Sequence record: PZ171032.1 | Length of the DNA: 64,000 nucleotides | Source of the DNA: a phage | Direction: 5' to 3' (one strand) | Shown: in pieces, positions 1 to 64,000 of the stretch | Layout: the number at the start of each line of letters is the position of its first letter | How positions within the stretch are numbered: position 1 is the first letter of the stretch | The notes under the pieces: generated by a model | What the model was told of the DNA's origin: nothing | Database searches by the model: none | Seen by the model: the letters and a program-made list of their open reading frames with translations, nothing else | Translations under genes and position numbers: made by a program

Positions 1-450
1 GATACCCTGATCCAAGAACAATAGATATGTGCTTTCAACACCATTGTGTACACTGATCACATCGAAAGTGTCCACCATGCTGAACGGGGCCTTTGAACCA
101 ACACCTTTATTACCCACCAGAGCGTTGCTGTTGCGCTTGGTTGACTCTCCGAGGTTCATGAAAGTGTTGCGGACCATCTCTTCTGACATGCCTAATCCAA
201 CGTCCTGCACAAAGAAGTATGGTTCAAGGTCTGTAGGAGAGTGAATGATGATCGGTACATCGCCCCGTCCAGACTCAACATGAGAGTCCACAGCATTGAA
301 GATTGGTTCACGGCAGCTTGCCAGCACCTTATCTTCGTAAATCCCTTTAATGATTAGCCCAAAAGTCTCTTTGTTCAGAGAAATTGAGCCCCTGGTGACC
401 TCCATATTTCCAGTTAGCACTGCTTTAGTTTCATTACTGTTTACAATCAT
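1..450 (-). CDS. hypothetical protein, partial (C-terminus lies beyond window start)
   Basis: Hand translation: ATG at 450-448 with AAGGAG RBS, ATGA overlap with stop of upstream gene; frame open for all 150 codons to position 1. Absent from ORF track because no stop in window. Confidence 0.5.
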   Translation of the reverse strand, partial: MIVNSNETKAVLTGNMEVTRGSISLNKETFGLIIKGIYEDKVLASCREPIFNAVDSHVESGRGDVPIIIHSPTDLEPYFFVQDVGLGMSEEMVRNTFMNLGESTKRNSNALVGNKGVGSKAPFSMVDTFDVISVHNGVESTYLLFLDQGI

Positions 451-947
451 TTATTGCGCTCCTTGTAGTAGATATGACTCCCGAATTGAGCTGTCCTCTG
501 CATCTTTTTTGCCCATTTCGGTCGTACTTTGGTCGTATGGTAGTGTGTTGCTCCACCTGTTATATCCATAGCCATGTATGCAACATGGTTGTTATTATAG
601 ACCTTTAGAAGCATCTTTGCAAGACTTTTAGCGTGATCCCATGAATCTTTTTCTGTCACCTTAAAAGTTTTGCCGTAGTTTGTCCACGAAAACTGATTAG
701 GTTGGTAGACAATCTTTCTTATAGTGTCCGGGTATTTGGGATGAGATTTCCTGTTTAGGGTGGCAAACCCAGATGCCAGCATACCCATCGTGCCATCCCC
801 TCTAGCTTCCCTGTAGATATTGCATGCTAGAATGTTTTCCTTAGTATCTGATGGCTTGCAAGTATGGTATACTTTTTGTTTTGGTGCTGCAACAACAGGC
901 AGCGATAAAAATGCGCTCAAAATAATAGCAAAGATCTTAATTTTCAC
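447..947 (-). CDS. SleB/CwlJ-like cell wall hydrolase with N-terminal signal peptide (endolysin candidate)
   Basis: 166 aa; hydrophobic N-terminus MKIKIFAIILSAFLSLPVVAAP; motifs YREARGD, TLNR, VYQPNQFS resemble the SleB (Hydrolase_2) family; GTG start with GGAG RBS. Confidence 0.65.
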   Translation of the reverse strand: MKIKIFAIILSAFLSLPVVAAPKQKVYHTCKPSDTKENILACNIYREARGDGTMGMLASGFATLNRKSHPKYPDTIRKIVYQPNQFSWTNYGKTFKVTEKDSWDHAKSLAKMLLKVYNNNHVAYMAMDITGGATHYHTTKVRPKWAKKMQRTAQFGSHIYYKERNK

Positions 948-960
948 AATGACTCCAAAT

Positions 961-983
961 AGAAAATCCCCGCCGAAGCGGGG
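961..983 (-). terminator. rho-independent terminator (hairpin CCCCGC-CGAA-GCGGGG followed by U-run on minus strand)
   Basis: Perfect 6-bp GC stem with CGAA tetraloop just downstream of stop of gene 997..1377; AUUUUCU on transcribed strand. Confidence 0.55.
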
Positions 984-996
984 GAGGTCTTAGAAA

Positions 997-1377
997 TTAA
1001 TCGTAGTGTGCCAAAATCTCTCCATCGTTGCAAGTTCCCTCTACAAAGTTATGAAGATTCATGCACTCATCTTGATAGAAGAATTTACCGCTTTTCAGCC
1101 GTAGGCCAAACAACTCCGCATCTCCACGATGGCAAGCCTCTACAAGTTCATAGATTTCATACGGCAACTCTCCGTCGTCATGGAAGAATCCAGCCTTATC
1201 GTTGACATAAATGAAGAAATAATCACTGCTATCGCAAGCGTCCAATATTTTAAACCAGATTTCATCTACATCTTTTTCTCGGATATCGATCACGCAAGTG
1301 GAGCTGCATTCGTACTCCTTCTCCGGCTCCTCGGTCAATACCACCAGGTAGTTTCCCCGCTTACCTACTTTAGCCAT
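997..1377 (-). CDS. hypothetical protein
   Basis: 126-aa ORF in codirectional operon; acidic; no recognised motif. Confidence 0.5.
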   Translation of the reverse strand: MAKVGKRGNYLVVLTEEPEKEYECSSTCVIDIREKDVDEIWFKILDACDSSDYFFIYVNDKAGFFHDDGELPYEIYELVEACHRGDAELFGLRLKSGKFFYQDECMNLHNFVEGTCNDGEILAHYD

Positions 1378-1386
1378 ACAACCCCC

Positions 1387-2571
1387 TTAAGCTTTAGCCA
1401 AAATGGCGCTAAACTCTTCACCAAACTCTTTTACAATCTTCATCAGGTTTGGGTATGCTTTGATCAACTGAGCAACAATCTTGTCACGCCCTTTACCGAT
1501 AAGCAAGGCATTTCCTAAGGCGTTAGGTTTCATCATCGCCATAAAGACTGAGAATACAAAATCTCGGTTCTCGTCCTTGAAATTTTCCCAAAGGAAATCG
1601 AGGAAGTTTGCCACACAGCTAACAAGATCTTCGTCGGAGATACTTGCATTTTCCATCATATTGCGAATAGCGATACAACCTTCAGATCCAAGAATCCACA
1701 AAATGTCTGGCTGCTTAGGACCTACGTATTCTTTGCAGCCACCTGCCATAATCCGACCGATTTCCGGTAAATTACGTTTCTTGGTGTGGTAAGTCCAGAT
1801 CTCTACCGCTGCAGTGTGACCAATAGCACCTTGTAGAAGAACACGGGCCATAGCGTCAGAAATAATACCGCTGTCAAAATCGTGCAAGATGTCAGATGCA
1901 GCAACCCAAGATCGCGGTGTGGCAAAAGATGGACAATTAATCTCAGCCATAGCCTCATAATTATCAATAGCTGAGGGAACTCTTTTCAAATATCCAATTA
2001 CAGAGGAATGCACCCCATTAAGGAATGCGTAGTCCTCAATAAACACCTCTGCATTGCTTGTAACCTCTACAATGATAAAACGGTTAGCCAGAGGGGCTTC
2101 GAGCGCCGAAAGAACCGCACCATCTGTAGAACGGTTACCCGCAGCCACAAAAACAGAACCCTTAGGGAATGCATAGGTGCCGCACTTGTGGTCAAGCATA
2201 ATTTGCATTGCAACCTTTTGCAGGTAGTTATCTGCATGAGTGAGCTCATCCAGAAAGATAATTCCGCTCCAGTCAGGATCCGCAGGCCAAAATTCTGGAA
2301 TTGCAAACACTGTACGTGTAGTTCCATCCGCTTCTACAGGGATAGGTAGCCCAGATAAGTCGGCAGGATCTTTATCTGACAGTCGCACGTCAACAAGGTT
2401 GTCATCTCGCTCACCGAACATATTATCAGCGATCTGCTTCATCACCTGGCTTTTACCCACACCCATTGGTCCCAAAATTAGGACAGATCGGCTATGACGT
2501 TGGGCAAACTGAATAATAGCTGGCAACTCACGGACAGTGATTTGACCACTTTCGAATACGTTTCTTGACAT
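1387..2571 (-). CDS. MoxR-like AAA+ ATPase
   Basis: 394 aa; Walker A LILGPMGVGKSQ, Walker B-like IIFLDELTHA, size and layout typical of AAA_5/MoxR (CobS-like) ATPases. Confidence 0.7.
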   Translation of the reverse strand: MSRNVFESGQITVRELPAIIQFAQRHSRSVLILGPMGVGKSQVMKQIADNMFGERDDNLVDVRLSDKDPADLSGLPIPVEADGTTRTVFAIPEFWPADPDWSGIIFLDELTHADNYLQKVAMQIMLDHKCGTYAFPKGSVFVAAGNRSTDGAVLSALEAPLANRFIIVEVTSNAEVFIEDYAFLNGVHSSVIGYLKRVPSAIDNYEAMAEINCPSFATPRSWVAASDILHDFDSGIISDAMARVLLQGAIGHTAAVEIWTYHTKKRNLPEIGRIMAGGCKEYVGPKQPDILWILGSEGCIAIRNMMENASISDEDLVSCVANFLDFLWENFKDENRDFVFSVFMAMMKPNALGNALLIGKGRDKIVAQLIKAYPNLMKIVKEFGEEFSAILAKA

Positions 2572-2840
2572 TAGTAAAAGTCCTCTACTTGTGTGTAAGT
2601 GTTTTCAAAGTTTTCCAAAACAGATATCACATCGAATCTGTCAATATCATACGTGACTCTCCAGTTGTACGCAACCCTTTCTGCTGTTGCCTCTTCTGGC
2701 GCTAGTCGTCTGCTGGCATAAAAGAGTGTTGGAGTACACTTTCTTGCTTGCCCTCTAACTTTCCCATAATAATATCTGTGAATATCTTTGTCAAAATTTA
2801 ACTCTTTTTCTGCACGAAGTTCATATTGCTGGTATAACAT
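2571..2840 (-). CDS. hypothetical protein
   Basis: 89-aa ORF, start overlaps stop of downstream ATPase gene (translational coupling). Confidence 0.45.
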   Translation of the reverse strand: MLYQQYELRAEKELNFDKDIHRYYYGKVRGQARKCTPTLFYASRRLAPEEATAERVAYNWRVTYDIDRFDVISVLENFENTYTQVEDFY

Positions 2841-2884
2841 CTCTACTACTCCTTAAGCAGCATCCTTGCCGCCATTCCTGCCCA

Positions 2885-3265
2885 CTAAAATGCAGTCCGA
2901 ATCCAGACAAGGTTCTTATCTGCCCAATCATAGAGGCAAGTCATTGCACTATTGAATTGCTCACACGGAGGATAATCTTCTTCCATCTGGCGCATAGCAG
3001 AGCCTTGTGGGTAAAGCTCCCGTGCTGCAAACCACGCGTCGTAGTCATCAACGGTGTCGAAGTAGTATACAACATCCTCTAACTCAGGATCGAACTTTGA
3101 ACTATCAGGATCCAGTTGTTCAGGGAACTTGGAGCGTAACTTGCCAGCTACAATACTTGCCAACTCGCTAACATGCTTATTGTCCCACTCCACTAGCTTC
3201 CCGTCTTCAGTGATGCGTCCTAACCACTGATCATGAAGGTCAACTGTTGTCTTCCACTGGGCCAT
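2885..3265 (-). CDS. hypothetical protein
   Basis: 126-aa ORF in same operon; acidic. Confidence 0.5.
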   Translation of the reverse strand: MAQWKTTVDLHDQWLGRITEDGKLVEWDNKHVSELASIVAGKLRSKFPEQLDPDSSKFDPELEDVVYYFDTVDDYDAWFAARELYPQGSAMRQMEEDYPPCEQFNSAMTCLYDWADKNLVWIRTAF

Positions 3266-3267
3266 TA

Positions 3268-3525
3268 TCAGTCCACCTCTTCTTCTCGTTGTAGTTCAAG
3301 ATACCCGTAGGTCTGGACATCTTCAAGGGTGTGGAACTCCCCATCTGCCGCTAATGCACGAACAACTTGGCACAAAACCTTATGAGGAACTTCATCCAGA
3401 CCAAGATTCAGTGCAGGGAACACCTTATCTAAGTCAACAAAATAAATGAACTGTAGCTCACCAGCTTCAAAAGGTGTATCTTCAATAAACATCTTCTCGG
3501 CATTAGTCAAGATCTGCACTTTCAT
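3268..3525 (-). CDS. hypothetical protein
   Basis: 85-aa ORF, tightly packed with neighbours. Confidence 0.45.
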   Translation of the reverse strand: MKVQILTNAEKMFIEDTPFEAGELQFIYFVDLDKVFPALNLGLDEVPHKVLCQVVRALAADGEFHTLEDVQTYGYLELQREEEVD

Positions 3526-3881
3526 TATTCTACCTCCTCTTCTTTTTCTTCGGCATTAGTTTCATGGCTACCCCACTCCGGAGTTTCCACCTCGATAGTA
3601 AACTCACGCACTACACGGTAATTGCCCATGAAGCGCTCTACTTCGTCAAGGCTTATGGAGAGGCCATTGGCAACCAGGTCTGCAGCACCCTCTTCTACCA
3701 GGTAGTCCAGATTGGCTTCCAGAGCCTCAGGTTCAAACCCTGTCAATGCAATCAGATAACCTTCCCCTTCATCAGGGAGGACAATACAGCCCAATTGATT
3801 TTCTTTAAAAAGGCAGTGACCATCATTATTGATTGGGTGTTCATTGCAGTAAATAGCTGCACGATAAGTAACTTTAGACAT
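3525..3881 (-). CDS. hypothetical acidic protein (start refined to MSKVTYRAA)
   Basis: ORF track 3525..3902; the internal ATG at 3881 is preceded by AAGGAGACC RBS, and the 29-bp initiation segment is repeated in gene 5212..6189. Confidence 0.5.
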   Translation of the reverse strand: MSKVTYRAAIYCNEHPINNDGHCLFKENQLGCIVLPDEGEGYLIALTGFEPEALEANLDYLVEEGAADLVANGLSISLDEVERFMGNYRVVREFTIEVETPEWGSHETNAEEKEEEVE

Positions 3882-3894
3882 CGGTAAGGTCTCC

Positions 3895-4173
3895 TTAGGC
3901 AATTGTCATTTTACATTCTTGAAATTTTAACACAAGACGGTGATTGTGTCTAGTGTCTAAAAAGATTTTTTCAACCATCAGGCACACGGTATAACCGTCC
4001 ATCTTGTTGACAACAAAATCTCCAGGATGAGGGAGGATGTCTCCCGGATTGGGGAAACATAGTCCACTCAGAAAGGCATCGTCAGTGGTGGACTTAATAG
4101 ATTTCCACACACTGTCTGCCTGAACATGTTCACCGACGTAATATACATTACCACATGCCTTCATCATAGTCAA
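3895..4173 (-). CDS. hypothetical protein
   Basis: 92-aa ORF. Confidence 0.45.
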   Translation of the reverse strand: MTMMKACGNVYYVGEHVQADSVWKSIKSTTDDAFLSGLCFPNPGDILPHPGDFVVNKMDGYTVCLMVEKIFLDTRHNHRLVLKFQECKMTIA

Positions 4174-5069
4174 ACCCTCGCATAAATTAAACTTGTATCA
4201 GTATACTTCTTTAATGGGTAAATATCCTGTCCATAGATGCAATCATTAAACACCTCATCTACCCAAAGGCTACACTTATATCCCATCATTTCTAAAACAC
4301 CCATCTCTTCTTCGGTAAACTTATCACCGCTCTTGCAAGATGTCAATACCTCATTCTGAACTCTTGCTACCTCGAAGCGGTTATTGGCAATATCGCTATT
4401 GGCGATCAAATACTCACCTAGAGGGTGTGCGGCATTAAAGATGCACAGTGGACGGCTGACGTAATAGTCTCCGGGTGTATAAAAATTGTTGAGGTCTTTC
4501 ACTAGAACATTCTTATCAGTCACTTCATTTATAACATCATGCATATCGCACATCTTTATATGTTTGAGGATTCCATCCCCCATCACAAAATAAAAACTTG
4601 CTGAGACACTTTCGGCATAGATCTTACTAGATCCGTTGTAGTTGTATTTTACTCGGATGCTAACGGGGGTTTTTCCTGTCGCGTTAGCCATCATCCAAAG
4701 AAATGGCAGCTCATACTTCTCCTCTGAGGAAACAAAAGGTGAGGTAGCCAGAGATCGAAAACCTCCAGAGAAGTTGAAAGTTACAGAACCGCTCCGGCGG
4801 TATGATACCGCGTATTCTACTTTTATATCGACATACCCATTGGAATAGGTGTGTCCTTCATTATCTAAATATGTCCACTTATCAGACCCAGATACCAATC
4901 TACGCTCAATAACCTTCATCACTATAGGAATTAATGGGTTGGTACAAACCGCTTTTGAAGTAGCTTTATCATCTAAAGCCTCGTAAATTGCAGAAAGGAT
5001 GTCCCCAGCTGAAAGATTGGTTGTTATGTCCTGTTTCCACCGCGTACTAAAACTGTTAAGATTTGCCAT
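4170..5069 (-). CDS. hypothetical protein (first gene of leftward early operon)
   Basis: 299-aa ORF; AGGAG RBS; lies immediately downstream of leftward promoter. Confidence 0.55.
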   Translation of the reverse strand: MANLNSFSTRWKQDITTNLSAGDILSAIYEALDDKATSKAVCTNPLIPIVMKVIERRLVSGSDKWTYLDNEGHTYSNGYVDIKVEYAVSYRRSGSVTFNFSGGFRSLATSPFVSSEEKYELPFLWMMANATGKTPVSIRVKYNYNGSSKIYAESVSASFYFVMGDGILKHIKMCDMHDVINEVTDKNVLVKDLNNFYTPGDYYVSRPLCIFNAAHPLGEYLIANSDIANNRFEVARVQNEVLTSCKSGDKFTEEEMGVLEMMGYKCSLWVDEVFNDCIYGQDIYPLKKYTDTSLIYARV

Positions 5070-5109
5070 AAGTAAGTGCTCCTATGTTAGTTTTCTTTCG
5101 AATGGGTGC

Positions 5110-5138
5110 ACTATATTGTGGAGTTAGAGTAAAGTCAA
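5110..5138 (-). promoter_or_regulatory. sigma70-like promoter, leftward (TTGACT-17 bp-TATAGT)
   Basis: On minus strand: -35 TTGACT (plus 5133-5138), 17-bp spacer, -10 TATAGT (plus 5110-5115); upstream of gene 4170..5069. Confidence 0.55.
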
Positions 5139-5151
5139 CACGTTTTTGATG

Positions 5152-5180
5152 TTGACATCTGTTGAGACAATTGATACGAT
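5152..5180 (+). promoter_or_regulatory. sigma70-like promoter, rightward (TTGACA-17 bp-TACGAT)
   Basis: Consensus -35 TTGACA at 5152-5157, 17-bp spacer, -10 TACGAT at 5175-5180. Lies inside the 5' extension of ORF 5146..6189, so the gene more likely starts at 5212. Confidence 0.55.
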
Positions 5181-5211
5181 TTCTTCACTTACAGAGCACG
5201 AGAGACGACTC

Positions 5212-6189
5212 ATGAATCTTGAAAAATATTATACACCAGAAGAGTTAGAGCGCTTGCTCAAAAAATATAGACGCAAACAGAATAACGCACGGAAACGAGA
5301 TATAGAGTTCGACCTGTCATGGGAAGAATACCTCCTATTTGGTAAAAAACTTTTAGGAGATGGAGTATGCGACTATACCCTTATACCTTTTGACATGCAC
5401 ACAGATGAAAACGGGCTGGGGAATCCTTTCTACCCATCTCTGGAGCGGATAGATGATGAAGGTCCTTATGCGGTTGATAACTGTTGTGTGGTGGGATTGA
5501 GATGCAACTCTCTAAAGGACTGTCTGGTAGATAAAAAGACTGCAGTCTTGATTAAAGACGAAACTGATCGAAAAATTGTCCAGCAGATGATGCTCCACCT
5601 GAGCGAAGAGCGTATGGAGAAATTGAAAGGTGATTATACTTTTGAAGATTTCATCTTGCAATATGGAACGGAAGAGGATAAACTAGCACTCTTTGACGAA
5701 GAAGAGGAGGAAGATATGCTACCGATGTCTAAAGTTACTTATCGTGCACCCAAGAAGCACATTTCCGACATTGTAAACGAGCCTATCACAGAAGAGATTG
5801 AAGAAATGACGCAACAGGTGCATGAAGAGGAAAAAGAGACTCAGGAGGTCGAAGAGGAGATTACAGAAGAGGTTCCTGCACTACCTGATGATGTTGAGAT
5901 TGCCAAAGCTTACACTTTCTATTGTCAAACGTTCTACGATGTAGGTATGAAAGTTGATCTGTCGTTCAGCCAATTTAAGAGTTCGTATATTCGCAAATGC
6001 TGTGCTTTAACTGGTGAACGTCTTGGAGCTGGACTTAAACCCCTGTTGGTGACCGACTGGAATAAAGGTTTCACTAAAGGAAACTTTATGGTAGTATCTC
6101 CAATTATGGAGAAAGCTATGACAGATCTTATGAAGACCACCCGCATGACAATGACCGAGTTGGCAGGTATTTTCAAACACGTTAAATAA
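5212..6189 (+). CDS. hypothetical protein with two homologous half-domains; possible internal start at 5716
   Basis: ORF track 5146..6189; start moved to ATG 5212 downstream of promoter. N- and C-halves share a DLSW/DLSF..C..T...VTD/ERID..G...N..VV pattern; acidic linker; internal GAGGAGG RBS + ATG at 5716. Confidence 0.5.
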   Translation: MNLEKYYTPEELERLLKKYRRKQNNARKRDIEFDLSWEEYLLFGKKLLGDGVCDYTLIPFDMHTDENGLGNPFYPSLERIDDEGPYAVDNCCVVGLRCNSLKDCLVDKKTAVLIKDETDRKIVQQMMLHLSEERMEKLKGDYTFEDFILQYGTEEDKLALFDEEEEEDMLPMSKVTYRAPKKHISDIVNEPITEEIEEMTQQVHEEEKETQEVEEEITEEVPALPDDVEIAKAYTFYCQTFYDVGMKVDLSFSQFKSSYIRKCCALTGERLGAGLKPLLVTDWNKGFTKGNFMVVSPIMEKAMTDLMKTTRMTMTELAGIFKHVK

Positions 6190-6201
6190 TGACAGGGGCC
6201 A

Positions 6202-7683
6202 ATGGCCCCTTCTGGAGTTTTAATGGATAGCAGAAGTTCAGAAATCATTGCCTCGCAGAAAGATGATGCCCTGAGAATGTTGCAGGCTGCACGTATGTAT
6301 CTCCTTGAAAAGCTGCCGTTTTATGGCACACTACTGTCAGGGTTGCAGTTCGTAGAAAACCACACATGGTGCTCCACCATGGCAACCGACCATAAACGCA
6401 TCTATTACAGTCCTGAGTTCATTATGGGATTGGCTGATGAGCGCAAGGCTATTCTTAAGGCTTCTCTAACTGACGAGCAGTTTGAGATGGCTGAAGTTTT
6501 CTATTCCCCAAAATCTGTGAAAGAGGTGGCCTTCCTTCTGTCACATGAGGTGGGGCATATTATCTGTGATCATCTAGTCCGTGGTAAAAGCTTTGAGCCG
6601 GAACTGTTCAATATTGCTTGTGATCACGTTATCAACACAGGCCTTGTGGTTGACTTTAGCAAACCTCCTTGTGTTTTCTTCCCGAAGGGGAAAAGCACTA
6701 CGTTCATGAAAGGTAAGCCTTTTGGCTTCTTAGCCAGCTGCTACTGTGACATGAGGTTTCATGGATGGATTGCTGAGAACGTTTATGCAGTTCTTGATAA
6801 GCAAAGAGATCAGAATAACGGTAAAAGTAAGAACGGTAAAGGTGAGAACTCTCAAAGTGATAAGCGACAAACCGATGATCACATGAGTGGGAACGGTGGC
6901 ACCAGTGATAATCTTGGAAAGGCTATGGGGTATGATCAGCCACAACCTGTAATCAGCCAATCTGATAAAGATCAGGCCATGCAGGACTCTGGTGATATGC
7001 TGGAGGCAGCAATGCAAGCTTCCGGAGGTCGTTGCCCTGAGGCGGTGCGTGAGTTTGTCAAGAACAGGGGTAAGCCTGTAATCAACTATATAGACATCAT
7101 TAAGCAACGCATGTTGTCTAAACGAAAGGCTGAACTGACCTACAGAAAACCTGGTCGCCGATCTGGGTCTTTGACCAGCACAATGCGAAAAGTTGGGGCT
7201 ATAAACAAGAACCAGCACGTTATTGTTCCCGGTCGTAATCCGGAAAACACCATAGATATTGTTGTAGCTTTAGACGTTTCTGGCTCGATCTCTCAAAGAA
7301 CTTTAAAGAAAATGTTCAATGAAATCACCGGATTGTGCAATCTGTATAAAGAGTTTAAGGTTACAATGTTCTGTTGGTCAACTGAGGTTGGAGAGGTTAA
7401 AGTATACACTCGCGGTAACATAGATGAGATGATCAACTATGAGGTCCACTCAACATGGGGCACAACAGCTGCTTGCGTGTTCGAGTATCTAGATGCCAAC
7501 ATACCAAATGCAAAAGATGTCATCGTATTGACCGACCTATACTTTGAGCATAACTTTGAACAAAAGGCTGTTGACAACAAGTGGAAAAAGTACGATACTT
7601 TATGGGTTCTCACCGAAGGGTATAATAAAAATTATATCCCTAGCTTTGGGAAAACTGTGGAATTAATCGAGTACGCTAAGTAA
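6202..7683 (+). CDS. VWA-domain protein with N-terminal HExxH metallopeptidase-like domain (DUF2201-like)
   Basis: 493 aa; HEVGHIICDH zinc-peptidase-like motif near N-terminus; C-terminal IDIVVALDVSGSIS (DxSxS MIDAS motif of von Willebrand A domains). Confidence 0.65.
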   Translation: MAPSGVLMDSRSSEIIASQKDDALRMLQAARMYLLEKLPFYGTLLSGLQFVENHTWCSTMATDHKRIYYSPEFIMGLADERKAILKASLTDEQFEMAEVFYSPKSVKEVAFLLSHEVGHIICDHLVRGKSFEPELFNIACDHVINTGLVVDFSKPPCVFFPKGKSTTFMKGKPFGFLASCYCDMRFHGWIAENVYAVLDKQRDQNNGKSKNGKGENSQSDKRQTDDHMSGNGGTSDNLGKAMGYDQPQPVISQSDKDQAMQDSGDMLEAAMQASGGRCPEAVREFVKNRGKPVINYIDIIKQRMLSKRKAELTYRKPGRRSGSLTSTMRKVGAINKNQHVIVPGRNPENTIDIVVALDVSGSISQRTLKKMFNEITGLCNLYKEFKVTMFCWSTEVGEVKVYTRGNIDEMINYEVHSTWGTTAACVFEYLDANIPNAKDVIVLTDLYFEHNFEQKAVDNKWKKYDTLWVLTEGYNKNYIPSFGKTVELIEYAK

Positions 7684-7698
7684 GAGAGGAGGTTATTT

Positions 7699-7962
7699 AT
7701 GGCAACAGAGTTAAAATTTGCATCAAACCGTAAAACTAAGAAGTATCTGTCCTCAGTAGCTCCAGGCACTGTGGTGATGTTTGTTGATGAACTTGGGGAT
7801 GTGAATACAGCACTTGTTGTAAAATCACATCCTGCAAACATATATGTTGGGGTATTTGACCTGTTCAGAAAGGTGTTTGTAGAACTGCCTCACAGTTTGG
7901 TTGTTACAGAAATGGATGCCTGCATAGAAATTCTTGGCGAAGTTATGGTGGAGGAACAATAA
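7699..7962 (+). CDS. small protein, tandem paralog family member 1 of 4
   Basis: 87 aa; strong GAGGAGG RBS; shares K..GTVV...ILGE pattern with next genes. Confidence 0.6.
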   Translation: MATELKFASNRKTKKYLSSVAPGTVVMFVDELGDVNTALVVKSHPANIYVGVFDLFRKVFVELPHSLVVTEMDACIEILGEVMVEEQ

Positions 7963-8225
7963 TGGCTACCAGCATTGTATTCAATTCTAAGGTGAAGAAC
8001 AAAAAGCGTGCAGACAGTTTTCCGTGTGGGACCGTGGTAAGTTGCGACGGAGACGGCATTCAAAACATAGTTATGATTGTCAAAACAGGAGAACATTGTG
8101 TGTGGGGGTTCGATTTAGAAAATAATGAGTTGTACGATCTGCCGCCAAACATGAAAGTTACAGAGCTTGACACCAAAATTACCATCCTTGGAGAGACAAG
8201 CTATTCAAAAGAAGGAGGAGAATAA
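7962..8225 (+). CDS. small protein, tandem paralog family member 2 of 4
   Basis: 87 aa; ATGA start/stop overlap with member 1; GGAGG RBS; conserved CGTVV and ITILGE motifs. Confidence 0.6.
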   Translation: MATSIVFNSKVKNKKRADSFPCGTVVSCDGDGIQNIVMIVKTGEHCVWGFDLENNELYDLPPNMKVTELDTKITILGETSYSKEGGE

Positions 8226-8488
8226 TGACCACAAAAATCACTATCGCAGAACCGAAAGCTAACACTCAGCCTATCGAAAAGTTTAAGTGCGGTGAGGTGG
8301 TAACATTCACACCAGATAATGAAGATGCTAAGATTTTCGCAATGGTCACAGCTGAGTGGATGTGTGACAACACCACACAGGTTCTGCGTTTTGACACCTA
8401 TCTTACCGATGAAATCAGGAACGACAAGATTGTGACTGGTGTGGATACTGAGATTGTTTTCTACAAGAGCTTTTTAGAGGGTTTCTGA
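8225..8488 (+). CDS. small protein, tandem paralog family member 3 of 4
   Basis: 87 aa; ATGA overlap; AAGGAGG RBS; KCGEVVTF motif. Confidence 0.55.
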   Translation: MTTKITIAEPKANTQPIEKFKCGEVVTFTPDNEDAKIFAMVTAEWMCDNTTQVLRFDTYLTDEIRNDKIVTGVDTEIVFYKSFLEGF

Positions 8489-8489
8489 T

Positions 8490-8723
8490 ATGGCAAAAAT
8501 TAGAAAATTATCTAGCAATCAGGTTGTGAAAGACTTCGAATCTGGAGAGATTCTTTATGTTCGTGATGCAGATGACGAAGGTGAAGATCTCGTTATGTTG
8601 GTGGGGCACGCTGAGGACGGATGCATCCAAGCTGTTTTTCTTGAAACAGCTATGGTGCACTGGATAGAGCTGGACCTGAAAGCACGAAAACCTAAAGCAG
8701 AAATCCTGATTTACGAAGATTAA
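8490..8723 (+). CDS. small protein, tandem paralog family member 4 of 4 (divergent)
   Basis: 77 aa; GAGGG RBS; same size class, weaker similarity. Confidence 0.5.
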   Translation: MAKIRKLSSNQVVKDFESGEILYVRDADDEGEDLVMLVGHAEDGCIQAVFLETAMVHWIELDLKARKPKAEILIYED

Positions 8724-8739
8724 CAAAAAGGAGATAGCC

Positions 8740-9189
8740 GTGTTGAGCAAACGTGAATGCGACAGCATTAGCCTGAATTCTTATAAGAAACAATGGTTTG
8801 GGGTGGAAGTTTGCCGACTGCGGCTAGGCTCCTACCTGAACTTCGTTTATTATGAGAGTGACAGTCGTATCGTTTCTTATGAAGTGTTCTACACTAAGAA
8901 CACATTCGAACTGCGCCGTAAAGTAGATGGCGGGAGAACTACCCCCCAGAATAATTGGGAAACTATTCTGCCTCCAGATGTTATAGGAAGTCCCCTGAAT
9001 GTATCTGAAGATGAAAATCTTATGGTTCATGCTATGATGGGACTTGACAGCTTAGAGCTGGCAATCTATGATATGTCCATCGAAGCAGTTAAGCTGGACT
9101 ACATCGAAAACACTTTAGAGGAAGGTATCAAGAAGTTTCTCAGTGAGAAATTAAAAGACCACTTTCATAAGGAGCTATATCTGTTATGA
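8740..9189 (+). CDS. hypothetical protein
   Basis: 149 aa; GTG start preceded by AAGGAG. Confidence 0.5.
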   Translation: MLSKRECDSISLNSYKKQWFGVEVCRLRLGSYLNFVYYESDSRIVSYEVFYTKNTFELRRKVDGGRTTPQNNWETILPPDVIGSPLNVSEDENLMVHAMMGLDSLELAIYDMSIEAVKLDYIENTLEEGIKKFLSEKLKDHFHKELYLL

Positions 9190-9431
9190 AGACCCGTAAA
9201 GAACGTAACAAAATTTTACCTGGAGCTCTCGAACACCTGATGAAGTGCAGATCTATTTGGCACTCTGCCAAGGAAGGGCAGAAGGTGGTTGTGGTTAGTG
9301 ACAATACCAACCCGTTTGGAGATTATACCACCATGATGGCCCCATATGTCCGTGATGGCGTTGTAGAAGTGGTCCCTTACAACGGTTTGCATGAACGGCA
9401 CTTTGAAAGCACTTTGCTAGTGGAGCTATAG
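9186..9431 (+). CDS. hypothetical protein
   Basis: 81 aa; start overlaps upstream stop. Confidence 0.45.
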   Translation: MKTRKERNKILPGALEHLMKCRSIWHSAKEGQKVVVVSDNTNPFGDYTTMMAPYVRDGVVEVVPYNGLHERHFESTLLVEL

Positions 9432-9433
9432 TC

Positions 9434-10000
9434 ATGGCGGTCAATGTGGCTTACAACACAGGAAAGCTTGACAGAGACATTGGGTGTCTTGTCCTTTCAG
9501 ATACAGAAGAGTATTGGGGTTATGGGTTGCTGTCAGACCCACACCCGAGCAACCTTGTATCAACAGTGCTATACCGCTACGACCCTGTGCCAACGGTACA
9601 CGACAAAGACATTCACGACCTTCGGATCAAGTGTCTGGAAGATCTGCTGAACAATGGTTGCAACGATCTGCGGGTAGCCAAGGAGAAGCTTACAAACATT
9701 CACAAAGAGGAAGTGATGAGTACCCTCAGTAAAAGATCAGTGCACAAAAAGATGATGCTGAACTTTGCAATGGGTATCTACATGGATGGGTATAAGGGAG
9801 GGGATCCGATCCTCAAGCTTCGCTGCCCGACACTGTGGGAAAGAGTGGTTGACAGTAAGGACGGTACTGCCCTGCTCGAACTCCACACTGCAGGTTGGAT
9901 TTGGCGGTATGTAGACGGATACCCTCTGTGGGCATGTGGACCTGGGGAATTTGTTGACAGACCTAGCGCGGTGGTGGACTTACTATTGCAGTTTGAATAA
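9434..10000 (+). CDS. hypothetical protein
   Basis: 188-aa ORF; the two overlapping plus ORFs in other frames (9444..9650, 9484..9732) are treated as spurious. Confidence 0.5.
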   Translation: MAVNVAYNTGKLDRDIGCLVLSDTEEYWGYGLLSDPHPSNLVSTVLYRYDPVPTVHDKDIHDLRIKCLEDLLNNGCNDLRVAKEKLTNIHKEEVMSTLSKRSVHKKMMLNFAMGIYMDGYKGGDPILKLRCPTLWERVVDSKDGTALLELHTAGWIWRYVDGYPLWACGPGEFVDRPSAVVDLLLQFE

Positions 10001-10057
10001 AAAGGTGAGTTATAAGGTATTCATACACCTACCAACAATACAACAGGAGAGACTAAG

Positions 10058-10333
10058 ATGACGAAAGAAGAGGCCGACGTATTAGATTTTGCACTAGAGG
10101 CTACGCAGGAGGCTTTGGTGTTAGCTTGGAAAATGAACCAGCGTGCTGCAGAATGCAACCGCCGCATCAATGAGATCTTGGGCATGTCTATGTATGATTT
10201 CACCATGCATGCCGGAGAGATTCCTGAATTAACTGCCGAGATGAATGATCTTGACGATAAAATTAATATCATTCTGAAGACAGCAGAAACAACTCACCAA
10301 ACCGCCCGTAAATTTATCAACGAGAAGGTGTGA
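10058..10333 (+). CDS. hypothetical coiled-coil protein
   Basis: 91 aa; CAGGAGAG RBS. Confidence 0.5.
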   Translation: MTKEEADVLDFALEATQEALVLAWKMNQRAAECNRRINEILGMSMYDFTMHAGEIPELTAEMNDLDDKINIILKTAETTHQTARKFINEKV

Positions 10334-10800
10334 ATATGGACTACAGCTACTGCGGGGAAGAAGTCCCTTTTAATTACAGCAATCTTACCACGAGCAATCC
10401 ATATGAGACTCGCCACGGCACGCACATCATTGCCATCGACTTTGATGGAACGTTTAATGCGAGCCCTTTCATCTTCTCCCGCCTGATCAGGGATCTGAAG
10501 AAGGAGGGGTGGACAGTCTACCTTGTGACTTTCCGATTCATTACTCAAGACAATGTAGACATTGAGTATTGGCGCAAGGAGCTCGATGTTGGTGTGTTCT
10601 ACACAGGTGGTGTTCAGAAGGCAGCCTACCTGGCGCAGTTTGATATCTACCCAGATATCTGGATTGATGATTCTCCGGCATGTATTCCGGCTAAGAATCA
10701 GTTAGAGTTTGCAATGAAGGAGATTGAGTATAAGTCTGAGGCTAAGCGGAACGGATGGCCCTTTATTATTGAAGATTACCCAGATCCTGAACCGGAGTAA
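10330..10800 (+). CDS. HAD-superfamily hydrolase (putative nucleotidase/phosphatase)
   Basis: 156 aa; motif I IIAIDFDGT (hhhhDxDGT), LVTFR (motif II-like), WIDDSP (acidic motif IV-like). Confidence 0.5.
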   Translation: MNMDYSYCGEEVPFNYSNLTTSNPYETRHGTHIIAIDFDGTFNASPFIFSRLIRDLKKEGWTVYLVTFRFITQDNVDIEYWRKELDVGVFYTGGVQKAAYLAQFDIYPDIWIDDSPACIPAKNQLEFAMKEIEYKSEAKRNGWPFIIEDYPDPEPE

Positions 10801-10805
10801 GAGCC

Positions 10806-10976
10806 ATGAGGCGAAGATATCATTACCTGATGTGGAAGTTATATCAAAATGCTGCCAAAGCCTATCATACCATGTTTGGCAATGACGATCACTACATCAT
10901 GTTACATCTCACCGCTATTGAGCATCACAATGAGTGGATTCATGCAATCGTGGCAGGTGATAAAGACTTTAAGTAA
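10806..10976 (+). CDS. small hypothetical protein (56 aa)
   Basis: Hand-found ORF below track threshold; GGAG ~9 nt upstream of ATG; fills intergenic gap. Confidence 0.3.
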   Translation: MRRRYHYLMWKLYQNAAKAYHTMFGNDDHYIMLHLTAIEHHNEWIHAIVAGDKDFK

Positions 10977-11026
10977 AGTATACCTCAAAAACGTATAGTG
11001 CGGCTTTCTAGACGGAGACTGATTAA

Positions 11027-11407
11027 ATGTGCAAGTGTAAATCCTATAATTGGAAAGTGAAAGGTGCCAATCATCCAAATGTTATCGTTGATGTGCCTAA
11101 AAATCTTCGTGACGGCAAAAAACGTGTGTGCCTTGATAAGTGTATGGCTAAGCCTATCATGAGTTTGTGGGCAGCAGGTTTGAAAACGCTAAACTGCTGC
11201 TGTGGTCATAACAAAGATATTCCAAGCATCATTATCCCAGAAGATGCAGATCCTAAAGCTTATGCCAAAATACTGACCCGCTATCCCAGCACCTTCCTGA
11301 TCGGAAAATGGTGTCACGATGAACTCCAATGGTGGATAGCCTATGGTAGTATAGGCACTACTTTTGGCTTCCCAGCTTTGTCAGAGCGCTATGTCAAAGT
11401 GTCATAA
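11027..11407 (+). CDS. hypothetical cysteine-rich protein
   Basis: 126 aa; CKCK, CLDKC, CCCGH cysteine clusters; GGAG RBS. Confidence 0.5.
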   Translation: MCKCKSYNWKVKGANHPNVIVDVPKNLRDGKKRVCLDKCMAKPIMSLWAAGLKTLNCCCGHNKDIPSIIIPEDADPKAYAKILTRYPSTFLIGKWCHDELQWWIAYGSIGTTFGFPALSERYVKVS

Positions 11408-11416
11408 TAGAATTTA

Positions 11417-11434
11417 AGGCCTCAAACGAGGCCT
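11417..11434 (+). terminator. hairpin AGGCCTC-AAAC-GAGGCCT (possible weak terminator)
   Basis: Perfect 7-bp stem right after stop of 11027..11407; only a weak U tract follows. Confidence 0.35.
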
Positions 11435-11511
11435 GTGCCTTCATAAATTTCCCCACCCTGTGCGATTGCCTTCCTGAATAAAATACCCTCTCAGATCTCT
11501 TAAAATTAAGC

Positions 11512-11540
11512 TTGACACCACCACCAGATCTATATATAAT
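11512..11540 (+). promoter_or_regulatory. consensus sigma70 promoter (TTGACA-17 bp-TATAAT)
   Basis: Exact -35 TTGACA at 11512-11517, 17-bp spacer, exact -10 TATAAT at 11535-11540; about 33 nt upstream of ATG 11573. Confidence 0.6.
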
Positions 11541-11572
11541 TCTCACCAACCAACCAAACAGAGGAGATCGTC

Positions 11573-11980
11573 ATGGATAATCTTGCAGATGTAAATGTCG
11601 AAATTGTTAAACTAAAGTTCTTGGGCTTTCGGGACCCTTATTCTTTAACAGCCATACTAATGGATACTCACTTCACACCAGGTAAAGAGTACACTGCCTT
11701 CCGTTATATTTGCGGAGATCACGAATCAGCTTACAGTGTGAATACAAACCTCGGCGAGGGATATTTCATCAGAGATATCACAGATCACTTGTGGGGCATG
11801 TGGGAGTTGGTGGAGGAAGAGAATAAATCCCTTCCTAAAGAGATTTGGGTGCACACCTTCCACACAGGTAAGTTTGGAGGTACGGAACATAAGTCTATCC
11901 ACTATGATGAAGAAAGTGCCATCAAACAACAAGCTGTGCTTGGTGGATCTATAGAAAAATTTGTTAAATGCGAGGACTGA
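11573..11980 (+). CDS. hypothetical protein
   Basis: 135 aa; GAGGAG RBS. Confidence 0.5.
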   Translation: MDNLADVNVEIVKLKFLGFRDPYSLTAILMDTHFTPGKEYTAFRYICGDHESAYSVNTNLGEGYFIRDITDHLWGMWELVEEENKSLPKEIWVHTFHTGKFGGTEHKSIHYDEESAIKQQAVLGGSIEKFVKCED

Positions 11981-11983
11981 GAA

Positions 11984-12184
11984 ATGGCTGATTTTTGTAA
12001 AGATTGCTCTGAAGAGTTGTTTGGCTTTGACTGCAAAGATTTGGAAGGTCTGATCACTGAGGATCAGTGGAAGGAAGGCTATGCAGCACCTGTTATTTGT
12101 GAAGGTTGTGGCTATACCTATGTTGACCATAAAGGTAAGCGCGTCAAGCCGTCTGAAGATGGGGCATGTTGGGAGTATTACTAA
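11984..12184 (+). CDS. small zinc-ribbon-like protein
   Basis: 66 aa; CKDC...CEGCG cysteine pairs. Confidence 0.45.
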   Translation: MADFCKDCSEELFGFDCKDLEGLITEDQWKEGYAAPVICEGCGYTYVDHKGKRVKPSEDGACWEYY

Positions 12185-12190
12185 CTATAA

Positions 12191-12218
12191 AAAGAAAGGG
12201 GCCGTTTGGCCCCTTTTT
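12191..12218. terminator. bidirectional rho-independent terminator between convergent blocks
   Basis: GGGGCC-GTTT-GGCCCC hairpin (12198-12213) flanked by A-run upstream and T-run downstream; sits between plus gene ending 12184 and minus gene ending 12232. Confidence 0.7.
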
Positions 12219-12231
12219 ATTTACCCCCTTG

Positions 12232-15200
12232 TTAACGAGAAAAGGTTGCGTAGGCTTCTAGACGATACTGCTGGTCACCAGGGAACATAACACCTATAGA
12301 GGCTGTCCCTAGAATCCTGCCTTCCTTTCCAGACTCCATTCTGAACCCTACCCATCCTGAACTCCTTGCAGCCTCGATGTTGTCGCTATACCCGAAAGTG
12401 GCAAGATCGTCAACACCAGCCCCAAACAGCAACTGAAGCTGACTTCTCGGAAGCCCTATAATTTCAGGAATATACGCACCAAAGTACACCATCTGCCCTA
12501 CCTTAGGACCGCTGCCGTACTCCATCGGTTTGCTTGTAGAGAAAGTCTTCATACCAGAAGTACCTGCCGGATTAGGGTATGCCCCGTTTGTTGCTGTACC
12601 TATCCACATTCTCCACTGTGGTGCCATCTGTTTGACAGTAAAAGATGTTGAAGACGTTTTGCGCCCTGCATCATCTGTAACTACAAACTTTATGGTGACA
12701 TTCCCAGTAGCTTTAAATGTTACCAGTCCTGTGGTGGCATCCACTGTTGCAATGTTGGTATTACTACTTTCCCAAGTCTTTCTAATCCCGGATACGTTGG
12801 AAGGGGTAATAGAAGGTTCCTGCATCTGCAGTTTACCGCCCACAATCCCTATGCCGTTGCCAGGATTATACAGTGCACCAACCTCGTCTATAATGTTCCC
12901 TGCTTTGAGACTATACTTCCTTGAGAAATTGTAGGTTCCGTTATAAGTGTGTGTCCCTGAGAAGGTGACATCTGCCTTCCCGTAAGAGATGCAAACCAAC
13001 GCATACTTCCTGTCAGGCAACGTTTCTCCAGTCTCTGGGTGAGTTTTACCTACCTGGAACACACTCGGGTCAGTAGAGTCGTGACTATCACTAACGGAGC
13101 TTGGACCGCCCATCAACTGTGACAAACAATTCCTTACCCATGTCCAGTTATTATCGCTGGAGAAGTCCACAGTCAAATCAAACACAACCCACTCATTTGG
13201 CTTCCACACAGGTGTTGTAATGGACTTGCCTACACCACCTCCTTGGAGTGTTGCCGACTGTTCAGTGATCAGGGCCGCATAGGCCAGAGTTCCTAAACTC
13301 AGAGTCTGGCTTGCTGTCCTCACTACCTTAGAATCAGCATCTGTGAAGTTGTTGATGATTTGGAATGTGCCATAAGTGTTTTTACAGGTAATTCTGGCGT
13401 TCAGTGTGTCAATCTTCCTCACATCTGCCATAGCAGTGTTAGACACAGAGAAGTCAGAAGCTTTAGCTGAGTTTGCCGCAACAGCAGGATCAACGTTAAG
13501 AGTTGCGTTGAACTGACAAGCAGGAGTAACCAGTAGCTTGTTATCACCTATTTGCTTCCATGAAACACTTTGAACAGGGAGATTCCATTTAATACCTGAG
13601 AAAACCTTAGCAACCCTTGGCCCCAAAGCTCCAGTCCTGTTGTCTTTACAGCACATAGACATGGTGATCGTTGACGGAGTGGCCTGACCAAATAATTGCT
13701 GTGCTTTTGCAGAGGACATAGTGTAGAAATTGTCCTTAACAAACTCATCAGCAGCTAAAGATCCATCAGCTCTCCACCACTGAACCTGATACCCTGTTTT
13801 GTCCCAACCACCGACCTGCTTCAAGTCCTCCCAGGAGATTTCCAGATCCCCGGTGGTAGGATTGATTGCAGCAGTTCCTGGTGTTCCAGATGACCATATT
13901 GGAATATCGAACCACGCTGGTTTAACCGACTGCACTGCGCTGGGACCTATTGCGGCAGCAAGTTGCTGGCCCATCAATACGCGAGCATCTTTCACCAGAC
14001 CCCACTCAATCATAGACCCAGAGTAACCTTCTTTCTTGTAGGCTGAGGATCCGTTCAAATGGATGAGTCGGCTTGTGCCAAAGTTATGTGCTCCACCACC
14101 GTTGTCGTCTGCAAAATTGGTTATGATTCTGTCCCTGATATTTTTCCATGCCCTGCCTCCAATCTCGTAGTCATGGTCATAACATCTTTGCAGTGTTGTC
14201 CAGCAAATGATCGCCATCCTTCTACCATTGCTGAAGCCAAAGGCCTGATCGTTAAGCTCTCTCCACAAGTAGCAGTTGGTGGTCCACATGGCCCTATGAA
14301 TGTTAAACCAGTTTATAGATTTGGCTGAGTTGTTCCACTGAGTCCCAGGTAATTCAGGCCATACTGCATTAACCAGCATGTCTTCTGTTCCTGCATCAAC
14401 CAGGAACCCTCTCACCTTCTTACCCATGCCTACCCTATCTTTTGCAATCCAACTGCCAAACAATCTCAGTTTTGGACCGTAGACAACATCTTCCGGATGC
14501 TCAAAAGAAATATATTTTAGGTATATTGTAGGGTCACCATAGGTGCCATCACAAACAGCTTTGTGCATGTTCTCACCAAGGTCTAGACGAAGTCCTGTTA
14601 CAACTCTAGACGTGTCGGTGAATTTGTCTGTTAAATCAAACTCATACCACCACCAACCTGCACCCAACAATACTTTCTTACAACGCTGTGCATCTGTATC
14701 AGATATTCTCTTATCGCCTGCAAAAGGTGAGTCAGCAAACTGATAGTGCAGAGCAACCTCAAAAGGATGTGTGGATGTCCCGTTTTCTGCAAGAACTTGT
14801 TTACCTATCAGGTCGCACTTAATGATCATCACAACACGTTTGTATCCGTTTGTTACCGGAATTTGCATGGACATGGATGTCCCATCCATGTTTGATCTCA
14901 GTGCAGTCATGATGATATAAGGGTCAACGGCATTGCCCAAAGTCTCAGGACCGGGGATTATCTTATACTTCTTGACCTGCCCCATGATGTAGTCACTTGC
15001 GTAAGTTGCCTCATTCAAGCAAGATCCTCCACCAGGTAACTCACCAGGTCCCCAGAAAAATGCGCCGTAACAGTTGTAGAACCACTTGTTAGGATCGTAT
15101 TTATTCTTGAAGGTCTGAACCTCGTTGGCCTGTTTTGTCAAGAAAACCTGCGTGTCTGTGAAGATTGCAGGGTTTACTCTCGCCTGTCTTGGAGGGTAAC

Positions 15201-17868
15201 CTGTAGTTTGGTTAAACCACAAATTACAAGAGTAATCCCTCATATAGTCATAATCAGAGTATTTGTTTACATCTTCGTTCCAACACATGTTTAGGTTGGT
15301 ACCGCCCATGCATACAATATATTCTGCGACATACTTATCACTTCTGGTAGGAATACCTATGAACCATCTGTTAACAGGCTCATCCCAAGCTGTGCGCTCA
15401 TCTTTAACGCAGATAGCAATCCAGTCATGTGTTCCTGTTTTCTTGCACACATCTCGCTTCATACCATAGTAGAACTCTTTAGTATTCGGCTCAGGTGCAT
15501 TTATCAGGTAACTCCATGCCTGATTTGCATAAGTTCCATTGGTGCGTGGATCATGATCAAAGGCATACATGATGATCCTTTCCCCACCAAGATGTTCGCC
15601 AAGAGTAACTTTGACATTCACATCGCCGTAACCATTGCGAACAACATCCATATTGTCAATAGAGATGCCTCTGGGAGTGTAGGCAATCTTCAGCGAGTTA
15701 TCCTCACTAGTGCCACCAAGTGTAATCCCTATGTTGTTTGTTGTCCCGTCGGCATATCTTACTGTGGCTTCCCAGCGTATTCCGAAATATCCTGCATCAT
15801 GGCTAACAATTTTCAGTGTACGAGCACCAGAGTTAGGTTTTCCAGGATCAGGCCAAGGATTTGGATGTTCATGGACAGTCAACGATGTCCCGTTTTGCTC
15901 GTTGACCTGCAACATTTTACCGCCTCTGCCGTTAGGGTTGAACTCCCACAAGGCTTGTGTTTTCACAATATTGTCATACGTGGTACGTCTCTGATCGTAG
16001 ATCTCCTGAGTCACATCGTAGGTTACAGACCCGGCATCCATTCTATGGAGTCGTACTATATACGATGTATCGCCTTCTACAGCAGGTTGAGCTGCGTTAA
16101 GCCCGAAGTATACAGTATCGTTGACATGGAACTGTTTGTTTCTACCGACAGTATGCCACTTGCCGTTGGACGGGTACGCTGGGACGATAGTGTTCCAGTT
16201 CAAAGTCCTTGTTGTGTGGGTTCTGCCTGTGCCATGTTTGTCATGATAGGTTATTTTTACAGAGTACAGTCCACGTCTGTTAACATTTCTGTTATATTGG
16301 GTAACAACAACTTCGTTGGCCCCGCCGTGGTTCCAGTTGGTGGAGAATTGGTAATTTGCATCTGTAACAACCGTGCCTGCAGCATTTACCAGTTCAATCT
16401 TGTCAATAATGAACGTAGCCCCCTCTGGCTGAGGCTTCAATTTCATCTTGACCGTGTCACCAATGTAAATATTGCTAACGCTGCTAACACCGTTAACTTC
16501 GAAAATATAATCAACACCCCAACTGTCTACTGGGACATTTTTATACCAATTCTCAGGAACCTCTGTGAACCCCTGGCTATTAAGTCTGCCGCCAAACAGG
16601 TTGTTAGATCCTGCAAAACTTCCCCTTGGGATGCCTGACCACCAAAGTTTACCATTAACAACAGTAAAGGTTCCTAAGAAACCTTCTCTGTGGATGCCTT
16701 GGAAATAAACACTCTCTGTCCAGCTAACTGGCAGGCGTTGCTCAACATATTTAGCTGTAGCAAGAGCTTGATAGTGGATAAAATTAGCCCTAGGGCTATT
16801 GTTTGCAGATTGTGCACCAATATCATTACACAAGTTGCGAGAGAATCCACGATACTGTTTAGTGCCATTATTGAAGAAAATGCCACTTGTGCCATATCCA
16901 CGAGCCATTATCACCTCATGGGTGTAGGTGATATTTAAGGAACGCCATGTGTCATCTCCCCAGACGTCTTGCCCGTAGAATACGTTAACAAGCTGCTGGT
17001 CATTGGGTTTGTGCATCCTCTGTGTGGCAATTATTGCCCCGTTAGGGCCACACATAAACCCTTTCCACTCCTCATCTGCAGGAATGCCCCTCAAATCGTT
17101 ACGAGTAATCTGCACAGGGGGCCAAACAAGGTCGTTTCTACTGTTATTTCTCAGAAAGTCGTATCCAGCAATCCAGAAACCCCTAGGACCACCGAAAATA
17201 ACAGAGTTGTCATGCACCTCACAGTTGATGCTTGGGTTTTTCCAAGGGCCTGTTTCAGGATTTTCCGATGTCTCACCAATCTTTACAGGGGTTGCATGCT
17301 GATTTTTATCTACATGCAAAGATCCGTAGGTGTTGTTACCAGATCCATACAGGTTAAGTATGCCAGTACCTTCTGCCTCTGCAATAACCCAGACAGTGTT
17401 GTTAATACCGCCCATCACCTCAATAAGGCGTTCTGGGTGGGTGTCAAGGTGCAATCCTTTAACAATCTGCTCTGGGAGTGGTGTCCACTCGTTTACGCAA
17501 ACATCATTACCGCCTGCCGCAGTGGATCCGATAAGACCTGCAGTGCAGCCGATGTAGAAAAACTGGTTATCAAAAGTCCGGATCACAAACGCGCGGTCTG
17601 CTCTCCACACATGATCAACATTCCAGGCTGTTTCGCTCGGATAGTTTATAGGGCTACGATCCCCAGTGCGGCACTCTCCGAACTTGTTATAGCCAGTAAT
17701 ATTAAGCTGACCATCATCAAAAAGTATAGCTAAGCTATTTACATAGGATACTGTGTTGCTTGTACCATCACTGTTGTCTATTGGGTATGACAGAACAGCA
17801 AGTTCCTTAATTCCACCCCTCTTATCGAGGAAATGACGACCAAGTTTTAGCAAAGGGATTGGAAGCAT
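12232..17868 (-). CDS. giant virion protein (1878 aa), putative tail fibre/tailspike with C-terminal Ig-like (Big_2-like) domain
   Basis: Uninterrupted 5.6-kb ORF at distal end of tail-fibre cluster; C-terminal segment ATVDATTGLVTFKATGNVTIKFVVTD resembles bacterial Ig-like group 2 domains; function not resolved. Confidence 0.55.
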   Translation of the reverse strand: MLPIPLLKLGRHFLDKRGGIKELAVLSYPIDNSDGTSNTVSYVNSLAILFDDGQLNITGYNKFGECRTGDRSPINYPSETAWNVDHVWRADRAFVIRTFDNQFFYIGCTAGLIGSTAAGGNDVCVNEWTPLPEQIVKGLHLDTHPERLIEVMGGINNTVWVIAEAEGTGILNLYGSGNNTYGSLHVDKNQHATPVKIGETSENPETGPWKNPSINCEVHDNSVIFGGPRGFWIAGYDFLRNNSRNDLVWPPVQITRNDLRGIPADEEWKGFMCGPNGAIIATQRMHKPNDQQLVNVFYGQDVWGDDTWRSLNITYTHEVIMARGYGTSGIFFNNGTKQYRGFSRNLCNDIGAQSANNSPRANFIHYQALATAKYVEQRLPVSWTESVYFQGIHREGFLGTFTVVNGKLWWSGIPRGSFAGSNNLFGGRLNSQGFTEVPENWYKNVPVDSWGVDYIFEVNGVSSVSNIYIGDTVKMKLKPQPEGATFIIDKIELVNAAGTVVTDANYQFSTNWNHGGANEVVVTQYNRNVNRRGLYSVKITYHDKHGTGRTHTTRTLNWNTIVPAYPSNGKWHTVGRNKQFHVNDTVYFGLNAAQPAVEGDTSYIVRLHRMDAGSVTYDVTQEIYDQRRTTYDNIVKTQALWEFNPNGRGGKMLQVNEQNGTSLTVHEHPNPWPDPGKPNSGARTLKIVSHDAGYFGIRWEATVRYADGTTNNIGITLGGTSEDNSLKIAYTPRGISIDNMDVVRNGYGDVNVKVTLGEHLGGERIIMYAFDHDPRTNGTYANQAWSYLINAPEPNTKEFYYGMKRDVCKKTGTHDWIAICVKDERTAWDEPVNRWFIGIPTRSDKYVAEYIVCMGGTNLNMCWNEDVNKYSDYDYMRDYSCNLWFNQTTGYPPRQARVNPAIFTDTQVFLTKQANEVQTFKNKYDPNKWFYNCYGAFFWGPGELPGGGSCLNEATYASDYIMGQVKKYKIIPGPETLGNAVDPYIIMTALRSNMDGTSMSMQIPVTNGYKRVVMIIKCDLIGKQVLAENGTSTHPFEVALHYQFADSPFAGDKRISDTDAQRCKKVLLGAGWWWYEFDLTDKFTDTSRVVTGLRLDLGENMHKAVCDGTYGDPTIYLKYISFEHPEDVVYGPKLRLFGSWIAKDRVGMGKKVRGFLVDAGTEDMLVNAVWPELPGTQWNNSAKSINWFNIHRAMWTTNCYLWRELNDQAFGFSNGRRMAIICWTTLQRCYDHDYEIGGRAWKNIRDRIITNFADDNGGGAHNFGTSRLIHLNGSSAYKKEGYSGSMIEWGLVKDARVLMGQQLAAAIGPSAVQSVKPAWFDIPIWSSGTPGTAAINPTTGDLEISWEDLKQVGGWDKTGYQVQWWRADGSLAADEFVKDNFYTMSSAKAQQLFGQATPSTITMSMCCKDNRTGALGPRVAKVFSGIKWNLPVQSVSWKQIGDNKLLVTPACQFNATLNVDPAVAANSAKASDFSVSNTAMADVRKIDTLNARITCKNTYGTFQIINNFTDADSKVVRTASQTLSLGTLAYAALITEQSATLQGGGVGKSITTPVWKPNEWVVFDLTVDFSSDNNWTWVRNCLSQLMGGPSSVSDSHDSTDPSVFQVGKTHPETGETLPDRKYALVCISYGKADVTFSGTHTYNGTYNFSRKYSLKAGNIIDEVGALYNPGNGIGIVGGKLQMQEPSITPSNVSGIRKTWESSNTNIATVDATTGLVTFKATGNVTIKFVVTDDAGRKTSSTSFTVKQMAPQWRMWIGTATNGAYPNPAGTSGMKTFSTSKPMEYGSGPKVGQMVYFGAYIPEIIGLPRSQLQLLFGAGVDDLATFGYSDNIEAARSSGWVGFRMESGKEGRILGTASIGVMFPGDQQYRLEAYATFSR

Positions 17869-17885
17869 TGTGTTCTCCAGATAAG

Positions 17886-17910
17886 AAAACCGCCCCGTCA
17901 GGAGCGGTTA
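17886..17910 (-). terminator. possible terminator hairpin (AACCGC...GCGGTT + U-rich)
   Basis: Hairpin then UUUUCUUAU on minus strand between genes 17917..19662 and 12232..17868. Confidence 0.35.
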
Positions 17911-17916
17911 GATATA

Positions 17917-19662
17917 TTAACGTTGTGCAATTACTACGTCTACAATATCACCAACACCACAATATGTTAATTGCAGCAGGGTAACACTGTTAGCCTTGTT
18001 GTTAATAACAGGTGTTGCCGACAGGATAGCATACTTATCGTGCAAAGTCACGTTGTGACCTACAGCATCCTGAATGACATAGATAACTGCAGTGAATGGA
18101 TAAGGTTTATCTTCCGCTGATGTCCCAGGCCACTGCCCTATTGTAAAATCCCCTTTAGCGTGGACAACATACATACTGGCCTGCCCGTTAGGTGTCCATG
18201 TCCCACTAGATGCGTCAACCTCCTCTAAGTCAAAGTCTACTTTTCCTGCATGGAAAGAAGGGGCGGTGATAGTTTTACCTGCCTCGATCTCTTGTGAGGT
18301 GGTTATCTTGCCACTAGAGTTGATACCATTACAGACAAAGTTAACATTAGAGAAATCTGGCAACCACCCTGTCACTGTGCCAGAAATCTCAAGGTTATGC
18401 AGGCGTGTTGTTCCTGTGCCGTTGTCATTTAAGCTAACATCACCATTTACCTGCAAGTTTCTGGTAACGTTGCAGTTTTCAGAGTTTGCAGTTGTTGCAG
18501 TTAAAGTGGTTGTTGTCAGCTCGGTAATTATGCCTTTGTTGGCTGTAAGACCTTCCCCTTCAAAAGTTGCACGCTCATTGACTCTCAGGGTATTCAGAGC
18601 TATGTTTTGGATAGAGGCTGTACCTCGAATAACTACAGACCCGCCAACCTCTAAATCGCCATTTACCAATGCATCGCCCGTGCTTTCAATGTAGCTAGGG
18701 TAGATCATGGTGCCATCGACAGAGTAGGTTATCCCTGTAACGGTGCCTGTCACCTCAAGGTTCTTAACCCTAGCGGTCCCATCGACCTGCAATGTCGGTT
18801 CGGTTGCTGCCTTCATGGCATTGCCACGAATGTACACGTAGTCAAAAAAGTTATTACCCAGACCATCAAAATGCACATCGTTATTATTAGCCACTGGTTT
18901 CCCAGAAGTTATAGTGTCAGCTATAATCCTGTGGGTGGACACTTCATGAGGTTGCAGCTCTGTGCTTCTCCAGTCTGCATGCTTAGGATCGCTCCACGCA
19001 AAAGTAAGTGTAGAAGTATTTGCCGTGAGGATCAGGTTCCTGAAGCGTGCATTGGAATCTGCTCCATTAACAGGCCCATGTAAGGTAAGTGTGCCCCCAA
19101 CTATGGTGTTGGCAAGTTCTGTAAGACCTTTTACCACCAAAGACCCTACAGTAACTTTCATCCCCTCCATGGCTTTAAATATACTATCTACATAGTCAAC
19201 AACAAACTCTGTGTTTGCTATAGACTCAGACTTATCGTCCATTGGAGGAGTAGGTACTCGCGGGTCACCTTCGAACCTTGGGCTGTTAAGTTTTGCGTAG
19301 TATTTTGCCATTACTGCAGAGTCGGTGTATAATCTCCAGTTTGGAGATTGTGAAGGATCTGCTGGCATTCTAACCGGGTTAGATTTTGATGCTGCGGGAG
19401 CGTACCACCACTGAGGGCCTGTGTCCCCTTTAAACTCATACAACTGGTTAAAAACTGTTGTGGATGCACCATACGCCCAAGGGATTGGTGGCGTTTTAAA
19501 ATAAAGGGTGTCAAGCATGGCTTTTCGTACCGTAGGGATAGTGGTCCCATCCTCTACGACAACTTCATCCACAGCGTTACCGTTGACAATCAAGTGCAAA
19601 CGTTCAGAATCAACAATTACTTGATCTACCGCCTGCTCGAAGCTTGTCATGTCTTGCGCCAT
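17917..19662 (-). CDS. tail fibre / tailspike-like protein
   Basis: 581 aa; Gly/Thr/Asn-rich beta-structure-like repeats; position in fibre cluster. Confidence 0.5.
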   Translation of the reverse strand: MAQDMTSFEQAVDQVIVDSERLHLIVNGNAVDEVVVEDGTTIPTVRKAMLDTLYFKTPPIPWAYGASTTVFNQLYEFKGDTGPQWWYAPAASKSNPVRMPADPSQSPNWRLYTDSAVMAKYYAKLNSPRFEGDPRVPTPPMDDKSESIANTEFVVDYVDSIFKAMEGMKVTVGSLVVKGLTELANTIVGGTLTLHGPVNGADSNARFRNLILTANTSTLTFAWSDPKHADWRSTELQPHEVSTHRIIADTITSGKPVANNNDVHFDGLGNNFFDYVYIRGNAMKAATEPTLQVDGTARVKNLEVTGTVTGITYSVDGTMIYPSYIESTGDALVNGDLEVGGSVVIRGTASIQNIALNTLRVNERATFEGEGLTANKGIITELTTTTLTATTANSENCNVTRNLQVNGDVSLNDNGTGTTRLHNLEISGTVTGWLPDFSNVNFVCNGINSSGKITTSQEIEAGKTITAPSFHAGKVDFDLEEVDASSGTWTPNGQASMYVVHAKGDFTIGQWPGTSAEDKPYPFTAVIYVIQDAVGHNVTLHDKYAILSATPVINNKANSVTLLQLTYCGVGDIVDVVIAQR

Positions 19663-19671
19663 GATTTCTCC

Positions 19672-19938
19672 TTAAGCTTTTTGCTCTTCGTTTTTAACGT
19701 GGTCAGGGTGCTGGCAACCCCACCGGAGCGAGATGAATTTGCTAATAAGCTGGGGGCAGGCTACTGAAGGTGCATATATCCACGCATACCATTCAGGAAG
19801 CGTATCATTATACCCCATATGAATAAACACCCCAGTCATCACCGCCATGCCTATGTTCGACCATAGCTTAGATTGGGATACTTTCGTAGGGTCATCAGAT
19901 GCCGCAACCAGTCCCCATAAAAACTGAGTTAGTTTCAT
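19672..19938 (-). CDS. small putative membrane protein (holin-like topology)
   Basis: 88 aa; hydrophobic segments NIGMAVMTGVFIHMG and WYAWIYAPSVA; charged C-terminus. Confidence 0.4.
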   Translation of the reverse strand: MKLTQFLWGLVAASDDPTKVSQSKLWSNIGMAVMTGVFIHMGYNDTLPEWYAWIYAPSVACPQLISKFISLRWGCQHPDHVKNEEQKA

Positions 19939-19949
19939 TTACCCTCTTT

Positions 19950-20996
19950 TTAAGCATAAGATATAGTGATCCATTGACCGTTTACAAGTTTTTGGATAGC
20001 ACCTGTCCAGTAATCACCTTGATAAGGGTGTTTATAAGCGTAGTTACCAGAGCACATCACATGTCCAGGGTAGACTCTTGACTCTCTGTAGGTGGTTTTG
20101 AAACGGTTCGCTATCCTTACATCGTCAACCCCTCTACTGGGCATAGGGACAGTAAGGTTACCACTACCGTCTGCGCTGTTACCGTTTACCCTGCGGACCA
20201 CGTTTCTTCCACCAACGGTTGCATATTGGCCTCTAACGGTTTCATCGTTACAATCAACTCTTCCACCTATTTGAGCGCTTCCGCAGGATTGTTGTCCGTT
20301 AACAGTGGCTCTTGGTATCGTGACCGCATTGGCATTTGCAGAGGAACTTTTTGCATCGTTGCATTCAAGATTTCCTTGGATAGCCAGTCTTGCACGGTTG
20401 GCAGTTATAGCATTGAGCTTCATAGCCGAAAACACAGTCTGCCCACCAGAAGGTTGAAATCTCCAACGGAACCCGTCTATTTGGTGAGAAGGATCATCAA
20501 GGTCTGTGCCGTCAGCACCACCGATGTTGTCCATAATCCAGAAGTCCATCGTCGTCTTGTCTGGAGTTATGGTGGTATATATTGCCGCATTGTCTGTTGA
20601 CGCAGATGCAAACTCGATTCTTTGAAGGCCTAAAGTTTGAGTCTGAGTCATTATGTCTCCAGACTTGTCAACATACAGATCGTCCATTTCTTCAGGCGAG
20701 TATACATTGAGAACTTGACGTGCAGCAGCTTTGTCTGGAACGTCTGCTAGATTATTAGTGACCCTTAAGAATCTATTATCCCATCCTGGGACAACATCTT
20801 CTGTTAAATGCTTTAACCACGCAGAAAGCATGTGAAGTTCAAAGTTAACAACTTCACATGCCACTCTTTGTGTCATATCCCAACCTTTCAATCTCTCTTC
20901 TTTTTTTGGTTGAGACTTATTCAACTCTCCCGTATTTTCAAGCACAACATCCTGATTGGCCCAAATATCAAGAGGGATAACTGGTTTAGTCATCAC
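19950..20996 (-). CDS. tail fibre protein (Stf-like), paralog 2
   Basis: 348 aa; N-terminus PLDIWANQDVVLENT and C-terminus LVNGQWITISYA near-identical to those of gene 22008..23048; centre diverged. Confidence 0.6.
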   Translation of the reverse strand: MMTKPVIPLDIWANQDVVLENTGELNKSQPKKEERLKGWDMTQRVACEVVNFELHMLSAWLKHLTEDVVPGWDNRFLRVTNNLADVPDKAAARQVLNVYSPEEMDDLYVDKSGDIMTQTQTLGLQRIEFASASTDNAAIYTTITPDKTTMDFWIMDNIGGADGTDLDDPSHQIDGFRWRFQPSGGQTVFSAMKLNAITANRARLAIQGNLECNDAKSSSANANAVTIPRATVNGQQSCGSAQIGGRVDCNDETVRGQYATVGGRNVVRRVNGNSADGSGNLTVPMPSRGVDDVRIANRFKTTYRESRVYPGHVMCSGNYAYKHPYQGDYWTGAIQKLVNGQWITISYA

Positions 20997-21052
20997 GTTC
21001 TCCTGAGAAAATTCCTTAGGACTATTTTAACACTTTAGGGAACAAAATGCAA

Positions 21053-21072
21053 GAACGGAGTCCTTTCCGTTC
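21053..21072 (-). terminator. terminator-like hairpin (GAACGGA-loop-TCCGTTC + U-rich)
   Basis: 7-bp stem directly downstream of stop of 21083..21397. Confidence 0.4.
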
Positions 21073-21082
21073 TGACCTTTGT

Positions 21083-21397
21083 TTACCTTTTACTATGCTC
21101 TACGAGCATGTGCAAAATCTTTTGTACATCGGCTCTGATGCCGGAGACATCTGTCCTGACATCCTGCTTAAGGTCGTTAATATCGGCCTCTAGCTTGCTT
21201 AACCGGGTCTCTATAACGGAATCAAGTTTATCTTTTGTAACCATACTGTTTTTCACTAAGATGAGGTCTTTCTCCAGCTCATCCAACCTCTTGGAAATGC
21301 CTTTCCATTTGGTGTGCCACTGGTTGAAAGCCCATACACAGATCGGGACAACGGTACCCATGCAGATACCGTACAATGCCGCCAAATCCAACTCCAC
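21083..21397 (-). CDS. membrane-anchored coiled-coil protein
   Basis: 104 aa; N-terminal hydrophobic helix ALYGICMGTVVPICVWAF then heptad-like charged region. Confidence 0.45.
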   Translation of the reverse strand: MELDLAALYGICMGTVVPICVWAFNQWHTKWKGISKRLDELEKDLILVKNSMVTKDKLDSVIETRLSKLEADINDLKQDVRTDVSGIRADVQKILHMLVEHSKR

Positions 21398-21408
21398 AAC
21401 ACCTCCTC

Positions 21409-21993
21409 TTAGAGGGTAGGTCGCTCCGGGAAGAAAATGTCAGGGGCTTTAGATGTATCTATTTCAAGAAGTTTTACCCTGTACATTTTCAAATCTCTGA
21501 TGTTACGTTTCTGGTCATCAGTAAGATCATATTCAAGGTCAATCATGTCTTGATAGGCACCAATTCTAGCAGTAGCCCAAGCAAGTTCTGTCTCTATGAC
21601 ACCCTCTGCCTGTTGAACAAAGAATTCATTATCTGTGACAAATTCATCACCAACTAAACGCAAAGCGTCGTGGTGAAGCATAATGTTTTCTGGTACCTCT
21701 TCTTTTTTGGCGATAACCACACGAAGACCTGGAGCAGGCCATAAGGCATCAGGTTCTTCTGTAGATGTCTTAAGAATTCCCTTCTCGTCAACAAGTAGGA
21801 AGATACAACCCGGATTTTCTTGTCGCAATGTTCGTGACTGCACATACCAATCGCCATCATCATTACGTAAAAAATACCCAGTGTATGCGGTGTAATCCTC
21901 AACCTCTTGAGGGGTCAGCTCCTTGGTTTCCTTGTTGGCGTGGTATTCGCCAGATCCCGGTTGGTAAAGTTTAAACTCTTTAAGTATTTTCAT
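21409..21993 (-). CDS. tail fibre assembly protein (Tfa-like chaperone)
   Basis: 194 aa; C-terminal motif ELAWATARIGAYQDMIDLEYDLTDDQKRNIRDLKMYRVKLLEIDTSKAPDIFFPERP resembles the conserved Tfa/gpG C-terminus; directly downstream of a fibre gene. Confidence 0.65.
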   Translation of the reverse strand: MKILKEFKLYQPGSGEYHANKETKELTPQEVEDYTAYTGYFLRNDDGDWYVQSRTLRQENPGCIFLLVDEKGILKTSTEEPDALWPAPGLRVVIAKKEEVPENIMLHHDALRLVGDEFVTDNEFFVQQAEGVIETELAWATARIGAYQDMIDLEYDLTDDQKRNIRDLKMYRVKLLEIDTSKAPDIFFPERPTL

Positions 21994-22007
21994 GCTAGTC
22001 CTCCGAT

Positions 22008-23048
22008 CTATGCATAATTAACAGTGATCCATTGACCATTTACAAGTTTTTGTAAAGGTCCTGCCCAGTAAGTTGAACCACGCATCTCTTTTTTGTCACC
22101 GAAATGCCAGCCTGTGACAACGTAGCCGTTGCGGATTGGAGATTCAGAAACGCCGTCCACAAGTCTTGCACCGATTCTGATGTCTTGCACACCCGTCTGC
22201 GGGATAGTGATCGTTACATCACCGTTACCGTTAGCCGTCACTCCGTTCACAGAGCGAACCACATTTCTGTTACCTACAACACAGTGCTGGCTTCTTACAA
22301 CCATACTGTCACAACTTGCACCACCATTAACATATACTGACCCAGCCGTCAACTGACTAGCCACATTACAGTTGGTGAATGTTGCGGTATTGCTGATAGT
22401 AAGGTTATTGCACCTCATGTTATCGACAACTTCAACATTGCCTACCACTTTCAACAGCGCACGGTTAGCCGTGATCGCGTTAAGGTACATCAAAGTGAAC
22501 TCTGGATTAATATCCGGCTGAGTTGGCTGGAATCTCCAACGAAACGCATCTATTGTAGATGTGCCACCATCATCAAACGACCCAAAATTATCACTTAACC
22601 CAAAGTCGAGAGTTGTCTTATCTGGGCCAATAGTTGTCTCTATCCAAGCCTTATCTGTCTCGGCAGCTTTAAAGTTGATACGTTGCAAACCCAATGGGCC
22701 TGTCATTGTATCACCTGTAACTTTTACATACCTAGCGTCTGCCTCTTCCTTAGTAATAATCCCAAGGTTTCTACGGGCAACAGGAATGTTCAAAAGATCA
22801 CTCAAGTTATTATCACGTACCAGATAACGGCCTTCTTGAGCGGGGATCTGCTCGTCAGCAATGTATTTTGCCCAAGTCCCGAGCATATTGAAAATATAGT
22901 TAAGCTCTTCGCATGAGGGCTTTTGACCAAGATCCCAACCTTTTCTCCACAAATCATCAATCGGGCGTAGCCTGTTCTGTCTGTGGGTGTTAGGCAGAAC
23001 CTGATCCTCCTCTGCCCAAATCTCTAATGGAAAACTAGGTTTTGACAT
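22008..23048 (-). CDS. tail fibre protein (Stf-like), paralog 1
   Basis: 346 aa; conserved termini shared with 19950..20996; followed by Tfa-like gene. Confidence 0.6.
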   Translation of the reverse strand: MSKPSFPLEIWAEEDQVLPNTHRQNRLRPIDDLWRKGWDLGQKPSCEELNYIFNMLGTWAKYIADEQIPAQEGRYLVRDNNLSDLLNIPVARRNLGIITKEEADARYVKVTGDTMTGPLGLQRINFKAAETDKAWIETTIGPDKTTLDFGLSDNFGSFDDGGTSTIDAFRWRFQPTQPDINPEFTLMYLNAITANRALLKVVGNVEVVDNMRCNNLTISNTATFTNCNVASQLTAGSVYVNGGASCDSMVVRSQHCVVGNRNVVRSVNGVTANGNGDVTITIPQTGVQDIRIGARLVDGVSESPIRNGYVVTGWHFGDKKEMRGSTYWAGPLQKLVNGQWITVNYA

Positions 23049-23060
23049 TTTATCTCCTGA

Positions 23061-25133
23061 TTATGAGAAGTCTGGCGGGACAACATCTTCTACATACCCT
23101 TTCAGAGCAACCTGCCCCATATGAAGCACGGTAGAATCTCTAGCGGTAACAGTGATGCTGTCAGACATTACTTGCGGGTATGCCCACACATACTGTTTTA
23201 CCTCAGGGTATCTATACTCTATAGTTGCCATGTTTCCGCAAATACATCTCCATAAAAATTCTTGGTAATTCCTAGTTGGGTCGTAGCCATATACCGGAGC
23301 AAGCTCTTTACTAGGAACGAACCCTGCAAGGTATTGTATTTCAGACGGTTGCCAACCTAACTTAACGATAGGTATGTTTACAGACTCTTTTGCCTTTTCA
23401 ATACCTCCCTGCATCACCCAATCGTAGCACTCAGTGCAGAAGAAATCAAGAGCACCTGCTTCCTTTTTATATTGGTCAGCAAGGTTCAGCTTTTGCGTAA
23501 GCTCGGTTTCCATAATGGTTGGGAAAAACAGCAAAGCTGTCATCTGAGCTGATGCAGCGTGTGCTTTTATTGCCTTTGAAATAGCCGCAATACGAGCGCC
23601 AAGCTTACCACGACAAAATGCTACATACTTGTCGTAAACACCGCCAGTTTTAGGATCGTCAATAGTCCCAATATCTAATGCATACTCGCCTGTCTCATCA
23701 TAAAACGCCTGTTTTGTAGGGTAATCATAAATACAAGGTCTACGAGTATCGGTATTGTACCACCACCACGGTTCACCAACCTGCATAATCACTGGCAGGT
23801 TGTTTCTCATAGCGGCTGATGCAAAATTCTTAAATACTGCAGTAAGGAAATTCATACCCTCTTCAATGGTTGGAGACAGGAGGTAGCTACAAGGTGTATA
23901 CCCTGTTTTAGCGTAGTTATCGTTCCAGTCTCTTTGGGTCCATTCCAACGGGCAGGCGTCGCTGAAAAGCTCAAAACTTACAGATTGCATAACGTCGAAG
24001 TTATGTCGTTTGGCATTGTACATAAAATCATCATGCCATTTATAAGCTGCAGCGTTTAGCGCTCCTGTTCTGTTTATAGACCATTGGGTTCCTGACCATG
24101 TGTAGTCATAATAATGACTCATACCAACATAATGGTTTATGGTTCCGGTATAGCCCAGACGCTTGATATTGTTCAACACCCTTAAAGGAGACACGTTCCA
24201 CATATCGTCATATGCGGTGCAGATCCCAACATCGTGCTCTTTAACCTGAATATTGTTAAGTTGCATCATTTTCCAGCCTGTGTCTGGCTGGAGCAGATCT
24301 AGGCGCAACTCACACTCTACATTTTCCGTTCTCGGGTCTGTGCTATTACTTACCCAGTCTTTAGGCATGAGCGGTATTAAAATCCTTCTCACCTGCCGAG
24401 GATCAACACCCATCATGTTGTTGTTCTGGTCCATCCCGACGCAGTCCTCAAAATCAATATGAATTTCTGCAACATTCTTATCCTCTGAGATGCTGACAGC
24501 ATATTGAGCTAAAGGAACATAGATGATTGTGCCATCAACAAGGTCTACAGTCATAATCATCTTTTCAGGAGTGGAGAAGTTGCTGGCGTTGGTTATTGAC
24601 ATTCTGAACCAAAGCTTGGTGTTTCTCATCTCATAGTGATCATCAAACCCAATACCGAAATGGTCATACTTGTCAACTGTTTCCCAAATGCACCCAGCCA
24701 TACCCCCATATGTTCTTGACACTAAACGGTTAATACAACAGTTGTTATCTGCAACAATACAGGTACTTTCAGTCTGCTGAGTAGTTGTAACCCAATACCT
24801 TGGGTGAAACATTCTCTCCTCAACAGTATCCCAAGATATCCTGTCAAGATTCTCATCTGAAACTATTGTACATTTCGCCCTTTGTGTTCCAATCATCACC
24901 CCTTGAGATTTTGATGAAAACTCCATAAAGAAGCTTCTTGGCAACCTGTTGGGTAATTTGTCAACAATTTCCACAGGGATCTCAATACTGGTTGCCCCAA
25001 TTGGGATAGTTACATCGCCCTCAACATGATTATAATCCCTACCAGGAACGGCAGTATCCTGAACTGTTCGGTAATGAAACTGTGCAGCCATTGTAGAGTA
25101 ATCACGGTAAGGTTTAAAAACAGCTGTTGCCAT
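23061..25133 (-). CDS. tail-associated protein with N-terminal Calx-beta-like motif (possible enzymatic fibre)
   Basis: 690 aa; N-terminal VPGRDYNHVEGDVTIPIGATSIEIPVEIVDK resembles Calx-beta; Trp/Tyr-rich remainder suggests carbohydrate-active fold (speculative). Confidence 0.4.
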   Translation of the reverse strand: MATAVFKPYRDYSTMAAQFHYRTVQDTAVPGRDYNHVEGDVTIPIGATSIEIPVEIVDKLPNRLPRSFFMEFSSKSQGVMIGTQRAKCTIVSDENLDRISWDTVEERMFHPRYWVTTTQQTESTCIVADNNCCINRLVSRTYGGMAGCIWETVDKYDHFGIGFDDHYEMRNTKLWFRMSITNASNFSTPEKMIMTVDLVDGTIIYVPLAQYAVSISEDKNVAEIHIDFEDCVGMDQNNNMMGVDPRQVRRILIPLMPKDWVSNSTDPRTENVECELRLDLLQPDTGWKMMQLNNIQVKEHDVGICTAYDDMWNVSPLRVLNNIKRLGYTGTINHYVGMSHYYDYTWSGTQWSINRTGALNAAAYKWHDDFMYNAKRHNFDVMQSVSFELFSDACPLEWTQRDWNDNYAKTGYTPCSYLLSPTIEEGMNFLTAVFKNFASAAMRNNLPVIMQVGEPWWWYNTDTRRPCIYDYPTKQAFYDETGEYALDIGTIDDPKTGGVYDKYVAFCRGKLGARIAAISKAIKAHAASAQMTALLFFPTIMETELTQKLNLADQYKKEAGALDFFCTECYDWVMQGGIEKAKESVNIPIVKLGWQPSEIQYLAGFVPSKELAPVYGYDPTRNYQEFLWRCICGNMATIEYRYPEVKQYVWAYPQVMSDSITVTARDSTVLHMGQVALKGYVEDVVPPDFS

Positions 25134-25819
25134 TAACCCTCCTGTCTAGTTGCGTTTACTGTAATACTTTCACAATAAATGGTTGTGGTGTCCCAATCAG
25201 GTCTTACGTCAGGAACATATAGCAAAGTAGCCAGCCCACCAACTCCGAATTGGTTTTCTTCCCACACTGATCCGAAGCCAAGAGCTGTGGAGTCCCCTTC
25301 AAAACCAAAAGCTTGCCCTTGCGATTCTGTAAGACGCAAATGACAAGGCAATGGTAGCATATCTAAGATCTGGTCGATAGACTGCAGTATGTCAAAGCAG
25401 GTTTTTCTAATGTTTATGTCAAACCTGAAGTTGTCTCCTTTCCACGTATCGAAATTGTCTCTTCCGAACAATTGTCGCAAGGTAGAGATGACATCTTCGC
25501 GAGTCCCGCCCCTTGATGCTGCGGCCTGCTGAATAATTAGTGTGGCACGAAAATCAGCATCTGAAAGTCCATTTCTAAGAATACCAAGTTGATTACCAAC
25601 TTCGTCAAGGTATCTTCCGCTGGCATTGTTAAGCAATCTTCCTTCAGCCAAACCTACCAGCATCTTATCAACATCCTCCAACCTTTTAAGGTACACGGTT
25701 AAGAATGTGACTAAATTAACCTTCTCAGCCAGAAAATCTCCAGGCAGGTAGTCAAGACCTCCCTGAACAAAATCTGGCAGAGTGTGGATGTGGTTAACAT
25801 CCGACTTAATCTCTGCCAT
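25133..25819 (-). CDS. tail/baseplate structural protein (putative)
   Basis: 228 aa; coupled (start/stop overlap) to flanking structural genes. Confidence 0.4.
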   Translation of the reverse strand: MAEIKSDVNHIHTLPDFVQGGLDYLPGDFLAEKVNLVTFLTVYLKRLEDVDKMLVGLAEGRLLNNASGRYLDEVGNQLGILRNGLSDADFRATLIIQQAAASRGGTREDVISTLRQLFGRDNFDTWKGDNFRFDINIRKTCFDILQSIDQILDMLPLPCHLRLTESQGQAFGFEGDSTALGFGSVWEENQFGVGGLATLLYVPDVRPDWDTTTIYCESITVNATRQEG

Positions 25820-25830
25820 ATCTCGCCGCC

Positions 25831-27321
25831 TTAAATAGTTTGTTGGAAAGTTATATTACTTTCGTCGAGGTCAAACACCTCGGTCATGTTCGCAACAATA
25901 TCGTTTGTAGTGTAAGCTTCATCAGAAGCTCCTACTGGTTTAACTTGAATTACCAGTCTATTAAATCTGCCTATTGACACAGCAGCAGATGCAGCACCGA
26001 CCAATTGGATATTATACAACGTATCTGCAACATCCAGTCCGTTAACAACCTGCAAAAGAGCCTCTACAATGGCATCTTTTTCGGTTGTGGAAAGCGCAGC
26101 ACCGGAGTAGGTAATTCTTACATCCAGTCGGTAGGTATTTGCCTTGGAATAATAAATTCTTTCAGTTTGACCGTCAGATGTAGTGACATCGTAGAAAATA
26201 TTACCATAAGTCCTGTTCGTACAGGCGATAGTTTGGTAAAGCGCTTGGCAAATGTCCTCCGTTGCACCACCAAACACAACCACTTGGAACTTGTAAGGAG
26301 GTATACCTTTAGCATCAGTTTTATCGGTGTTGTTGGAGAACACTCTCACTTTCTCAACACCTTTCACCTCGCTTACAGCGCTAAGGATTGCAGGACGAGT
26401 GGCCTTAGATGTTAACTGTTTTGTGCTGGAAGCTCTTAAGCGATACTCGGAGTCTTTCTCAACATCCCTGCCCTCATTGAATCTTTCTCGGTTGGTAAGT
26501 TTGATAAATCCACTGGGCGTAGGCGACATTGTTGTTACGGTTTCTGCCTCTCTTGACAGCTCACCAGCCTCGTTGGCGATAACATCCAGGGTGATAGTTC
26601 TTTCCCCTACAATCGGGGATACTCTGAAATCTACTCTACTATTAAGTCCAACTTGATCAAGATTCGAATTGTACCCTATCCACAACGTCCCTGTCAACAT
26701 ATCGATCTGAATCAAATCGTCGTTCAACAGGGTTGTATTATCGACAATGAATTGCTTAATCTCTCCGTAAAAGCTTGGCAAATCAGAAGAGTCCAGAGAC
26801 TTATCTGTTAAAACCAGGCTTTTTGTTTTGATACTTCCATCTGTCTGGTTGGTAATTTGGAAGTTGTATTTCCCAATCCTTAGGTCTGGAGCATTTATTC
26901 TGTGAGCAATAAGATTCCCTGCTACTTGCACATCGTTGCTAAGAACAAAGTTGCCACTGTCCAGCGTATAAGTTTTGGAATCATAAATCATATTGTACGG
27001 CACAGTTGTGTTGATTGTCAACTGGCAGGTACCTGATGATTTAGAACGGCCTCTTCGGTAAATACCCTGTCTTCCAAGAAGCTCATCTAGGTAAATACCT
27101 TCTGCCCCATACAGCGTCTGTGATGCGTATACAGATGCTGCCATAAGAATAAGTTGATACTCTCTCTCGTTGAAGATAGTGGTCAGCTTATCTGCAACGG
27201 AGTTACTCTGTACGTTGAAGTTTTCGCCAAAAGCACGGATCAGGCTTTGCTTAGTTTCAACGATTAGGTCATTTAGGGTTGGTATAACGAAACCAGCCTC
27301 TGTCAATCCATACTTAGCCAC
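25831..27321 (-). CDS. tail/baseplate structural protein (possible baseplate wedge J/gp6-like)
   Basis: 496 aa; position after central fibre gene; assignment by context only. Confidence 0.35.
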   Translation of the reverse strand: MAKYGLTEAGFVIPTLNDLIVETKQSLIRAFGENFNVQSNSVADKLTTIFNEREYQLILMAASVYASQTLYGAEGIYLDELLGRQGIYRRGRSKSSGTCQLTINTTVPYNMIYDSKTYTLDSGNFVLSNDVQVAGNLIAHRINAPDLRIGKYNFQITNQTDGSIKTKSLVLTDKSLDSSDLPSFYGEIKQFIVDNTTLLNDDLIQIDMLTGTLWIGYNSNLDQVGLNSRVDFRVSPIVGERTITLDVIANEAGELSREAETVTTMSPTPSGFIKLTNRERFNEGRDVEKDSEYRLRASSTKQLTSKATRPAILSAVSEVKGVEKVRVFSNNTDKTDAKGIPPYKFQVVVFGGATEDICQALYQTIACTNRTYGNIFYDVTTSDGQTERIYYSKANTYRLDVRITYSGAALSTTEKDAIVEALLQVVNGLDVADTLYNIQLVGAASAAVSIGRFNRLVIQVKPVGASDEAYTTNDIVANMTEVFDLDESNITFQQTI

Positions 27322-27390
27322 GTCACTCCTCCGGTATGAAAATCTCTACAAGGTATTTTACCAAATTTTGTAACAATAGTCAATCTGAGC

Positions 27391-27417
27391 ATAAAAATAA
27401 ACCCCGCCGAAGCGGGG
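27391..27417 (-). terminator. rho-independent terminator (CCCCGC-CGAA-GCGGGG + U-run)
   Basis: Same hairpin sequence as at 968-983; UUUAUUUUUAU follows on minus strand directly downstream of the J-like gene stop. Confidence 0.6.
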
Positions 27418-27426
27418 CTTTAAAGG

Positions 27427-30400
27427 TTAGTCGTGAGACTCGTTCCAAGGTCCCTGGAAGCTTGAGTTAGAACGGCTTACTACAACAGTAGGACAGGATA
27501 TTGCGACCCCTGTTACAGAAGACGTTGACCATGGTGTGTAGATTTCAACAACAATATCTATGGTTTGTTCACCAAGACCTGTTATCCCTACCGCACACAT
27601 GCCGTTGTTGTCGTTTCCGTACTTCTTACCTGCAAGGATTTGATGTCCGGCTATCCAAACGTTGAGCTGGGAGCTGGCAAGAGTACCATTCAGTTTAAAG
27701 AAGAATGTTACGTTCTTACCCTGACCTGAAACGTTATCTACGTATCTCCACCTCCAACGGCAAACCCTTTGCTGGGAGTTATATACTGGAGCACAATCCC
27801 CATAAGTCCTGTGTGCAACAATTGCACCTTCGAACTGGTTAGCGCGGATAACAGAAGCTTCTACACGACCACGGAAGGTACCTCCGGTTGCGTCTATGGT
27901 GCCTCTAAAGCTACCATTATTGGCATAAACATCCCCACGGAAGGTACCACTAGTGGCGTTAACTGCCCCTGTGAAGTTACCAGAACTGGCGTTGATGTTG
28001 CCTTTCACCCACACATCCATAAATTGGGCGTGCCCGTTCTTGTTAATATACCAACCGTATTTATGGTACCCGTTGCCATCGTAGTTGTTTGACGAAATTT
28101 CTTGTGCGATCTTGGCAGAGGAGATCGTGCCATTCTCTATAAAAGCGTCTTTCAAGAATGCTTGGTTGTTCTTGATTGCGAAAGCAAGGGTTGCTGTTCC
28201 ATTGCCTGGGTTGTATACCGCAAAATTGTTTGCACTAACCATGAAGTAGGATTGAACTTGGCCCCCAGACCCTTCCATCCCCAACTGGATACCTGCAACA
28301 TATTTATTCCCTGCGGAGTCTACCTGTATTTTTGTGCCCCACTGAGCATTTACTTTACCCTCTAAGTCGGTTACAGCCTTAGATGTTGTAGCTACTGCAG
28401 CCCTGATCTCGGACACATCCCCAACACCATCAATGATCTCCTGCTTAGCAACGGCAAGTTCTTGACGAATAGCTGACGCTGTGCCGTTAATCAGATCAAC
28501 AGTGGCGTTATTAGTTTCAGAAATATTCGCAGACAAGTCTTTCTTCGTCTGAGTCAGCTTATTGTCCAACCCAGTAATATTATTGGTGTTGGTTGTAATC
28601 TGCCCTTTAGCAGTGGTTAACTGCTCAGTCAAAGCTGCCGTTTTCTGATTCAACAGGTCAGTTGTGGCCTTGTTGGTGGTAGAAATCAACGTATTAAGAT
28701 CAGACTTGGCGGTGTTTATCTTACCATCAAGCGTGGTGTAGTTTTTGGACACTGTGGCGTTGGTCTGGCTAATCTTCTGGTCAAGAGTCTCAGAAGTTCT
28801 GTTCAGCAAGTCCACAGTGGCCTGGTTAGTGCTCAGAATGCTCGCATCCAACTCAGATCTTTGAGTATTCAACTTGCCCTCTAGGCTCTTATCACCAGCC
28901 AGATAGCCTTTTTCAACATCTCCGATCTGCTCAGTCAACTCGCCCTGTGCAGCAACCAGTTTTTCATCCAACGCCTCTGTTTTCTTATTAAGAAGATCAG
29001 TGGTGGATTTGTTGGTTGACTCAATCAAGGATGATAGTTTAGCACTCTCATTCTGCAGGTTGTTGGTCAACTCACCTTTCGTTGCTGTCAGCTTGCTGTC
29101 TAAAGCCTCGGTTTTCCGATTAAGGAGATCTGTAGTCGTTTTATTGGTTGATACAATCAGAGAGTTCAGCTCAGAGCTTTCCTGTGCTAAAGCATCTTCC
29201 AATTCACCCCTTGTTGAAACAATCTTCTCGTCCAAAGCTTCAGTTTTCTGATTTAACAGATCGGTTGTAGCTTTGTTAGTGGTCTGGATTAGAGAAGTCA
29301 ACTTGCCACTTTCTTTAGAAAGATCATTTGCAAACTTATTCTGAGTGGCTACCAGTTTCTGGTCTAGAGTGGTAAGCGTTCCATTAACGTCCTGGAAGTT
29401 GTCGTGGGTTTCTTGGATGAATATTCCAACCCTATCCCCCAACTGAGCATACAGCTTGTCTACTCTAGAGAACTCACCTTCCATGTGGTCAAAAGCCTCG
29501 TCAACTCTACCATCCATGTACCTGTTAAGTTCTGTGACACGATTTTCAACCTCTTCAATAGAGGAATCCAAAGTGCTCATCAACTCTTTATAAGTTTCTG
29601 TCTTTTTGAATTCAGCATCTATCTGAGGCATCAAATCCTCGATAGAGGTGTAGCAGCGTGCAGCGCATTCTACAAACTGAGAGCTACCAAAAGCGTTTGT
29701 GGTTCTAATATACCAATAATAAACCTTATCGTTCTGCAGGCCTTCAGATGTCCAAGTTGAACCAACACCCATACGGGTGGCGTTTGAAGTAACGGTTGCA
29801 TCACTGGTGTCGGGCAACCTTGTCATACCAGATGTCCAAAAGTCATACTGGGTGCTTACACTTGCTAAATCCCTGCTGTGTGGAATCAAGGTGATAGCAA
29901 AGTATCCCTGCTTAACCTCTACAGAAACAGGAGCTTCAGGTGCCTGAATGTTAAACTCGCAGTACGCTTCTGGAGATACACCACCTTTATAAGATGTTGC
30001 AACCACGGTTGCTGTGTATGATCCTTTGGTCAAGCCTTCTACTCGGACAAACTGCTCAACTGTCTGTGCTGTCCAAACAATCTCTCCGTTCTTTCTTACC
30101 TGTACAATATTTTGAGCGTAAGTTCCAACGTTGTCCCAAGCCAAAACACCGTGAGTTACTTCTCCGGCTTGGAGAACGGAATATCTGAAGTTTTGCGGTT
30201 GAGCTACACCAGATGGAGATATCGGAATATCTACATTGCCAGAATCCGGAAGTTGCCCTGTGGCATCATTCCACTCTTTAGCATCTTGACGAAGTTTTAC
30301 CTTGACACCACCCTTTTTGGTAAACTCCCATTCAAGAACCCTCATTTCTTGGCCCACTATACCAATACTTGGAAGGTTCATTGTAACGTAACGACCAGGT

Positions 30401-31572
30401 TTAAATTTAAAACCTCGCATATTGCAGGTGACTTCAATAATCCTGCCAGCTCTAGCGCGTCTTAAGAAGATTGCAGAAACACGCTGAGCTTGATAAGGAC
30501 TGGTAACAAAGCGATAGTCTATATCGATTATCTTTCTTTCTCCATCCTTCTCTATCCACTCTGGGACAAACACTGATGGAAAATCTGTTTCAGAATACCC
30601 TTTGGTCGGACTAGTGAATCTGCCAGTTATTGTGTTGGATCTTTTGTCAAATGAGGCTTCCGGATAGATCTTGACCTCACCACAGACACAATCCTCACTC
30701 AGCGTCATTGTTGCCGGGCCATAGTATGCACCAACCAGCAAACCATACTTACCAGCTACATAGCTGAGATCTGCGCCACAAGCTTTCAGCATTTCTGCCA
30801 TAATGCTTGCCGGAGCCTCGTCCATGTCAAACTCGCCATTAATGGTGTATCGGCGCTCACTGGTTCCGTCTGCGTTTTTTACCGCCTCGTCGCATATGTT
30901 AGCAGCCTCCTTGAAGGACTCCCAGTTGATGGTTTCGTCAGGACATTTAAGGTACGTTCTTAAATAGTCTAGAATCACCAAGGACGCGTTATTGGTATAC
31001 ACCTCTTTACTGATGCGAGGATCATAGCATTTTTTACCAACCTTGACGAGTGTAACGTTTGGCAACCCAAAAGGAAACTTGTTAGGGTCGAACTTGAAGC
31101 TGGCACGTAGCCAACTGATCCCTCTACCTATCATGTCTGGTGACCACGATGGGCAGTGTGTCCCCATGAAAGGATCAGCCGTTTTTCTGTCGTTATGTAA
31201 CTCCCACGATACCAAATCTCCATACGAGGAAATAGGATTACCATCGACAAGTATATCTTCTATACCTTCCAGAGGGTGATTGGCAAGAACAATAGCACAA
31301 TGGAGGGTTTTGTCTCTATCCTGCTCCAAAAACGCAAGCAATCCAGATGTGCGTGTCTTTCCATACACTACAGAGCAAGGTGCAGCAGAAGATCTGAGAA
31401 GCTTTTGTCTATCTTGCTGACTTCTGTAAGATTTGTTGCCCTCAAAAATCTTATCCAGAGTTCTGGTGGTAACAGTGTTCAGGCTGTCAGCCAGAGCTGC
31501 CTTGGATGCGTTCCAGTCATAACTTGAAGATCTTGCAGAAGCAACGATGTTATCAATCATTGCAATTGGCAT
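27427..31572 (-). CDS. lambda J-like host specificity / central tail fibre protein with coiled-coil repeat insertion
   Basis: 1381 aa; segments GYFAITLIPH, YYWYIRTTNAFGSSQFVE and WGTKIQVDSAGNKYVAGIQLGMEG match recalled lambda J motifs ([52 protein letters not shown]); about 330 aa of ~41-aa tandem repeats inserted. Confidence 0.75.
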   Translation of the reverse strand: MPIAMIDNIVASARSSSYDWNASKAALADSLNTVTTRTLDKIFEGNKSYRSQQDRQKLLRSSAAPCSVVYGKTRTSGLLAFLEQDRDKTLHCAIVLANHPLEGIEDILVDGNPISSYGDLVSWELHNDRKTADPFMGTHCPSWSPDMIGRGISWLRASFKFDPNKFPFGLPNVTLVKVGKKCYDPRISKEVYTNNASLVILDYLRTYLKCPDETINWESFKEAANICDEAVKNADGTSERRYTINGEFDMDEAPASIMAEMLKACGADLSYVAGKYGLLVGAYYGPATMTLSEDCVCGEVKIYPEASFDKRSNTITGRFTSPTKGYSETDFPSVFVPEWIEKDGERKIIDIDYRFVTSPYQAQRVSAIFLRRARAGRIIEVTCNMRGFKFKPGRYVTMNLPSIGIVGQEMRVLEWEFTKKGGVKVKLRQDAKEWNDATGQLPDSGNVDIPISPSGVAQPQNFRYSVLQAGEVTHGVLAWDNVGTYAQNIVQVRKNGEIVWTAQTVEQFVRVEGLTKGSYTATVVATSYKGGVSPEAYCEFNIQAPEAPVSVEVKQGYFAITLIPHSRDLASVSTQYDFWTSGMTRLPDTSDATVTSNATRMGVGSTWTSEGLQNDKVYYWYIRTTNAFGSSQFVECAARCYTSIEDLMPQIDAEFKKTETYKELMSTLDSSIEEVENRVTELNRYMDGRVDEAFDHMEGEFSRVDKLYAQLGDRVGIFIQETHDNFQDVNGTLTTLDQKLVATQNKFANDLSKESGKLTSLIQTTNKATTDLLNQKTEALDEKIVSTRGELEDALAQESSELNSLIVSTNKTTTDLLNRKTEALDSKLTATKGELTNNLQNESAKLSSLIESTNKSTTDLLNKKTEALDEKLVAAQGELTEQIGDVEKGYLAGDKSLEGKLNTQRSELDASILSTNQATVDLLNRTSETLDQKISQTNATVSKNYTTLDGKINTAKSDLNTLISTTNKATTDLLNQKTAALTEQLTTAKGQITTNTNNITGLDNKLTQTKKDLSANISETNNATVDLINGTASAIRQELAVAKQEIIDGVGDVSEIRAAVATTSKAVTDLEGKVNAQWGTKIQVDSAGNKYVAGIQLGMEGSGGQVQSYFMVSANNFAVYNPGNGTATLAFAIKNNQAFLKDAFIENGTISSAKIAQEISSNNYDGNGYHKYGWYINKNGHAQFMDVWVKGNINASSGNFTGAVNATSGTFRGDVYANNGSFRGTIDATGGTFRGRVEASVIRANQFEGAIVAHRTYGDCAPVYNSQQRVCRWRWRYVDNVSGQGKNVTFFFKLNGTLASSQLNVWIAGHQILAGKKYGNDNNGMCAVGITGLGEQTIDIVVEIYTPWSTSSVTGVAISCPTVVVSRSNSSFQGPWNESHD
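28450..29480 (-). repeat. in-frame tandem ~123-nt (41-aa) coiled-coil repeats inside J-like gene (7-8 units, approximate bounds)
   Basis: Protein repeats of the form LxSLIxSTNKxTTDLLNxKTEALDxKLxxAxGEL between about aa 700 and 1040. Confidence 0.6.
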
Positions 31573-32009
31573 TAATACCTCCAGACATCAACAACGATAG
31601 AATCTTTCATATCGAACATAAAGACCCCTTTATCACCTTTCGCCCAAATCTGGTTGTTCCAGAACACACCAGCGGTGAGCCCGTTCAGACCCTCGAAGAT
31701 AACAATATCGCCACGCTGAACCTGTTTAGGAGTATCTAGTCGAGTCATAAAGAGATCAAAAATAGTAGGCAGGTGTGTGGTTTTGAAACGGAGCATGCAC
31801 CATCTTTTGCTTTCCAACTCTGTTTTATACGTTCCTTCGAAGTTAGAAAGAAAATCTGTTCCGTATTGGGCATCAACACACTTAGCTGCAAAGGTGCAGC
31901 AATCGTGGAATCCCCATTCAAAAGGTATGGTGGCCTCTTCGTCAAACACTTTCCACAATCTTTCTTGCCAATCCACTAAACGAGGGTGTGTGCTCATTAA
32001 ACCTCCCAA
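31572..32009 (-). CDS. tail tip assembly protein, possible NlpC/P60-like (lambda K C-terminal-like)
   Basis: 145 aa; GFHDCCTF candidate catalytic Cys motif; immediately upstream of and coupled to J-like gene. Confidence 0.4.
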   Translation of the reverse strand: MGGLMSTHPRLVDWQERLWKVFDEEATIPFEWGFHDCCTFAAKCVDAQYGTDFLSNFEGTYKTELESKRWCMLRFKTTHLPTIFDLFMTRLDTPKQVQRGDIVIFEGLNGLTAGVFWNNQIWAKGDKGVFMFDMKDSIVVDVWRY

Positions 32010-32563
32010 ATGATCGGGCGGCTCGCCACCTGATCCACATATTTAAAAAATCTGTCATTATCGTTTCTTGAGCTGTGGCTTTCCTCCGTGTACCGATAAG
32101 GAAAACCTCTTAACCAGCTGTTGAAGATGGAAGAGATGGATATGGACAAAGCACTATTCTCACCTGTCTGAATAGCCATATCTGTTATAAGTCCGTCAAA
32201 CAAGCCATTAGTTGTAACAGGTAGACCATTCTCCATAGCGGTAATGTACAACGTGGCACGACAACCAGAATACTCCGTCTTCAGCAGATCACCCACATAC
32301 TTAGGATCAAACCCGTTTAATGTTGCTACCACAGATCCGAAGTTGGTGGCATCTTTCTCAGACACAGCAGTTAATGTTGCTGATCCCCCTATCCCTATAA
32401 AATGTTGCCCCTCAATTACTACAACACCAGTGCCTGAGCACACTCTGACAGTTCCTGTCGGTAGCTCCAGCTTTGCAGCAATTAAGATCTCAACACCATC
32501 AAGCTCCAGCTTTTCAAGAAATAAATTATCTAATGGCGCTCTGATCATCTTAGAAATCCTCAA
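31997..32563 (-). CDS. minor tail protein (tail tip complex, putative)
   Basis: 188 aa; overlaps neighbours by a few codons, consistent with coupled tail-tip operon. Confidence 0.4.
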   Translation of the reverse strand: MRISKMIRAPLDNLFLEKLELDGVEILIAAKLELPTGTVRVCSGTGVVVIEGQHFIGIGGSATLTAVSEKDATNFGSVVATLNGFDPKYVGDLLKTEYSGCRATLYITAMENGLPVTTNGLFDGLITDMAIQTGENSALSISISSIFNSWLRGFPYRYTEESHSSRNDNDRFFKYVDQVASRPIIWEV

Positions 32564-33140
32564 AGAAGTTGATAACTATATTATCACCTTTTTGCATAGC
32601 ATCGACTTTTTGCTTAATTTTATAAATATCTCTGATATGAAACCTACCCTTCGGGGATTGAGTTATTATCTTCATAGTGTCCCCTGCGGCAATAGGTTTT
32701 CTAAGTCTTGGAGATATGCTTATAACAGCAGACCCAACACCATCGCTACGCACTGGAGCTGTTACCACTTTCAATTCATCATTGACAGATATTTTATCCC
32801 CAGCTCTGGCTATGTCTCTGTTTGGCTCCCACCCAACCGTCTTCAAAAAATCGTCGTTACCAGTAGGCCCAAGGGCGATTGGCTCATTAGCTGTTACCGA
32901 GTGACCGTAAGTTTTAATAAGAAAGATGTTCCCATCTTTATACACCTGATCAACAAAGCTCTTAAGCTCTAGCAACTGTGACTCGCTGATATTGGAAACC
33001 GTCAAAGTGCCTTTCCAGTTGGGTGTGGCATAGGTTACTTTTTGCGTTTTACCTGTAAACGGACTTTTAAACGTAACAATATCTGCCAGCAGCTCCAATC
33101 TAATATCTGGAAGGTATCTAGGCCTTTCCCATAAAAACAT
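32550..33140 (-). CDS. minor tail protein (lambda L-like position, putative)
   Basis: 196 aa; third gene upstream of J-like gene. Confidence 0.4.
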   Translation of the reverse strand: MFLWERPRYLPDIRLELLADIVTFKSPFTGKTQKVTYATPNWKGTLTVSNISESQLLELKSFVDQVYKDGNIFLIKTYGHSVTANEPIALGPTGNDDFLKTVGWEPNRDIARAGDKISVNDELKVVTAPVRSDGVGSAVISISPRLRKPIAAGDTMKIITQSPKGRFHIRDIYKIKQKVDAMQKGDNIVINFFEDF

Positions 33141-33212
33141 TGTGCCTCCAGGTTAAACAATCATGATAATTATTTTACCAGATTTTGAGTTAATACGCAA
33201 TACAAACAAAAA

Positions 33213-33232
33213 GCCCCCGCCGAAGCGAGGGC
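33213..33232 (-). terminator. terminator hairpin (GCCCCCGC-CGAA-GCGAGGGC, one mismatch) + U-run
   Basis: Third copy of the CGAA-loop GC hairpin, directly downstream of 1270-aa fibre gene stop. Confidence 0.5.
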
Positions 33233-33239
33233 AAAACAG

Positions 33240-36200
33240 TTACTTCAGTTTCTCTTGCAACCCAGCAACAACCTCTGTCAATTTTTTAACCTGCTCCTCA
33301 AGGGCAGTTATTTTATCGTCCTGTTCCCTGCAAACCTGGACAAGCAAGCCTGTTACAGCTGCGTAATCCACGCTGTAGAATCTTTCCTCTGTTATTAAAG
33401 GAGTTCCATCCTGATCAGGGTTTGGGATTTCCTTGCTTTGCACGAAAGAGCTAACTGCTTCCGGCAGCGCTTCAAGCACTTCTTGTGCTATAACACCTGC
33501 ATAAGGCATACCATTCTCTTTTAAAGTGTAGGTATAGCCCTTCATCTTCCTGATAGCTTCTAACGCGTTAGGAATAACCTCTATGTTATCCTTCAGGTCG
33601 CGGTCAGAGTTTTGGTTCACAGATACACAGTTCACTGCACCGTTTACAGAAAGGTATCTTGATTTATCTGGCAAGGTACCACAATGCCATACCCAATTTG
33701 ATTGAGAATCGTCAAGAACCTTAAACTCCAACACGTTTGGACGATTTCCTGTACTGCCGTTGCCCCAATAGTGCATATGAGCGCTATTCGCAGGCATGTT
33801 GCCACCGTTATTAGTAACATGGCTTCCAGAAATATATACCTTTAACTCTGAGGTCGGTATTTCCCCTTCGGGAGTTGTTCCTCCATATCTGAAGCTAACA
33901 CCATTGCCACCTGTTTGGGTCCACGGGCCCCAAGTGAAGGTTTGTCTCACCATATTACCATAACGTATAAATCTATCGCCGTGATAGGTAATATACTCTT
34001 GAACACACCCATTACCGTTATTGGCGTTATTCTGCAACACAATAAGTGTTCCAGCTTCATTTACCGGATAATGACGATCATATGTTGCATCATTATTTGC
34101 CGATTGATGGTAAATGCCTTCCCACAACCCATTATAGGTGTCAAGGTCTGAGGTACCGAGACCCTGACCCCTGTGCTGCATAGCTTTATTCCAGGGGTGG
34201 TGATTACCGCCTTCTATAGACCTGGTGTATAAGTTACTTTGTCTGCCAGCAATCTGGAAAGCGTAGTTTCCCGAGAATCCTACAGATAAACCTCCTACAA
34301 CCATGGTGTCTTGTGGACCGTTAACATTACCAGCCATTATTTTTGACGGGTTATTAGGCCCGAACTGGTTGTTCCAGTCTCCACCAGTATGACATACAAA
34401 ACCACCTGGGGCTGAAAAAGTACCATCCTTATTGAAGTTGTAGAATCTATGAGCTGTGCCCACAACATCTCGAACAATAACTTGACCAGCCTCTGGAGTA
34501 GACCTGAACTCTGCTTGACCTTTAAGGCCAGCACCATTACCGCATTTAGAGGTAAACGTGCCGTTAGTTAGATCCTCTGTTCCATCTGATGCACACTGGA
34601 ATCCTGCGTTAGAGAATAGCGCCTTTCTAGGACCACTGTAGCACAAATAGTCAAAACCGTCAGCCCATAGCTCTACTTTAGGCATGTTCATTTTGCTCAT
34701 TATCGCATAGCGTTCAGCAGTGCCTATATAGTGCCACTGTGTGCCGCCGCCAGTGTAGAACCCTGAAGTCCCTTTGAAGTCAACAATAGGTCTAGTGTTG
34801 GTATTGTTATCTCCAAGAACAGCCAGATTTAAATCTGCTGACTGGAGAGGTGCAACGAACTTAACACCGTCCTGATTGTTTGTTACAGAGCCGACTTGAT
34901 AATCTTGCTCTCTGGTAAACACTTCGACAACATTTCTACTTGCGTATATGCTGACAGGGAAAGCACGAGCCTCTGCATAGAAAGCAACATACTCTTGTTT
35001 ACCCCTTGTTGGAGCAACCATCCCAAGAAGTGCTTTTTCATTTTGATAGAAATTCACTACCCCGTAGAAAGAGTCCCCTCTATCTGTCCAACCACCAGTT
35101 CTATAGTGACACTGTAAGGTGGCGCAGTTCATAGGGTCACCGCCGGATGACGATCTGGTGACTAGGGTAATATCAGTGCCAGTTGCTGGAGCATAATACG
35201 GATCTGTTCTAACGATGATTGGGTAGTATTTCCCATCTTCCATCCCTGCAGTTCTTGGCAGTGTTAAGAAATCTTTGACACCCGCAGCTATAGGAACTTT
35301 GAACAGATTCTGAGCATCTGCCAGGGTTGTAGCCCCTGTACCACCTGCTGCATGAGGTAAAGGTTCCCACTTAGCCTTCCGGTTGTTATAAACACCCCAC
35401 TCCAGACTTCCGTTACCGGATTCGTCCATCCCACCATCCCAGATAACCATCTTGGCGGCTTTCTTGGACCCCCAGAAGCCTCTTTCTGCTCCTGAACTAC
35501 GGATCCACTCTCCAAGTCCCCAGTTTGTCAGCTGACCAGTAAGATCCCCAACCTGCATGTATTTAGGGCAGTCTAATACACCGTCTTCGCGGAAACCTAG
35601 ATATCTATGAGTTTCAGATCCTTTTGCACCTTTGTGCAGGTGGATTGTCAACCAAGCTTTATTGTCGTTTCTTACCTCAGAGTAGATCCTATATCCATGC
35701 TCAAGGACACCGTCAGCGCTATATTTGTCCCCGTTAACAATACCGGATGCTGACTTAACATCAGCAGAACTTTGAGACAGGTAAAGGTGCCCGAAGGTAG
35801 GGGAGTTTCTAGACCCGAGACCGATGTGCGATCTAAAGGTATCATCGTTACGAGGTCTGACCATCGGCTGCCATGAAGTCCACTGGTTTGTGTTGGCCTG
35901 ATAGGTTCTCAAATACCAAACATCTACGTTAGAGAATGGATAGTATTCCTGACGACAGCCTGTACCGCCGTTAGCATTGTTCTGCCAAACAATCAAGTGA
36001 CCAGCACCAGAACCTGCAGGGTAACCATTTGCCTCGGTTGCATAAGCAGTCATCGGCTGATAGTATACACCATCCTGATTACCAGTCAAGTTATTGATAT
36101 TGAAATTTGGCTCAAGGGCTGCACGTTGCTTATAGAAAGCCCCTAAGTTAATGCGTGCACCTGCGGCATCTCTGGCCCCAGTACCGCCTTGCTCTATAGC

Positions 36201-37052
36201 AAGAGGTTGCCACGAAGCTGTTTGTTGGTTCCACATGCCCCAACGGCCTGTTGCATCAAGCTGCAAGTACCCTGCTGTGTTTAAATCATCTCCAGCACGG
36301 ATAACTGTTCTTGTTGGGTTGTTTGCCTCTAGGCGTTTAAATTCATCACGAAGTGCTATTCTTTTTGTTGTTGCTACACCGTTGGTTACTGCAATGGTAT
36401 ACATGGCTCCGGTGGTAGCGCCACGGAAAATACCATCAACAGTTGTAGTATCACGACGAGATACCACACCATTCAGAAATTTTTCACCAGCTGCTACAGA
36501 AGGGTAGTTGGTAGTTCTTCCCTCTTCAATAACTGCAGGACCAACAAAGTTATCAAGGTGAATAACATCACCTACAGTGTGCACTGTACCAAAATCTACA
36601 CGCTGTGCAAGTGCTTTAGCATCGTTAGCTGTCTGAACAGTAACATCCATTACATCCTGGACAGACTGCCCTTCGGCTGTCATAATCATAGATGCACCAA
36701 TGGTAGATTCCAGCTCCTCCCTTAGGGACGGGTCAGTATATACCATCCATGCAGCGTCAGTAATCCCACCATCTGAGTACGGTGAAGACAATGCAGGAAC
36801 AGTGTGTGGAAATTCGCCTTTCCAACGCAGGTAGAGGTCTTCCTCTTCGAAGTAGGCAAAATCCATTGGGCCGTTTAACTTACCACCTTCCTTAAAGGAG
36901 ATTACATGAGAAACAGTCCCATCAACATGGACAACATCGCCAATTTTTACACGACGGGTCAGGTCTGGTTGTTGAACAACCAGGTAATCATCCTCTGTCA
37001 CTGCGGTAGTGGCAGGAAGAGATTCAATTCTGACAACTTTAATATCAGCCAT
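33240..37052 (-). CDS. long tail fibre protein (1270 aa)
   Basis: N-terminal ~100 aa homologous to N-terminus of gene 39687..40355 (DDYLVVQQPDLTRRVKIGDVV vs DDFLVVNQTDGTRKAKIDDVV); Gly/Asn/Thr/Tyr-rich; C-terminal coiled-coil KITALEEQVKKLTEVVAGLQEKLK. Confidence 0.6.
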   Translation of the reverse strand: MADIKVVRIESLPATTAVTEDDYLVVQQPDLTRRVKIGDVVHVDGTVSHVISFKEGGKLNGPMDFAYFEEEDLYLRWKGEFPHTVPALSSPYSDGGITDAAWMVYTDPSLREELESTIGASMIMTAEGQSVQDVMDVTVQTANDAKALAQRVDFGTVHTVGDVIHLDNFVGPAVIEEGRTTNYPSVAAGEKFLNGVVSRRDTTTVDGIFRGATTGAMYTIAVTNGVATTKRIALRDEFKRLEANNPTRTVIRAGDDLNTAGYLQLDATGRWGMWNQQTASWQPLAIEQGGTGARDAAGARINLGAFYKQRAALEPNFNINNLTGNQDGVYYQPMTAYATEANGYPAGSGAGHLIVWQNNANGGTGCRQEYYPFSNVDVWYLRTYQANTNQWTSWQPMVRPRNDDTFRSHIGLGSRNSPTFGHLYLSQSSADVKSASGIVNGDKYSADGVLEHGYRIYSEVRNDNKAWLTIHLHKGAKGSETHRYLGFREDGVLDCPKYMQVGDLTGQLTNWGLGEWIRSSGAERGFWGSKKAAKMVIWDGGMDESGNGSLEWGVYNNRKAKWEPLPHAAGGTGATTLADAQNLFKVPIAAGVKDFLTLPRTAGMEDGKYYPIIVRTDPYYAPATGTDITLVTRSSSGGDPMNCATLQCHYRTGGWTDRGDSFYGVVNFYQNEKALLGMVAPTRGKQEYVAFYAEARAFPVSIYASRNVVEVFTREQDYQVGSVTNNQDGVKFVAPLQSADLNLAVLGDNNTNTRPIVDFKGTSGFYTGGGTQWHYIGTAERYAIMSKMNMPKVELWADGFDYLCYSGPRKALFSNAGFQCASDGTEDLTNGTFTSKCGNGAGLKGQAEFRSTPEAGQVIVRDVVGTAHRFYNFNKDGTFSAPGGFVCHTGGDWNNQFGPNNPSKIMAGNVNGPQDTMVVGGLSVGFSGNYAFQIAGRQSNLYTRSIEGGNHHPWNKAMQHRGQGLGTSDLDTYNGLWEGIYHQSANNDATYDRHYPVNEAGTLIVLQNNANNGNGCVQEYITYHGDRFIRYGNMVRQTFTWGPWTQTGGNGVSFRYGGTTPEGEIPTSELKVYISGSHVTNNGGNMPANSAHMHYWGNGSTGNRPNVLEFKVLDDSQSNWVWHCGTLPDKSRYLSVNGAVNCVSVNQNSDRDLKDNIEVIPNALEAIRKMKGYTYTLKENGMPYAGVIAQEVLEALPEAVSSFVQSKEIPNPDQDGTPLITEERFYSVDYAAVTGLLVQVCREQDDKITALEEQVKKLTEVVAGLQEKLK

Positions 37053-37087
37053 TCTTTCTCCTGAAAGGGGGCAAACAGCCCCCTATG

Positions 37088-39685
37088 TTAAAGGTACAAT
37101 CCACGGTATTGAGCATAGAGGCCCAGACCGCGAAGGATTTCGCCAGAGTGATAGCCTACCGGATCAGAAACTGCCCAGCAGCCGTTTAAAACATTATCCC
37201 CATTAATGAAGTGGTGCTTTTGCAGTAGCTTCACACAGGCTTCTACAACAATGTCTATTTGAGGTATTGTCTCTGAATACCCGCACAGACCTAGCCAGCA
37301 GCAACCTGCAAGCCATTCACCTACCACCCACATCCTGTCTCCTCTGTCTTGATAAGAATATCCCCCAGAGGTGTTAAAGTCTGTAGGCAGATTTCCTGAA
37401 TGAGATGACTGGAATCTGTTGAGGAACCATGCCCATTTCTGGCAGAACAGGAATAGTCTTTCATCAACAGGTTCTTTATGTTTCTTGAGCTCATATATTG
37501 TGCGGCACGCAGCAACAAAAGATCTTGACTGGAGCTTAGAGTTATCTACCATCTCCCACCAACCAGCCAACCCTTCATTACCTCTTTGCCATACATAACG
37601 TGAGGCAACTGGACCCTCTGTCTTAAATGTATTGTTATACCAGACTTGAGCGTCATACAGAAAGCCTATTGTATTTGACAATCTATGGCGATCTATGTTT
37701 TCTGCACCCATGCAGTAGACTGCTGGGTATTGCATGCCAGGATAGGGCCAATTTGGCCTTTCCTCTAAAAGATAGTTTTCCTTATCTATTACCTTTCCGG
37801 CAGGGAACACACCTGGTGTGTGCCTGTATGCACCTTGCTTGTAGTTTCTGACATAGCAATCGCCAACCTTAGCGGTTGATTCTGTCTTGCTTGCCATCCA
37901 CACGCTAAACCAGATTAGATAAGCATCTCTATCTGCAATATAGAATTGCGGCAGCGTGTTGACGCAATACAGATCAAACAAGCCATTACCTATCTGCCTG
38001 TCGCTTAGGCTGAAATCTACAGAGGTGAGCCCCTTAGGATTAGCAAAGAAAGGTTTAATCTCTTCTTCGGTGTGATGAGGTTGTGTCGGATCTAGTTTGA
38101 AATCTCCTAGAGTAAGAGTTTCTGTTATCCATTGTCCATTAGTGGCATATAGATCAGCATACCATAACCACCTGTCTTTGTCAAGAAATTTGACCCTTAC
38201 CATCTCATCATCTGATCGATAAGTTACTGAGTTTAAAGAAATCTCTCTCCCAAAATTGAAAGTTACTTTACCTCTTGCTATATTACAACGGGTGAAGTTG
38301 TCAGAGTGGTTGTAAATGTCTGTATCATACTGCATACTAACACTAGCGCCACCGCTTACGGCAATGTTTTCCTCTTTAGGTAAGAGATACGGATTACCGT
38401 CTTTACCAACTACCTCTACGAAATCAGTAACCTTGGCAACTATTTCTGTTACCTCTGCCCCTCCAAAAGGAACCCCTATCCTGTACTGTTTTTTGTTATT
38501 GTTGCCATCATTAAGGATGAAATGTGGCTGGAACAGAACCCCTTCTCCTCCGAAATTCATAACAATTTCAGCATCTCTGCCTATTTTGTATGTAGTCCCT
38601 TTTTGAATTATTTCGCAAGGCTGGCGTGCGTTCATTCTAAAATTGATATACCCGTCACTGTCCCTGCTCATGACAGGAACTGTTCCTGCAACAAGACAAG
38701 CACCATCTGTAAACGGTGCCTTAACCAACGTGGTCTTTCTAAACAGTTTGTCGTAGGCGTTTATGTCACTGAAATTAAGCAACTTGTTGTAAGACTGTTT
38801 AAACGCGGTGTAATACTTTTCCTCACCTGTCAAGGTGTAGAGTTGATAACAAGCGTCACACCACATTTCTTCCCCGTCCAACTCTGGGGCCTGATTATCT
38901 GCAACCACGTTTATAGGATTTACAATTACAGGGGATCCTGCAGGTATCACCGATCCACCCTGCTCTTGAGGTAATCTCACACAATAGGTTACCTTGTGGC
39001 TGCCTGTAACACCCTTATCTTGTAATTGGATTGTGCCGAACTCTACAGACGTATGACCACTATCGGCTATGCTACCGTTAGCCCAATAGCGGTTACCATC
39101 CCATGCTATATACCACTCAACCCACCAACTTAATCCGGATGTTGTCCAATCCGGGTTAGCATCTGTGCCGCCGTAAACATCAGAGTCTACAGTGTTTCTT
39201 CCTAACACACCGTTATACGCTTGGAATGCCTTGTCCAGGTATTCCCCCCATGTCGGAGATCCAGCTGGGATTTTTCCTCTACCATTGGTAAAAGACACCA
39301 CCACATCTTTAAACCCACCATGTGATGGAACCCCATCTGTGGATAGAGGGTAGTGGGACAATCTTTGCATTTTACTTTCTACTGCATATGCACCCAGAAG
39401 ATGGCTATTGTAAGCTTCCCAAGCATCTTTTGCCCTATCCAAGTAGAAATCGCTTTTCGATGCCCTGTATGCTTCAATGTACCCCAGAATCAACACAGCT
39501 TGGGACTCATGCATTGCCCAATCATTATTTATCTTATTACCTGACCACCCTGCAGCTATAAGACCATCAGGGTTTACTAGCTTATTTTGTGTAGGGGTGT
39601 TGGTAATACCTGTGTTGTTATCGAGGCACTTCCTGTGCCCCTCAATCATCTGAAATACGTTATCAATGTTGTGTTGAATACGCAT
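37088..39685 (-). CDS. tail-associated protein, possible glycoside hydrolase/depolymerase-like
   Basis: 865 aa; Trp/Tyr/Asp-rich; segment ILGYIEAYRASKSDFYLDRAKDAWEAY reminiscent of alpha/alpha-toroid glycosidases (weak, from memory). Confidence 0.35.
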   Translation of the reverse strand: MRIQHNIDNVFQMIEGHRKCLDNNTGITNTPTQNKLVNPDGLIAAGWSGNKINNDWAMHESQAVLILGYIEAYRASKSDFYLDRAKDAWEAYNSHLLGAYAVESKMQRLSHYPLSTDGVPSHGGFKDVVVSFTNGRGKIPAGSPTWGEYLDKAFQAYNGVLGRNTVDSDVYGGTDANPDWTTSGLSWWVEWYIAWDGNRYWANGSIADSGHTSVEFGTIQLQDKGVTGSHKVTYCVRLPQEQGGSVIPAGSPVIVNPINVVADNQAPELDGEEMWCDACYQLYTLTGEEKYYTAFKQSYNKLLNFSDINAYDKLFRKTTLVKAPFTDGACLVAGTVPVMSRDSDGYINFRMNARQPCEIIQKGTTYKIGRDAEIVMNFGGEGVLFQPHFILNDGNNNKKQYRIGVPFGGAEVTEIVAKVTDFVEVVGKDGNPYLLPKEENIAVSGGASVSMQYDTDIYNHSDNFTRCNIARGKVTFNFGREISLNSVTYRSDDEMVRVKFLDKDRWLWYADLYATNGQWITETLTLGDFKLDPTQPHHTEEEIKPFFANPKGLTSVDFSLSDRQIGNGLFDLYCVNTLPQFYIADRDAYLIWFSVWMASKTESTAKVGDCYVRNYKQGAYRHTPGVFPAGKVIDKENYLLEERPNWPYPGMQYPAVYCMGAENIDRHRLSNTIGFLYDAQVWYNNTFKTEGPVASRYVWQRGNEGLAGWWEMVDNSKLQSRSFVAACRTIYELKKHKEPVDERLFLFCQKWAWFLNRFQSSHSGNLPTDFNTSGGYSYQDRGDRMWVVGEWLAGCCWLGLCGYSETIPQIDIVVEACVKLLQKHHFINGDNVLNGCWAVSDPVGYHSGEILRGLGLYAQYRGLYL

Positions 39686-39686
39686 C

Positions 39687-40355
39687 TTAGATAGCTCCTG
39701 CGATAATCAGTGCCCCGTACCAAGTTAACCCGTTGTCGTAGGTTTCCAACTTGAAAATATCTGTTGCACCAGCTGTAAATGTTAGGATAGGATCTCTTCC
39801 GTAGGACCATTTAACATTACCAGGCCAATAGACTTTGTTGCCGCCAGAGGTCTGAGTAATGCATACGGTTATAGTTCTCGCCACTCCTTCAAGACCTTCT
39901 GTTTGATTTTCAAAAGAGATTGTGGTATTTGAAGTTAGTCGAACCTTAAAGGTATCCGCAACTTCAAGATCCATATCAAGCTGACCACCGATAGATCCGT
40001 AATCAACTATTCTGCCAGAAGAAGTTGCAGCAAGCTCACCAAAAACAGACCAGGCATTTGCAGACACACCCCCAGCACCCTCTACAGTGGAGTCTGGGAG
40101 GATTATTTTAGGATAATCCCCGTTCCACGTGTAGTAGCGCTTAGTTTCTGGGTCATAAGCAAAGTCCTTCTTGCTCTTAAGATAACCACCCTCTGTGAAA
40201 TAGACTATCTTAGTAATGCTAAGATCGTTGACAACATCGTCAATCTTAGCCTTTCTTGTCCCATCAGTCTGGTTGACAACCAAGAAGTCATCACTCAGGA
40301 CTGTTTCTGCATCTTCAAGATCTGGAATTGGTATTGTAGGATAAGCTACAGCCAT
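39687..40355 (-). CDS. tail fibre N-terminal anchor module protein (222 aa)
   Basis: Shares N-terminal module with 1270-aa fibre; coupled to downstream 865-aa gene. Confidence 0.45.
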   Translation of the reverse strand: MAVAYPTIPIPDLEDAETVLSDDFLVVNQTDGTRKAKIDDVVNDLSITKIVYFTEGGYLKSKKDFAYDPETKRYYTWNGDYPKIILPDSTVEGAGGVSANAWSVFGELAATSSGRIVDYGSIGGQLDMDLEVADTFKVRLTSNTTISFENQTEGLEGVARTITVCITQTSGGNKVYWPGNVKWSYGRDPILTFTAGATDIFKLETYDNGLTWYGALIIAGAI

Positions 40356-40364
40356 GATTTCTCC

Positions 40365-41081
40365 TTAGTTAACATCAATAGCACGACCAGACTGGTTGGC
40401 AATAGCCTCATCATTGGAGGTAGCAATAACACCAGAGTATTCGCGCTCATCTGGAGCAAGCGTCCAGGTATTGCGGTTAATGGTTTGTTCTGCCTCAGTC
40501 ATCAGCAGATCTTTATCCTGAGTCAACAGAGAGCCTACAGGGATCGGGTTTTCCATCTCAGGACCAGCATACTGGTTCCACCATGTGGCATCTCCGGTTC
40601 TAGGTAATCTGAAGTTGATCAGGTAGTACAGTTTATTAGCCCACTTAATCCAACCCTCATCATCACAGAGAGAGGTTGTCCCAGAATCAGGTTGTGGGTA
40701 GGTGAACTGATCAAGACCTACGAAAGCCAGCCTTACAATCTCGTTCTCTTTGGTAACAACCTCGAAGAACGCTTGGTATGTTCTCGATCTTCGGTCCATG
40801 GTAGACTGGAAGTTTATGATGTTTAGCACATCCGGCTCTTGTCTTGCCACTTCCATGATCTTGTTATCAAGAACAGTCTTCATGACCTTCTTGCTGAGAA
40901 AGTCCATATAAGGGAAGCCAAACAGCTCGTCAAAGTACCAGCTCCCCTTCCACGTATTAAACCTCATCCACAAGCGCTGGCGCAGACTTACCTGGTTTGA
41001 ATCTATCAACTCAAGACCTTTGTCTATCGCCAAATCGCCTGTCTGCGGGTCCATCAATATATCACTATAAAGCGTAGCCAT
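40365..41081 (-). CDS. baseplate protein, possibly gp25/W-like wedge
   Basis: 238 aa; N-terminal DILMDPQTGDLAIDKGLELIDSNQVSLRQRLWMRFNT...FGFPY resembles gp25/GPW-family pattern (moderate). Confidence 0.4.
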   Translation of the reverse strand: MATLYSDILMDPQTGDLAIDKGLELIDSNQVSLRQRLWMRFNTWKGSWYFDELFGFPYMDFLSKKVMKTVLDNKIMEVARQEPDVLNIINFQSTMDRRSRTYQAFFEVVTKENEIVRLAFVGLDQFTYPQPDSGTTSLCDDEGWIKWANKLYYLINFRLPRTGDATWWNQYAGPEMENPIPVGSLLTQDKDLLMTEAEQTINRNTWTLAPDEREYSGVIATSNDEAIANQSGRAIDVN

Positions 41082-41093
41082 GAAAGCCCTCTA

Positions 41094-41771
41094 TTAGTGC
41101 GGTCCACTTGTCTCGCCATCAGGGCAAGAGTGGGTATGACCTTTATATTCTGCATAGAATGAATCCAAATCCACACCTGCAGCAGTTATAATTCTACCAG
41201 ATGGGTCTATTGTAGCACCATTCATTCTGATATTCCCATCCACAGCAGCTCGCAAATTGGCAGCCCCGTTAGTGAAAGAAAACTCCCCGCTGCTGTCGCA
41301 CCGTAATGTCCCACCAGGTGTTTGAAGCTCAAAATCGCCAGAAGGTGTCAGTTTAAAATAAACTCTATCATTCCATAACTCTACGTTATCAGGATCGATC
41401 TGTAAGGCGTTTGAGTCTGAATGAACAGAGGTGATTGCCCACCCTGGAAACAGGCCGTGAGTTTGTTGATCGTCATTATTGTTTTCATTCCTCTCTGAAA
41501 ACTGCAATCCTACAACATCTCCAGCCTTAATAGGAAGTGTTAACCTTGCCTTTCCGCTGTTTGCAGACATCACCTGAATTGGAACGTCATAGATAAGAGG
41601 GTATCTCTCCACATCTCCGTCATCAAACGTGGTTTCAGCTATTGGCTGCACGGCTGCAGAAGGTATACTGTAGTCAACACTGACAACTCTGGCCCTGATA
41701 CTTGTGTGGTAATCCCTCATTATTTTTTCTATGAAGGATCTTACAGCAGCATCTTTCCTATTTATTGCCAT
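41094..41771 (-). CDS. baseplate central spike, gpV/Mu gp45-like (OB-fold with C-terminal HxH tip motif)
   Basis: 225 aa; C-terminus YKGHTHSCPDGETSGPH resembles the metal-binding apex of phage and T6SS spikes. Confidence 0.5.
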   Translation of the reverse strand: MAINRKDAAVRSFIEKIMRDYHTSIRARVVSVDYSIPSAAVQPIAETTFDDGDVERYPLIYDVPIQVMSANSGKARLTLPIKAGDVVGLQFSERNENNNDDQQTHGLFPGWAITSVHSDSNALQIDPDNVELWNDRVYFKLTPSGDFELQTPGGTLRCDSSGEFSFTNGAANLRAAVDGNIRMNGATIDPSGRIITAAGVDLDSFYAEYKGHTHSCPDGETSGPH

Positions 41772-42775
41772 TATACCTCCTCAGTTTTGTCAACAACTCC
41801 ACCCACTGTTTCCCCAAGGCCAAGCTCTGTAGTGTAATCACCTCCTTCTATGGTGCCCTTATGATGCACCGTGATCACCTTATAGAATCCTGTATATTGC
41901 TTGCTTTTAAGATAAATAGTGGACTCTGGGAGGATAGCTCCGTTAAGGCATGTGGTTACAGTAAGGCCAACATCCTCTCTCGGGTTTTTCTTTTTCTTTT
42001 TAGATGTCGAACCACCTTTGGCAGCAGCTTTAGCTTTTCGTTTTTTAGCAGGTTCTGGGTTTTTAGGGGTAGGCGATCCGTGCATCCCAGACTCTGCACT
42101 TATTTCAAACACAGAGTCTTTGAACCTTTTTCCAACCTTGGTCCAATACAAAGCTCCATCCTGAACGCTAAACGTGGAGTTGGTCAGCCTTGCAAACCTG
42201 CGTAGGTTCTCTGCAGTGTTTCCAGAGAAAGCCATAGAGTATTGCAAAGTCTGGTTTCCAAAACCAACAACCCTACCTTTTGGCAAGTTCATATCCTTCA
42301 GCAGGTCATTAAGCACAGAATTCAGAGGTGTTCCTTTCTGATAAGATCTTGTGCTTTGGCACTTAATGATGTTCTCAGTACCATCCCCAAAGATGAACTT
42401 AGTTTTTCTGGTCGGACCTTCCCACCTGTCTTCAACAAACTCTACAGTTCCGGAGAATATCAACTGGTTCTCATCATCATAGCCAGCCTCAAACATGACT
42501 GCAAGGGCATCAGCCTGATGCATATCCAGATAGTTAACTGTATCGTCAGACAGGTTGTAAACTGTCACATAACCTTTGTTTGGCTCTTTGGTATTGTCCT
42601 TTTGTATGTCAAACTCTATATTGGCAGCACCAGTGTCTGAGCTAACTTCATAAACTCCGGAATCACTATCCCCTTTCTTTTCAACAGATTTTGGGATATT
42701 GGTTTTTGATTTACCGCCATGTTCTACCGGACGACCAAACAATAATCGCCATGTTCTACGTCTGTACTCTGCCAT
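41771..42775 (-). CDS. baseplate hub-like protein with Lys-rich low-complexity insert
   Basis: 334 aa; located between TMP-proximal genes and spike; KKRKAKAAAKGGSTSKKKKKNPRE insert encoded by A/T homopolymer tracts. Confidence 0.4.
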   Translation of the reverse strand: MAEYRRRTWRLLFGRPVEHGGKSKTNIPKSVEKKGDSDSGVYEVSSDTGAANIEFDIQKDNTKEPNKGYVTVYNLSDDTVNYLDMHQADALAVMFEAGYDDENQLIFSGTVEFVEDRWEGPTRKTKFIFGDGTENIIKCQSTRSYQKGTPLNSVLNDLLKDMNLPKGRVVGFGNQTLQYSMAFSGNTAENLRRFARLTNSTFSVQDGALYWTKVGKRFKDSVFEISAESGMHGSPTPKNPEPAKKRKAKAAAKGGSTSKKKKKNPREDVGLTVTTCLNGAILPESTIYLKSKQYTGFYKVITVHHKGTIEGGDYTTELGLGETVGGVVDKTEEV

Positions 42776-43155
42776 TATTCTAACCCTTGCTGTTCCTTGT
42801 AAAGATCAACCGGAGTGCCGTATACAAGTTGTAGCTCAGATCTCGCCCCAAGGTTATATCTTCCAACCCTACCCCAATATTGATCGTCTTTAAACGACAG
42901 CACCATCAGTCTACCTTTCGGTAAATCATCTCTGTAATGCAGTCCGTCTAAAATATCTTGACAAGCTGTTACTTTTCTGGTTACTAAAGGGCTGTCACCT
43001 ACTGGACCAAGAGATAACCACCAGGACTCATCCCTCTCATTCCATTGCATACGCATTTCATACGTTTCGTTGTCTAAAACAACACGCATGGTTTGATCAG
43101 GAAAGCCGTCAATGTCCCACACAAAGGTGATTATGCACCAATCTTTAAGCTCCAT
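42775..43155 (-). CDS. tail/baseplate protein (hypothetical)
   Basis: 126 aa; coupled to flanking genes. Confidence 0.4.
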   Translation of the reverse strand: MELKDWCIITFVWDIDGFPDQTMRVVLDNETYEMRMQWNERDESWWLSLGPVGDSPLVTRKVTACQDILDGLHYRDDLPKGRLMVLSFKDDQYWGRVGRYNLGARSELQLVYGTPVDLYKEQQGLE

Positions 43156-43167
43156 TATACGCTCCCC

Positions 43168-44079
43168 TTATTTCCCGTTAACTCTGTTGTAGTTTCCCTG
43201 CTCAGATGGGACTATGGTAGAGGGTCTTCCATATTCCTGATAATACCAATCAGCAGCTGATTGGGTAACACCGTTTTCATCTGTCCACATCATGGATTTA
43301 TATGGCTGCCACTCCTCTGCAGCATTTGTGGATGCAGTGTCTGCAAATGCCCCTGTGTCCCTCTTGTTACCTACGTTACTACCATTCTTACAGTCGTTGA
43401 CAGCACCTTTTTGTTGGGTCTTGCCTACTTTCTTGGGATTGCTGTATACAGTTGCATTAACAACCTTGTTCAAGTAGAATGTGCGGAACTCTGTAAGTTC
43501 TACATCAAAAACCATTGCAGCACCTTCGCCAACAGACTTGCTGGCAGAAAGACTGGTTATGATATAGTTCTCAAGAAGTCTCTCCTCGGTAACCAAAGAA
43601 ACCAACTGTCGCTTATTAATGATCTCAGTCAAAGCCTCCAGTGCAGCACTTGGTCGCATAGATGCTGCGGGGTTTTTAGAGTCAGTATTCCTATCGATGT
43701 AGTTTTGCTCATAGATTATATGTGGAGATGTATTTACCCTACCAGTAAAAGAAAATACACCATCTTTAATTACAGCGTGGTCTGACAGGGTAGATTTATC
43801 TTCCACCGCAAACCCAGTCTTATCAACAGAATGTTTGAAAGAGTAATTCTCAACCTGATCGAAGATAATGGCAAGATCGTTAGTAAAGTTTTTACCCTTC
43901 ATCTCTATGTTGCGACCGCCATAGTTAAGACCGCTGACAAACATGGTGTACTTTACATCGCTTTCGGTTTGCTGCTCTGCCTTTTCAGCCTTTGGAGATT
44001 TAACCTCTCGAGGCTTGTACAGGTCTTTTTCATCAACTATATTACTTTGCATAACCTCTCCAGGACACTCCGATACCAT
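43168..44079 (-). CDS. distal tail / baseplate-associated protein (hypothetical)
   Basis: 303 aa; first gene after tape measure. Confidence 0.4.
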   Translation of the reverse strand: MVSECPGEVMQSNIVDEKDLYKPREVKSPKAEKAEQQTESDVKYTMFVSGLNYGGRNIEMKGKNFTNDLAIIFDQVENYSFKHSVDKTGFAVEDKSTLSDHAVIKDGVFSFTGRVNTSPHIIYEQNYIDRNTDSKNPAASMRPSAALEALTEIINKRQLVSLVTEERLLENYIITSLSASKSVGEGAAMVFDVELTEFRTFYLNKVVNATVYSNPKKVGKTQQKGAVNDCKNGSNVGNKRDTGAFADTASTNAAEEWQPYKSMMWTDENGVTQSAADWYYQEYGRPSTIVPSEQGNYNRVNGK

Positions 44080-44129
44080 CTAAATATTGTATCATAAAAT
44101 AGCCGTTTTTACAACACTGATAGAATAAA

Positions 44130-44145
44130 GGGGGCCAGAGCCCCC
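44130..44145 (-). terminator. hairpin GGGGGC-CAGA-GCCCCC + U-rich (terminator/attenuator after tape measure gene)
   Basis: Perfect 6-bp GC stem immediately downstream of TMP stop; UUUAUUCUA follows on minus strand. Confidence 0.45.
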
Positions 44146-44156
44146 TGCACAGTTTA

Positions 44157-46493
44157 TTACCAAAGGTCGGTAGACATGAAGTTGATATCTTTATTGTTCT
44201 CCCACTCCAGTTTTGCATCAAATATTTTGTTAAACTCACCCTCATCTATTGAAATCGTGATTTTCCCATCACTGATTTCTAAAGGTAACATTTCCATAGT
44301 TCTTAATTGAGAAGCAAAACCAGGGCCACCTGGTAACGGAAGAGTCCCGCCCGGCAAGGTGTCCAAAGGATTAACAAACCCGTTACCTCCTGATATGATA
44401 TCTTTGCGAATCATATCGCTGATAGTATCCAGCTGCTGATTTCTTTCACTCAACGGGTTGTAACGGTCATTAAACAATTCCCCGGCGCTTAGTATTGTAC
44501 CGATAATGCCTAACTTACCGAGCAGACCAACTTTGCCACCAGGTGTCTTGAGGCCACCTCCCCCCTTTCCTGCCGGAGCGCCACCACCAGATCCTTCTGT
44601 AGTAGCGGCACCCGCTGCTCCAGCTGCACCCCTTAGAGAGTTAAGGAATTTAAAGGTTTTTACAAGCATGGATGCCATGACAAAACCTTTTGTAAGGGCG
44701 TTCACTACCAGCATGATGGCAGCAGCAAACCCTGCCCATTTAGCATAGCTAAAGGTGTCATGAAGCTCTTCAGAATATTCCTTCGTCTTGGCTGTTATGA
44801 ATCCCCATTTAATCCCCCATTCAAGGAAAAACATGCGGATCTTGACTATAGTGTTGTTTAGTTCACCAACTACCCAGTTAAGGCCTCTCACAAATCCACT
44901 AACAAAATCACCAGAGGCATCCCACACAAATTGCAGAGTCTCGCCAGTGCGGATTAGTGTATAATAGAACTCTGTCAGTTCGTCAGACCAACGGGTGAAC
45001 AGTTTCTGACGAGTCAGTTCGATGAAGGTTTTCAGTCTGTTTTCTGCCAGCACGTTAGACTTCTGCATTCTTTCATAGCCAGCTGCAGATGCCTCGTTCA
45101 TGTACTTAGCCACATACTTCATGATCTTGGCTGTTTTAACCTCACCTTTCTTCATCATGTCCATGAACTGATCCATGGATAGTTCAGAAAGACCAAAAGC
45201 CTCTTTAGTGGCCTTGATAAAAGGTTCGTATGCACCCGGCAATGCTTCAGCAAGTTGTTGCTTCAGTTCTTCGGACATTACTTGTCCTTTCCCAAGCATC
45301 TGTTGGATTGCCATAATACCGCGCTGGTATTTTACCTCATCAGCACCATAAGCAGCAGCATACTGGGAGTATGCAGAAAACAGCTCATGCACTTCCTGAT
45401 TTGTCATCTGGTTTTTGGCGTTTACCGACATCTGGGCGTAACCTTGAAGACCAGATTTGAGATCAAAACCAAGACGCATAGCCTCTTGCTGGACAAACGC
45501 AACCTCACTGTTGGCTTTGTTTGGATCTCCAGTAACAGCAGTAAGAGCAGCACTTGCGCCCTCCATCATGTGACCGGATCTGTTAACCGCAGCAAATCCA
45601 GAAAAAGCTGTATACGCAGCTGTTGCATTAATAACAGATCTACGTAAGTCTCTCATGGCATCGCCTAGTGTAAGCGTTTGGCTGGTGGCACTTTTAAATC
45701 CAGACTGCAGCGCTGACAGGTGGGCGTTAAAGGTTGACTTTTTCATTTCCCCGCGAGCAAACCTGGACTCTAACTCTGAGTATCCTGGCAAGCTTCCACG
45801 GAATCCTGCCCCATACTTGGCAGAGAGTCTTATCGCAGAGTTGTAGAGGTGGGTTCTTCTTGCCTCACGATCCGACATAAGCCTATTATCCATACCAGCT
45901 TTACTGTCTCTTCTTAGCTGTCTATGATAACGATTCATAGCGGCTGTCTGGGCTTTCACAAGATTAGGATCTGAAGCCACCCCACCCATGTTCGGGTTGC
46001 CTGGAATATATCTGAAAGACTTGGCGTTAGCAAGAACTCTTGCCTTAGGTGCCTTATAACCCCCATAGGATACTGGTGCAGATTTGGCAGCTTTTTTAGC
46101 CTCTTTAGCTTGCTGCTGGTAGAACTTACGCATCCTAGCCATCTCTGGGTTTTTGGCGGTAAGATTGCCTACAGCTTGCCTACGTCTTGCATTCTCCCTA
46201 CGCTCTATTGCAGCCTTTACTGCAGCCTCTTTCTTGGCCTGAGCAACGCTCTCCCTGTGCAGTTTAGCATTTGCCTGAGATTGCTGTCTGGCAACCCTCT
46301 GCATTGTCTGCTGGGTTTTAACAGCTACCGCCTGCCATCTACTCATGGGGTTGGCTGAGTTAAAATCCTCGCCCAGTTTCCTGAACTCCCTCCCAATACT
46401 GCGAATTTTCTCTACAGCTTTTTTGTAGGAGGAGTTCTCTATCTCAAAGCCAATCTTGTTGACTGTTGTGGCAACTATTTTGTTTGTAGCCAT
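44157..46493 (-). CDS. tail tape measure protein
   Basis: 778 aa; Ala/Gln/Lys-rich helical N-terminal region, Gly-rich hydrophobic C-terminal region (GAAGAAGAATTEGSGGGAPAGKGGGG); lies downstream of chaperone pair with frameshift site. Confidence 0.8.
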   Translation of the reverse strand: MATNKIVATTVNKIGFEIENSSYKKAVEKIRSIGREFRKLGEDFNSANPMSRWQAVAVKTQQTMQRVARQQSQANAKLHRESVAQAKKEAAVKAAIERRENARRRQAVGNLTAKNPEMARMRKFYQQQAKEAKKAAKSAPVSYGGYKAPKARVLANAKSFRYIPGNPNMGGVASDPNLVKAQTAAMNRYHRQLRRDSKAGMDNRLMSDREARRTHLYNSAIRLSAKYGAGFRGSLPGYSELESRFARGEMKKSTFNAHLSALQSGFKSATSQTLTLGDAMRDLRRSVINATAAYTAFSGFAAVNRSGHMMEGASAALTAVTGDPNKANSEVAFVQQEAMRLGFDLKSGLQGYAQMSVNAKNQMTNQEVHELFSAYSQYAAAYGADEVKYQRGIMAIQQMLGKGQVMSEELKQQLAEALPGAYEPFIKATKEAFGLSELSMDQFMDMMKKGEVKTAKIMKYVAKYMNEASAAGYERMQKSNVLAENRLKTFIELTRQKLFTRWSDELTEFYYTLIRTGETLQFVWDASGDFVSGFVRGLNWVVGELNNTIVKIRMFFLEWGIKWGFITAKTKEYSEELHDTFSYAKWAGFAAAIMLVVNALTKGFVMASMLVKTFKFLNSLRGAAGAAGAATTEGSGGGAPAGKGGGGLKTPGGKVGLLGKLGIIGTILSAGELFNDRYNPLSERNQQLDTISDMIRKDIISGGNGFVNPLDTLPGGTLPLPGGPGFASQLRTMEMLPLEISDGKITISIDEGEFNKIFDAKLEWENNKDINFMSTDLW

Positions 46494-46547
46494 GGTTTCC
46501 TCATAATAAAAAGGGCCAGATCCCAGAAAAGGAATCCGGCCCTTAGA

Positions 46548-46913
46548 TTATCCTCTCCTGCGCTTAGCTTTCGCAGCAGCTGCGGCAGCCTTCTGCTCCC
46601 GCTCCATTTCCCTGTTTTGGACGGTATCTAGGAATTCTTCGATATCAAGATACTCACAGAGCTTCAGGAAATACGCCATATCTGCAAGATTTAGCGATTC
46701 AAAATTTTCCCCTTTGAAATTCTTGAGCACCCTGCACCAAAGAAAGTCGAACCAGTTGAGTGAACTATTCTTAGCTGCCCACTCACTGGCCCTCACAACA
46801 ACCTTGCTTATTCCTGCTCTTCCGGAGTCTGATCCAGGTTGTTCACCTGCTGAATCATACCCATCTGCTGTAACATCTCCAGAAGGCTTCCTAAACCGTC
46901 TTGTGTGAAAAAA
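46548..46913 (-). CDS. tail assembly chaperone, -1 frameshift extension (GT-like C-terminal part)
   Basis: The -1 frame relative to 46808..47281 is open from slippery site 46907-46913 through ORF 46548..46796; classic G/GT arrangement upstream of TMP. Confidence 0.55.
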   Translation of the reverse strand, partial: FFHTRRFRKPSGDVTADGYDSAGEQPGSDSGRAGISKVVVRASEWAAKNSSLNWFDFLWCRVLKNFKGENFESLNLADMAYFLKLCEYLDIEEFLDTVQNREMEREQKAAAAAAKAKRRRG

Positions 46914-47281
46914 CAGCCGTAGTTAACCTCCAGAACCTTACCTGCCAGCTTAATCATCTCCAGCAGATGCCCTGCAAACACAACATCAGGGTTAAGCTTA
47001 TCCACACCATCTACGGTAATATCTTCGAACAAGATTTTAAATAACTCTTCAATAGAGCTATCATCGAGTTCTTGGAACAGGTAAGCCAGAGCAGTAGGAA
47101 GGACCTCTGCCATATTCTGACCACCAGAGATAATAGATCCACCGATAGCACCTAGCGGGACAGCCACAATCTTACCGATTTTAGGCATGTTTTTCATTGC
47201 TTTCATCGGTCCCCAGTGGGTGATCACGAAGTTGTGCCCTGCTAAATCAATCTCTGTTGTAGGTCTAAAGTTTATAGCCAT
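46808..47281 (-). CDS. tail assembly chaperone (G-like)
   Basis: 157 aa, acidic C-terminus (TPEEQE); slippery heptamer T_TTT_TTC inside its 3' part. Confidence 0.6.
   Translation of the reverse strand: MAINFRPTTEIDLAGHNFVITHWGPMKAMKNMPKIGKIVAVPLGAIGGSIISGGQNMAEVLPTALAYLFQELDDSSIEELFKILFEDITVDGVDKLNPDVVFAGHLLEMIKLAGKVLEVNYGCFFTQDGLGSLLEMLQQMGMIQQVNNLDQTPEEQE
46907..46913 (-). promoter_or_regulatory. programmed -1 ribosomal frameshift slippery heptamer T_TTT_TTC
   Basis: Minus-strand codons TGT TTT TTC (Cys-Phe-Phe of GCFFTQDG) form X_XXY_YYZ; -1 frame downstream has no stop until 46548. Confidence 0.55.
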
Positions 47282-47443
47282 TTTATAGCATCCTTATTAG
47301 TCATGTTGTGCACCATATTTGTGTATTTTACCATGATTATGGTGCATTGTCAATTTAACCTTTCAAGCAATTCAAGAACGTGTGTCAAAACCATAAAAGC
47401 AAAAAGCCCCACCCGAAGGTGAGGCTTATGCTAAAGTGTGCCC

Positions 47444-47917
47444 TTAGATAATACCTGCAAGACCTGCGAGGCCAGTAAGAGCACCAGTGATGTTATCACG
47501 GTTGAGCCATGCATCCAGAATACCGATATCCCAGTCCAGTTGGCCTACTTCGGTTCCGTAAGTCAGGTCAGGCTGTTTCTGGATCCAACCGATTGTGGAA
47601 ATACCAGGACCCTGGCTACCTTCCAGCAGAACCGGGAAGAATACCAGACCAGTAATCGATGCCTGTTTCTGCCAGTCAGAAAGGTAAGCGTTCCATACAG
47701 AAGTGTTCTGCAAAGACACGGTCATAACACCAGATTGGTTACGGGACAGAGCTGCAGACATTTCACCATCCACACCAACGTGAGGATAAATGTTGTCTTC
47801 GTTTCTTGAAACAACAATCTTGGTGTCAGCAGCGAAGCCAGTGACACGCTGCTGCATCAGATACAGTTTGACCTTTTTAGGGTCATACGCATAAGGAGTT
47901 AAAATTTGAGTTTCCAT
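47444..47917 (-). CDS. tail tube protein (putative)
   Basis: 157 aa; immediately upstream of chaperone pair and downstream of 458-aa gene. Confidence 0.45.
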   Translation of the reverse strand: METQILTPYAYDPKKVKLYLMQQRVTGFAADTKIVVSRNEDNIYPHVGVDGEMSAALSRNQSGVMTVSLQNTSVWNAYLSDWQKQASITGLVFFPVLLEGSQGPGISTIGWIQKQPDLTYGTEVGQLDWDIGILDAWLNRDNITGALTGLAGLAGII

Positions 47918-47927
47918 CTAGGCTTCC

Positions 47928-49304
47928 TTATTCAGTCATTGCAACAGCATTGGTGGATTTAGAACCAACTTTGTCCAGAAGGACGTTGATCCGGATACGA
48001 ACGAAGTGCAGGGCGTTGTTATACACCAGTTCTACTTTCACACCTTCCAGAACACGAGCAGCCAACTGATTGGTTGGGATTTCTGCACGTTTAGGAACTG
48101 TGATGATCGGGTCGTAGAATACATTATTGTCTTCGTCGAAACCCGTCAGGATCGCACCATTCTTAATGCCAGTGTTGATTGGGTTGTTCATCAAGACAGA
48201 TTTGATAACCGGAAGATCATCATCAGACATCTTCATGCTTAAACCCATATTGGAGCGACGATGCATGTACCCAAACATGGATTCTTCAGATCTGAACTTG
48301 ATCCAGTGTGCAAAACGAATAGCGTCTGCATACTGACCTGAAGCACACTTGCCTTCCCAGAAAGCACCAACACCATTAATCATTCTGTAGAAGTTAACGT
48401 GGTTTTCCCAAATCGCCATACGCTGAGTTAAAGTCAGAGATGGGGCAATCACACCCGGCATCTGTTTTAAGTGCAAGCTGTCACCGTAAGACGGATCGTT
48501 GGATGCCATAGCGCCTACGATACCACCCTCTGGAAAATCTTTATCAGCACGAGGATCGTACATGCCAACACTGTCATACTGTGCAGCCATTAGCTTGGTG
48601 GCGATGTTATTATCTTTACCAGTCACATCTTCTGCAGTAGAGTAGACATGCAGCTTGTAGTTAGCCTGAGCCCACTTAGCACATGCTTCAATGTCGGTGT
48701 GGTCTTCATGGCACAGGAAGTACCAATTGTCACGCTCAGCATTGATCTTATCAACTACTGTCGAAGGTTTTTCAGCATTGGCGATATTTTTGATTGTATA
48801 GTTACCGGTATGATAACCAACAGTGCAGTCACCAGTGATGGTGAGAACACCTTCATCAGCCTCTACAGTGATATCGTTCAAGCTATCATCTGCTTCAATT
48901 TTAGTCTTCATTGACTCTGCAATCTGAGTTGCACCTGTTCCACCAGAGATAGGCACTATCAAAGAAGTATTGTAGCTACCTTTTGCAATAGTCATTACGA
49001 CATCGGTATCAGCTGCGGCAGCAATACCTTTAAAATCTACAGTGGTCTTTTCTTTGGCCTGTCTGCCGATCATAACATATTGTGGAGGGAATACACCACC
49101 AAAAGCTTTTGCTGCAAACTCATACGCTGCAGAGCCTTGTGCGAAACCATCTTCCACCATCTGGTCCAGCTCAGCATATACGCGAGCTCGCTCAGTAAAG
49201 TTATTGTGGATAGCGATGAACAGGGGAGTTTCGAAACCTACAGTGTCAATAGGCTGGGTTCCGAGGTTAACTGTAACATCTACCACTTTATCTAAATATG
49301 GCAT
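47928..49304 (-). CDS. tail sheath protein (putative; alternatively large major tail protein)
   Basis: 458 aa; order sheath-tube-chaperone-TMP, baseplate spike/hub-like genes downstream, strong AAGAGGAAACA RBS; no motif-level proof. Confidence 0.4.
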   Translation of the reverse strand: MPYLDKVVDVTVNLGTQPIDTVGFETPLFIAIHNNFTERARVYAELDQMVEDGFAQGSAAYEFAAKAFGGVFPPQYVMIGRQAKEKTTVDFKGIAAAADTDVVMTIAKGSYNTSLIVPISGGTGATQIAESMKTKIEADDSLNDITVEADEGVLTITGDCTVGYHTGNYTIKNIANAEKPSTVVDKINAERDNWYFLCHEDHTDIEACAKWAQANYKLHVYSTAEDVTGKDNNIATKLMAAQYDSVGMYDPRADKDFPEGGIVGAMASNDPSYGDSLHLKQMPGVIAPSLTLTQRMAIWENHVNFYRMINGVGAFWEGKCASGQYADAIRFAHWIKFRSEESMFGYMHRRSNMGLSMKMSDDDLPVIKSVLMNNPINTGIKNGAILTGFDEDNNVFYDPIITVPKRAEIPTNQLAARVLEGVKVELVYNNALHFVRIRINVLLDKVGSKSTNAVAMTE

Positions 49305-49344
49305 TTGTTTCCTCTTAATATCTGTGCACGGATATCAAACACGC

Positions 49345-49373
49345 AGTGTAATCATTACACTACACAATTATAA
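49345..49373 (-). promoter_or_regulatory. possible late promoter region: -10 TATAAT plus 8-bp perfect palindrome AGTGTAAT-c-ATTACACT in 5' leader
   Basis: Minus strand reads cgTTATAATtgtgtAGTGTAATgATTACACTgcg between neck gene stop and 458-aa gene start; no clear -35. Confidence 0.35.
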
Positions 49374-49376
49374 CGA

Positions 49377-49928
49377 TTACTGACCGCTGTCTGTAACCGC
49401 TTGACCAGCATCGGGTGAAGGGAAATGTGTGGTTACTTCAGCCTTGATTCCCTGGAGATCTTCAAAAGCCCCAATGTCTGTCTCAACAAACCTTACGTTA
49501 AATGTCAGCATTACTGTGGCTCTATTTTCATACGTCTGCTTATTCAACGGCACCCTTTGAGGTGAGATTGTTGAATTGTTGGAGTAGGCAAAGCACGACC
49601 CCAGAGGGAAATACTTGTCATAAAACATTGGAAGATTTATTGCTTGCAATACTCTACTCAGTGCAGCATATGCCCTGCCACGATAAGCTGTTAACAGATA
49701 AGTAACAGTGTAACTGTGGGTGACGTAAGCATTACCCTCCGCATCTTGAAACTCATTGTCTTCCCAAGTGGTGGGGTTGATCGCCAAAGTTTGTAAAAGT
49801 ACAAACTCACCTTCCGGCTTCGGTATAGTAGAACTTTCTGCCAGAACCACAGTTCTTCCTGTAGCAACCTTGACGAGTTTAGCAATAGTGGTTTCAAGAT
49901 CAGAAAAAACTTTTTCGAAAGCTTCCAT
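49377..49928 (-). CDS. neck / tail completion protein (putative)
   Basis: 183 aa; between head module and tail sheath/tube genes. Confidence 0.4.
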   Translation of the reverse strand: MEAFEKVFSDLETTIAKLVKVATGRTVVLAESSTIPKPEGEFVLLQTLAINPTTWEDNEFQDAEGNAYVTHSYTVTYLLTAYRGRAYAALSRVLQAINLPMFYDKYFPLGSCFAYSNNSTISPQRVPLNKQTYENRATVMLTFNVRFVETDIGAFEDLQGIKAEVTTHFPSPDAGQAVTDSGQ

Positions 49929-50353
49929 TAGTTTTCTCCTTCAGGCTCTTCTACCACAAAAAATCTATATCTCCCCCCGCCAGACGTGACATATGCATCA
50001 CACTTTAAAACGGTAAACCATTTCAAGTCACCACGGATGTCAGGCAGTTGAATTTGATCAGCCATTGCATACGTTCCTTCATCTGGACTATACAACTTGG
50101 TTGATGAGTAAACTGTAAAAGCCTCATACTGTCTGTCACCTTCAGGGTTTATTTGAGAGGAGTAATCTTTAGCTGCCCTTCCTGTCAACGGCTGCACAAC
50201 ACACTCTAAGACATCAAACTCTTCATACTCAAGTTCTAACCCCTCGTTGACAAAAGGCCCACCAGTTGTTTTGTTATACACTCTGTGGCGACCTTTGAAT
50301 GTTTTACGAGGTATTAGCCTGTTCTTTCCTATCAGCCTATAACCTGCTGCCAC
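49928..50353 (-). CDS. head-tail joining protein (putative)
   Basis: 141 aa; coupled to downstream gene. Confidence 0.4.
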   Translation of the reverse strand: MAAGYRLIGKNRLIPRKTFKGRHRVYNKTTGGPFVNEGLELEYEEFDVLECVVQPLTGRAAKDYSSQINPEGDRQYEAFTVYSSTKLYSPDEGTYAMADQIQLPDIRGDLKWFTVLKCDAYVTSGGGRYRFFVVEEPEGEN

Positions 50354-50362
50354 TCAACCCCC

Positions 50363-50827
50363 TTATTTTTGCTGTCCGATTTTAAAGGTTGCAGATTCAA
50401 GCAGCACATCGTAATGCCGCATAGCTTCGTTGAAGCCCTTCTCTTGTGCCCACTGCTCACTAACCGTAGGATTACTAAACTGCCCAGCCTCAATAACAAA
50501 CTGGATAGCTTTGGCCCCTGTATCCCCCATCTGCCTGAGAATGGCCTCTGCACTTGACCCTCTAGCCATAGCTCTCAACAATTTTTCTGTTAAGGTCTGC
50601 AGTTGAGTGCTGTGAAATGCAAAGGCTGTCTCCATAAAATTGCGAACAGGCAGCCCGTTCCAACCGAAGTTGTGAATAGCTGCCAATGTCGCCATATTTA
50701 AGCCCGAAGGGTGAGGTTCGTCATAAAAGCCGTAGGTTATTGTTTTGCTCTCAAGTTTCACAAGTTCTTTGTAAAAGCGATCTAAACGCTTTAGGTTGAA
50801 CCTTGTTTGACATTTAACCTTTAGCAT
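50363..50827 (-). CDS. head-tail connector/adaptor protein (putative)
   Basis: 154 aa; position. Confidence 0.4.
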   Translation of the reverse strand: MLKVKCQTRFNLKRLDRFYKELVKLESKTITYGFYDEPHPSGLNMATLAAIHNFGWNGLPVRNFMETAFAFHSTQLQTLTEKLLRAMARGSSAEAILRQMGDTGAKAIQFVIEAGQFSNPTVSEQWAQEKGFNEAMRHYDVLLESATFKIGQQK

Positions 50828-50881
50828 TATTATTCCTCACTAATGTATTTTACCACAAAGATGAATCAAAAGCAACAATTT

Positions 50882-51502
50882 TTAAAAGCTGCGTTTGCGT
50901 CTCGGGTGGCGAGGAGGTTGGTTATTTAGACCACTGATAGGTGTAATCCCCTGGACATCGAACGGTCCGTTGCTGTTTTCATTAAATTTAACCCGAATTC
51001 CTTCATCTACACGAACACCACCAATGATAATCATTCTGCTGTAAGCATCTAGCTCAGAGTCTACATAGTCTGGGTGTGCCAGCAGCCAATCAAGGAAATC
51101 TTTCCATTGGGCGTAGGAAGATCCACCACGAATCTCTATGGTCTCATCCCCTATTTTTTCCAGACGGGAAGTTATACTTGCATTACCGCTGGACACTTCC
51201 TGCATCATCAGCCACCGCACAAGCTGCACAAGCACATTGTACTTAAGCAGAGGTAGCTTATCAGGATCTGCCGGATAATTTAGTTTCAGCTTCTCCATGT
51301 CAAGGAATGTTTTAATTACCTCGTCAGAGAGGGTTTCCTCATCAACATTGCCAAGCAACAACCTAATAATATTAATAAGAGGTTGGTCTGGATCAGGTTC
51401 CGGAGGTACAGGATCTTCTTTTGGTGGTTCTTCTGGGGTATCAACTACACCATCATGGTTAGGCGGGGACGGGATAATCTCTTCATCTTCATACCATGCC
51501 AT
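50882..51502 (-). CDS. head completion protein (hypothetical), start refined
   Basis: ORF track 50882..51559; internal Met (MAWYEDEE) chosen; Pro/Glu-rich linker. Confidence 0.4.
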   Translation of the reverse strand: MAWYEDEEIIPSPPNHDGVVDTPEEPPKEDPVPPEPDPDQPLINIIRLLLGNVDEETLSDEVIKTFLDMEKLKLNYPADPDKLPLLKYNVLVQLVRWLMMQEVSSGNASITSRLEKIGDETIEIRGGSSYAQWKDFLDWLLAHPDYVDSELDAYSRMIIIGGVRVDEGIRVKFNENSNGPFDVQGITPISGLNNQPPRHPRRKRSF

Positions 51503-51561
51503 TTGAAAATACCTCGTAAAAATAAAGCCCCATTCCTGATTTGGAAGGGGCCTTAACAAAA

Positions 51562-52407
51562 TTATGCCAGTGCAGCCTCAAAATCTTTCATCATATTTTG
51601 GAAAGTTTTTGCCTTACTTAAGGTAACACCGTACTCTTTGGCGAAGGTTTGGAGTGCATCTTTTGAACCACTTTTGTCATCTTCGTTGTTAAGAGCTGCT
51701 GCCTGCTGTAGTATGGCATCAACATCACTACGAGAAGATCTTGATTCTTGTGCCTGTTCAGGATCCTGCTCAGTGCCTTCCTCAGGTACAGTCGGGCCTT
51801 GGGATTCTTCACCACCACCAGGTTCAGTAGGACCTACAGGCGGCTCCGGCTCTGGTTCAGGCGGTGGAGCTATCGTAGAGACCAGTCCAAGATTTACAAC
51901 CTGAGAACGTTTCTTAGGCCACTCAATGGTGAAAGTTTGGGTATCTTCTTCATAAACAATGTTGCATTCCTCATCGTTTATGGTCACTTTTTTAGGCATC
52001 CCTACAGGGTCCCATAGATGGCCCTCTGCCACGGAAACTTGGAAAGCCGCATCTACCTCTTTAAACACTGACGGGGTGAGTGTGATATTGACATCCCCGC
52101 TTTGCAGTGTTAAAGTGCTTTCATCAAGGTTCTCTGTGAAGAACAGAAGAATAACACCCATACGGATAGTTGAAATACCAGTATCAATTGGCAGGCCTGT
52201 GTGTTTTGCAATCTTCTCGAAGAAGTCTACAATCGTTCTACATGGATAGTGAACACTGCCGATAACGAATTCTGTTGGTGGCAGCAGGGCTGATAAACCA
52301 ACATTGATTTCTGGGTTATATTGTGCTAAAAATTGATAAAAACTTAACTGATTGTTGAAAACTCTTAATAGAGGATCATACTCAACTGGATATACGGCTC
52401 TCTTCAC
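51562..52407 (-). CDS. virion structural protein with Pro/Glu-rich linker (hypothetical)
   Basis: 281 aa; PPPEPEPEPPVGPTEPGGGEESQG linker; directly after capsid terminator. Confidence 0.45.
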   Translation of the reverse strand: MKRAVYPVEYDPLLRVFNNQLSFYQFLAQYNPEINVGLSALLPPTEFVIGSVHYPCRTIVDFFEKIAKHTGLPIDTGISTIRMGVILLFFTENLDESTLTLQSGDVNITLTPSVFKEVDAAFQVSVAEGHLWDPVGMPKKVTINDEECNIVYEEDTQTFTIEWPKKRSQVVNLGLVSTIAPPPEPEPEPPVGPTEPGGGEESQGPTVPEEGTEQDPEQAQESRSSRSDVDAILQQAAALNNEDDKSGSKDALQTFAKEYGVTLSKAKTFQNMMKDFEAALA

Positions 52408-52427
52408 GGGACACTCCTGTTAAACCC

Positions 52428-52465
52428 TAATAAATAAAAAGGGGAGGGGAGAACCCCCTCCCCAT
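52428..52465 (-). terminator. strong rho-independent terminator after major capsid gene
   Basis: Perfect 9-bp stem GGGGAGGGG/CCCCTCCCC with 5-nt loop, followed on minus strand by UUUUUAUUUAUU; A-run on other side. Confidence 0.7.
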
Positions 52466-52487
52466 ATGGGATGAATCACCTTAGTGA

Positions 52488-53498
52488 TTAGCCACCGTTT
52501 TTCAGAGTTACTTTAACAACCAGCTCTGGGCGGGTGTTAACTGCCAGCATAGAAGTTTCAGATTCAATCTTCTCTTCACGCAGGTATGCAGAGTGTTTGT
52601 ACCACATGTACAGTTCCTGTGCTGGAGTGTTTGCTTCGTTAACATCGTCTGCCGGAGCAAAGTGCAGCTGGAACATCTGATCAATACCCATCGGCAGGAT
52701 GCGAGCCTCTTTCTTAGGAATATTGCCAGAGATATCTTCGATAAAGGTGATACCTTTATGCTCAAACACACGGTATACGCTGTCTTGACCGCCAGCACCC
52801 AGACGGCGACGCAGAGGTTCCTGAGCAGAGCCGTAATAGGTGTATGCCAGTTCTACCAGAGGATGATGGGTAATAGCACTGAAGAACTCTGGTGAGCACA
52901 GGGCTACAATACGATAGCCAGCTGCGTTATCGCCAGCTTGCAGCGCGATGTGCAGACGAGCTTCTTCCAGAACCTCCATCGGATCCTGATCTGCTTTTGC
53001 AGGGTCAATCTCAACAGACTTCTGAGAAACACCCCACAGAGTGTAGTAGTCATACTGACAGGTTGTGTCGCCAGGTGCATAGGATTTACCCAGAATAGCC
53101 TGGAACAGCGCCTTCTCACGCAGTGCTTCATGAGAAACACGGATACGGCGAACAACGCGGGTTACTACATCCTGAACAGTTTTCGGAGCATCAGGGGTGA
53201 AGTAACGACGGAAGTTCTGAACATCTGCTGCGGTGATGCCTTTGTCCAGAGGGAAGAACGGGATGTTCAGGTTTTTAACCTGAGCACGTTCACTACCAAC
53301 GTAGTTACGCTCACCGCCACGACGGCGTGCCGGAATGTCGGTTACAACTTCATCAACACGCTCAATCTGGGCAATTGTTGAGGTGCCGAGACGGGTTTCG
53401 AACAGATCCATACCAGTAATCAGGCGGAATTGACGCGGAACAAGGTCCAGAGTAGCACCTAAATCAACAATGCCAAATTCATCTTTACGAGTAATCAT
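52488..53498 (-). CDS. major capsid protein (lambda gpE-like family)
   Basis: 336 aa (lambda E is 341); follows D-like decoration gene; strong terminator downstream; sequence resemblance to E family is recalled, not computed. Confidence 0.65.
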   Translation of the reverse strand: MITRKDEFGIVDLGATLDLVPRQFRLITGMDLFETRLGTSTIAQIERVDEVVTDIPARRRGGERNYVGSERAQVKNLNIPFFPLDKGITAADVQNFRRYFTPDAPKTVQDVVTRVVRRIRVSHEALREKALFQAILGKSYAPGDTTCQYDYYTLWGVSQKSVEIDPAKADQDPMEVLEEARLHIALQAGDNAAGYRIVALCSPEFFSAITHHPLVELAYTYYGSAQEPLRRRLGAGGQDSVYRVFEHKGITFIEDISGNIPKKEARILPMGIDQMFQLHFAPADDVNEANTPAQELYMWYKHSAYLREEKIESETSMLAVNTRPELVVKVTLKNGG

Positions 53499-53546
53499 TT
53501 ATTTCTCCAAAGTAAAACTTAAATATTTTCCCGAACAATTTAGGGC

Positions 53547-53936
53547 TTACTCTTCACCAAGAGTCTGGACGTGAACTTTGTTACCCAGAGCTTCCAGCTT
53601 TTCAAGAACAGCCTGCTTAGCTGCTTCACCGTTAGACCCCAGCAGCTTATCTTTTGCAAAGGTAACACCGTGAACTGCAACAACCAGTTTATATTTCTGA
53701 CCTGTTTGCAGAGGCTCAGCGAGATGAACTTTTCCTGCATCTTTTACCAGAGCTCGGTCTACGAGAACGCCATAAACGTCTGAGCCATCATCGTTAGCGA
53801 TAGTGCCAGTTTTTGTTACAACAGTACCAGCATGATGGTGCTCTGTCAGTGTAATTTCCATCTCTTTAAAATTGTAGCCAGCATCGCTAGAATCAACTTT
53901 GCCGAGCACGATATCAGAATATTGAGCGGTAATCAT
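53547..53936 (-). CDS. head decoration protein (lambda gpD-like)
   Basis: 129 aa, small beta-rich protein immediately upstream of capsid gene. Confidence 0.6.
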   Translation of the reverse strand: MITAQYSDIVLGKVDSSDAGYNFKEMEITLTEHHHAGTVVTKTGTIANDDGSDVYGVLVDRALVKDAGKVHLAEPLQTGQKYKLVVAVHGVTFAKDKLLGSNGEAAKQAVLEKLEALGNKVHVQTLGEE

Positions 53937-53956
53937 TTATTTCCCCCGTTAATGTC

Positions 53957-54934
53957 TTATTTGTTAGATTCTGCACGTGCACGAGCAAGTGCTTTTGCAA
54001 CGTTTTCAGCAAGAATTTCTTCTGCGGATTTTGCAATATCATCCACAACAGGTTCGCCATCATTACCATGTTCAGTGGTGGCAAACTCTTCTTTGGTTTT
54101 ATGCACCTCTGCTTCCAGCTCTTCAATTTTTGCTTGAGCTTTCTCCAGCATAGCTACGATAGGTTCGTTAGCTTTTTCCAGCATGAAGTCAACCAGGGTT
54201 GCATGATCTTCTTCACCAACAAAGCTTAAAGCTTGAGCCTTAGTCAGCATTTTAGCTTTTTCAACTTCAACCTGGGCCTTGATGATTTCTTCAGCTTTAC
54301 TCTGGGTTGCTTTCAGCTCTTCTACTTGCTTCAGCAGATCCAGATACTCTTTAGTTTTGGTTACGTCCACCGGATTCTCCTCGGTATTTGCGGATTTTGC
54401 AACATCATCCACCTCGGTAGTTTTATCCACCTCAGCAGGTTCCTGTACCGCCTTGATCAGGTTCCCTTCTTTATCGAAGAGATCAGCGGTTACTTGTTCA
54501 AAAATCTGTTGTGTTTTTAACAGGCTGTACTGATCTACCACACTAAGCTGCTTGCCTTCTTTTGCAGCCTTATGAATGGTCACGTTATCACAACGCTCTT
54601 CCAGCCATGCAATACAAGACTCTGCGTCAGCTTGCGCCCATTCCCAATCAGGATGCTCTTTAGCCCAAGCCTCCTCTTCAATCTCAAAACCAAGCATGTG
54701 TGCAAGTGCTTTAGCATCATCATACCACATATCGAAGAAACGACGCAGGTATTCTTCAAAACTAAGCTCCACAGTAACTTGGCGAAGTGCCTTAACAATA
54801 TCGTCTGTTAACTGCTCAGGCTTAAGATCACTCTTCATCAAAAGAGATACAGGTCTGTTGTTAGCGCTATAGCCTTGCGCCTTATGGCACAGGGCAATCC
54901 CCTTCTCTTTAATAGTAATCGTTTTTTCAGACAT
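53957..54934 (-). CDS. scaffolding protein (putative)
   Basis: 325 aa; long acidic Glu/Lys/Ala-rich C-terminal coiled-coil; between portal-proximal gene and decoration/capsid. Confidence 0.5.
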   Translation of the reverse strand: MSEKTITIKEKGIALCHKAQGYSANNRPVSLLMKSDLKPEQLTDDIVKALRQVTVELSFEEYLRRFFDMWYDDAKALAHMLGFEIEEEAWAKEHPDWEWAQADAESCIAWLEERCDNVTIHKAAKEGKQLSVVDQYSLLKTQQIFEQVTADLFDKEGNLIKAVQEPAEVDKTTEVDDVAKSANTEENPVDVTKTKEYLDLLKQVEELKATQSKAEEIIKAQVEVEKAKMLTKAQALSFVGEEDHATLVDFMLEKANEPIVAMLEKAQAKIEELEAEVHKTKEEFATTEHGNDGEPVVDDIAKSAEEILAENVAKALARARAESNK

Positions 54935-55365
54935 TATTCATTGCCCTCTTCTACAACACTGATCCCGAAGTTTACGTTGGTAATTTCACCAGTTTCTTCA
55001 TCAACATTACCTGTTGCCTGAATGCTTAGGCCACCAACAATGCCAGCCTTCTTAGCTTCCCATAATTCAGGATTATTGTATTTAACTTTAGCAACCCAAG
55101 AGCCAGCCTTGATGACCTGCTCAGTGCCAATTACTACAACATCAAACTCTTCTTGAATCCACGTCTTTTCAATAGTGAAAGCATCTGTAGAGGTCAAGTG
55201 AAAAAGGTTTTCAGAAACTAGGCCTGCGGCGTATGCTGCGTCCCAGTTATCTTTAGCCTTTTTGATGGTGTCTTTACTCATCCACTCACCGTGAGCATCT
55301 TTAGTGTCAGGCTCGTAGATGATTTCGTAGGAAATCATTTCTTCCTGTGGCATCTTATTCCCCAT
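54934..55365 (-). CDS. head morphogenesis protein (possible prohead protease), start refined
   Basis: ORF track 54934..55509 would overlap portal by 88 nt; internal Met at about 55365 chosen. Confidence 0.35.
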   Translation of the reverse strand: MGNKMPQEEMISYEIIYEPDTKDAHGEWMSKDTIKKAKDNWDAAYAAGLVSENLFHLTSTDAFTIEKTWIQEEFDVVVIGTEQVIKAGSWVAKVKYNNPELWEAKKAGIVGGLSIQATGNVDEETGEITNVNFGISVVEEGNE

Positions 55366-55420
55366 GTGGATTATTTTATCACGCCAAAGGAGGTTTTGCA
55401 ACCCCCTGTGTTGATAATTT

Positions 55421-56977
55421 TTAATTTTCCATGTTGGATATGGAATTATCTCTGGTTGATGACATCTTAGAAGTGCCGTTGCCAGTGGATCCTGCAGCCA
55501 TTCCATCACCAGCCCTACTGATGTCCTGGCCCAAGAGCTTCATCAGCTCTTCCTGATCCATGTCCTCGTCAAATCTTTCATCAAACCCGCCTACTTCAAG
55601 AATCTTATTAATTACTGCAGGAGTTTTTGGCAAGTAACCTACAGCACCGATCCTCTGGACAAACTTGGAGAAGCTCTCCATATCCACTTCTTCAATCAGA
55701 CCAGGTTTCAGTTTAGGCATATCATCATCTTCAAGGATGATACCATTCAATGCCAGAAGCTGCGGAATAAGATCTTTATTGAAGGCCTCAGTGATAATAT
55801 CTATATCACGCTGAACAAAATGACCATGGATAGACTGTTTTGACTCAGACAGAGAGAAGGACCCAACGTTATCGTTACCGAGGTTAATAAAGCCAGCACC
55901 GAAACGGTCAAGAATCGCCTTCTTACGGGCATCAATCAAATCTTTAGTGGAATACTGCTTACCCATACCGTCAACCCCCTTCAGGGTCATGGAGTAAAGC
56001 TCTTTACCAGACTTATCTCTATCAGACGGAAGTATAAAGAAACTTTGCTCACCACTATGGGCGTTTGCTGCGTCAAGCATAAGGTCTGCAACCATTCTCC
56101 CTTCCATTGAATTCGGGTCAATGCTGGCCTTGTTCAAAATATTGGAAGGAATTTTCAGCTCAAGCACACCACCAAGGTCTTTGGAACAGCCAACAACCTC
56201 AAGGTTTTCAATCAGAACTTTCTCACGGAAAGATCTGTAGCAACCTATCATCGGTGACACACCTGCAGGGTTAGATTCTGTTCCTGACAGGGTCATGAGC
56301 ATAAGCTTTTTAGCAGGGATGAAAATTTCAGGCTCATTAAAGCCTTTTGAAGGCATTGCAGCAAGAGGTCCAGCCCAGCGTGCATTCTGAGTGTTTAGAA
56401 ATGCATTAGGTGATTGATAAATACCTGTCAGTGTTCTACTATTCTTGTCAAAGACAAACGGCTCTGATCTGGACAAACTGGCCTGAGGTCGGAATGCAAT
56501 TTTATCAATAAGAAGCATCCCGGCATATTTACCTTCTTTCTCTCTGCGGTATACTTTCTCAAACAGTGAAAAACCATACTCGTTAAAGGTAGCTGCACTT
56601 CTTGCAATATCTCGAAGAGTTTGTTGGTTTGCCAAATTACGCAAAGAATACTCTATAAGCTCGGCAGCTTTCTTAGAGTCTTCACTTTTAACATTATAAA
56701 GGATCTTAAAATCATTAAATGCTTTCGTGATGAAAACATATTTTGTATCTAAGGCAGTAGCAACTGTGGAATCACATTTCATAGTCTCCACTGTAGCAAT
56801 CAGCTGAGGCCAACGCAATTCCTCAACCATCATAGATTGCGATTCTGCCATAATTTGGGAAAGTGCGCCAGAACCGATCTCACTCATACGAACATTATGA
56901 GTTGGTGCGCCTGCGTTCCCAGATTTATTCACAGTTTTGGCTGTGGCGTTGTGTTTCCTGCGGTTCTTTTTGGACAC
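55421..56977 (-). CDS. portal protein
   Basis: 518 aa; immediately downstream of terminase large subunit; basic N-terminus, acidic C-terminus. Confidence 0.7.
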   Translation of the reverse strand: MSKKNRRKHNATAKTVNKSGNAGAPTHNVRMSEIGSGALSQIMAESQSMMVEELRWPQLIATVETMKCDSTVATALDTKYVFITKAFNDFKILYNVKSEDSKKAAELIEYSLRNLANQQTLRDIARSAATFNEYGFSLFEKVYRREKEGKYAGMLLIDKIAFRPQASLSRSEPFVFDKNSRTLTGIYQSPNAFLNTQNARWAGPLAAMPSKGFNEPEIFIPAKKLMLMTLSGTESNPAGVSPMIGCYRSFREKVLIENLEVVGCSKDLGGVLELKIPSNILNKASIDPNSMEGRMVADLMLDAANAHSGEQSFFILPSDRDKSGKELYSMTLKGVDGMGKQYSTKDLIDARKKAILDRFGAGFINLGNDNVGSFSLSESKQSIHGHFVQRDIDIITEAFNKDLIPQLLALNGIILEDDDMPKLKPGLIEEVDMESFSKFVQRIGAVGYLPKTPAVINKILEVGGFDERFDEDMDQEELMKLLGQDISRAGDGMAAGSTGNGTSKMSSTRDNSISNMEN

Positions 56978-57077
56978 AAGCTTTACCCCTCAAAACAGTA
57001 TAACAAAATAGCCCTCGTCAGAGGGCTAGTATCTCCAATTACTTTATTGTACCACATCTAATTAAGATTGGCAACAC

Positions 57078-58166
57078 TTAGATAAAACGCTTGAACATAG
57101 AAGGTGATGAGATTGATGGAATCACACAAGGAAGTGCTACCTCCTCTTTCTCCAGGAAATTAATCGCAGAAGCTACACAGTCGGCCCAGTCGTCTTTTCT
57201 GTTAAATGTTGATCTTTCCCCGTTGAATTTTTCAAGTTCAGTCAGAAATGCTTCCAGAGTATCAGGATGGAAACTGGATTTTACAATCCTCACCATCCCT
57301 TGTTGGGCAAGATTGGCAAAAGGTGAGAACCTTGTCAGTTTAGATTTGTTGGAAGGCATTGGGTCTTCTTCAACCCTAAACCCTTCGGCGAGCAAGGATC
57401 TGGAGGAGGTTAAGAACTCACTCTTACCTGCCTGACCGGGGTCCACAGAGAATACGATTATACAATCATCACCATCAAACTGCGCCTGTTTCCTGATGAT
57501 CACATCTCGTTCACCAGCCTTTTTACAGAACTTACCTTCCAGACCTGTGGAATACCTCCCGTCATCCACGTTCTCAGGACAATAATCACCGGACAGGTAA
57601 TAAAAGCCGTCGCTATCTTTACTTACCTTAACACTGGCGGTAAAGTCAGGAAATTTATTACCGGAAGTTCTCTCGGTTCCTGCCTTATCCCATGCCCTAC
57701 AAGATACTGATCCAAGGGGTACTCTATCGGCATCACGAAGGAAAGATCTTTGAAAATAGTTTGCACCCTCAGGCTTTGCAAACCAGTTACCATGGAGAAG
57801 CTGAGCTTTTTCCAGCTCTGGTAGACCTTCGAGGAAAGCAAGGTATTCTGGGTTGTCTCTCAAACAGACAGGATTATCGAATATTGTTGCGCCTATGAAC
57901 GAGAATGACAACGGTCTTGGCTTGATCTCTACGCCAAGTCCGTTAACCGTGGTGTATTTCTCTATCAACTCTTCTTTAGAATCTCCCCAGATAAATTCAC
58001 CGTCGCGTCGGATAAAATATCTTTTCTTACCGCATTTCTCCGGGTCTGGATACCCTTCATCGTCCAACCACCATCTAACCAGTTTGGCAAGCATGTGCTC
58101 TGAATCGGGGTTACAGCTGATAACCATTCTTGATGGATACTTTGACTGAGATCGCAGACGAGACAT
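57078..58166 (-). CDS. terL: terminase large subunit, exon 2 (C-terminal nuclease domain)
   Basis: Begins RMVISCNP (coupling-motif-like) and has Asp-rich RNase H-like nuclease region; frame open upstream of first Met back to about 58195, so the true exon boundary precedes the annotated Met. Confidence 0.7.
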   Translation of the reverse strand: MSRLRSQSKYPSRMVISCNPDSEHMLAKLVRWWLDDEGYPDPEKCGKKRYFIRRDGEFIWGDSKEELIEKYTTVNGLGVEIKPRPLSFSFIGATIFDNPVCLRDNPEYLAFLEGLPELEKAQLLHGNWFAKPEGANYFQRSFLRDADRVPLGSVSCRAWDKAGTERTSGNKFPDFTASVKVSKDSDGFYYLSGDYCPENVDDGRYSTGLEGKFCKKAGERDVIIRKQAQFDGDDCIIVFSVDPGQAGKSEFLTSSRSLLAEGFRVEEDPMPSNKSKLTRFSPFANLAQQGMVRIVKSSFHPDTLEAFLTELEKFNGERSTFNRKDDWADCVASAINFLEKEEVALPCVIPSISSPSMFKRFI

Positions 58167-58169
58167 CAG

Positions 58170-59084
58170 GTAGTCTATCTGCTCCCATTCGAACTGTGTC
58201 GTTTATGTTCGGGCAAGGTCGCTAGTCTTGCCCCGCCATTTTCAGGCAGCTGCATGTCTCCATGCAGACCAGACTATATCTTATGAATGTGCAAATACTC
58301 TGCCGCTCTAAGAATAGTTTCCTCATCCTCTTGGAAGAAACCTAAAGCTCTGTTGCATTTATCACAAAGCAACCCTCTTACAGCACCAGTTTTATGGTCA
58401 TGATCAACACAAAAGAAATCTCTGTACCCTTGCGTCCTATACTCATCAAGAGATATTCTACAAATGGCACACTTATGATCTTGATCTGAGAGTAGACGAT
58501 AGTATTCATCTTTTGTTATGTGAAATTTCTTCTCAATCTGATAAAACTTTTCACACATCTTACACCTGTTCGTAACCAGATATACTTTACCATAGTCACG
58601 TTTTGTGTAAAAACTATCAGCGAGCATACTTTCATGACAAGATTTGCATTCAAAAAGTTCACCTTTCTTCAGCAAGTCTTGAATAAATAATGCTGCGTCA
58701 TCTCTCTTAACCATATTTTTGTTTCTACGAGATCCACCCTTCCTGTAGTACATATAGCATTCCTTGCATGTACCTGAGTATCCATCCTTGCTCTTAGATG
58801 ATAAAAAGAAATCATCAATAGGTAGAACTCTTTGGCAATCCATACATTTTTTAGTATTACACATTCACCCTCCCGTTTCGAATCGCTTGATTCTACGTCT
58901 TTCGACTAGTCGTTGAACGTTCATCCTCTCGGATGCTTCGCTGCGGATTATCTAAATTAACACACTGTTACCATACCTTCGATCTCTCTTCGAAGCCTCT
59001 GTCATGTTACCATGACAGGTTGGTGGTGTCAATAATAAAGATTTCCCCGCAATTAGGGAGGTTTTACGAGAGCTACAAATTAAC
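58170..59084 (-). mobile_element. group I intron interrupting terminase large subunit gene (approximate bounds)
   Basis: In-frame stop right after Walker B (FDEG*) at 59080; about 0.9 kb gap with free-standing HNH ORF; candidate P7 strands GACUAGUC (plus 58904-58911) and UAGUCUGG (plus 58269-58276) in transcript orientation; P9-like hairpin GCATG-GAGA-CATGC. Confidence 0.6.
58274..58864 (-). CDS. intron-encoded HNH (endonuclease VII-like) homing endonuclease
   Basis: 196 aa; C-terminal CAICRISLDEY...CVDHDHKTGAVRGLLCDKCNRALG closely parallels recalled T4 endonuclease VII core (CLICQ...DHDH...VRGLLCNLCNAAEG); N-terminal CxxC zinc-finger pairs; GGGAGGG RBS. Confidence 0.7.
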   Translation of the reverse strand: MCNTKKCMDCQRVLPIDDFFLSSKSKDGYSGTCKECYMYYRKGGSRRNKNMVKRDDAALFIQDLLKKGELFECKSCHESMLADSFYTKRDYGKVYLVTNRCKMCEKFYQIEKKFHITKDEYYRLLSDQDHKCAICRISLDEYRTQGYRDFFCVDHDHKTGAVRGLLCDKCNRALGFFQEDEETILRAAEYLHIHKI

Positions 59085-59508
59085 CCTCATCGAAGCAAAC
59101 CATGGTGTACTCAAGCCCCTGATGGTTAAGCTTATCTTGTACATACTCCATGTGGCAGTATTTTACAACAGCTCCCTTTTTGCTTCTATCCCACTTACCA
59201 GTGTTCGGATCAAACCGTGGAAAAATGAACTTATGATCCTTCTCTCTGAACTTTGGCTTAATGTTTTCAGGCAGATCACTATAAATAGCTACTGCTTTAG
59301 GCCATAGTCCACCCTCACCTTCCAACTGTGGGGTTGTTCTTCGGAACATAACCACAGAGCTGTGGGGGTCATCAATAATTTTAAGTGGCATCAACTGCAA
59401 GAGGAACGACTTGCCAGACCCTGCGGCACCGCCGATTACCAAAATATCTGCATCGTTTTCTAGGATCATCTTCTGCTTTTCAGAACACGGTCCGTAAATC
59501 TTAGACAT
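59080..59508 (-). CDS. terL: terminase large subunit, exon 1 (N-terminal ATPase domain)
   Basis: Walker A VIGGAAGSGKS, Walker B YTMVCFDEG; ends at stop inside intron. Confidence 0.7.
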   Translation of the reverse strand: MSKIYGPCSEKQKMILENDADILVIGGAAGSGKSFLLQLMPLKIIDDPHSSVVMFRRTTPQLEGEGGLWPKAVAIYSDLPENIKPKFREKDHKFIFPRFDPNTGKWDRSKKGAVVKYCHMEYVQDKLNHQGLEYTMVCFDEG

Positions 59509-59795
59509 TAACCTCTCTCCTTTGGAAACAGTGTTCTAATATAGTCTTGCAAAATGATCAATTTAGCTCTATCATTGCTACAAGACAGATTATTATCCCT
59601 CATAATGCCAGAATTCACTGCATCTGGCGCACCTTTCTTCAAAGGCATAGCTTTAGCAGGTGGTTTCATGGCACCTTCCGGGGGTTTAACAATCAACCTT
59701 CCTACATCCGGAGGGTCAATCTTGTATTCTCTCTCAACGCTGGTTGCACACCCACATAATAACAAGCACACAATAAACAGTGTAGCAACTCTCAT
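59508..59795 (-). CDS. o-spanin (Rz1-like outer-membrane lipoprotein)
   Basis: 95 aa; signal plus lipobox-like LLLCGC; Pro-rich mature region. Confidence 0.6.
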   Translation of the reverse strand: MRVATLFIVCLLLCGCATSVEREYKIDPPDVGRLIVKPPEGAMKPPAKAMPLKKGAPDAVNSGIMRDNNLSCSNDRAKLIILQDYIRTLFPKERG

Positions 59796-60190
59796 CTACC
59801 CTCCTGATTAATACTCTCATTATAAATATCTATAAGCTGATCAGGGAGTGTTGACTTCTTACCCTCAGGTGACTGGAGGTAAATAATCTGCTTTTCTTTA
59901 CCTGCCTTCTCAGCCATATTTAATTTATCCTGTAGATCAGAAAGGGATTTTTCAAGGTTTTTAACCTCCTCTGCGTGGCCCATTTTAATTTTGTCGGCCT
60001 GCTTTTGTTGCTGATCAAGGATCCGTTCCCACTTTAACTCTGTTGCTGACACACCTTCTTGGTAGGCATCATTAAGCTTAGAGTTAAACCAATACACGGC
60101 CCCAAGATAAGCTGTACCTATCGCAGCTGCAAAAACTAAACCTTTTATGATCCCTCTATACCTGCTCAGCCATGTTAAAACTGAAATCAT
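59792..60190 (-). CDS. i-spanin (Rz-like)
   Basis: 132 aa; N-terminal TM helix LVFAAAIGTAYLGAVYWF then charged coiled-coil; stop overlaps o-spanin start. Confidence 0.6.
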   Translation of the reverse strand: MISVLTWLSRYRGIIKGLVFAAAIGTAYLGAVYWFNSKLNDAYQEGVSATELKWERILDQQQKQADKIKMGHAEEVKNLEKSLSDLQDKLNMAEKAGKEKQIIYLQSPEGKKSTLPDQLIDIYNESINQEGR

Positions 60191-60206
60191 TTTAAGGCTC
60201 CAGAAA

Positions 60207-60239
60207 CGAAAAAACCCCGCAGCTATACAGCTAACGGGG
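60207..60239 (-). terminator. terminator-like hairpin (CCCCG...CGGGG then UUUUUU)
   Basis: Between gene 60296..60565 and spanin genes; large loop. Confidence 0.4.
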
Positions 60240-60295
60240 CGGGTTAAAATTGAGTAACCTAAATAGATCGAAACTAACTAAAAGGAGACTAATAC

Positions 60296-60565
60296 TTATC
60301 GAGGCACTCGGTGGATGATTCTAACAGTAACTGCATTTTCATTCATCAAGTATGCATCTACATCTCTGTAAATATAAAACTTCTGCTCACTATCAACAAC
60401 ACAAGCTACCGCCCCTTCAGAGTTGTCTTCAAAAAAGACCACCACTGCATCGCAGCTGAGTTCATGATATGACTCTCGAAGATTTACAGCCAGAGGATTG
60501 AAATCGTCACGAAAATCTACGGTATGGGTTGGATTTACACGCTCTACAATTTTAAGTGTATACAT
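60296..60565 (-). CDS. hypothetical protein (start refined to avoid tRNA overlap)
   Basis: ORF track 60296..60655 overlaps tRNA-Pro; internal Met MYTLKIV with AAGGAACC RBS. Confidence 0.45.
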   Translation of the reverse strand: MYTLKIVERVNPTHTVDFRDDFNPLAVNLRESYHELSCDAVVVFFEDNSEGAVACVVDSEQKFYIYRDVDAYLMNENAVTVRIIHRVPR

Positions 60566-60611
60566 TTTAAAGGTTCCTTTTGTTTGTATATGTTTAAAGT
60601 ATAACTGAAAG

Positions 60612-60688
60612 TGGTCTCCACGGAGTGATTCGAACACTCGACCTCCTGATCCCAAATCAGGCGCTCTACCAAGCTGAGCTACGCGGAG
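60612..60688 (-). tRNA. tRNA-Pro (anticodon UGG)
   Basis: Hand fold: acceptor CTCCGCG/CGTGGAG, D-arm TAGCTCAGCTTGGTAGAGC, anticodon stem CCTGA/TCAGG with loop UUUGGGA, T-arm GAGTG-TTCGAAT-CACTC, encoded CCA. Confidence 0.75.
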
Positions 60689-60699
60689 TATTTATTATT

Positions 60700-60774
60700 T
60701 GGTGGCCCTGGGTGGAATTGAACCACCGTCTGGCGATTATGAGTCGCTTGCTTGAACCTTCCAGCTACAGGGCC
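60700..60774 (-). tRNA. tRNA-Met (anticodon CAU; could be Ile-lysidine type)
   Basis: Acceptor GGCCCTG/CAGGGCC, anticodon loop CUCAUAA, T-arm GGTGG-TTCAATT-CCACC, encoded CCA. Confidence 0.65.
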
Positions 60775-60775
60775 A

Positions 60776-60851
60776 TGGTGCTGATGGCAGGACTTGAACC
60801 TGCAACCTATTGATTACAAATCAATTGCACTACCAATTGTGCTACATCAGC
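60776..60851 (-). tRNA. tRNA-Thr (anticodon UGU)
   Basis: Acceptor GCTGATG/CATCAGC, D-arm GCAC-AATTGGTA-GTGC, anticodon stem ATTGA/TCAAT with loop UUUGUAA, T-arm GCAGG-TTCAAGT-CCTGC, CCA encoded; 1-nt spacer to tRNA-Met. Confidence 0.75.
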
Positions 60852-60858
60852 AAAAAGG

Positions 60859-60955
60859 TGCTAGGTGATGGAATCGAACCACCTATGTATTCAACGACTA
60901 CCTCGTCTATTTTCAGGATTAAAAATCCTCGCCCTTGCCAAAGGGCTTACCTAGC
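60859..60955 (-). tRNA. atypical tRNA-like element (about 97 nt; anticodon loop UUUUUAA, so Lys-UUU if functional; possible pseudo-tRNA)
   Basis: Good acceptor (GCTAGGT/ACCTAGC) and T-arm (GGTGG-TTCGATT-CCATC) but about 30-nt variable region with internal hairpin and no encoded CCA. Confidence 0.35.
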
Positions 60956-61053
60956 TCAGTATGTTGACCATGTTGCTAGTCGGCGATGACGACTGTAACA
61001 TTTGATAATCCGGTTCTGCTTCCGGCTTTCGCTTAATTACAAGGTCAACAATA

Positions 61054-61144
61054 TGGCTGAGGGTAATGGAATCGAACCATCATCAAGTCATCCTCAACGG
61101 GACGGTTTTCAAGACCGCTTGAGCACCATTGCTCCCTACCCTCA
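61054..61144 (-). tRNA. tRNA-Ser (anticodon UGA), long variable arm
   Basis: Acceptor TGAGGGT/ACCCTCA, anticodon stem GCGGT/ACCGT with loop CUUGAAA, long variable arm, T-arm GATGG-TTCGATT-CCATT, encoded CCA. Confidence 0.6.
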
Positions 61145-61260
61145 TTTATAAACAATACTGATAATGACACTGATTTTCGAGCAGTTAGTGACTAGTATAA
61201 ACGACGATAAATATCAATGCCATTATCTGTATGATTTATGCATTTAAAAAAATATAAATT

Positions 61261-61348
61261 TGGTGGTGAGTGATGGAGTCGAACCACCCGAATCGCAATT
61301 ATAACAGATTTACAGTCTGCCCCGCTACCCCTACGGAATTAACTCACC
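61261..61348 (-). tRNA. tRNA-Tyr (anticodon GUA), long variable arm, irregular D-region
   Basis: Anticodon arm CAGACUGUAAAUCUG matches recalled E. coli tRNA-Tyr; acceptor GGTGAGT/ACTCACC, T-arm GGTGG-TTCGACT-CCATC, CCA encoded; D-arm pairing non-canonical. Confidence 0.55.
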
Positions 61349-61478
61349 TAAATACTAATATTTAAATTCTTTTTAAAATAGCTAGTGTTCTCACCACTAA
61401 CTATGAGGTATCGGTAAAGTGGTTACCGCCACTTGCCGAAGATTTACTCTGCTAAAGTAAGCTACATTAAAAAGAACT

Positions 61479-61553
61479 TGGCACCCCGTACTGGACTCGA
61501 ACCAGTGTCAACGGCTTAGAAGGCCGCTGCTTTATCCACTAAGCTAACAGGGC
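61479..61553 (-). tRNA. tRNA-Arg (anticodon UCU)
   Basis: Acceptor GCCCTGT/ACGGGGT (two G-U pairs), D-arm GCTT-AGTGGATA-AAGC, anticodon stem GCGGC/GCCGT with loop CUUCUAA, T-arm ACTGG-TTCGAGT-CCAGT, CCA encoded. Confidence 0.7.
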
Positions 61554-61649
61554 ACTGGGTGGCTTTCTTTTACACCTTAGCCGCCAGAAAAGGTGGGAGA
61601 CCATGTTTACAATATTACACTGTTAAGCAAAGTTTGTCAAGAAAATATT

Positions 61650-61990
61650 TTAGCTATTGCTAACAGGCTGTATTTCTGTAGTAAATGGCATAAAAGGTGC
61701 TGGTTTTTCAGCCTCTTCCACTACCACCTCTTCCTCTTCACCAAACATCTCATCATATTCTTCCTGCATTCGGTCTGCCTTATCAAGAACATACTCTGCA
61801 ATGCTTTGACGAATATTTTGTTTGGTTTTCGGGTCCAACATCAGCTCTCTTAAAACTTTGTGAGCTTCTGGAACCATCGCTATAAAAGATTCCTTCATAT
61901 CAAGGATGTTCTTCTCTAACTGAATGGCGTTGGACTCCTCTTTCAGAGGTCTGCCTCTACGGCGACGCTTTTTAGTTGTATCCGCCATGT
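61650..61990 (-). CDS. small basic DNA-binding-like protein (possible terminase small subunit; speculative)
   Basis: ORF track 61650..62108; start set at MADTTKKRRRRGRPLK with GGAGG RBS; basic N-terminus, acidic C-terminus; lies upstream (in transcription order) of tRNAs, spanins and terL. Confidence 0.4.
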
Positions 61991-62334
61991 TTCCTCCATT
62001 ATCACGTGATAGGTGGATTTTATCATAGCAAATACTGATTGTCAAGTTCGCCGCAGGGTGGTATTCCCTGCGACTTGTCCAGCGTCCTGGACCAGCAAGA
62101 CCCAACAAGTGGGTTACCAGAGGCCTATTACCAGCGCTTCGGCTCGACCTTGTTACAGGTTGGCTGGGGTCACATCGTCATGTGCTGGCTGCCCCTACCA
62201 TTTTAAGTGTGGTGCACTATCAAGCCCTCTAAGGGGAACTCAGTCTTCTCCGAACCCTGTTTCAAAGCATCCAGAGATAAAGCCATCAAATTCATCTTTA
62301 AATTGGATATTCATCATGATACACGAAAACAACC

Positions 62335-62577
62335 TCATTGTAAAGCACAAATAAATAAAACATACTTAATTTGTTTGTTATCAGGCTCAGGGTAGAAGTA
62401 GAAGATCTTGCTATCACCGATCTGAACACCACCATCCCAACAGCATAGCCCATAACCTGTATTCATACAAGCTAAGTCGTTGGCAAAATCTATTGCATCA
62501 TCCAGTGCACGAAATTCACCTTCATCTTCTAAATAATCCTCATTCATGGAACGAAAAACGAGCTTAACCTTAAACAT
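62335..62577 (-). CDS. hypothetical protein
   Basis: 80-aa ORF on block strand. Confidence 0.4.
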   Translation of the reverse strand: MFKVKLVFRSMNEDYLEDEGEFRALDDAIDFANDLACMNTGYGLCCWDGGVQIGDSKIFYFYPEPDNKQIKYVLFICALQ

Positions 62578-62653
62578 AGCATTACCTGTAGACCTCGTAA
62601 GTTAAAATTGCATCACATCATATTGCAGATCTTATCAGGTAACACTATTTTTG

Positions 62654-62863
62654 TCAACAGATTCCGGCCTTATCCTTCCTGTCTGCGTATTCTTTAATCG
62701 CAACCTCATCTGCATTAGTGACCAGGTCTTCAAAGTAACTCTCAAGCTCCTCGTCAATGTCAGGAGACCAGCTCTTTTTCCTGTCAGTGTGAATTGCAGA
62801 CTTGTTGAACTTATTACAGTTCTTTGCTACCGGGTTGTTCATTAAGCGCTCCTCAGCGTTCAT
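62654..62863 (-). CDS. hypothetical protein
   Basis: 69-aa ORF; start overlaps stop of upstream gene. Confidence 0.4.
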   Translation of the reverse strand: MNAEERLMNNPVAKNCNKFNKSAIHTDRKKSWSPDIDEELESYFEDLVTNADEVAIKEYADRKDKAGIC

Positions 62864-63431
62864 AGTAAATTTTATTTAACATTACCTCATCTTTTGCAGA
62901 AAGAATACCGAGATATGCATCACCGAATCTACCTGCAACAACCTCTGCATGATACATCACTTCGTTAATATCGTCAAGAGTGATAACTGGATGACCGTAT
63001 CTCTCTGAGTATTGTCTCAGAGTGCGATGTAGAGAGTCATCATCATAGGCAGACTTTTTAATATCACAAACACGACGAATAGCCTTGATGTCGAAAAACC
63101 CTGTACGATACCAACCAAGAAAAAGGTTTCGTGCAGTGTCAACATCTACATCAATACCATCAAGAACCTTATCTACAAGATAGCTGTCATCCTTTGGACC
63201 TGCTTCCTTAGTGCGAATGTAGTTGCCATCTTTTCCAGGTGACAGCTCCTTCTCATCACCAACCTGCATGCCATCATTTGGCGGTGTTAACCACTTATCC
63301 GGATGCTTACGATCACGAGCGTTAGAATGATTACGCTGGAAACCTGGCTTCCACTTGAAAGTTTTCTCCATCTGTTCTTCATTCTGATAACGTTTTGCAA
63401 TCTTTTCACGGTCATCTTTGCGTGGACTCAT
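62853..63431 (-). CDS. hypothetical protein (first gene of the leftward block)
   Basis: 192 aa; GAGGAGG RBS; preceded by ~490 bp of non-coding sequence containing GC-rich structured segment and repeats. Confidence 0.5.
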   Translation of the reverse strand: MSPRKDDREKIAKRYQNEEQMEKTFKWKPGFQRNHSNARDRKHPDKWLTPPNDGMQVGDEKELSPGKDGNYIRTKEAGPKDDSYLVDKVLDGIDVDVDTARNLFLGWYRTGFFDIKAIRRVCDIKKSAYDDDSLHRTLRQYSERYGHPVITLDDINEVMYHAEVVAGRFGDAYLGILSAKDEVMLNKIYYER

Positions 63432-63918
63432 AGCTGCCTCCTCTTCAAGTTATAGAAAAACTTACTGTATCGCTTTGTAACGAGCTTTTCTATCAAACTG
63501 GTGCGATTGCCTTACTTGGTATAGTTTATATGGCTGTGGAGCGATTTAGGGGCCTCATTGTCCGTTTCCACACATAAACTTTATCCAAACTCGCGCGGGA
63601 GGCTCTCAACCGACTCCTTACGGCGCTGGCAAGCTTTCGTCGGTGGTCCACATTAGTGCTCGGCCTTTGGCCTGCGCTATCGCTTCGCTCCCACACATGT
63701 TAACAGACCTGCATGTGTGCACTATGGAGGCCCGGCATCTCGCCCCTCGTAGGCGAGTGCCAATGAAGGGCCGACACTACCTATAGTAAGTAATAAATTT
63801 AAAACATGGTACTTAGGATCTAGTATATTCTACATAAGTTAAGTATATGTACTTTAGTACCATAAGTACTAGATCTTTTATTTTTTTATTATTTAGTTAT
63901 TTTAGTTATATTCTTTAT

Positions 63919-64000
63919 GTGTCCGTATCACGGACAGTAGTGTCCGTATCACGGACAGTAGTGTCCGTATCACGGACAGTAGTGTCCGTATCACGGACAG
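63919..64000. repeat. tandem direct repeats of a 21-bp unit GTGTCCGTATCACGGACAGTA (3.9 copies, truncated by window end)
   Basis: Exact copies at 63919-63939, 63940-63960, 63961-63981 and a partial fourth; each unit has inverted repeat GTCCGT-atc-ACGGAC. Confidence 0.9.

Follow-up and report, generated by a model that had tools for sequence, protein, structure and literature searches.

A conserved folded element beside the iterons of an rV5-like coliphage, shared with 13-kb Escherichia coli plasmids: a candidate accessory module of a replication origin

The window analysed here, a stretch of 64,000 nucleotides, belongs to an rV5-like coliphage (Vequintavirus), and the GC-rich segment near its right end is 99.3% identical to that of Escherichia phage rV5/V5. 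The initial annotation had placed this segment between the gene at 62,853-63,431 and a repeat array, and this is indeed where it lies, a 21-bp tandem array beginning at 63,919; the element proper spans ~63,513-63,783 (~270 nt). Its richness in GC is borne out as well, with values of 0.54-0.555 across 63,500-63,799 compared to 0.41-0.44 in the left flank and 0.335-0.365 in the right flank, and the three hairpins named at the outset are all found in place (GGCC-ttt-GGCC at 63,662-63,672, CACACATG-N12-CATGTGTG at 63,692-63,719, and CTCGCC-N7-GGCGAG at 63,739-63,757). The gene at 62,853-63,431 had been taken for the first leftward gene, which is wrong: the leftward block runs past the end of the window, and in rV5 and Murica it continues there with the 21-bp repeats, gp075, a metallophosphoesterase and a kinase-like ATPase. 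In the same two phages, the divergence of transcription and the switch in GC skew are located only ~1.6 kb further on.

Alignments of 16 phage variants and of the plasmids described below were used to define the anatomy of the element, which we give for the minus strand, the one that is sense for the flanking genes. HP1 (63,729-63,772) is a long imperfect hairpin in which GGCCC/GGCA/CUCGCC and GGCGAG/UGCC/GGGCC enclose the loop UACGAGG; its conserved 5' foot, GUAGUGUC, reaches ~63,783. HP2 (63,692-63,719; CACACAUG-N12-CAUGUGUG) is short in the window phage, while most relatives have 18 additional nucleotides and a longer stem in the alignment; this indel is bordered by the direct repeat GTGCAYACA, and the junction between HP1 and HP2 (63,720-63,728) is hypervariable. 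The core of ~106 nt (63,592-63,697) starts with UGUGUGGGAG and ends with CUCCCGCGCG, and it comprises an inner hairpin domain, the conserved AAUGUGGACC and the hairpin P5. Its two ends are predicted to pair as a closing helix, P1, which includes two invariant U.G pairs; as the 3' arm of HP2 overlaps the 5' arm of P1, these two helices are mutually exclusive. In P5 (63,609-63,644), the arms ACCGAC (63,639-63,644) and GUCGGU (63,609-63,614) are separated by a 24-nt loop (63,615-63,638), GAAAGCUUGCCAGCGCCGUAAGGA, for which the consensus over phages and type-A plasmids is GAAAGCUUGCCAGCGCCG(U/G)AAGGA. The 3' hairpin HP3 (63,514-63,590) carries the second UGUGUGG (63,568-63,574) and the motif GCCCCUAAAU, which is found again downstream of the plasmid cores; HP3 is the least conserved part of the element, at 76-86% identity. 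The gap between element and repeats is filled by an AT-rich stretch (63,791-63,918, GC ~0.33) that is a candidate unwinding region, and the repeats themselves (63,919-64,000) are four exact copies of the 21-bp iteron unit GTGTCCGTATCACGGACAGTA, the last of them cut by the window end. On the opposite side, a highly conserved stretch of ~80 nt (63,432-63,512) connects the element to the gene at 62,853-63,431.

The element does not correspond to a catalogued RNA. The Rfam/Infernal scan proposed in the initial annotation matched no family: Rfam 15 at gathering thresholds returned only tRNAs from the window, there was no match inside 63,440-63,735 at E<=10, and the plasmid regions gave no match. 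A sub-threshold rli43 match at 63,736-63,971 (25.7 bits, against a threshold of 100) falls mostly over the AT-rich stretch and the repeats. Likenesses seen by eye to 5S rRNA, to domain IV of 4.5S RNA, to the E. coli type I-E CRISPR repeat and to the boxA of lambda and rrn were discarded, being short, not kept in both lineages and not matched by any Rfam model.

Neither does the element appear to be a gene. Over the segment, the minus strand holds no ORF of 60 aa or more, as had been stated; the longest is a 56-aa frame with a GTG start (63,526-63,696), annotated in rV5, as ORF78/gp074, and in ECML-10, and omitted by most annotators. We judge it not to be a gene, because its variable columns are distributed 15/19/17 over the codon positions, without an excess at the third, because the frame is truncated or shifted in three of the 16 phages (Alma, IMGVR and Phage206), and because comparison with PHROG and Pfam gave no match. 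Among the plasmids, a 1-nt indel likewise shifts the frame.

Signals for transcription are also lacking at the element itself, with neither a sigma-70-like promoter nor a terminator of its own found, no intrinsic terminator-like site in 62,000-64,000, and no sigma-70 site called by the promoter scan in 63,432-63,512. The upstream promoter of its own that would mark a ColE1-type pre-primer is thus absent, and the only transcript possible is one reading through from gp075; no terminator was found between gp075 and the element. The suggestion that the segment is a structured 5' leader of the gene at 62,853-63,431 is unlikely, since the conserved stretch at 63,432-63,512 intervenes, and since strong sigma-70 promoters lie downstream of the element in the plasmids. 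Searches for DnaA boxes and IHF consensus sites found none, and a search of the window and the plasmids for a trans target complementary to the conserved loop returned only chance 10-mers.

Among phages, blastn of the phage collection covers the segment to at least 80% in 119 records, all of them Vequintavirus, and the element is present in all 119. We looked for more distant phage homologues by way of the neighbouring genes, using tblastn with gp075 and gp073, and both were confined to Vequintavirus. For the core and HP1, identity to rV5 is 96-98% in phage Aya, compared to 88-91% for the neighbouring coding sequences, and 90-95% in the IMG/VR phage L003, compared to 83% for gp073; HP1 alone is 95-100% identical even in the divergent L003. 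Conservation of the core and HP1 above that of neighbouring coding sequences counts against a functionless remnant or a small gene. The covariance model R1 identifies a single copy per genome, at 134 bits in the window and at 85-94 bits in each type-A plasmid. A scan of 185,579 genomes with an 18-mer gave 59 exact matches in unrelated taxa, which we reject as chance, since they reach at most 21 bits by model R1. Searches of the literature for the element, a Vequintavirus origin, transcriptomes or such plasmid satellites returned nothing.

Outside of phages, sensitive blastn against 5,426 complete E. coli genomes revealed two blocks of ~60 nt, 84-85% identical, in circular plasmids of 13.3-13.7 kb; the absence of any chromosomal match in these genomes led us to reject a host chromosomal origin of the segment. 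In another record, of 39.6 kb, the 13-kb plasmid unit is present three times over, as a trimer. The plasmid matches, to the core and the first hairpin, fall in unannotated DNA, and the phage and the type-A plasmids have no non-coding DNA in common other than the core and HP1. The plasmids have a major capsid protein of their own and a tape-measure protein, together with a tail-completion protein that shares 44% identity with a protein of the window. They further encode a weakly HTH_36/O-like Rep, an HTH_7 protein and a Dit-like tail-tube initiator, for which identity is 50-52% to its Vequintavirus counterpart and 43-47% to the corresponding proteins of other Vequintavirinae. Identity to the proteins of the putative helper phage is low (25-52% at the amino acid level), and none of the plasmid products was recognised as a terminase, portal, sheath or polymerase. 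The capsid family comprises 18 clusters at >=82% identity, one of which has 441 members; the named members are all from E. coli, and the contigs measure 13.4-14.3 kb. Based on this gene content, we suggest that the plasmids are probably undescribed satellites of rV5-like phages.

The plasmids differ in how much of the element they carry. Among type-A plasmids, HP1 is found only in L006. Plasmids also contain arrays of different hairpin cassettes that each end in UGUGUGGG, some of them preceded by a boxA-like CGCUCUUUG. In the type-B plasmids (L087-L089), the core retains UGUGUGGG ... CCGCGCG and AAUGUGGA, and the outline of the element is kept with their own P5 hairpin, UCCGGAU-N18-AUCCGGA; both HP1 and the 24-nt loop are missing, so the 24-nt loop is not universally required. 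No phage counterpart was found of the type-B core or of the origin of L091, a contig of the distant relative discussed below. Two ideas on short motifs were abandoned. TGTGTGG is not a replichore-polarised or primase motif, as other plasmids do not show on their left arm the polarity seen in L006, and as TGTGTGG has no strand bias relative to genes in the phage window. T7-type primase sites (GTGTC/GGGTC/TGGTC), noted post hoc at the feet of HP1 and the plasmid core, are carried by only three of 17 TGTGTGG motifs.

The strongest evidence for folding comes from comparison of the phage with the plasmids. Between rV5 and L006, all 10 of 10 stem substitutions are compensatory: in P5, ACCGAC/GUCGGU of rV5 corresponds to GCUGCC/GGCAGC of L006, with three pairs changed on both sides, and in HP1 one pair is changed on both sides in each of two segments (GGCA/UGCC to GUCA/UGAC, and CUCGCC/GGCGAG to CUCUCC/GGAGAG). 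HP1 is 100% paired over eight distinct sequences, with two covarying pairs, and P5 is 100% paired with three covarying pairs when only the unambiguous alignments, without L090, are considered; as a control, sliding the partners by 1-3 columns lowers the pairing to 18-55%. A third version of the P5 helix, GACGGC/GCCGUC, occurs in the distant relative L090, and with it included four of the six pairs covary at 100% pairing, with a covariation score that was reached by none of 500 shuffles, in lineages that are few (phage, plasmid and L090). The covariation analysis that the initial annotation had called for thus shows that compensatory changes preserve the stems of P5 and HP1, and structure is conserved in related genomes, the absence of which it had named as evidence against a role for the segment.

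While the arms vary, the P5 loop is invariant across phages and type-A plasmids with the exception of one U/G position, and the single-stranded runs flanking it are fixed between the two groups. This is the opposite of the pattern for a double-stranded protein site, and the compensatory stem changes suggest that the element acts single-stranded, either as a transcript or as an unwound strand. Judged by its compensatory stems and fixed loop, the element is not a plain double-stranded binding site. P1 stays a prediction only, as it never varies. An inner helix proposed by RNAalifold within the P5 loop (CUUGC/GUAAG) was rejected as it is broken in four of 11 sequences, and so was a pairing of the HP1 flanks, which are hypervariable and do not consistently keep their complementarity.

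Several observations bear on which strand folds. The outer pair of P5 is A-U in most phages, G.U in Aya and IMGVR and G-C in the plasmids and L090; P1 has G.U pairs in LL12 and IMGVR, and HP2 has one in SYGMH1. In HP3, a clade of five phages shows three one-sided changes (U.G to C-G, U-A to U.G and A-U to G.U) that keep pairing on the minus strand only, and each such case of G.U is an A.C mismatch on the plus strand. RNAalifold energies are likewise lower for the minus strand, both for the core (-38.4 versus -32.3 kcal/mol) and for HP3 (-9.4 versus -6.5 kcal/mol). Together, the G.U pairs and the alignment energies favour the minus strand as the one that folds. The conserved stem-loops P5 and HP1 of the minus strand also give the element the folding on one strand that is expected of a single-strand initiation site. 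This assignment does not separate RNA from unwound DNA, as the minus strand is at once the sense strand and, for a fork that moves away from the iterons, the lagging-strand template.

The segment had also been described as full of stable hairpins. The hairpins are present and HP1 does stand out, but stability otherwise hardly exceeds what composition gives: in the comparison with shuffled sequences that had been proposed, HP1 is distinct, and the whole segment and the core are only marginal. Using RNA parameters, z is -1.64 for the minus and -2.09 for the plus strand of the whole segment, -1.65 and -0.06 for the core, and -2.2 and -3.2 for HP1, which has a minimum free energy of -28.1 kcal/mol. 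With DNA parameters, the core gives +0.18 on the minus and +0.82 on the plus strand, and HP1 gives -3.0 on the minus strand. A second GC-rich gap in the window, at 62,110-62,330, has a fold z of -1.4 and is not common to the plasmids.

The element is found in a constant setting. In five contexts the order is iterons, AT-rich stretch, element, with the folding strand running 5' to 3' away from the iterons. In rV5-type phages, the full element accompanies the iterons GTGTCCGTATCACGGACAGTA (four copies in the window), and the repeats are followed by the initiator candidate gp075, a protein with matches in PHROG (12838, 'replication initiation protein') and in Pfam (HTH_36). In L003, no similarity to rV5 is detectable at the DNA level in the gene at the position of gp075, the iterons (GATACATATTTGCATCAGAT) or the AT-rich DNA; the gene encodes a 143-aa HTH protein with a weak match to the same initiator PHROGs as gp075, and HP1, HP2, core, HP3 and gp073 are in unchanged places despite the different AT-rich stretch. 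Type-A plasmids, with an HTH_36/O-like Rep and six copies of CGGAAATATTTACCGGGGT, have on the same strand first the iterons, then a repeat region rich in AT, and after the variable hairpin cassettes the core. Type-B plasmids combine an HTH_36 Rep (a weak Pfam match) and a repeat array of their own with the same outline and the different P5. In the distant relative L090/L091, in which the gp073 homologue is 50% and the DNA ligase 71% identical to Vequintavirus, the initiator candidate is a 224-aa ORF without family, and four copies of AAGGGCCAAATAATGGCCC at 33-bp spacing are followed ~370 nt downstream by a probable core, on the gene strand though the neighbouring genes are rearranged; its match scores 18.6 bits (E ~0.003 with rough calibration), and the minimum free energy fold recovers P5 and not P1. 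The AT-rich stretches at the equivalent position in L003, L091 and the plasmids are of unrelated sequence.

From the iterons, the HTH_36 initiator and the GC skew, whose cumulative minimum lies ~1.5 kb away, we infer that the iterons mark a replication origin; the original rV5 paper left the origin undefined (PMC3606486). The position and polarity of the element next to the candidate unwinding region fit the lagging-strand template of a fork departing from this putative origin in all five contexts. The constant order and polarity beside five sets of iterons, together with the persistence of the element through exchanges of initiator and iterons, speak for a functional part of the origin, and for a partner of the element in machinery common to these replicons rather than in the initiator. 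On balance, and with modest confidence, we therefore favour the view that an iteron-type origin has in this element a folded and strand-specific accessory module, which would act as unwound DNA or as a transcript. Of the possibilities raised in the initial annotation, a DNA-level origin site is also the best supported, by the same constant adjacency and polarity to five iteron arrays.

In the mechanism that we envisage, the initiator (gp075 in rV5) would open the AT-rich stretch, and the opened minus-sense strand would then fold, exposing the 24-nt loop and the single-stranded runs (AAUGUGGACC and GAGAG) to a component common to these replicons. The likeliest partner would be the phage replisome, for example gp230, which is listed as a T7 gp4-like primase-helicase in rV5 (PMC3606486), for which the element would be a signal of loading or priming; alternatively, the same fold in a read-through transcript of gp075 could be a pre-primer or form an R-loop. 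By carrying the element, the 13-kb plasmids would be accepted by the replication machinery of their helper. The step from iteron adjacency to recruitment of the primase-helicase is one that we infer. A more specific version, which we put forward tentatively and think rather doubtful, is that the core is a replisome 'adapter', an RNA or single-stranded DNA handle that any iteron origin needs to recruit an rV5-type primase-helicase, so that satellites copy the handle to hijack helper replication and the type-A and type-B loops match different helpers. Several points count against the origin reading as a whole: the adjacency in related phages could be partly inherited synteny, and folding energies barely beat those of shuffles, the core not at all with DNA parameters. 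To these are added the lack of DnaA and IHF consensus sites, the small number of independent lineages behind the covariation, the weak match in L090, the invariance of P1, and the different P5 hairpin of the type-B plasmids.

The observations can also be read without replication. The element might be a structured RNA, either a free-standing or processed ncRNA or a cis-regulatory structure acting in antitermination, processing or stability within a gp075-to-gp073 read-through, with a helper protein binding the loop in phage and satellite. The fold on the sense strand of the flanking genes, the lack of a terminator between gp075 and the element, and a core that beats shuffles when RNA parameters are used (z -1.65) and fails to do so under DNA parameters (z +0.18) are all as this would have it, as are the plasmid cassettes ending in UGUGUGGG, some after the boxA-like CGCUCUUUG, the switch-like competition of HP2 and P1 for one UGUGUG run, and the resemblance of the type-A and type-B loops to specificity loops. 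Such an RNA would, however, have neither an Rfam match even at E<=10, nor a promoter or terminator of its own, nor a complementary target beyond chance in the window or the plasmids; the downstream genes have their promoters or conserved upstream stretches after the element, and an unrelated RNA role fails to explain why the element stays beside five different iteron arrays after rearrangement. We thus find this reading fairly unlikely, while taking it seriously. A more remote variant of the adapter reading is a fold that would form the RNA part of a packaging or assembly machinery, like the pRNA of phi29.

Packaging could be involved more directly if the element were the pac recognition region of a headful phage, copied by the plasmids to be packaged by the helper terminase. 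Vequintaviruses are circularly permuted headful packagers, and their pac site has not been described (PMC8407724, PMC13211470, PMC3606486). A satellite must share the packaging signal of its helper, the core and HP1 being the sole non-coding candidates in type-A plasmids, and the plasmids have no recognisable terminase; the hypervariable, indel-prone HP1-HP2 junction is what a cut site might look like, and the 39.6-kb trimer would be a plausible headful. Yet stems that vary with complementarity kept, around fixed loops, are the signature of single-strand folding, and the arms of a duplex site should be conserved between helper and satellite. As the stem sequences differ between helper and plasmid, and as type-B plasmids lack HP1 and the 24-nt loop, we believe that a pac site is improbable; the large-terminase gene is moreover ~3.9 kb away, no small-terminase gene was identified adjoining the element, and the constant link to iterons would be left unexplained. 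Least probable by far, to the point that we hardly entertain it, is that nothing special is present beyond the small protein gene ORF78/gp074 or a functionless GC-rich remnant. That the 56-aa frame was annotated in two phages, that GC-rich DNA yields open frames and hairpins by chance, and that the fold z-scores are modest would all agree with this, but the even spread of variable columns, the frames broken in three phages and shifted by one nucleotide in plasmids, the conservation of core and HP1 above coding sequence in Aya and L003, and the compensatory changes do not.

If the element is indeed a folded origin accessory, the proposed architecture of the origin would consist of the initiator gp075, the 21-bp iterons, the AT-rich stretch and the folded module. 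This is of practical relevance, since rV5-like phages are common candidates for therapy and biocontrol and their replication origin has never been defined. The exchange of a conserved element separately from the initiator would amount to an unusual kind of modularity. The element furthermore links the phage to a common and apparently undescribed family of 13-kb E. coli plasmids, and if these plasmids are satellites of a virulent myovirus, the shared element would be the first candidate for the site where parasite and helper are coupled.

Among known systems, the closest in kind are the single-strand initiation (ssi) sites near plasmid origins, such as ssiA and ssiB of RSF1010/IncQ and the G4-type and phiX174-type ssi/pas sites of F, R6K and ColE1. 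These form hairpins in a strand-specific manner beside iterons and an AT-rich stretch, on the strand that is exposed when the origin opens; they are recognised by a primase or primosome, and it is their structure and a few fixed bases that are conserved. The element resembles them in its hairpins, its use of one strand, its conservation at the level of structure and, if the iterons do mark an origin, its position. It differs in having no sequence similarity to them, blastn of the phage collection finding only Vequintavirus, and in its size, ~270 nt with a multi-hairpin core of 106 nt that is no more stable than shuffles with DNA parameters. In a second group of origins, the ColE1 RNA II pre-primer and the R-loops of T4 oriF/oriG and the T7 primary origin, a structured transcript runs through or beside the origin, and its fold is needed for initiation and kept by compensatory changes; these origins need neither iterons nor a Rep protein. 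A candidate structured transcript by the origin, the compensatory changes and the T7 gp4-like primase-helicase of rV5 all recall this group, while the element has no promoter at the right distance and no antisense partner was found.

The order of the parts is that of iteron origins such as RK2 oriV and RSF1010 oriV, where iterons and an AT-rich region are followed by a GC-rich block, and the weakly O-like/HTH_36 initiators seen here recall the O protein used by the lambda origin. The GC-rich blocks of RK2 and RSF1010 are tens of bp in length and are not known to need a fold, whereas the GC-rich block described here forms a folded, conserved module whose exchange does not follow that of the initiator. 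Satellites are known to copy cis sites of their helpers, as in the cos site of P4, the mimicry of origin and pac by PLE with ICP1, and the pac or cos sites of SaPIs. Here too, one short non-coding element is common to a large putative helper and a small, apparently parasitic replicon, while the proteins of the two are distant. The differences are that this helper would be a virulent myovirus of 137 kb, that the proposed satellite would be a free plasmid with capsid, tape-measure and tail-initiator genes of its own, and that the shared site is a folded element and not a cos or pac duplex. We thus suggest that the element is new as a family of sequence and structure; as a kind, it would be a variant of the folded signals found at the side of origins, with a kinship, by analogy, to ssi sites, to the GC-rich blocks of iteron origins and to ColE1 RNA II.

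Circular E. coli plasmids of 13.2-14.3 kb form one family, which includes L006 (NZ_CP020521.1, the whole record) and the plasmid loci L007, L008, L009, L074, L076 and L087-L089. They encode a major capsid protein of their own, a Dit-like tail-tube initiator, a tail-completion protein, a tape-measure protein and an HTH_36/O-like Rep; the Dit-like protein is 50-52% identical to its Vequintavirus counterpart, and phage homologues of plasmid proteins lie at 43,366-43,980, 44,763-46,481 and 50,399-50,821 of the window. None of the plasmid genes could be recognised as encoding a terminase, portal or polymerase. One of its capsid clusters has 441 members, and the 39.6-kb record NZ_CP043822.1 is a trimer of the plasmid unit. 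Their gene content suggests that these plasmids are satellites of rV5-like phages, of a plasmid-borne kind that is apparently undescribed.

The 7-mer TGTGTGG occurs 14-20 times per 13-kb plasmid in L006 and all other plasmid loci, where 1.4 copies are expected; copies also fall within coding regions, in differing frames, and each of the hairpin cassettes adjoining the plasmid origin terminates in this motif. The phage window holds 24 copies where 11 would be expected. These show no preference for either strand with respect to gene direction, and two of them (63,568-63,574 and 63,691-63,697) lie in the GC-rich element.

Some of the plasmids carry a second type of core (L087:2,450-2,560; also L088 and L089), in which the end motifs, UGUGUGGG at one end and CCGCGCG at the other, are those of the usual core and AAUGUGGA is likewise present, but the P5 hairpin differs (UCCGGAU-N18-AUCCGGA). 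No phage in the collection searched matches this type-B core, which may point to a helper other than that of the type-A plasmids.

In a divergent Vequintavirus (L003:1,819-2,640; IMGVR_UViG_3300010279_000001), the initiator gene, iterons and AT-rich stretch are replaced by another set with no detectable DNA similarity to that of rV5, while the GC-rich element and the flanking phosphoesterase gene are kept, an arrangement that looks like a swap of an origin-specificity cassette. The putative origin region of a more distant relative (L091:3,116-4,561, on a contig of Logan DRR174583) contains an ORF of 224 aa that belongs to no known family, four iterons spaced 33 bp apart (AAGGGCCAAATAATGGCCC) and, probably, a core-like element. 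Its DNA ligase and gp073 homologue are 71% and 50% identical to those of Vequintaviruses, and no DNA match to it was found in the phage collection. As regards database labels, CP057073.1, filed as an E. coli 'plasmid' of 137.6 kb, is the genome of an rV5-like phage, and 18 records titled 'Campylobacter phage' (MG0656xx) are Vequintaviruses by sequence.

A second GC-rich non-coding gap (62,110-62,330; GC 0.50-0.535) separates the counterparts of rV5 ORF75 and ORF74. Its fold z-score is -1.4; nothing in E. coli genomes matches it, and the plasmids do not share it. The 112-aa ORF74 protein (61,650-61,988) begins with an AT-hook-like sequence (KKRRRRGRP), and its tail is acidic. Upstream of its gene, at 62,045-62,017, is a sigma-70 promoter close to consensus (TTGACA-17-TAAAAT); in the plasmids, comparable consensus promoters are found downstream of the core.

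The tRNA cluster at 60,612-61,553 has some unusual features. ARAGORN reports a tRNA-like gene of 99 nt whose anticodon has 4 bases (60,857-60,955), and also a tRNA-Ser at 61,054-61,144 that Rfam does not detect, while the tRNA at 61,264-61,348 is found by Rfam but not by ARAGORN. Close to this cluster, adjoining the origin just past the window end, are genes for a kinase-like AAA_33 ATPase and a metallophosphoesterase, together with one for a T4 Rnl1-like RNA ligase that is transcribed divergently (L001, the rV5 locus, 6,074-8,082; rV5 66,268-67,714). As a group, the three resemble an RNA-repair set.
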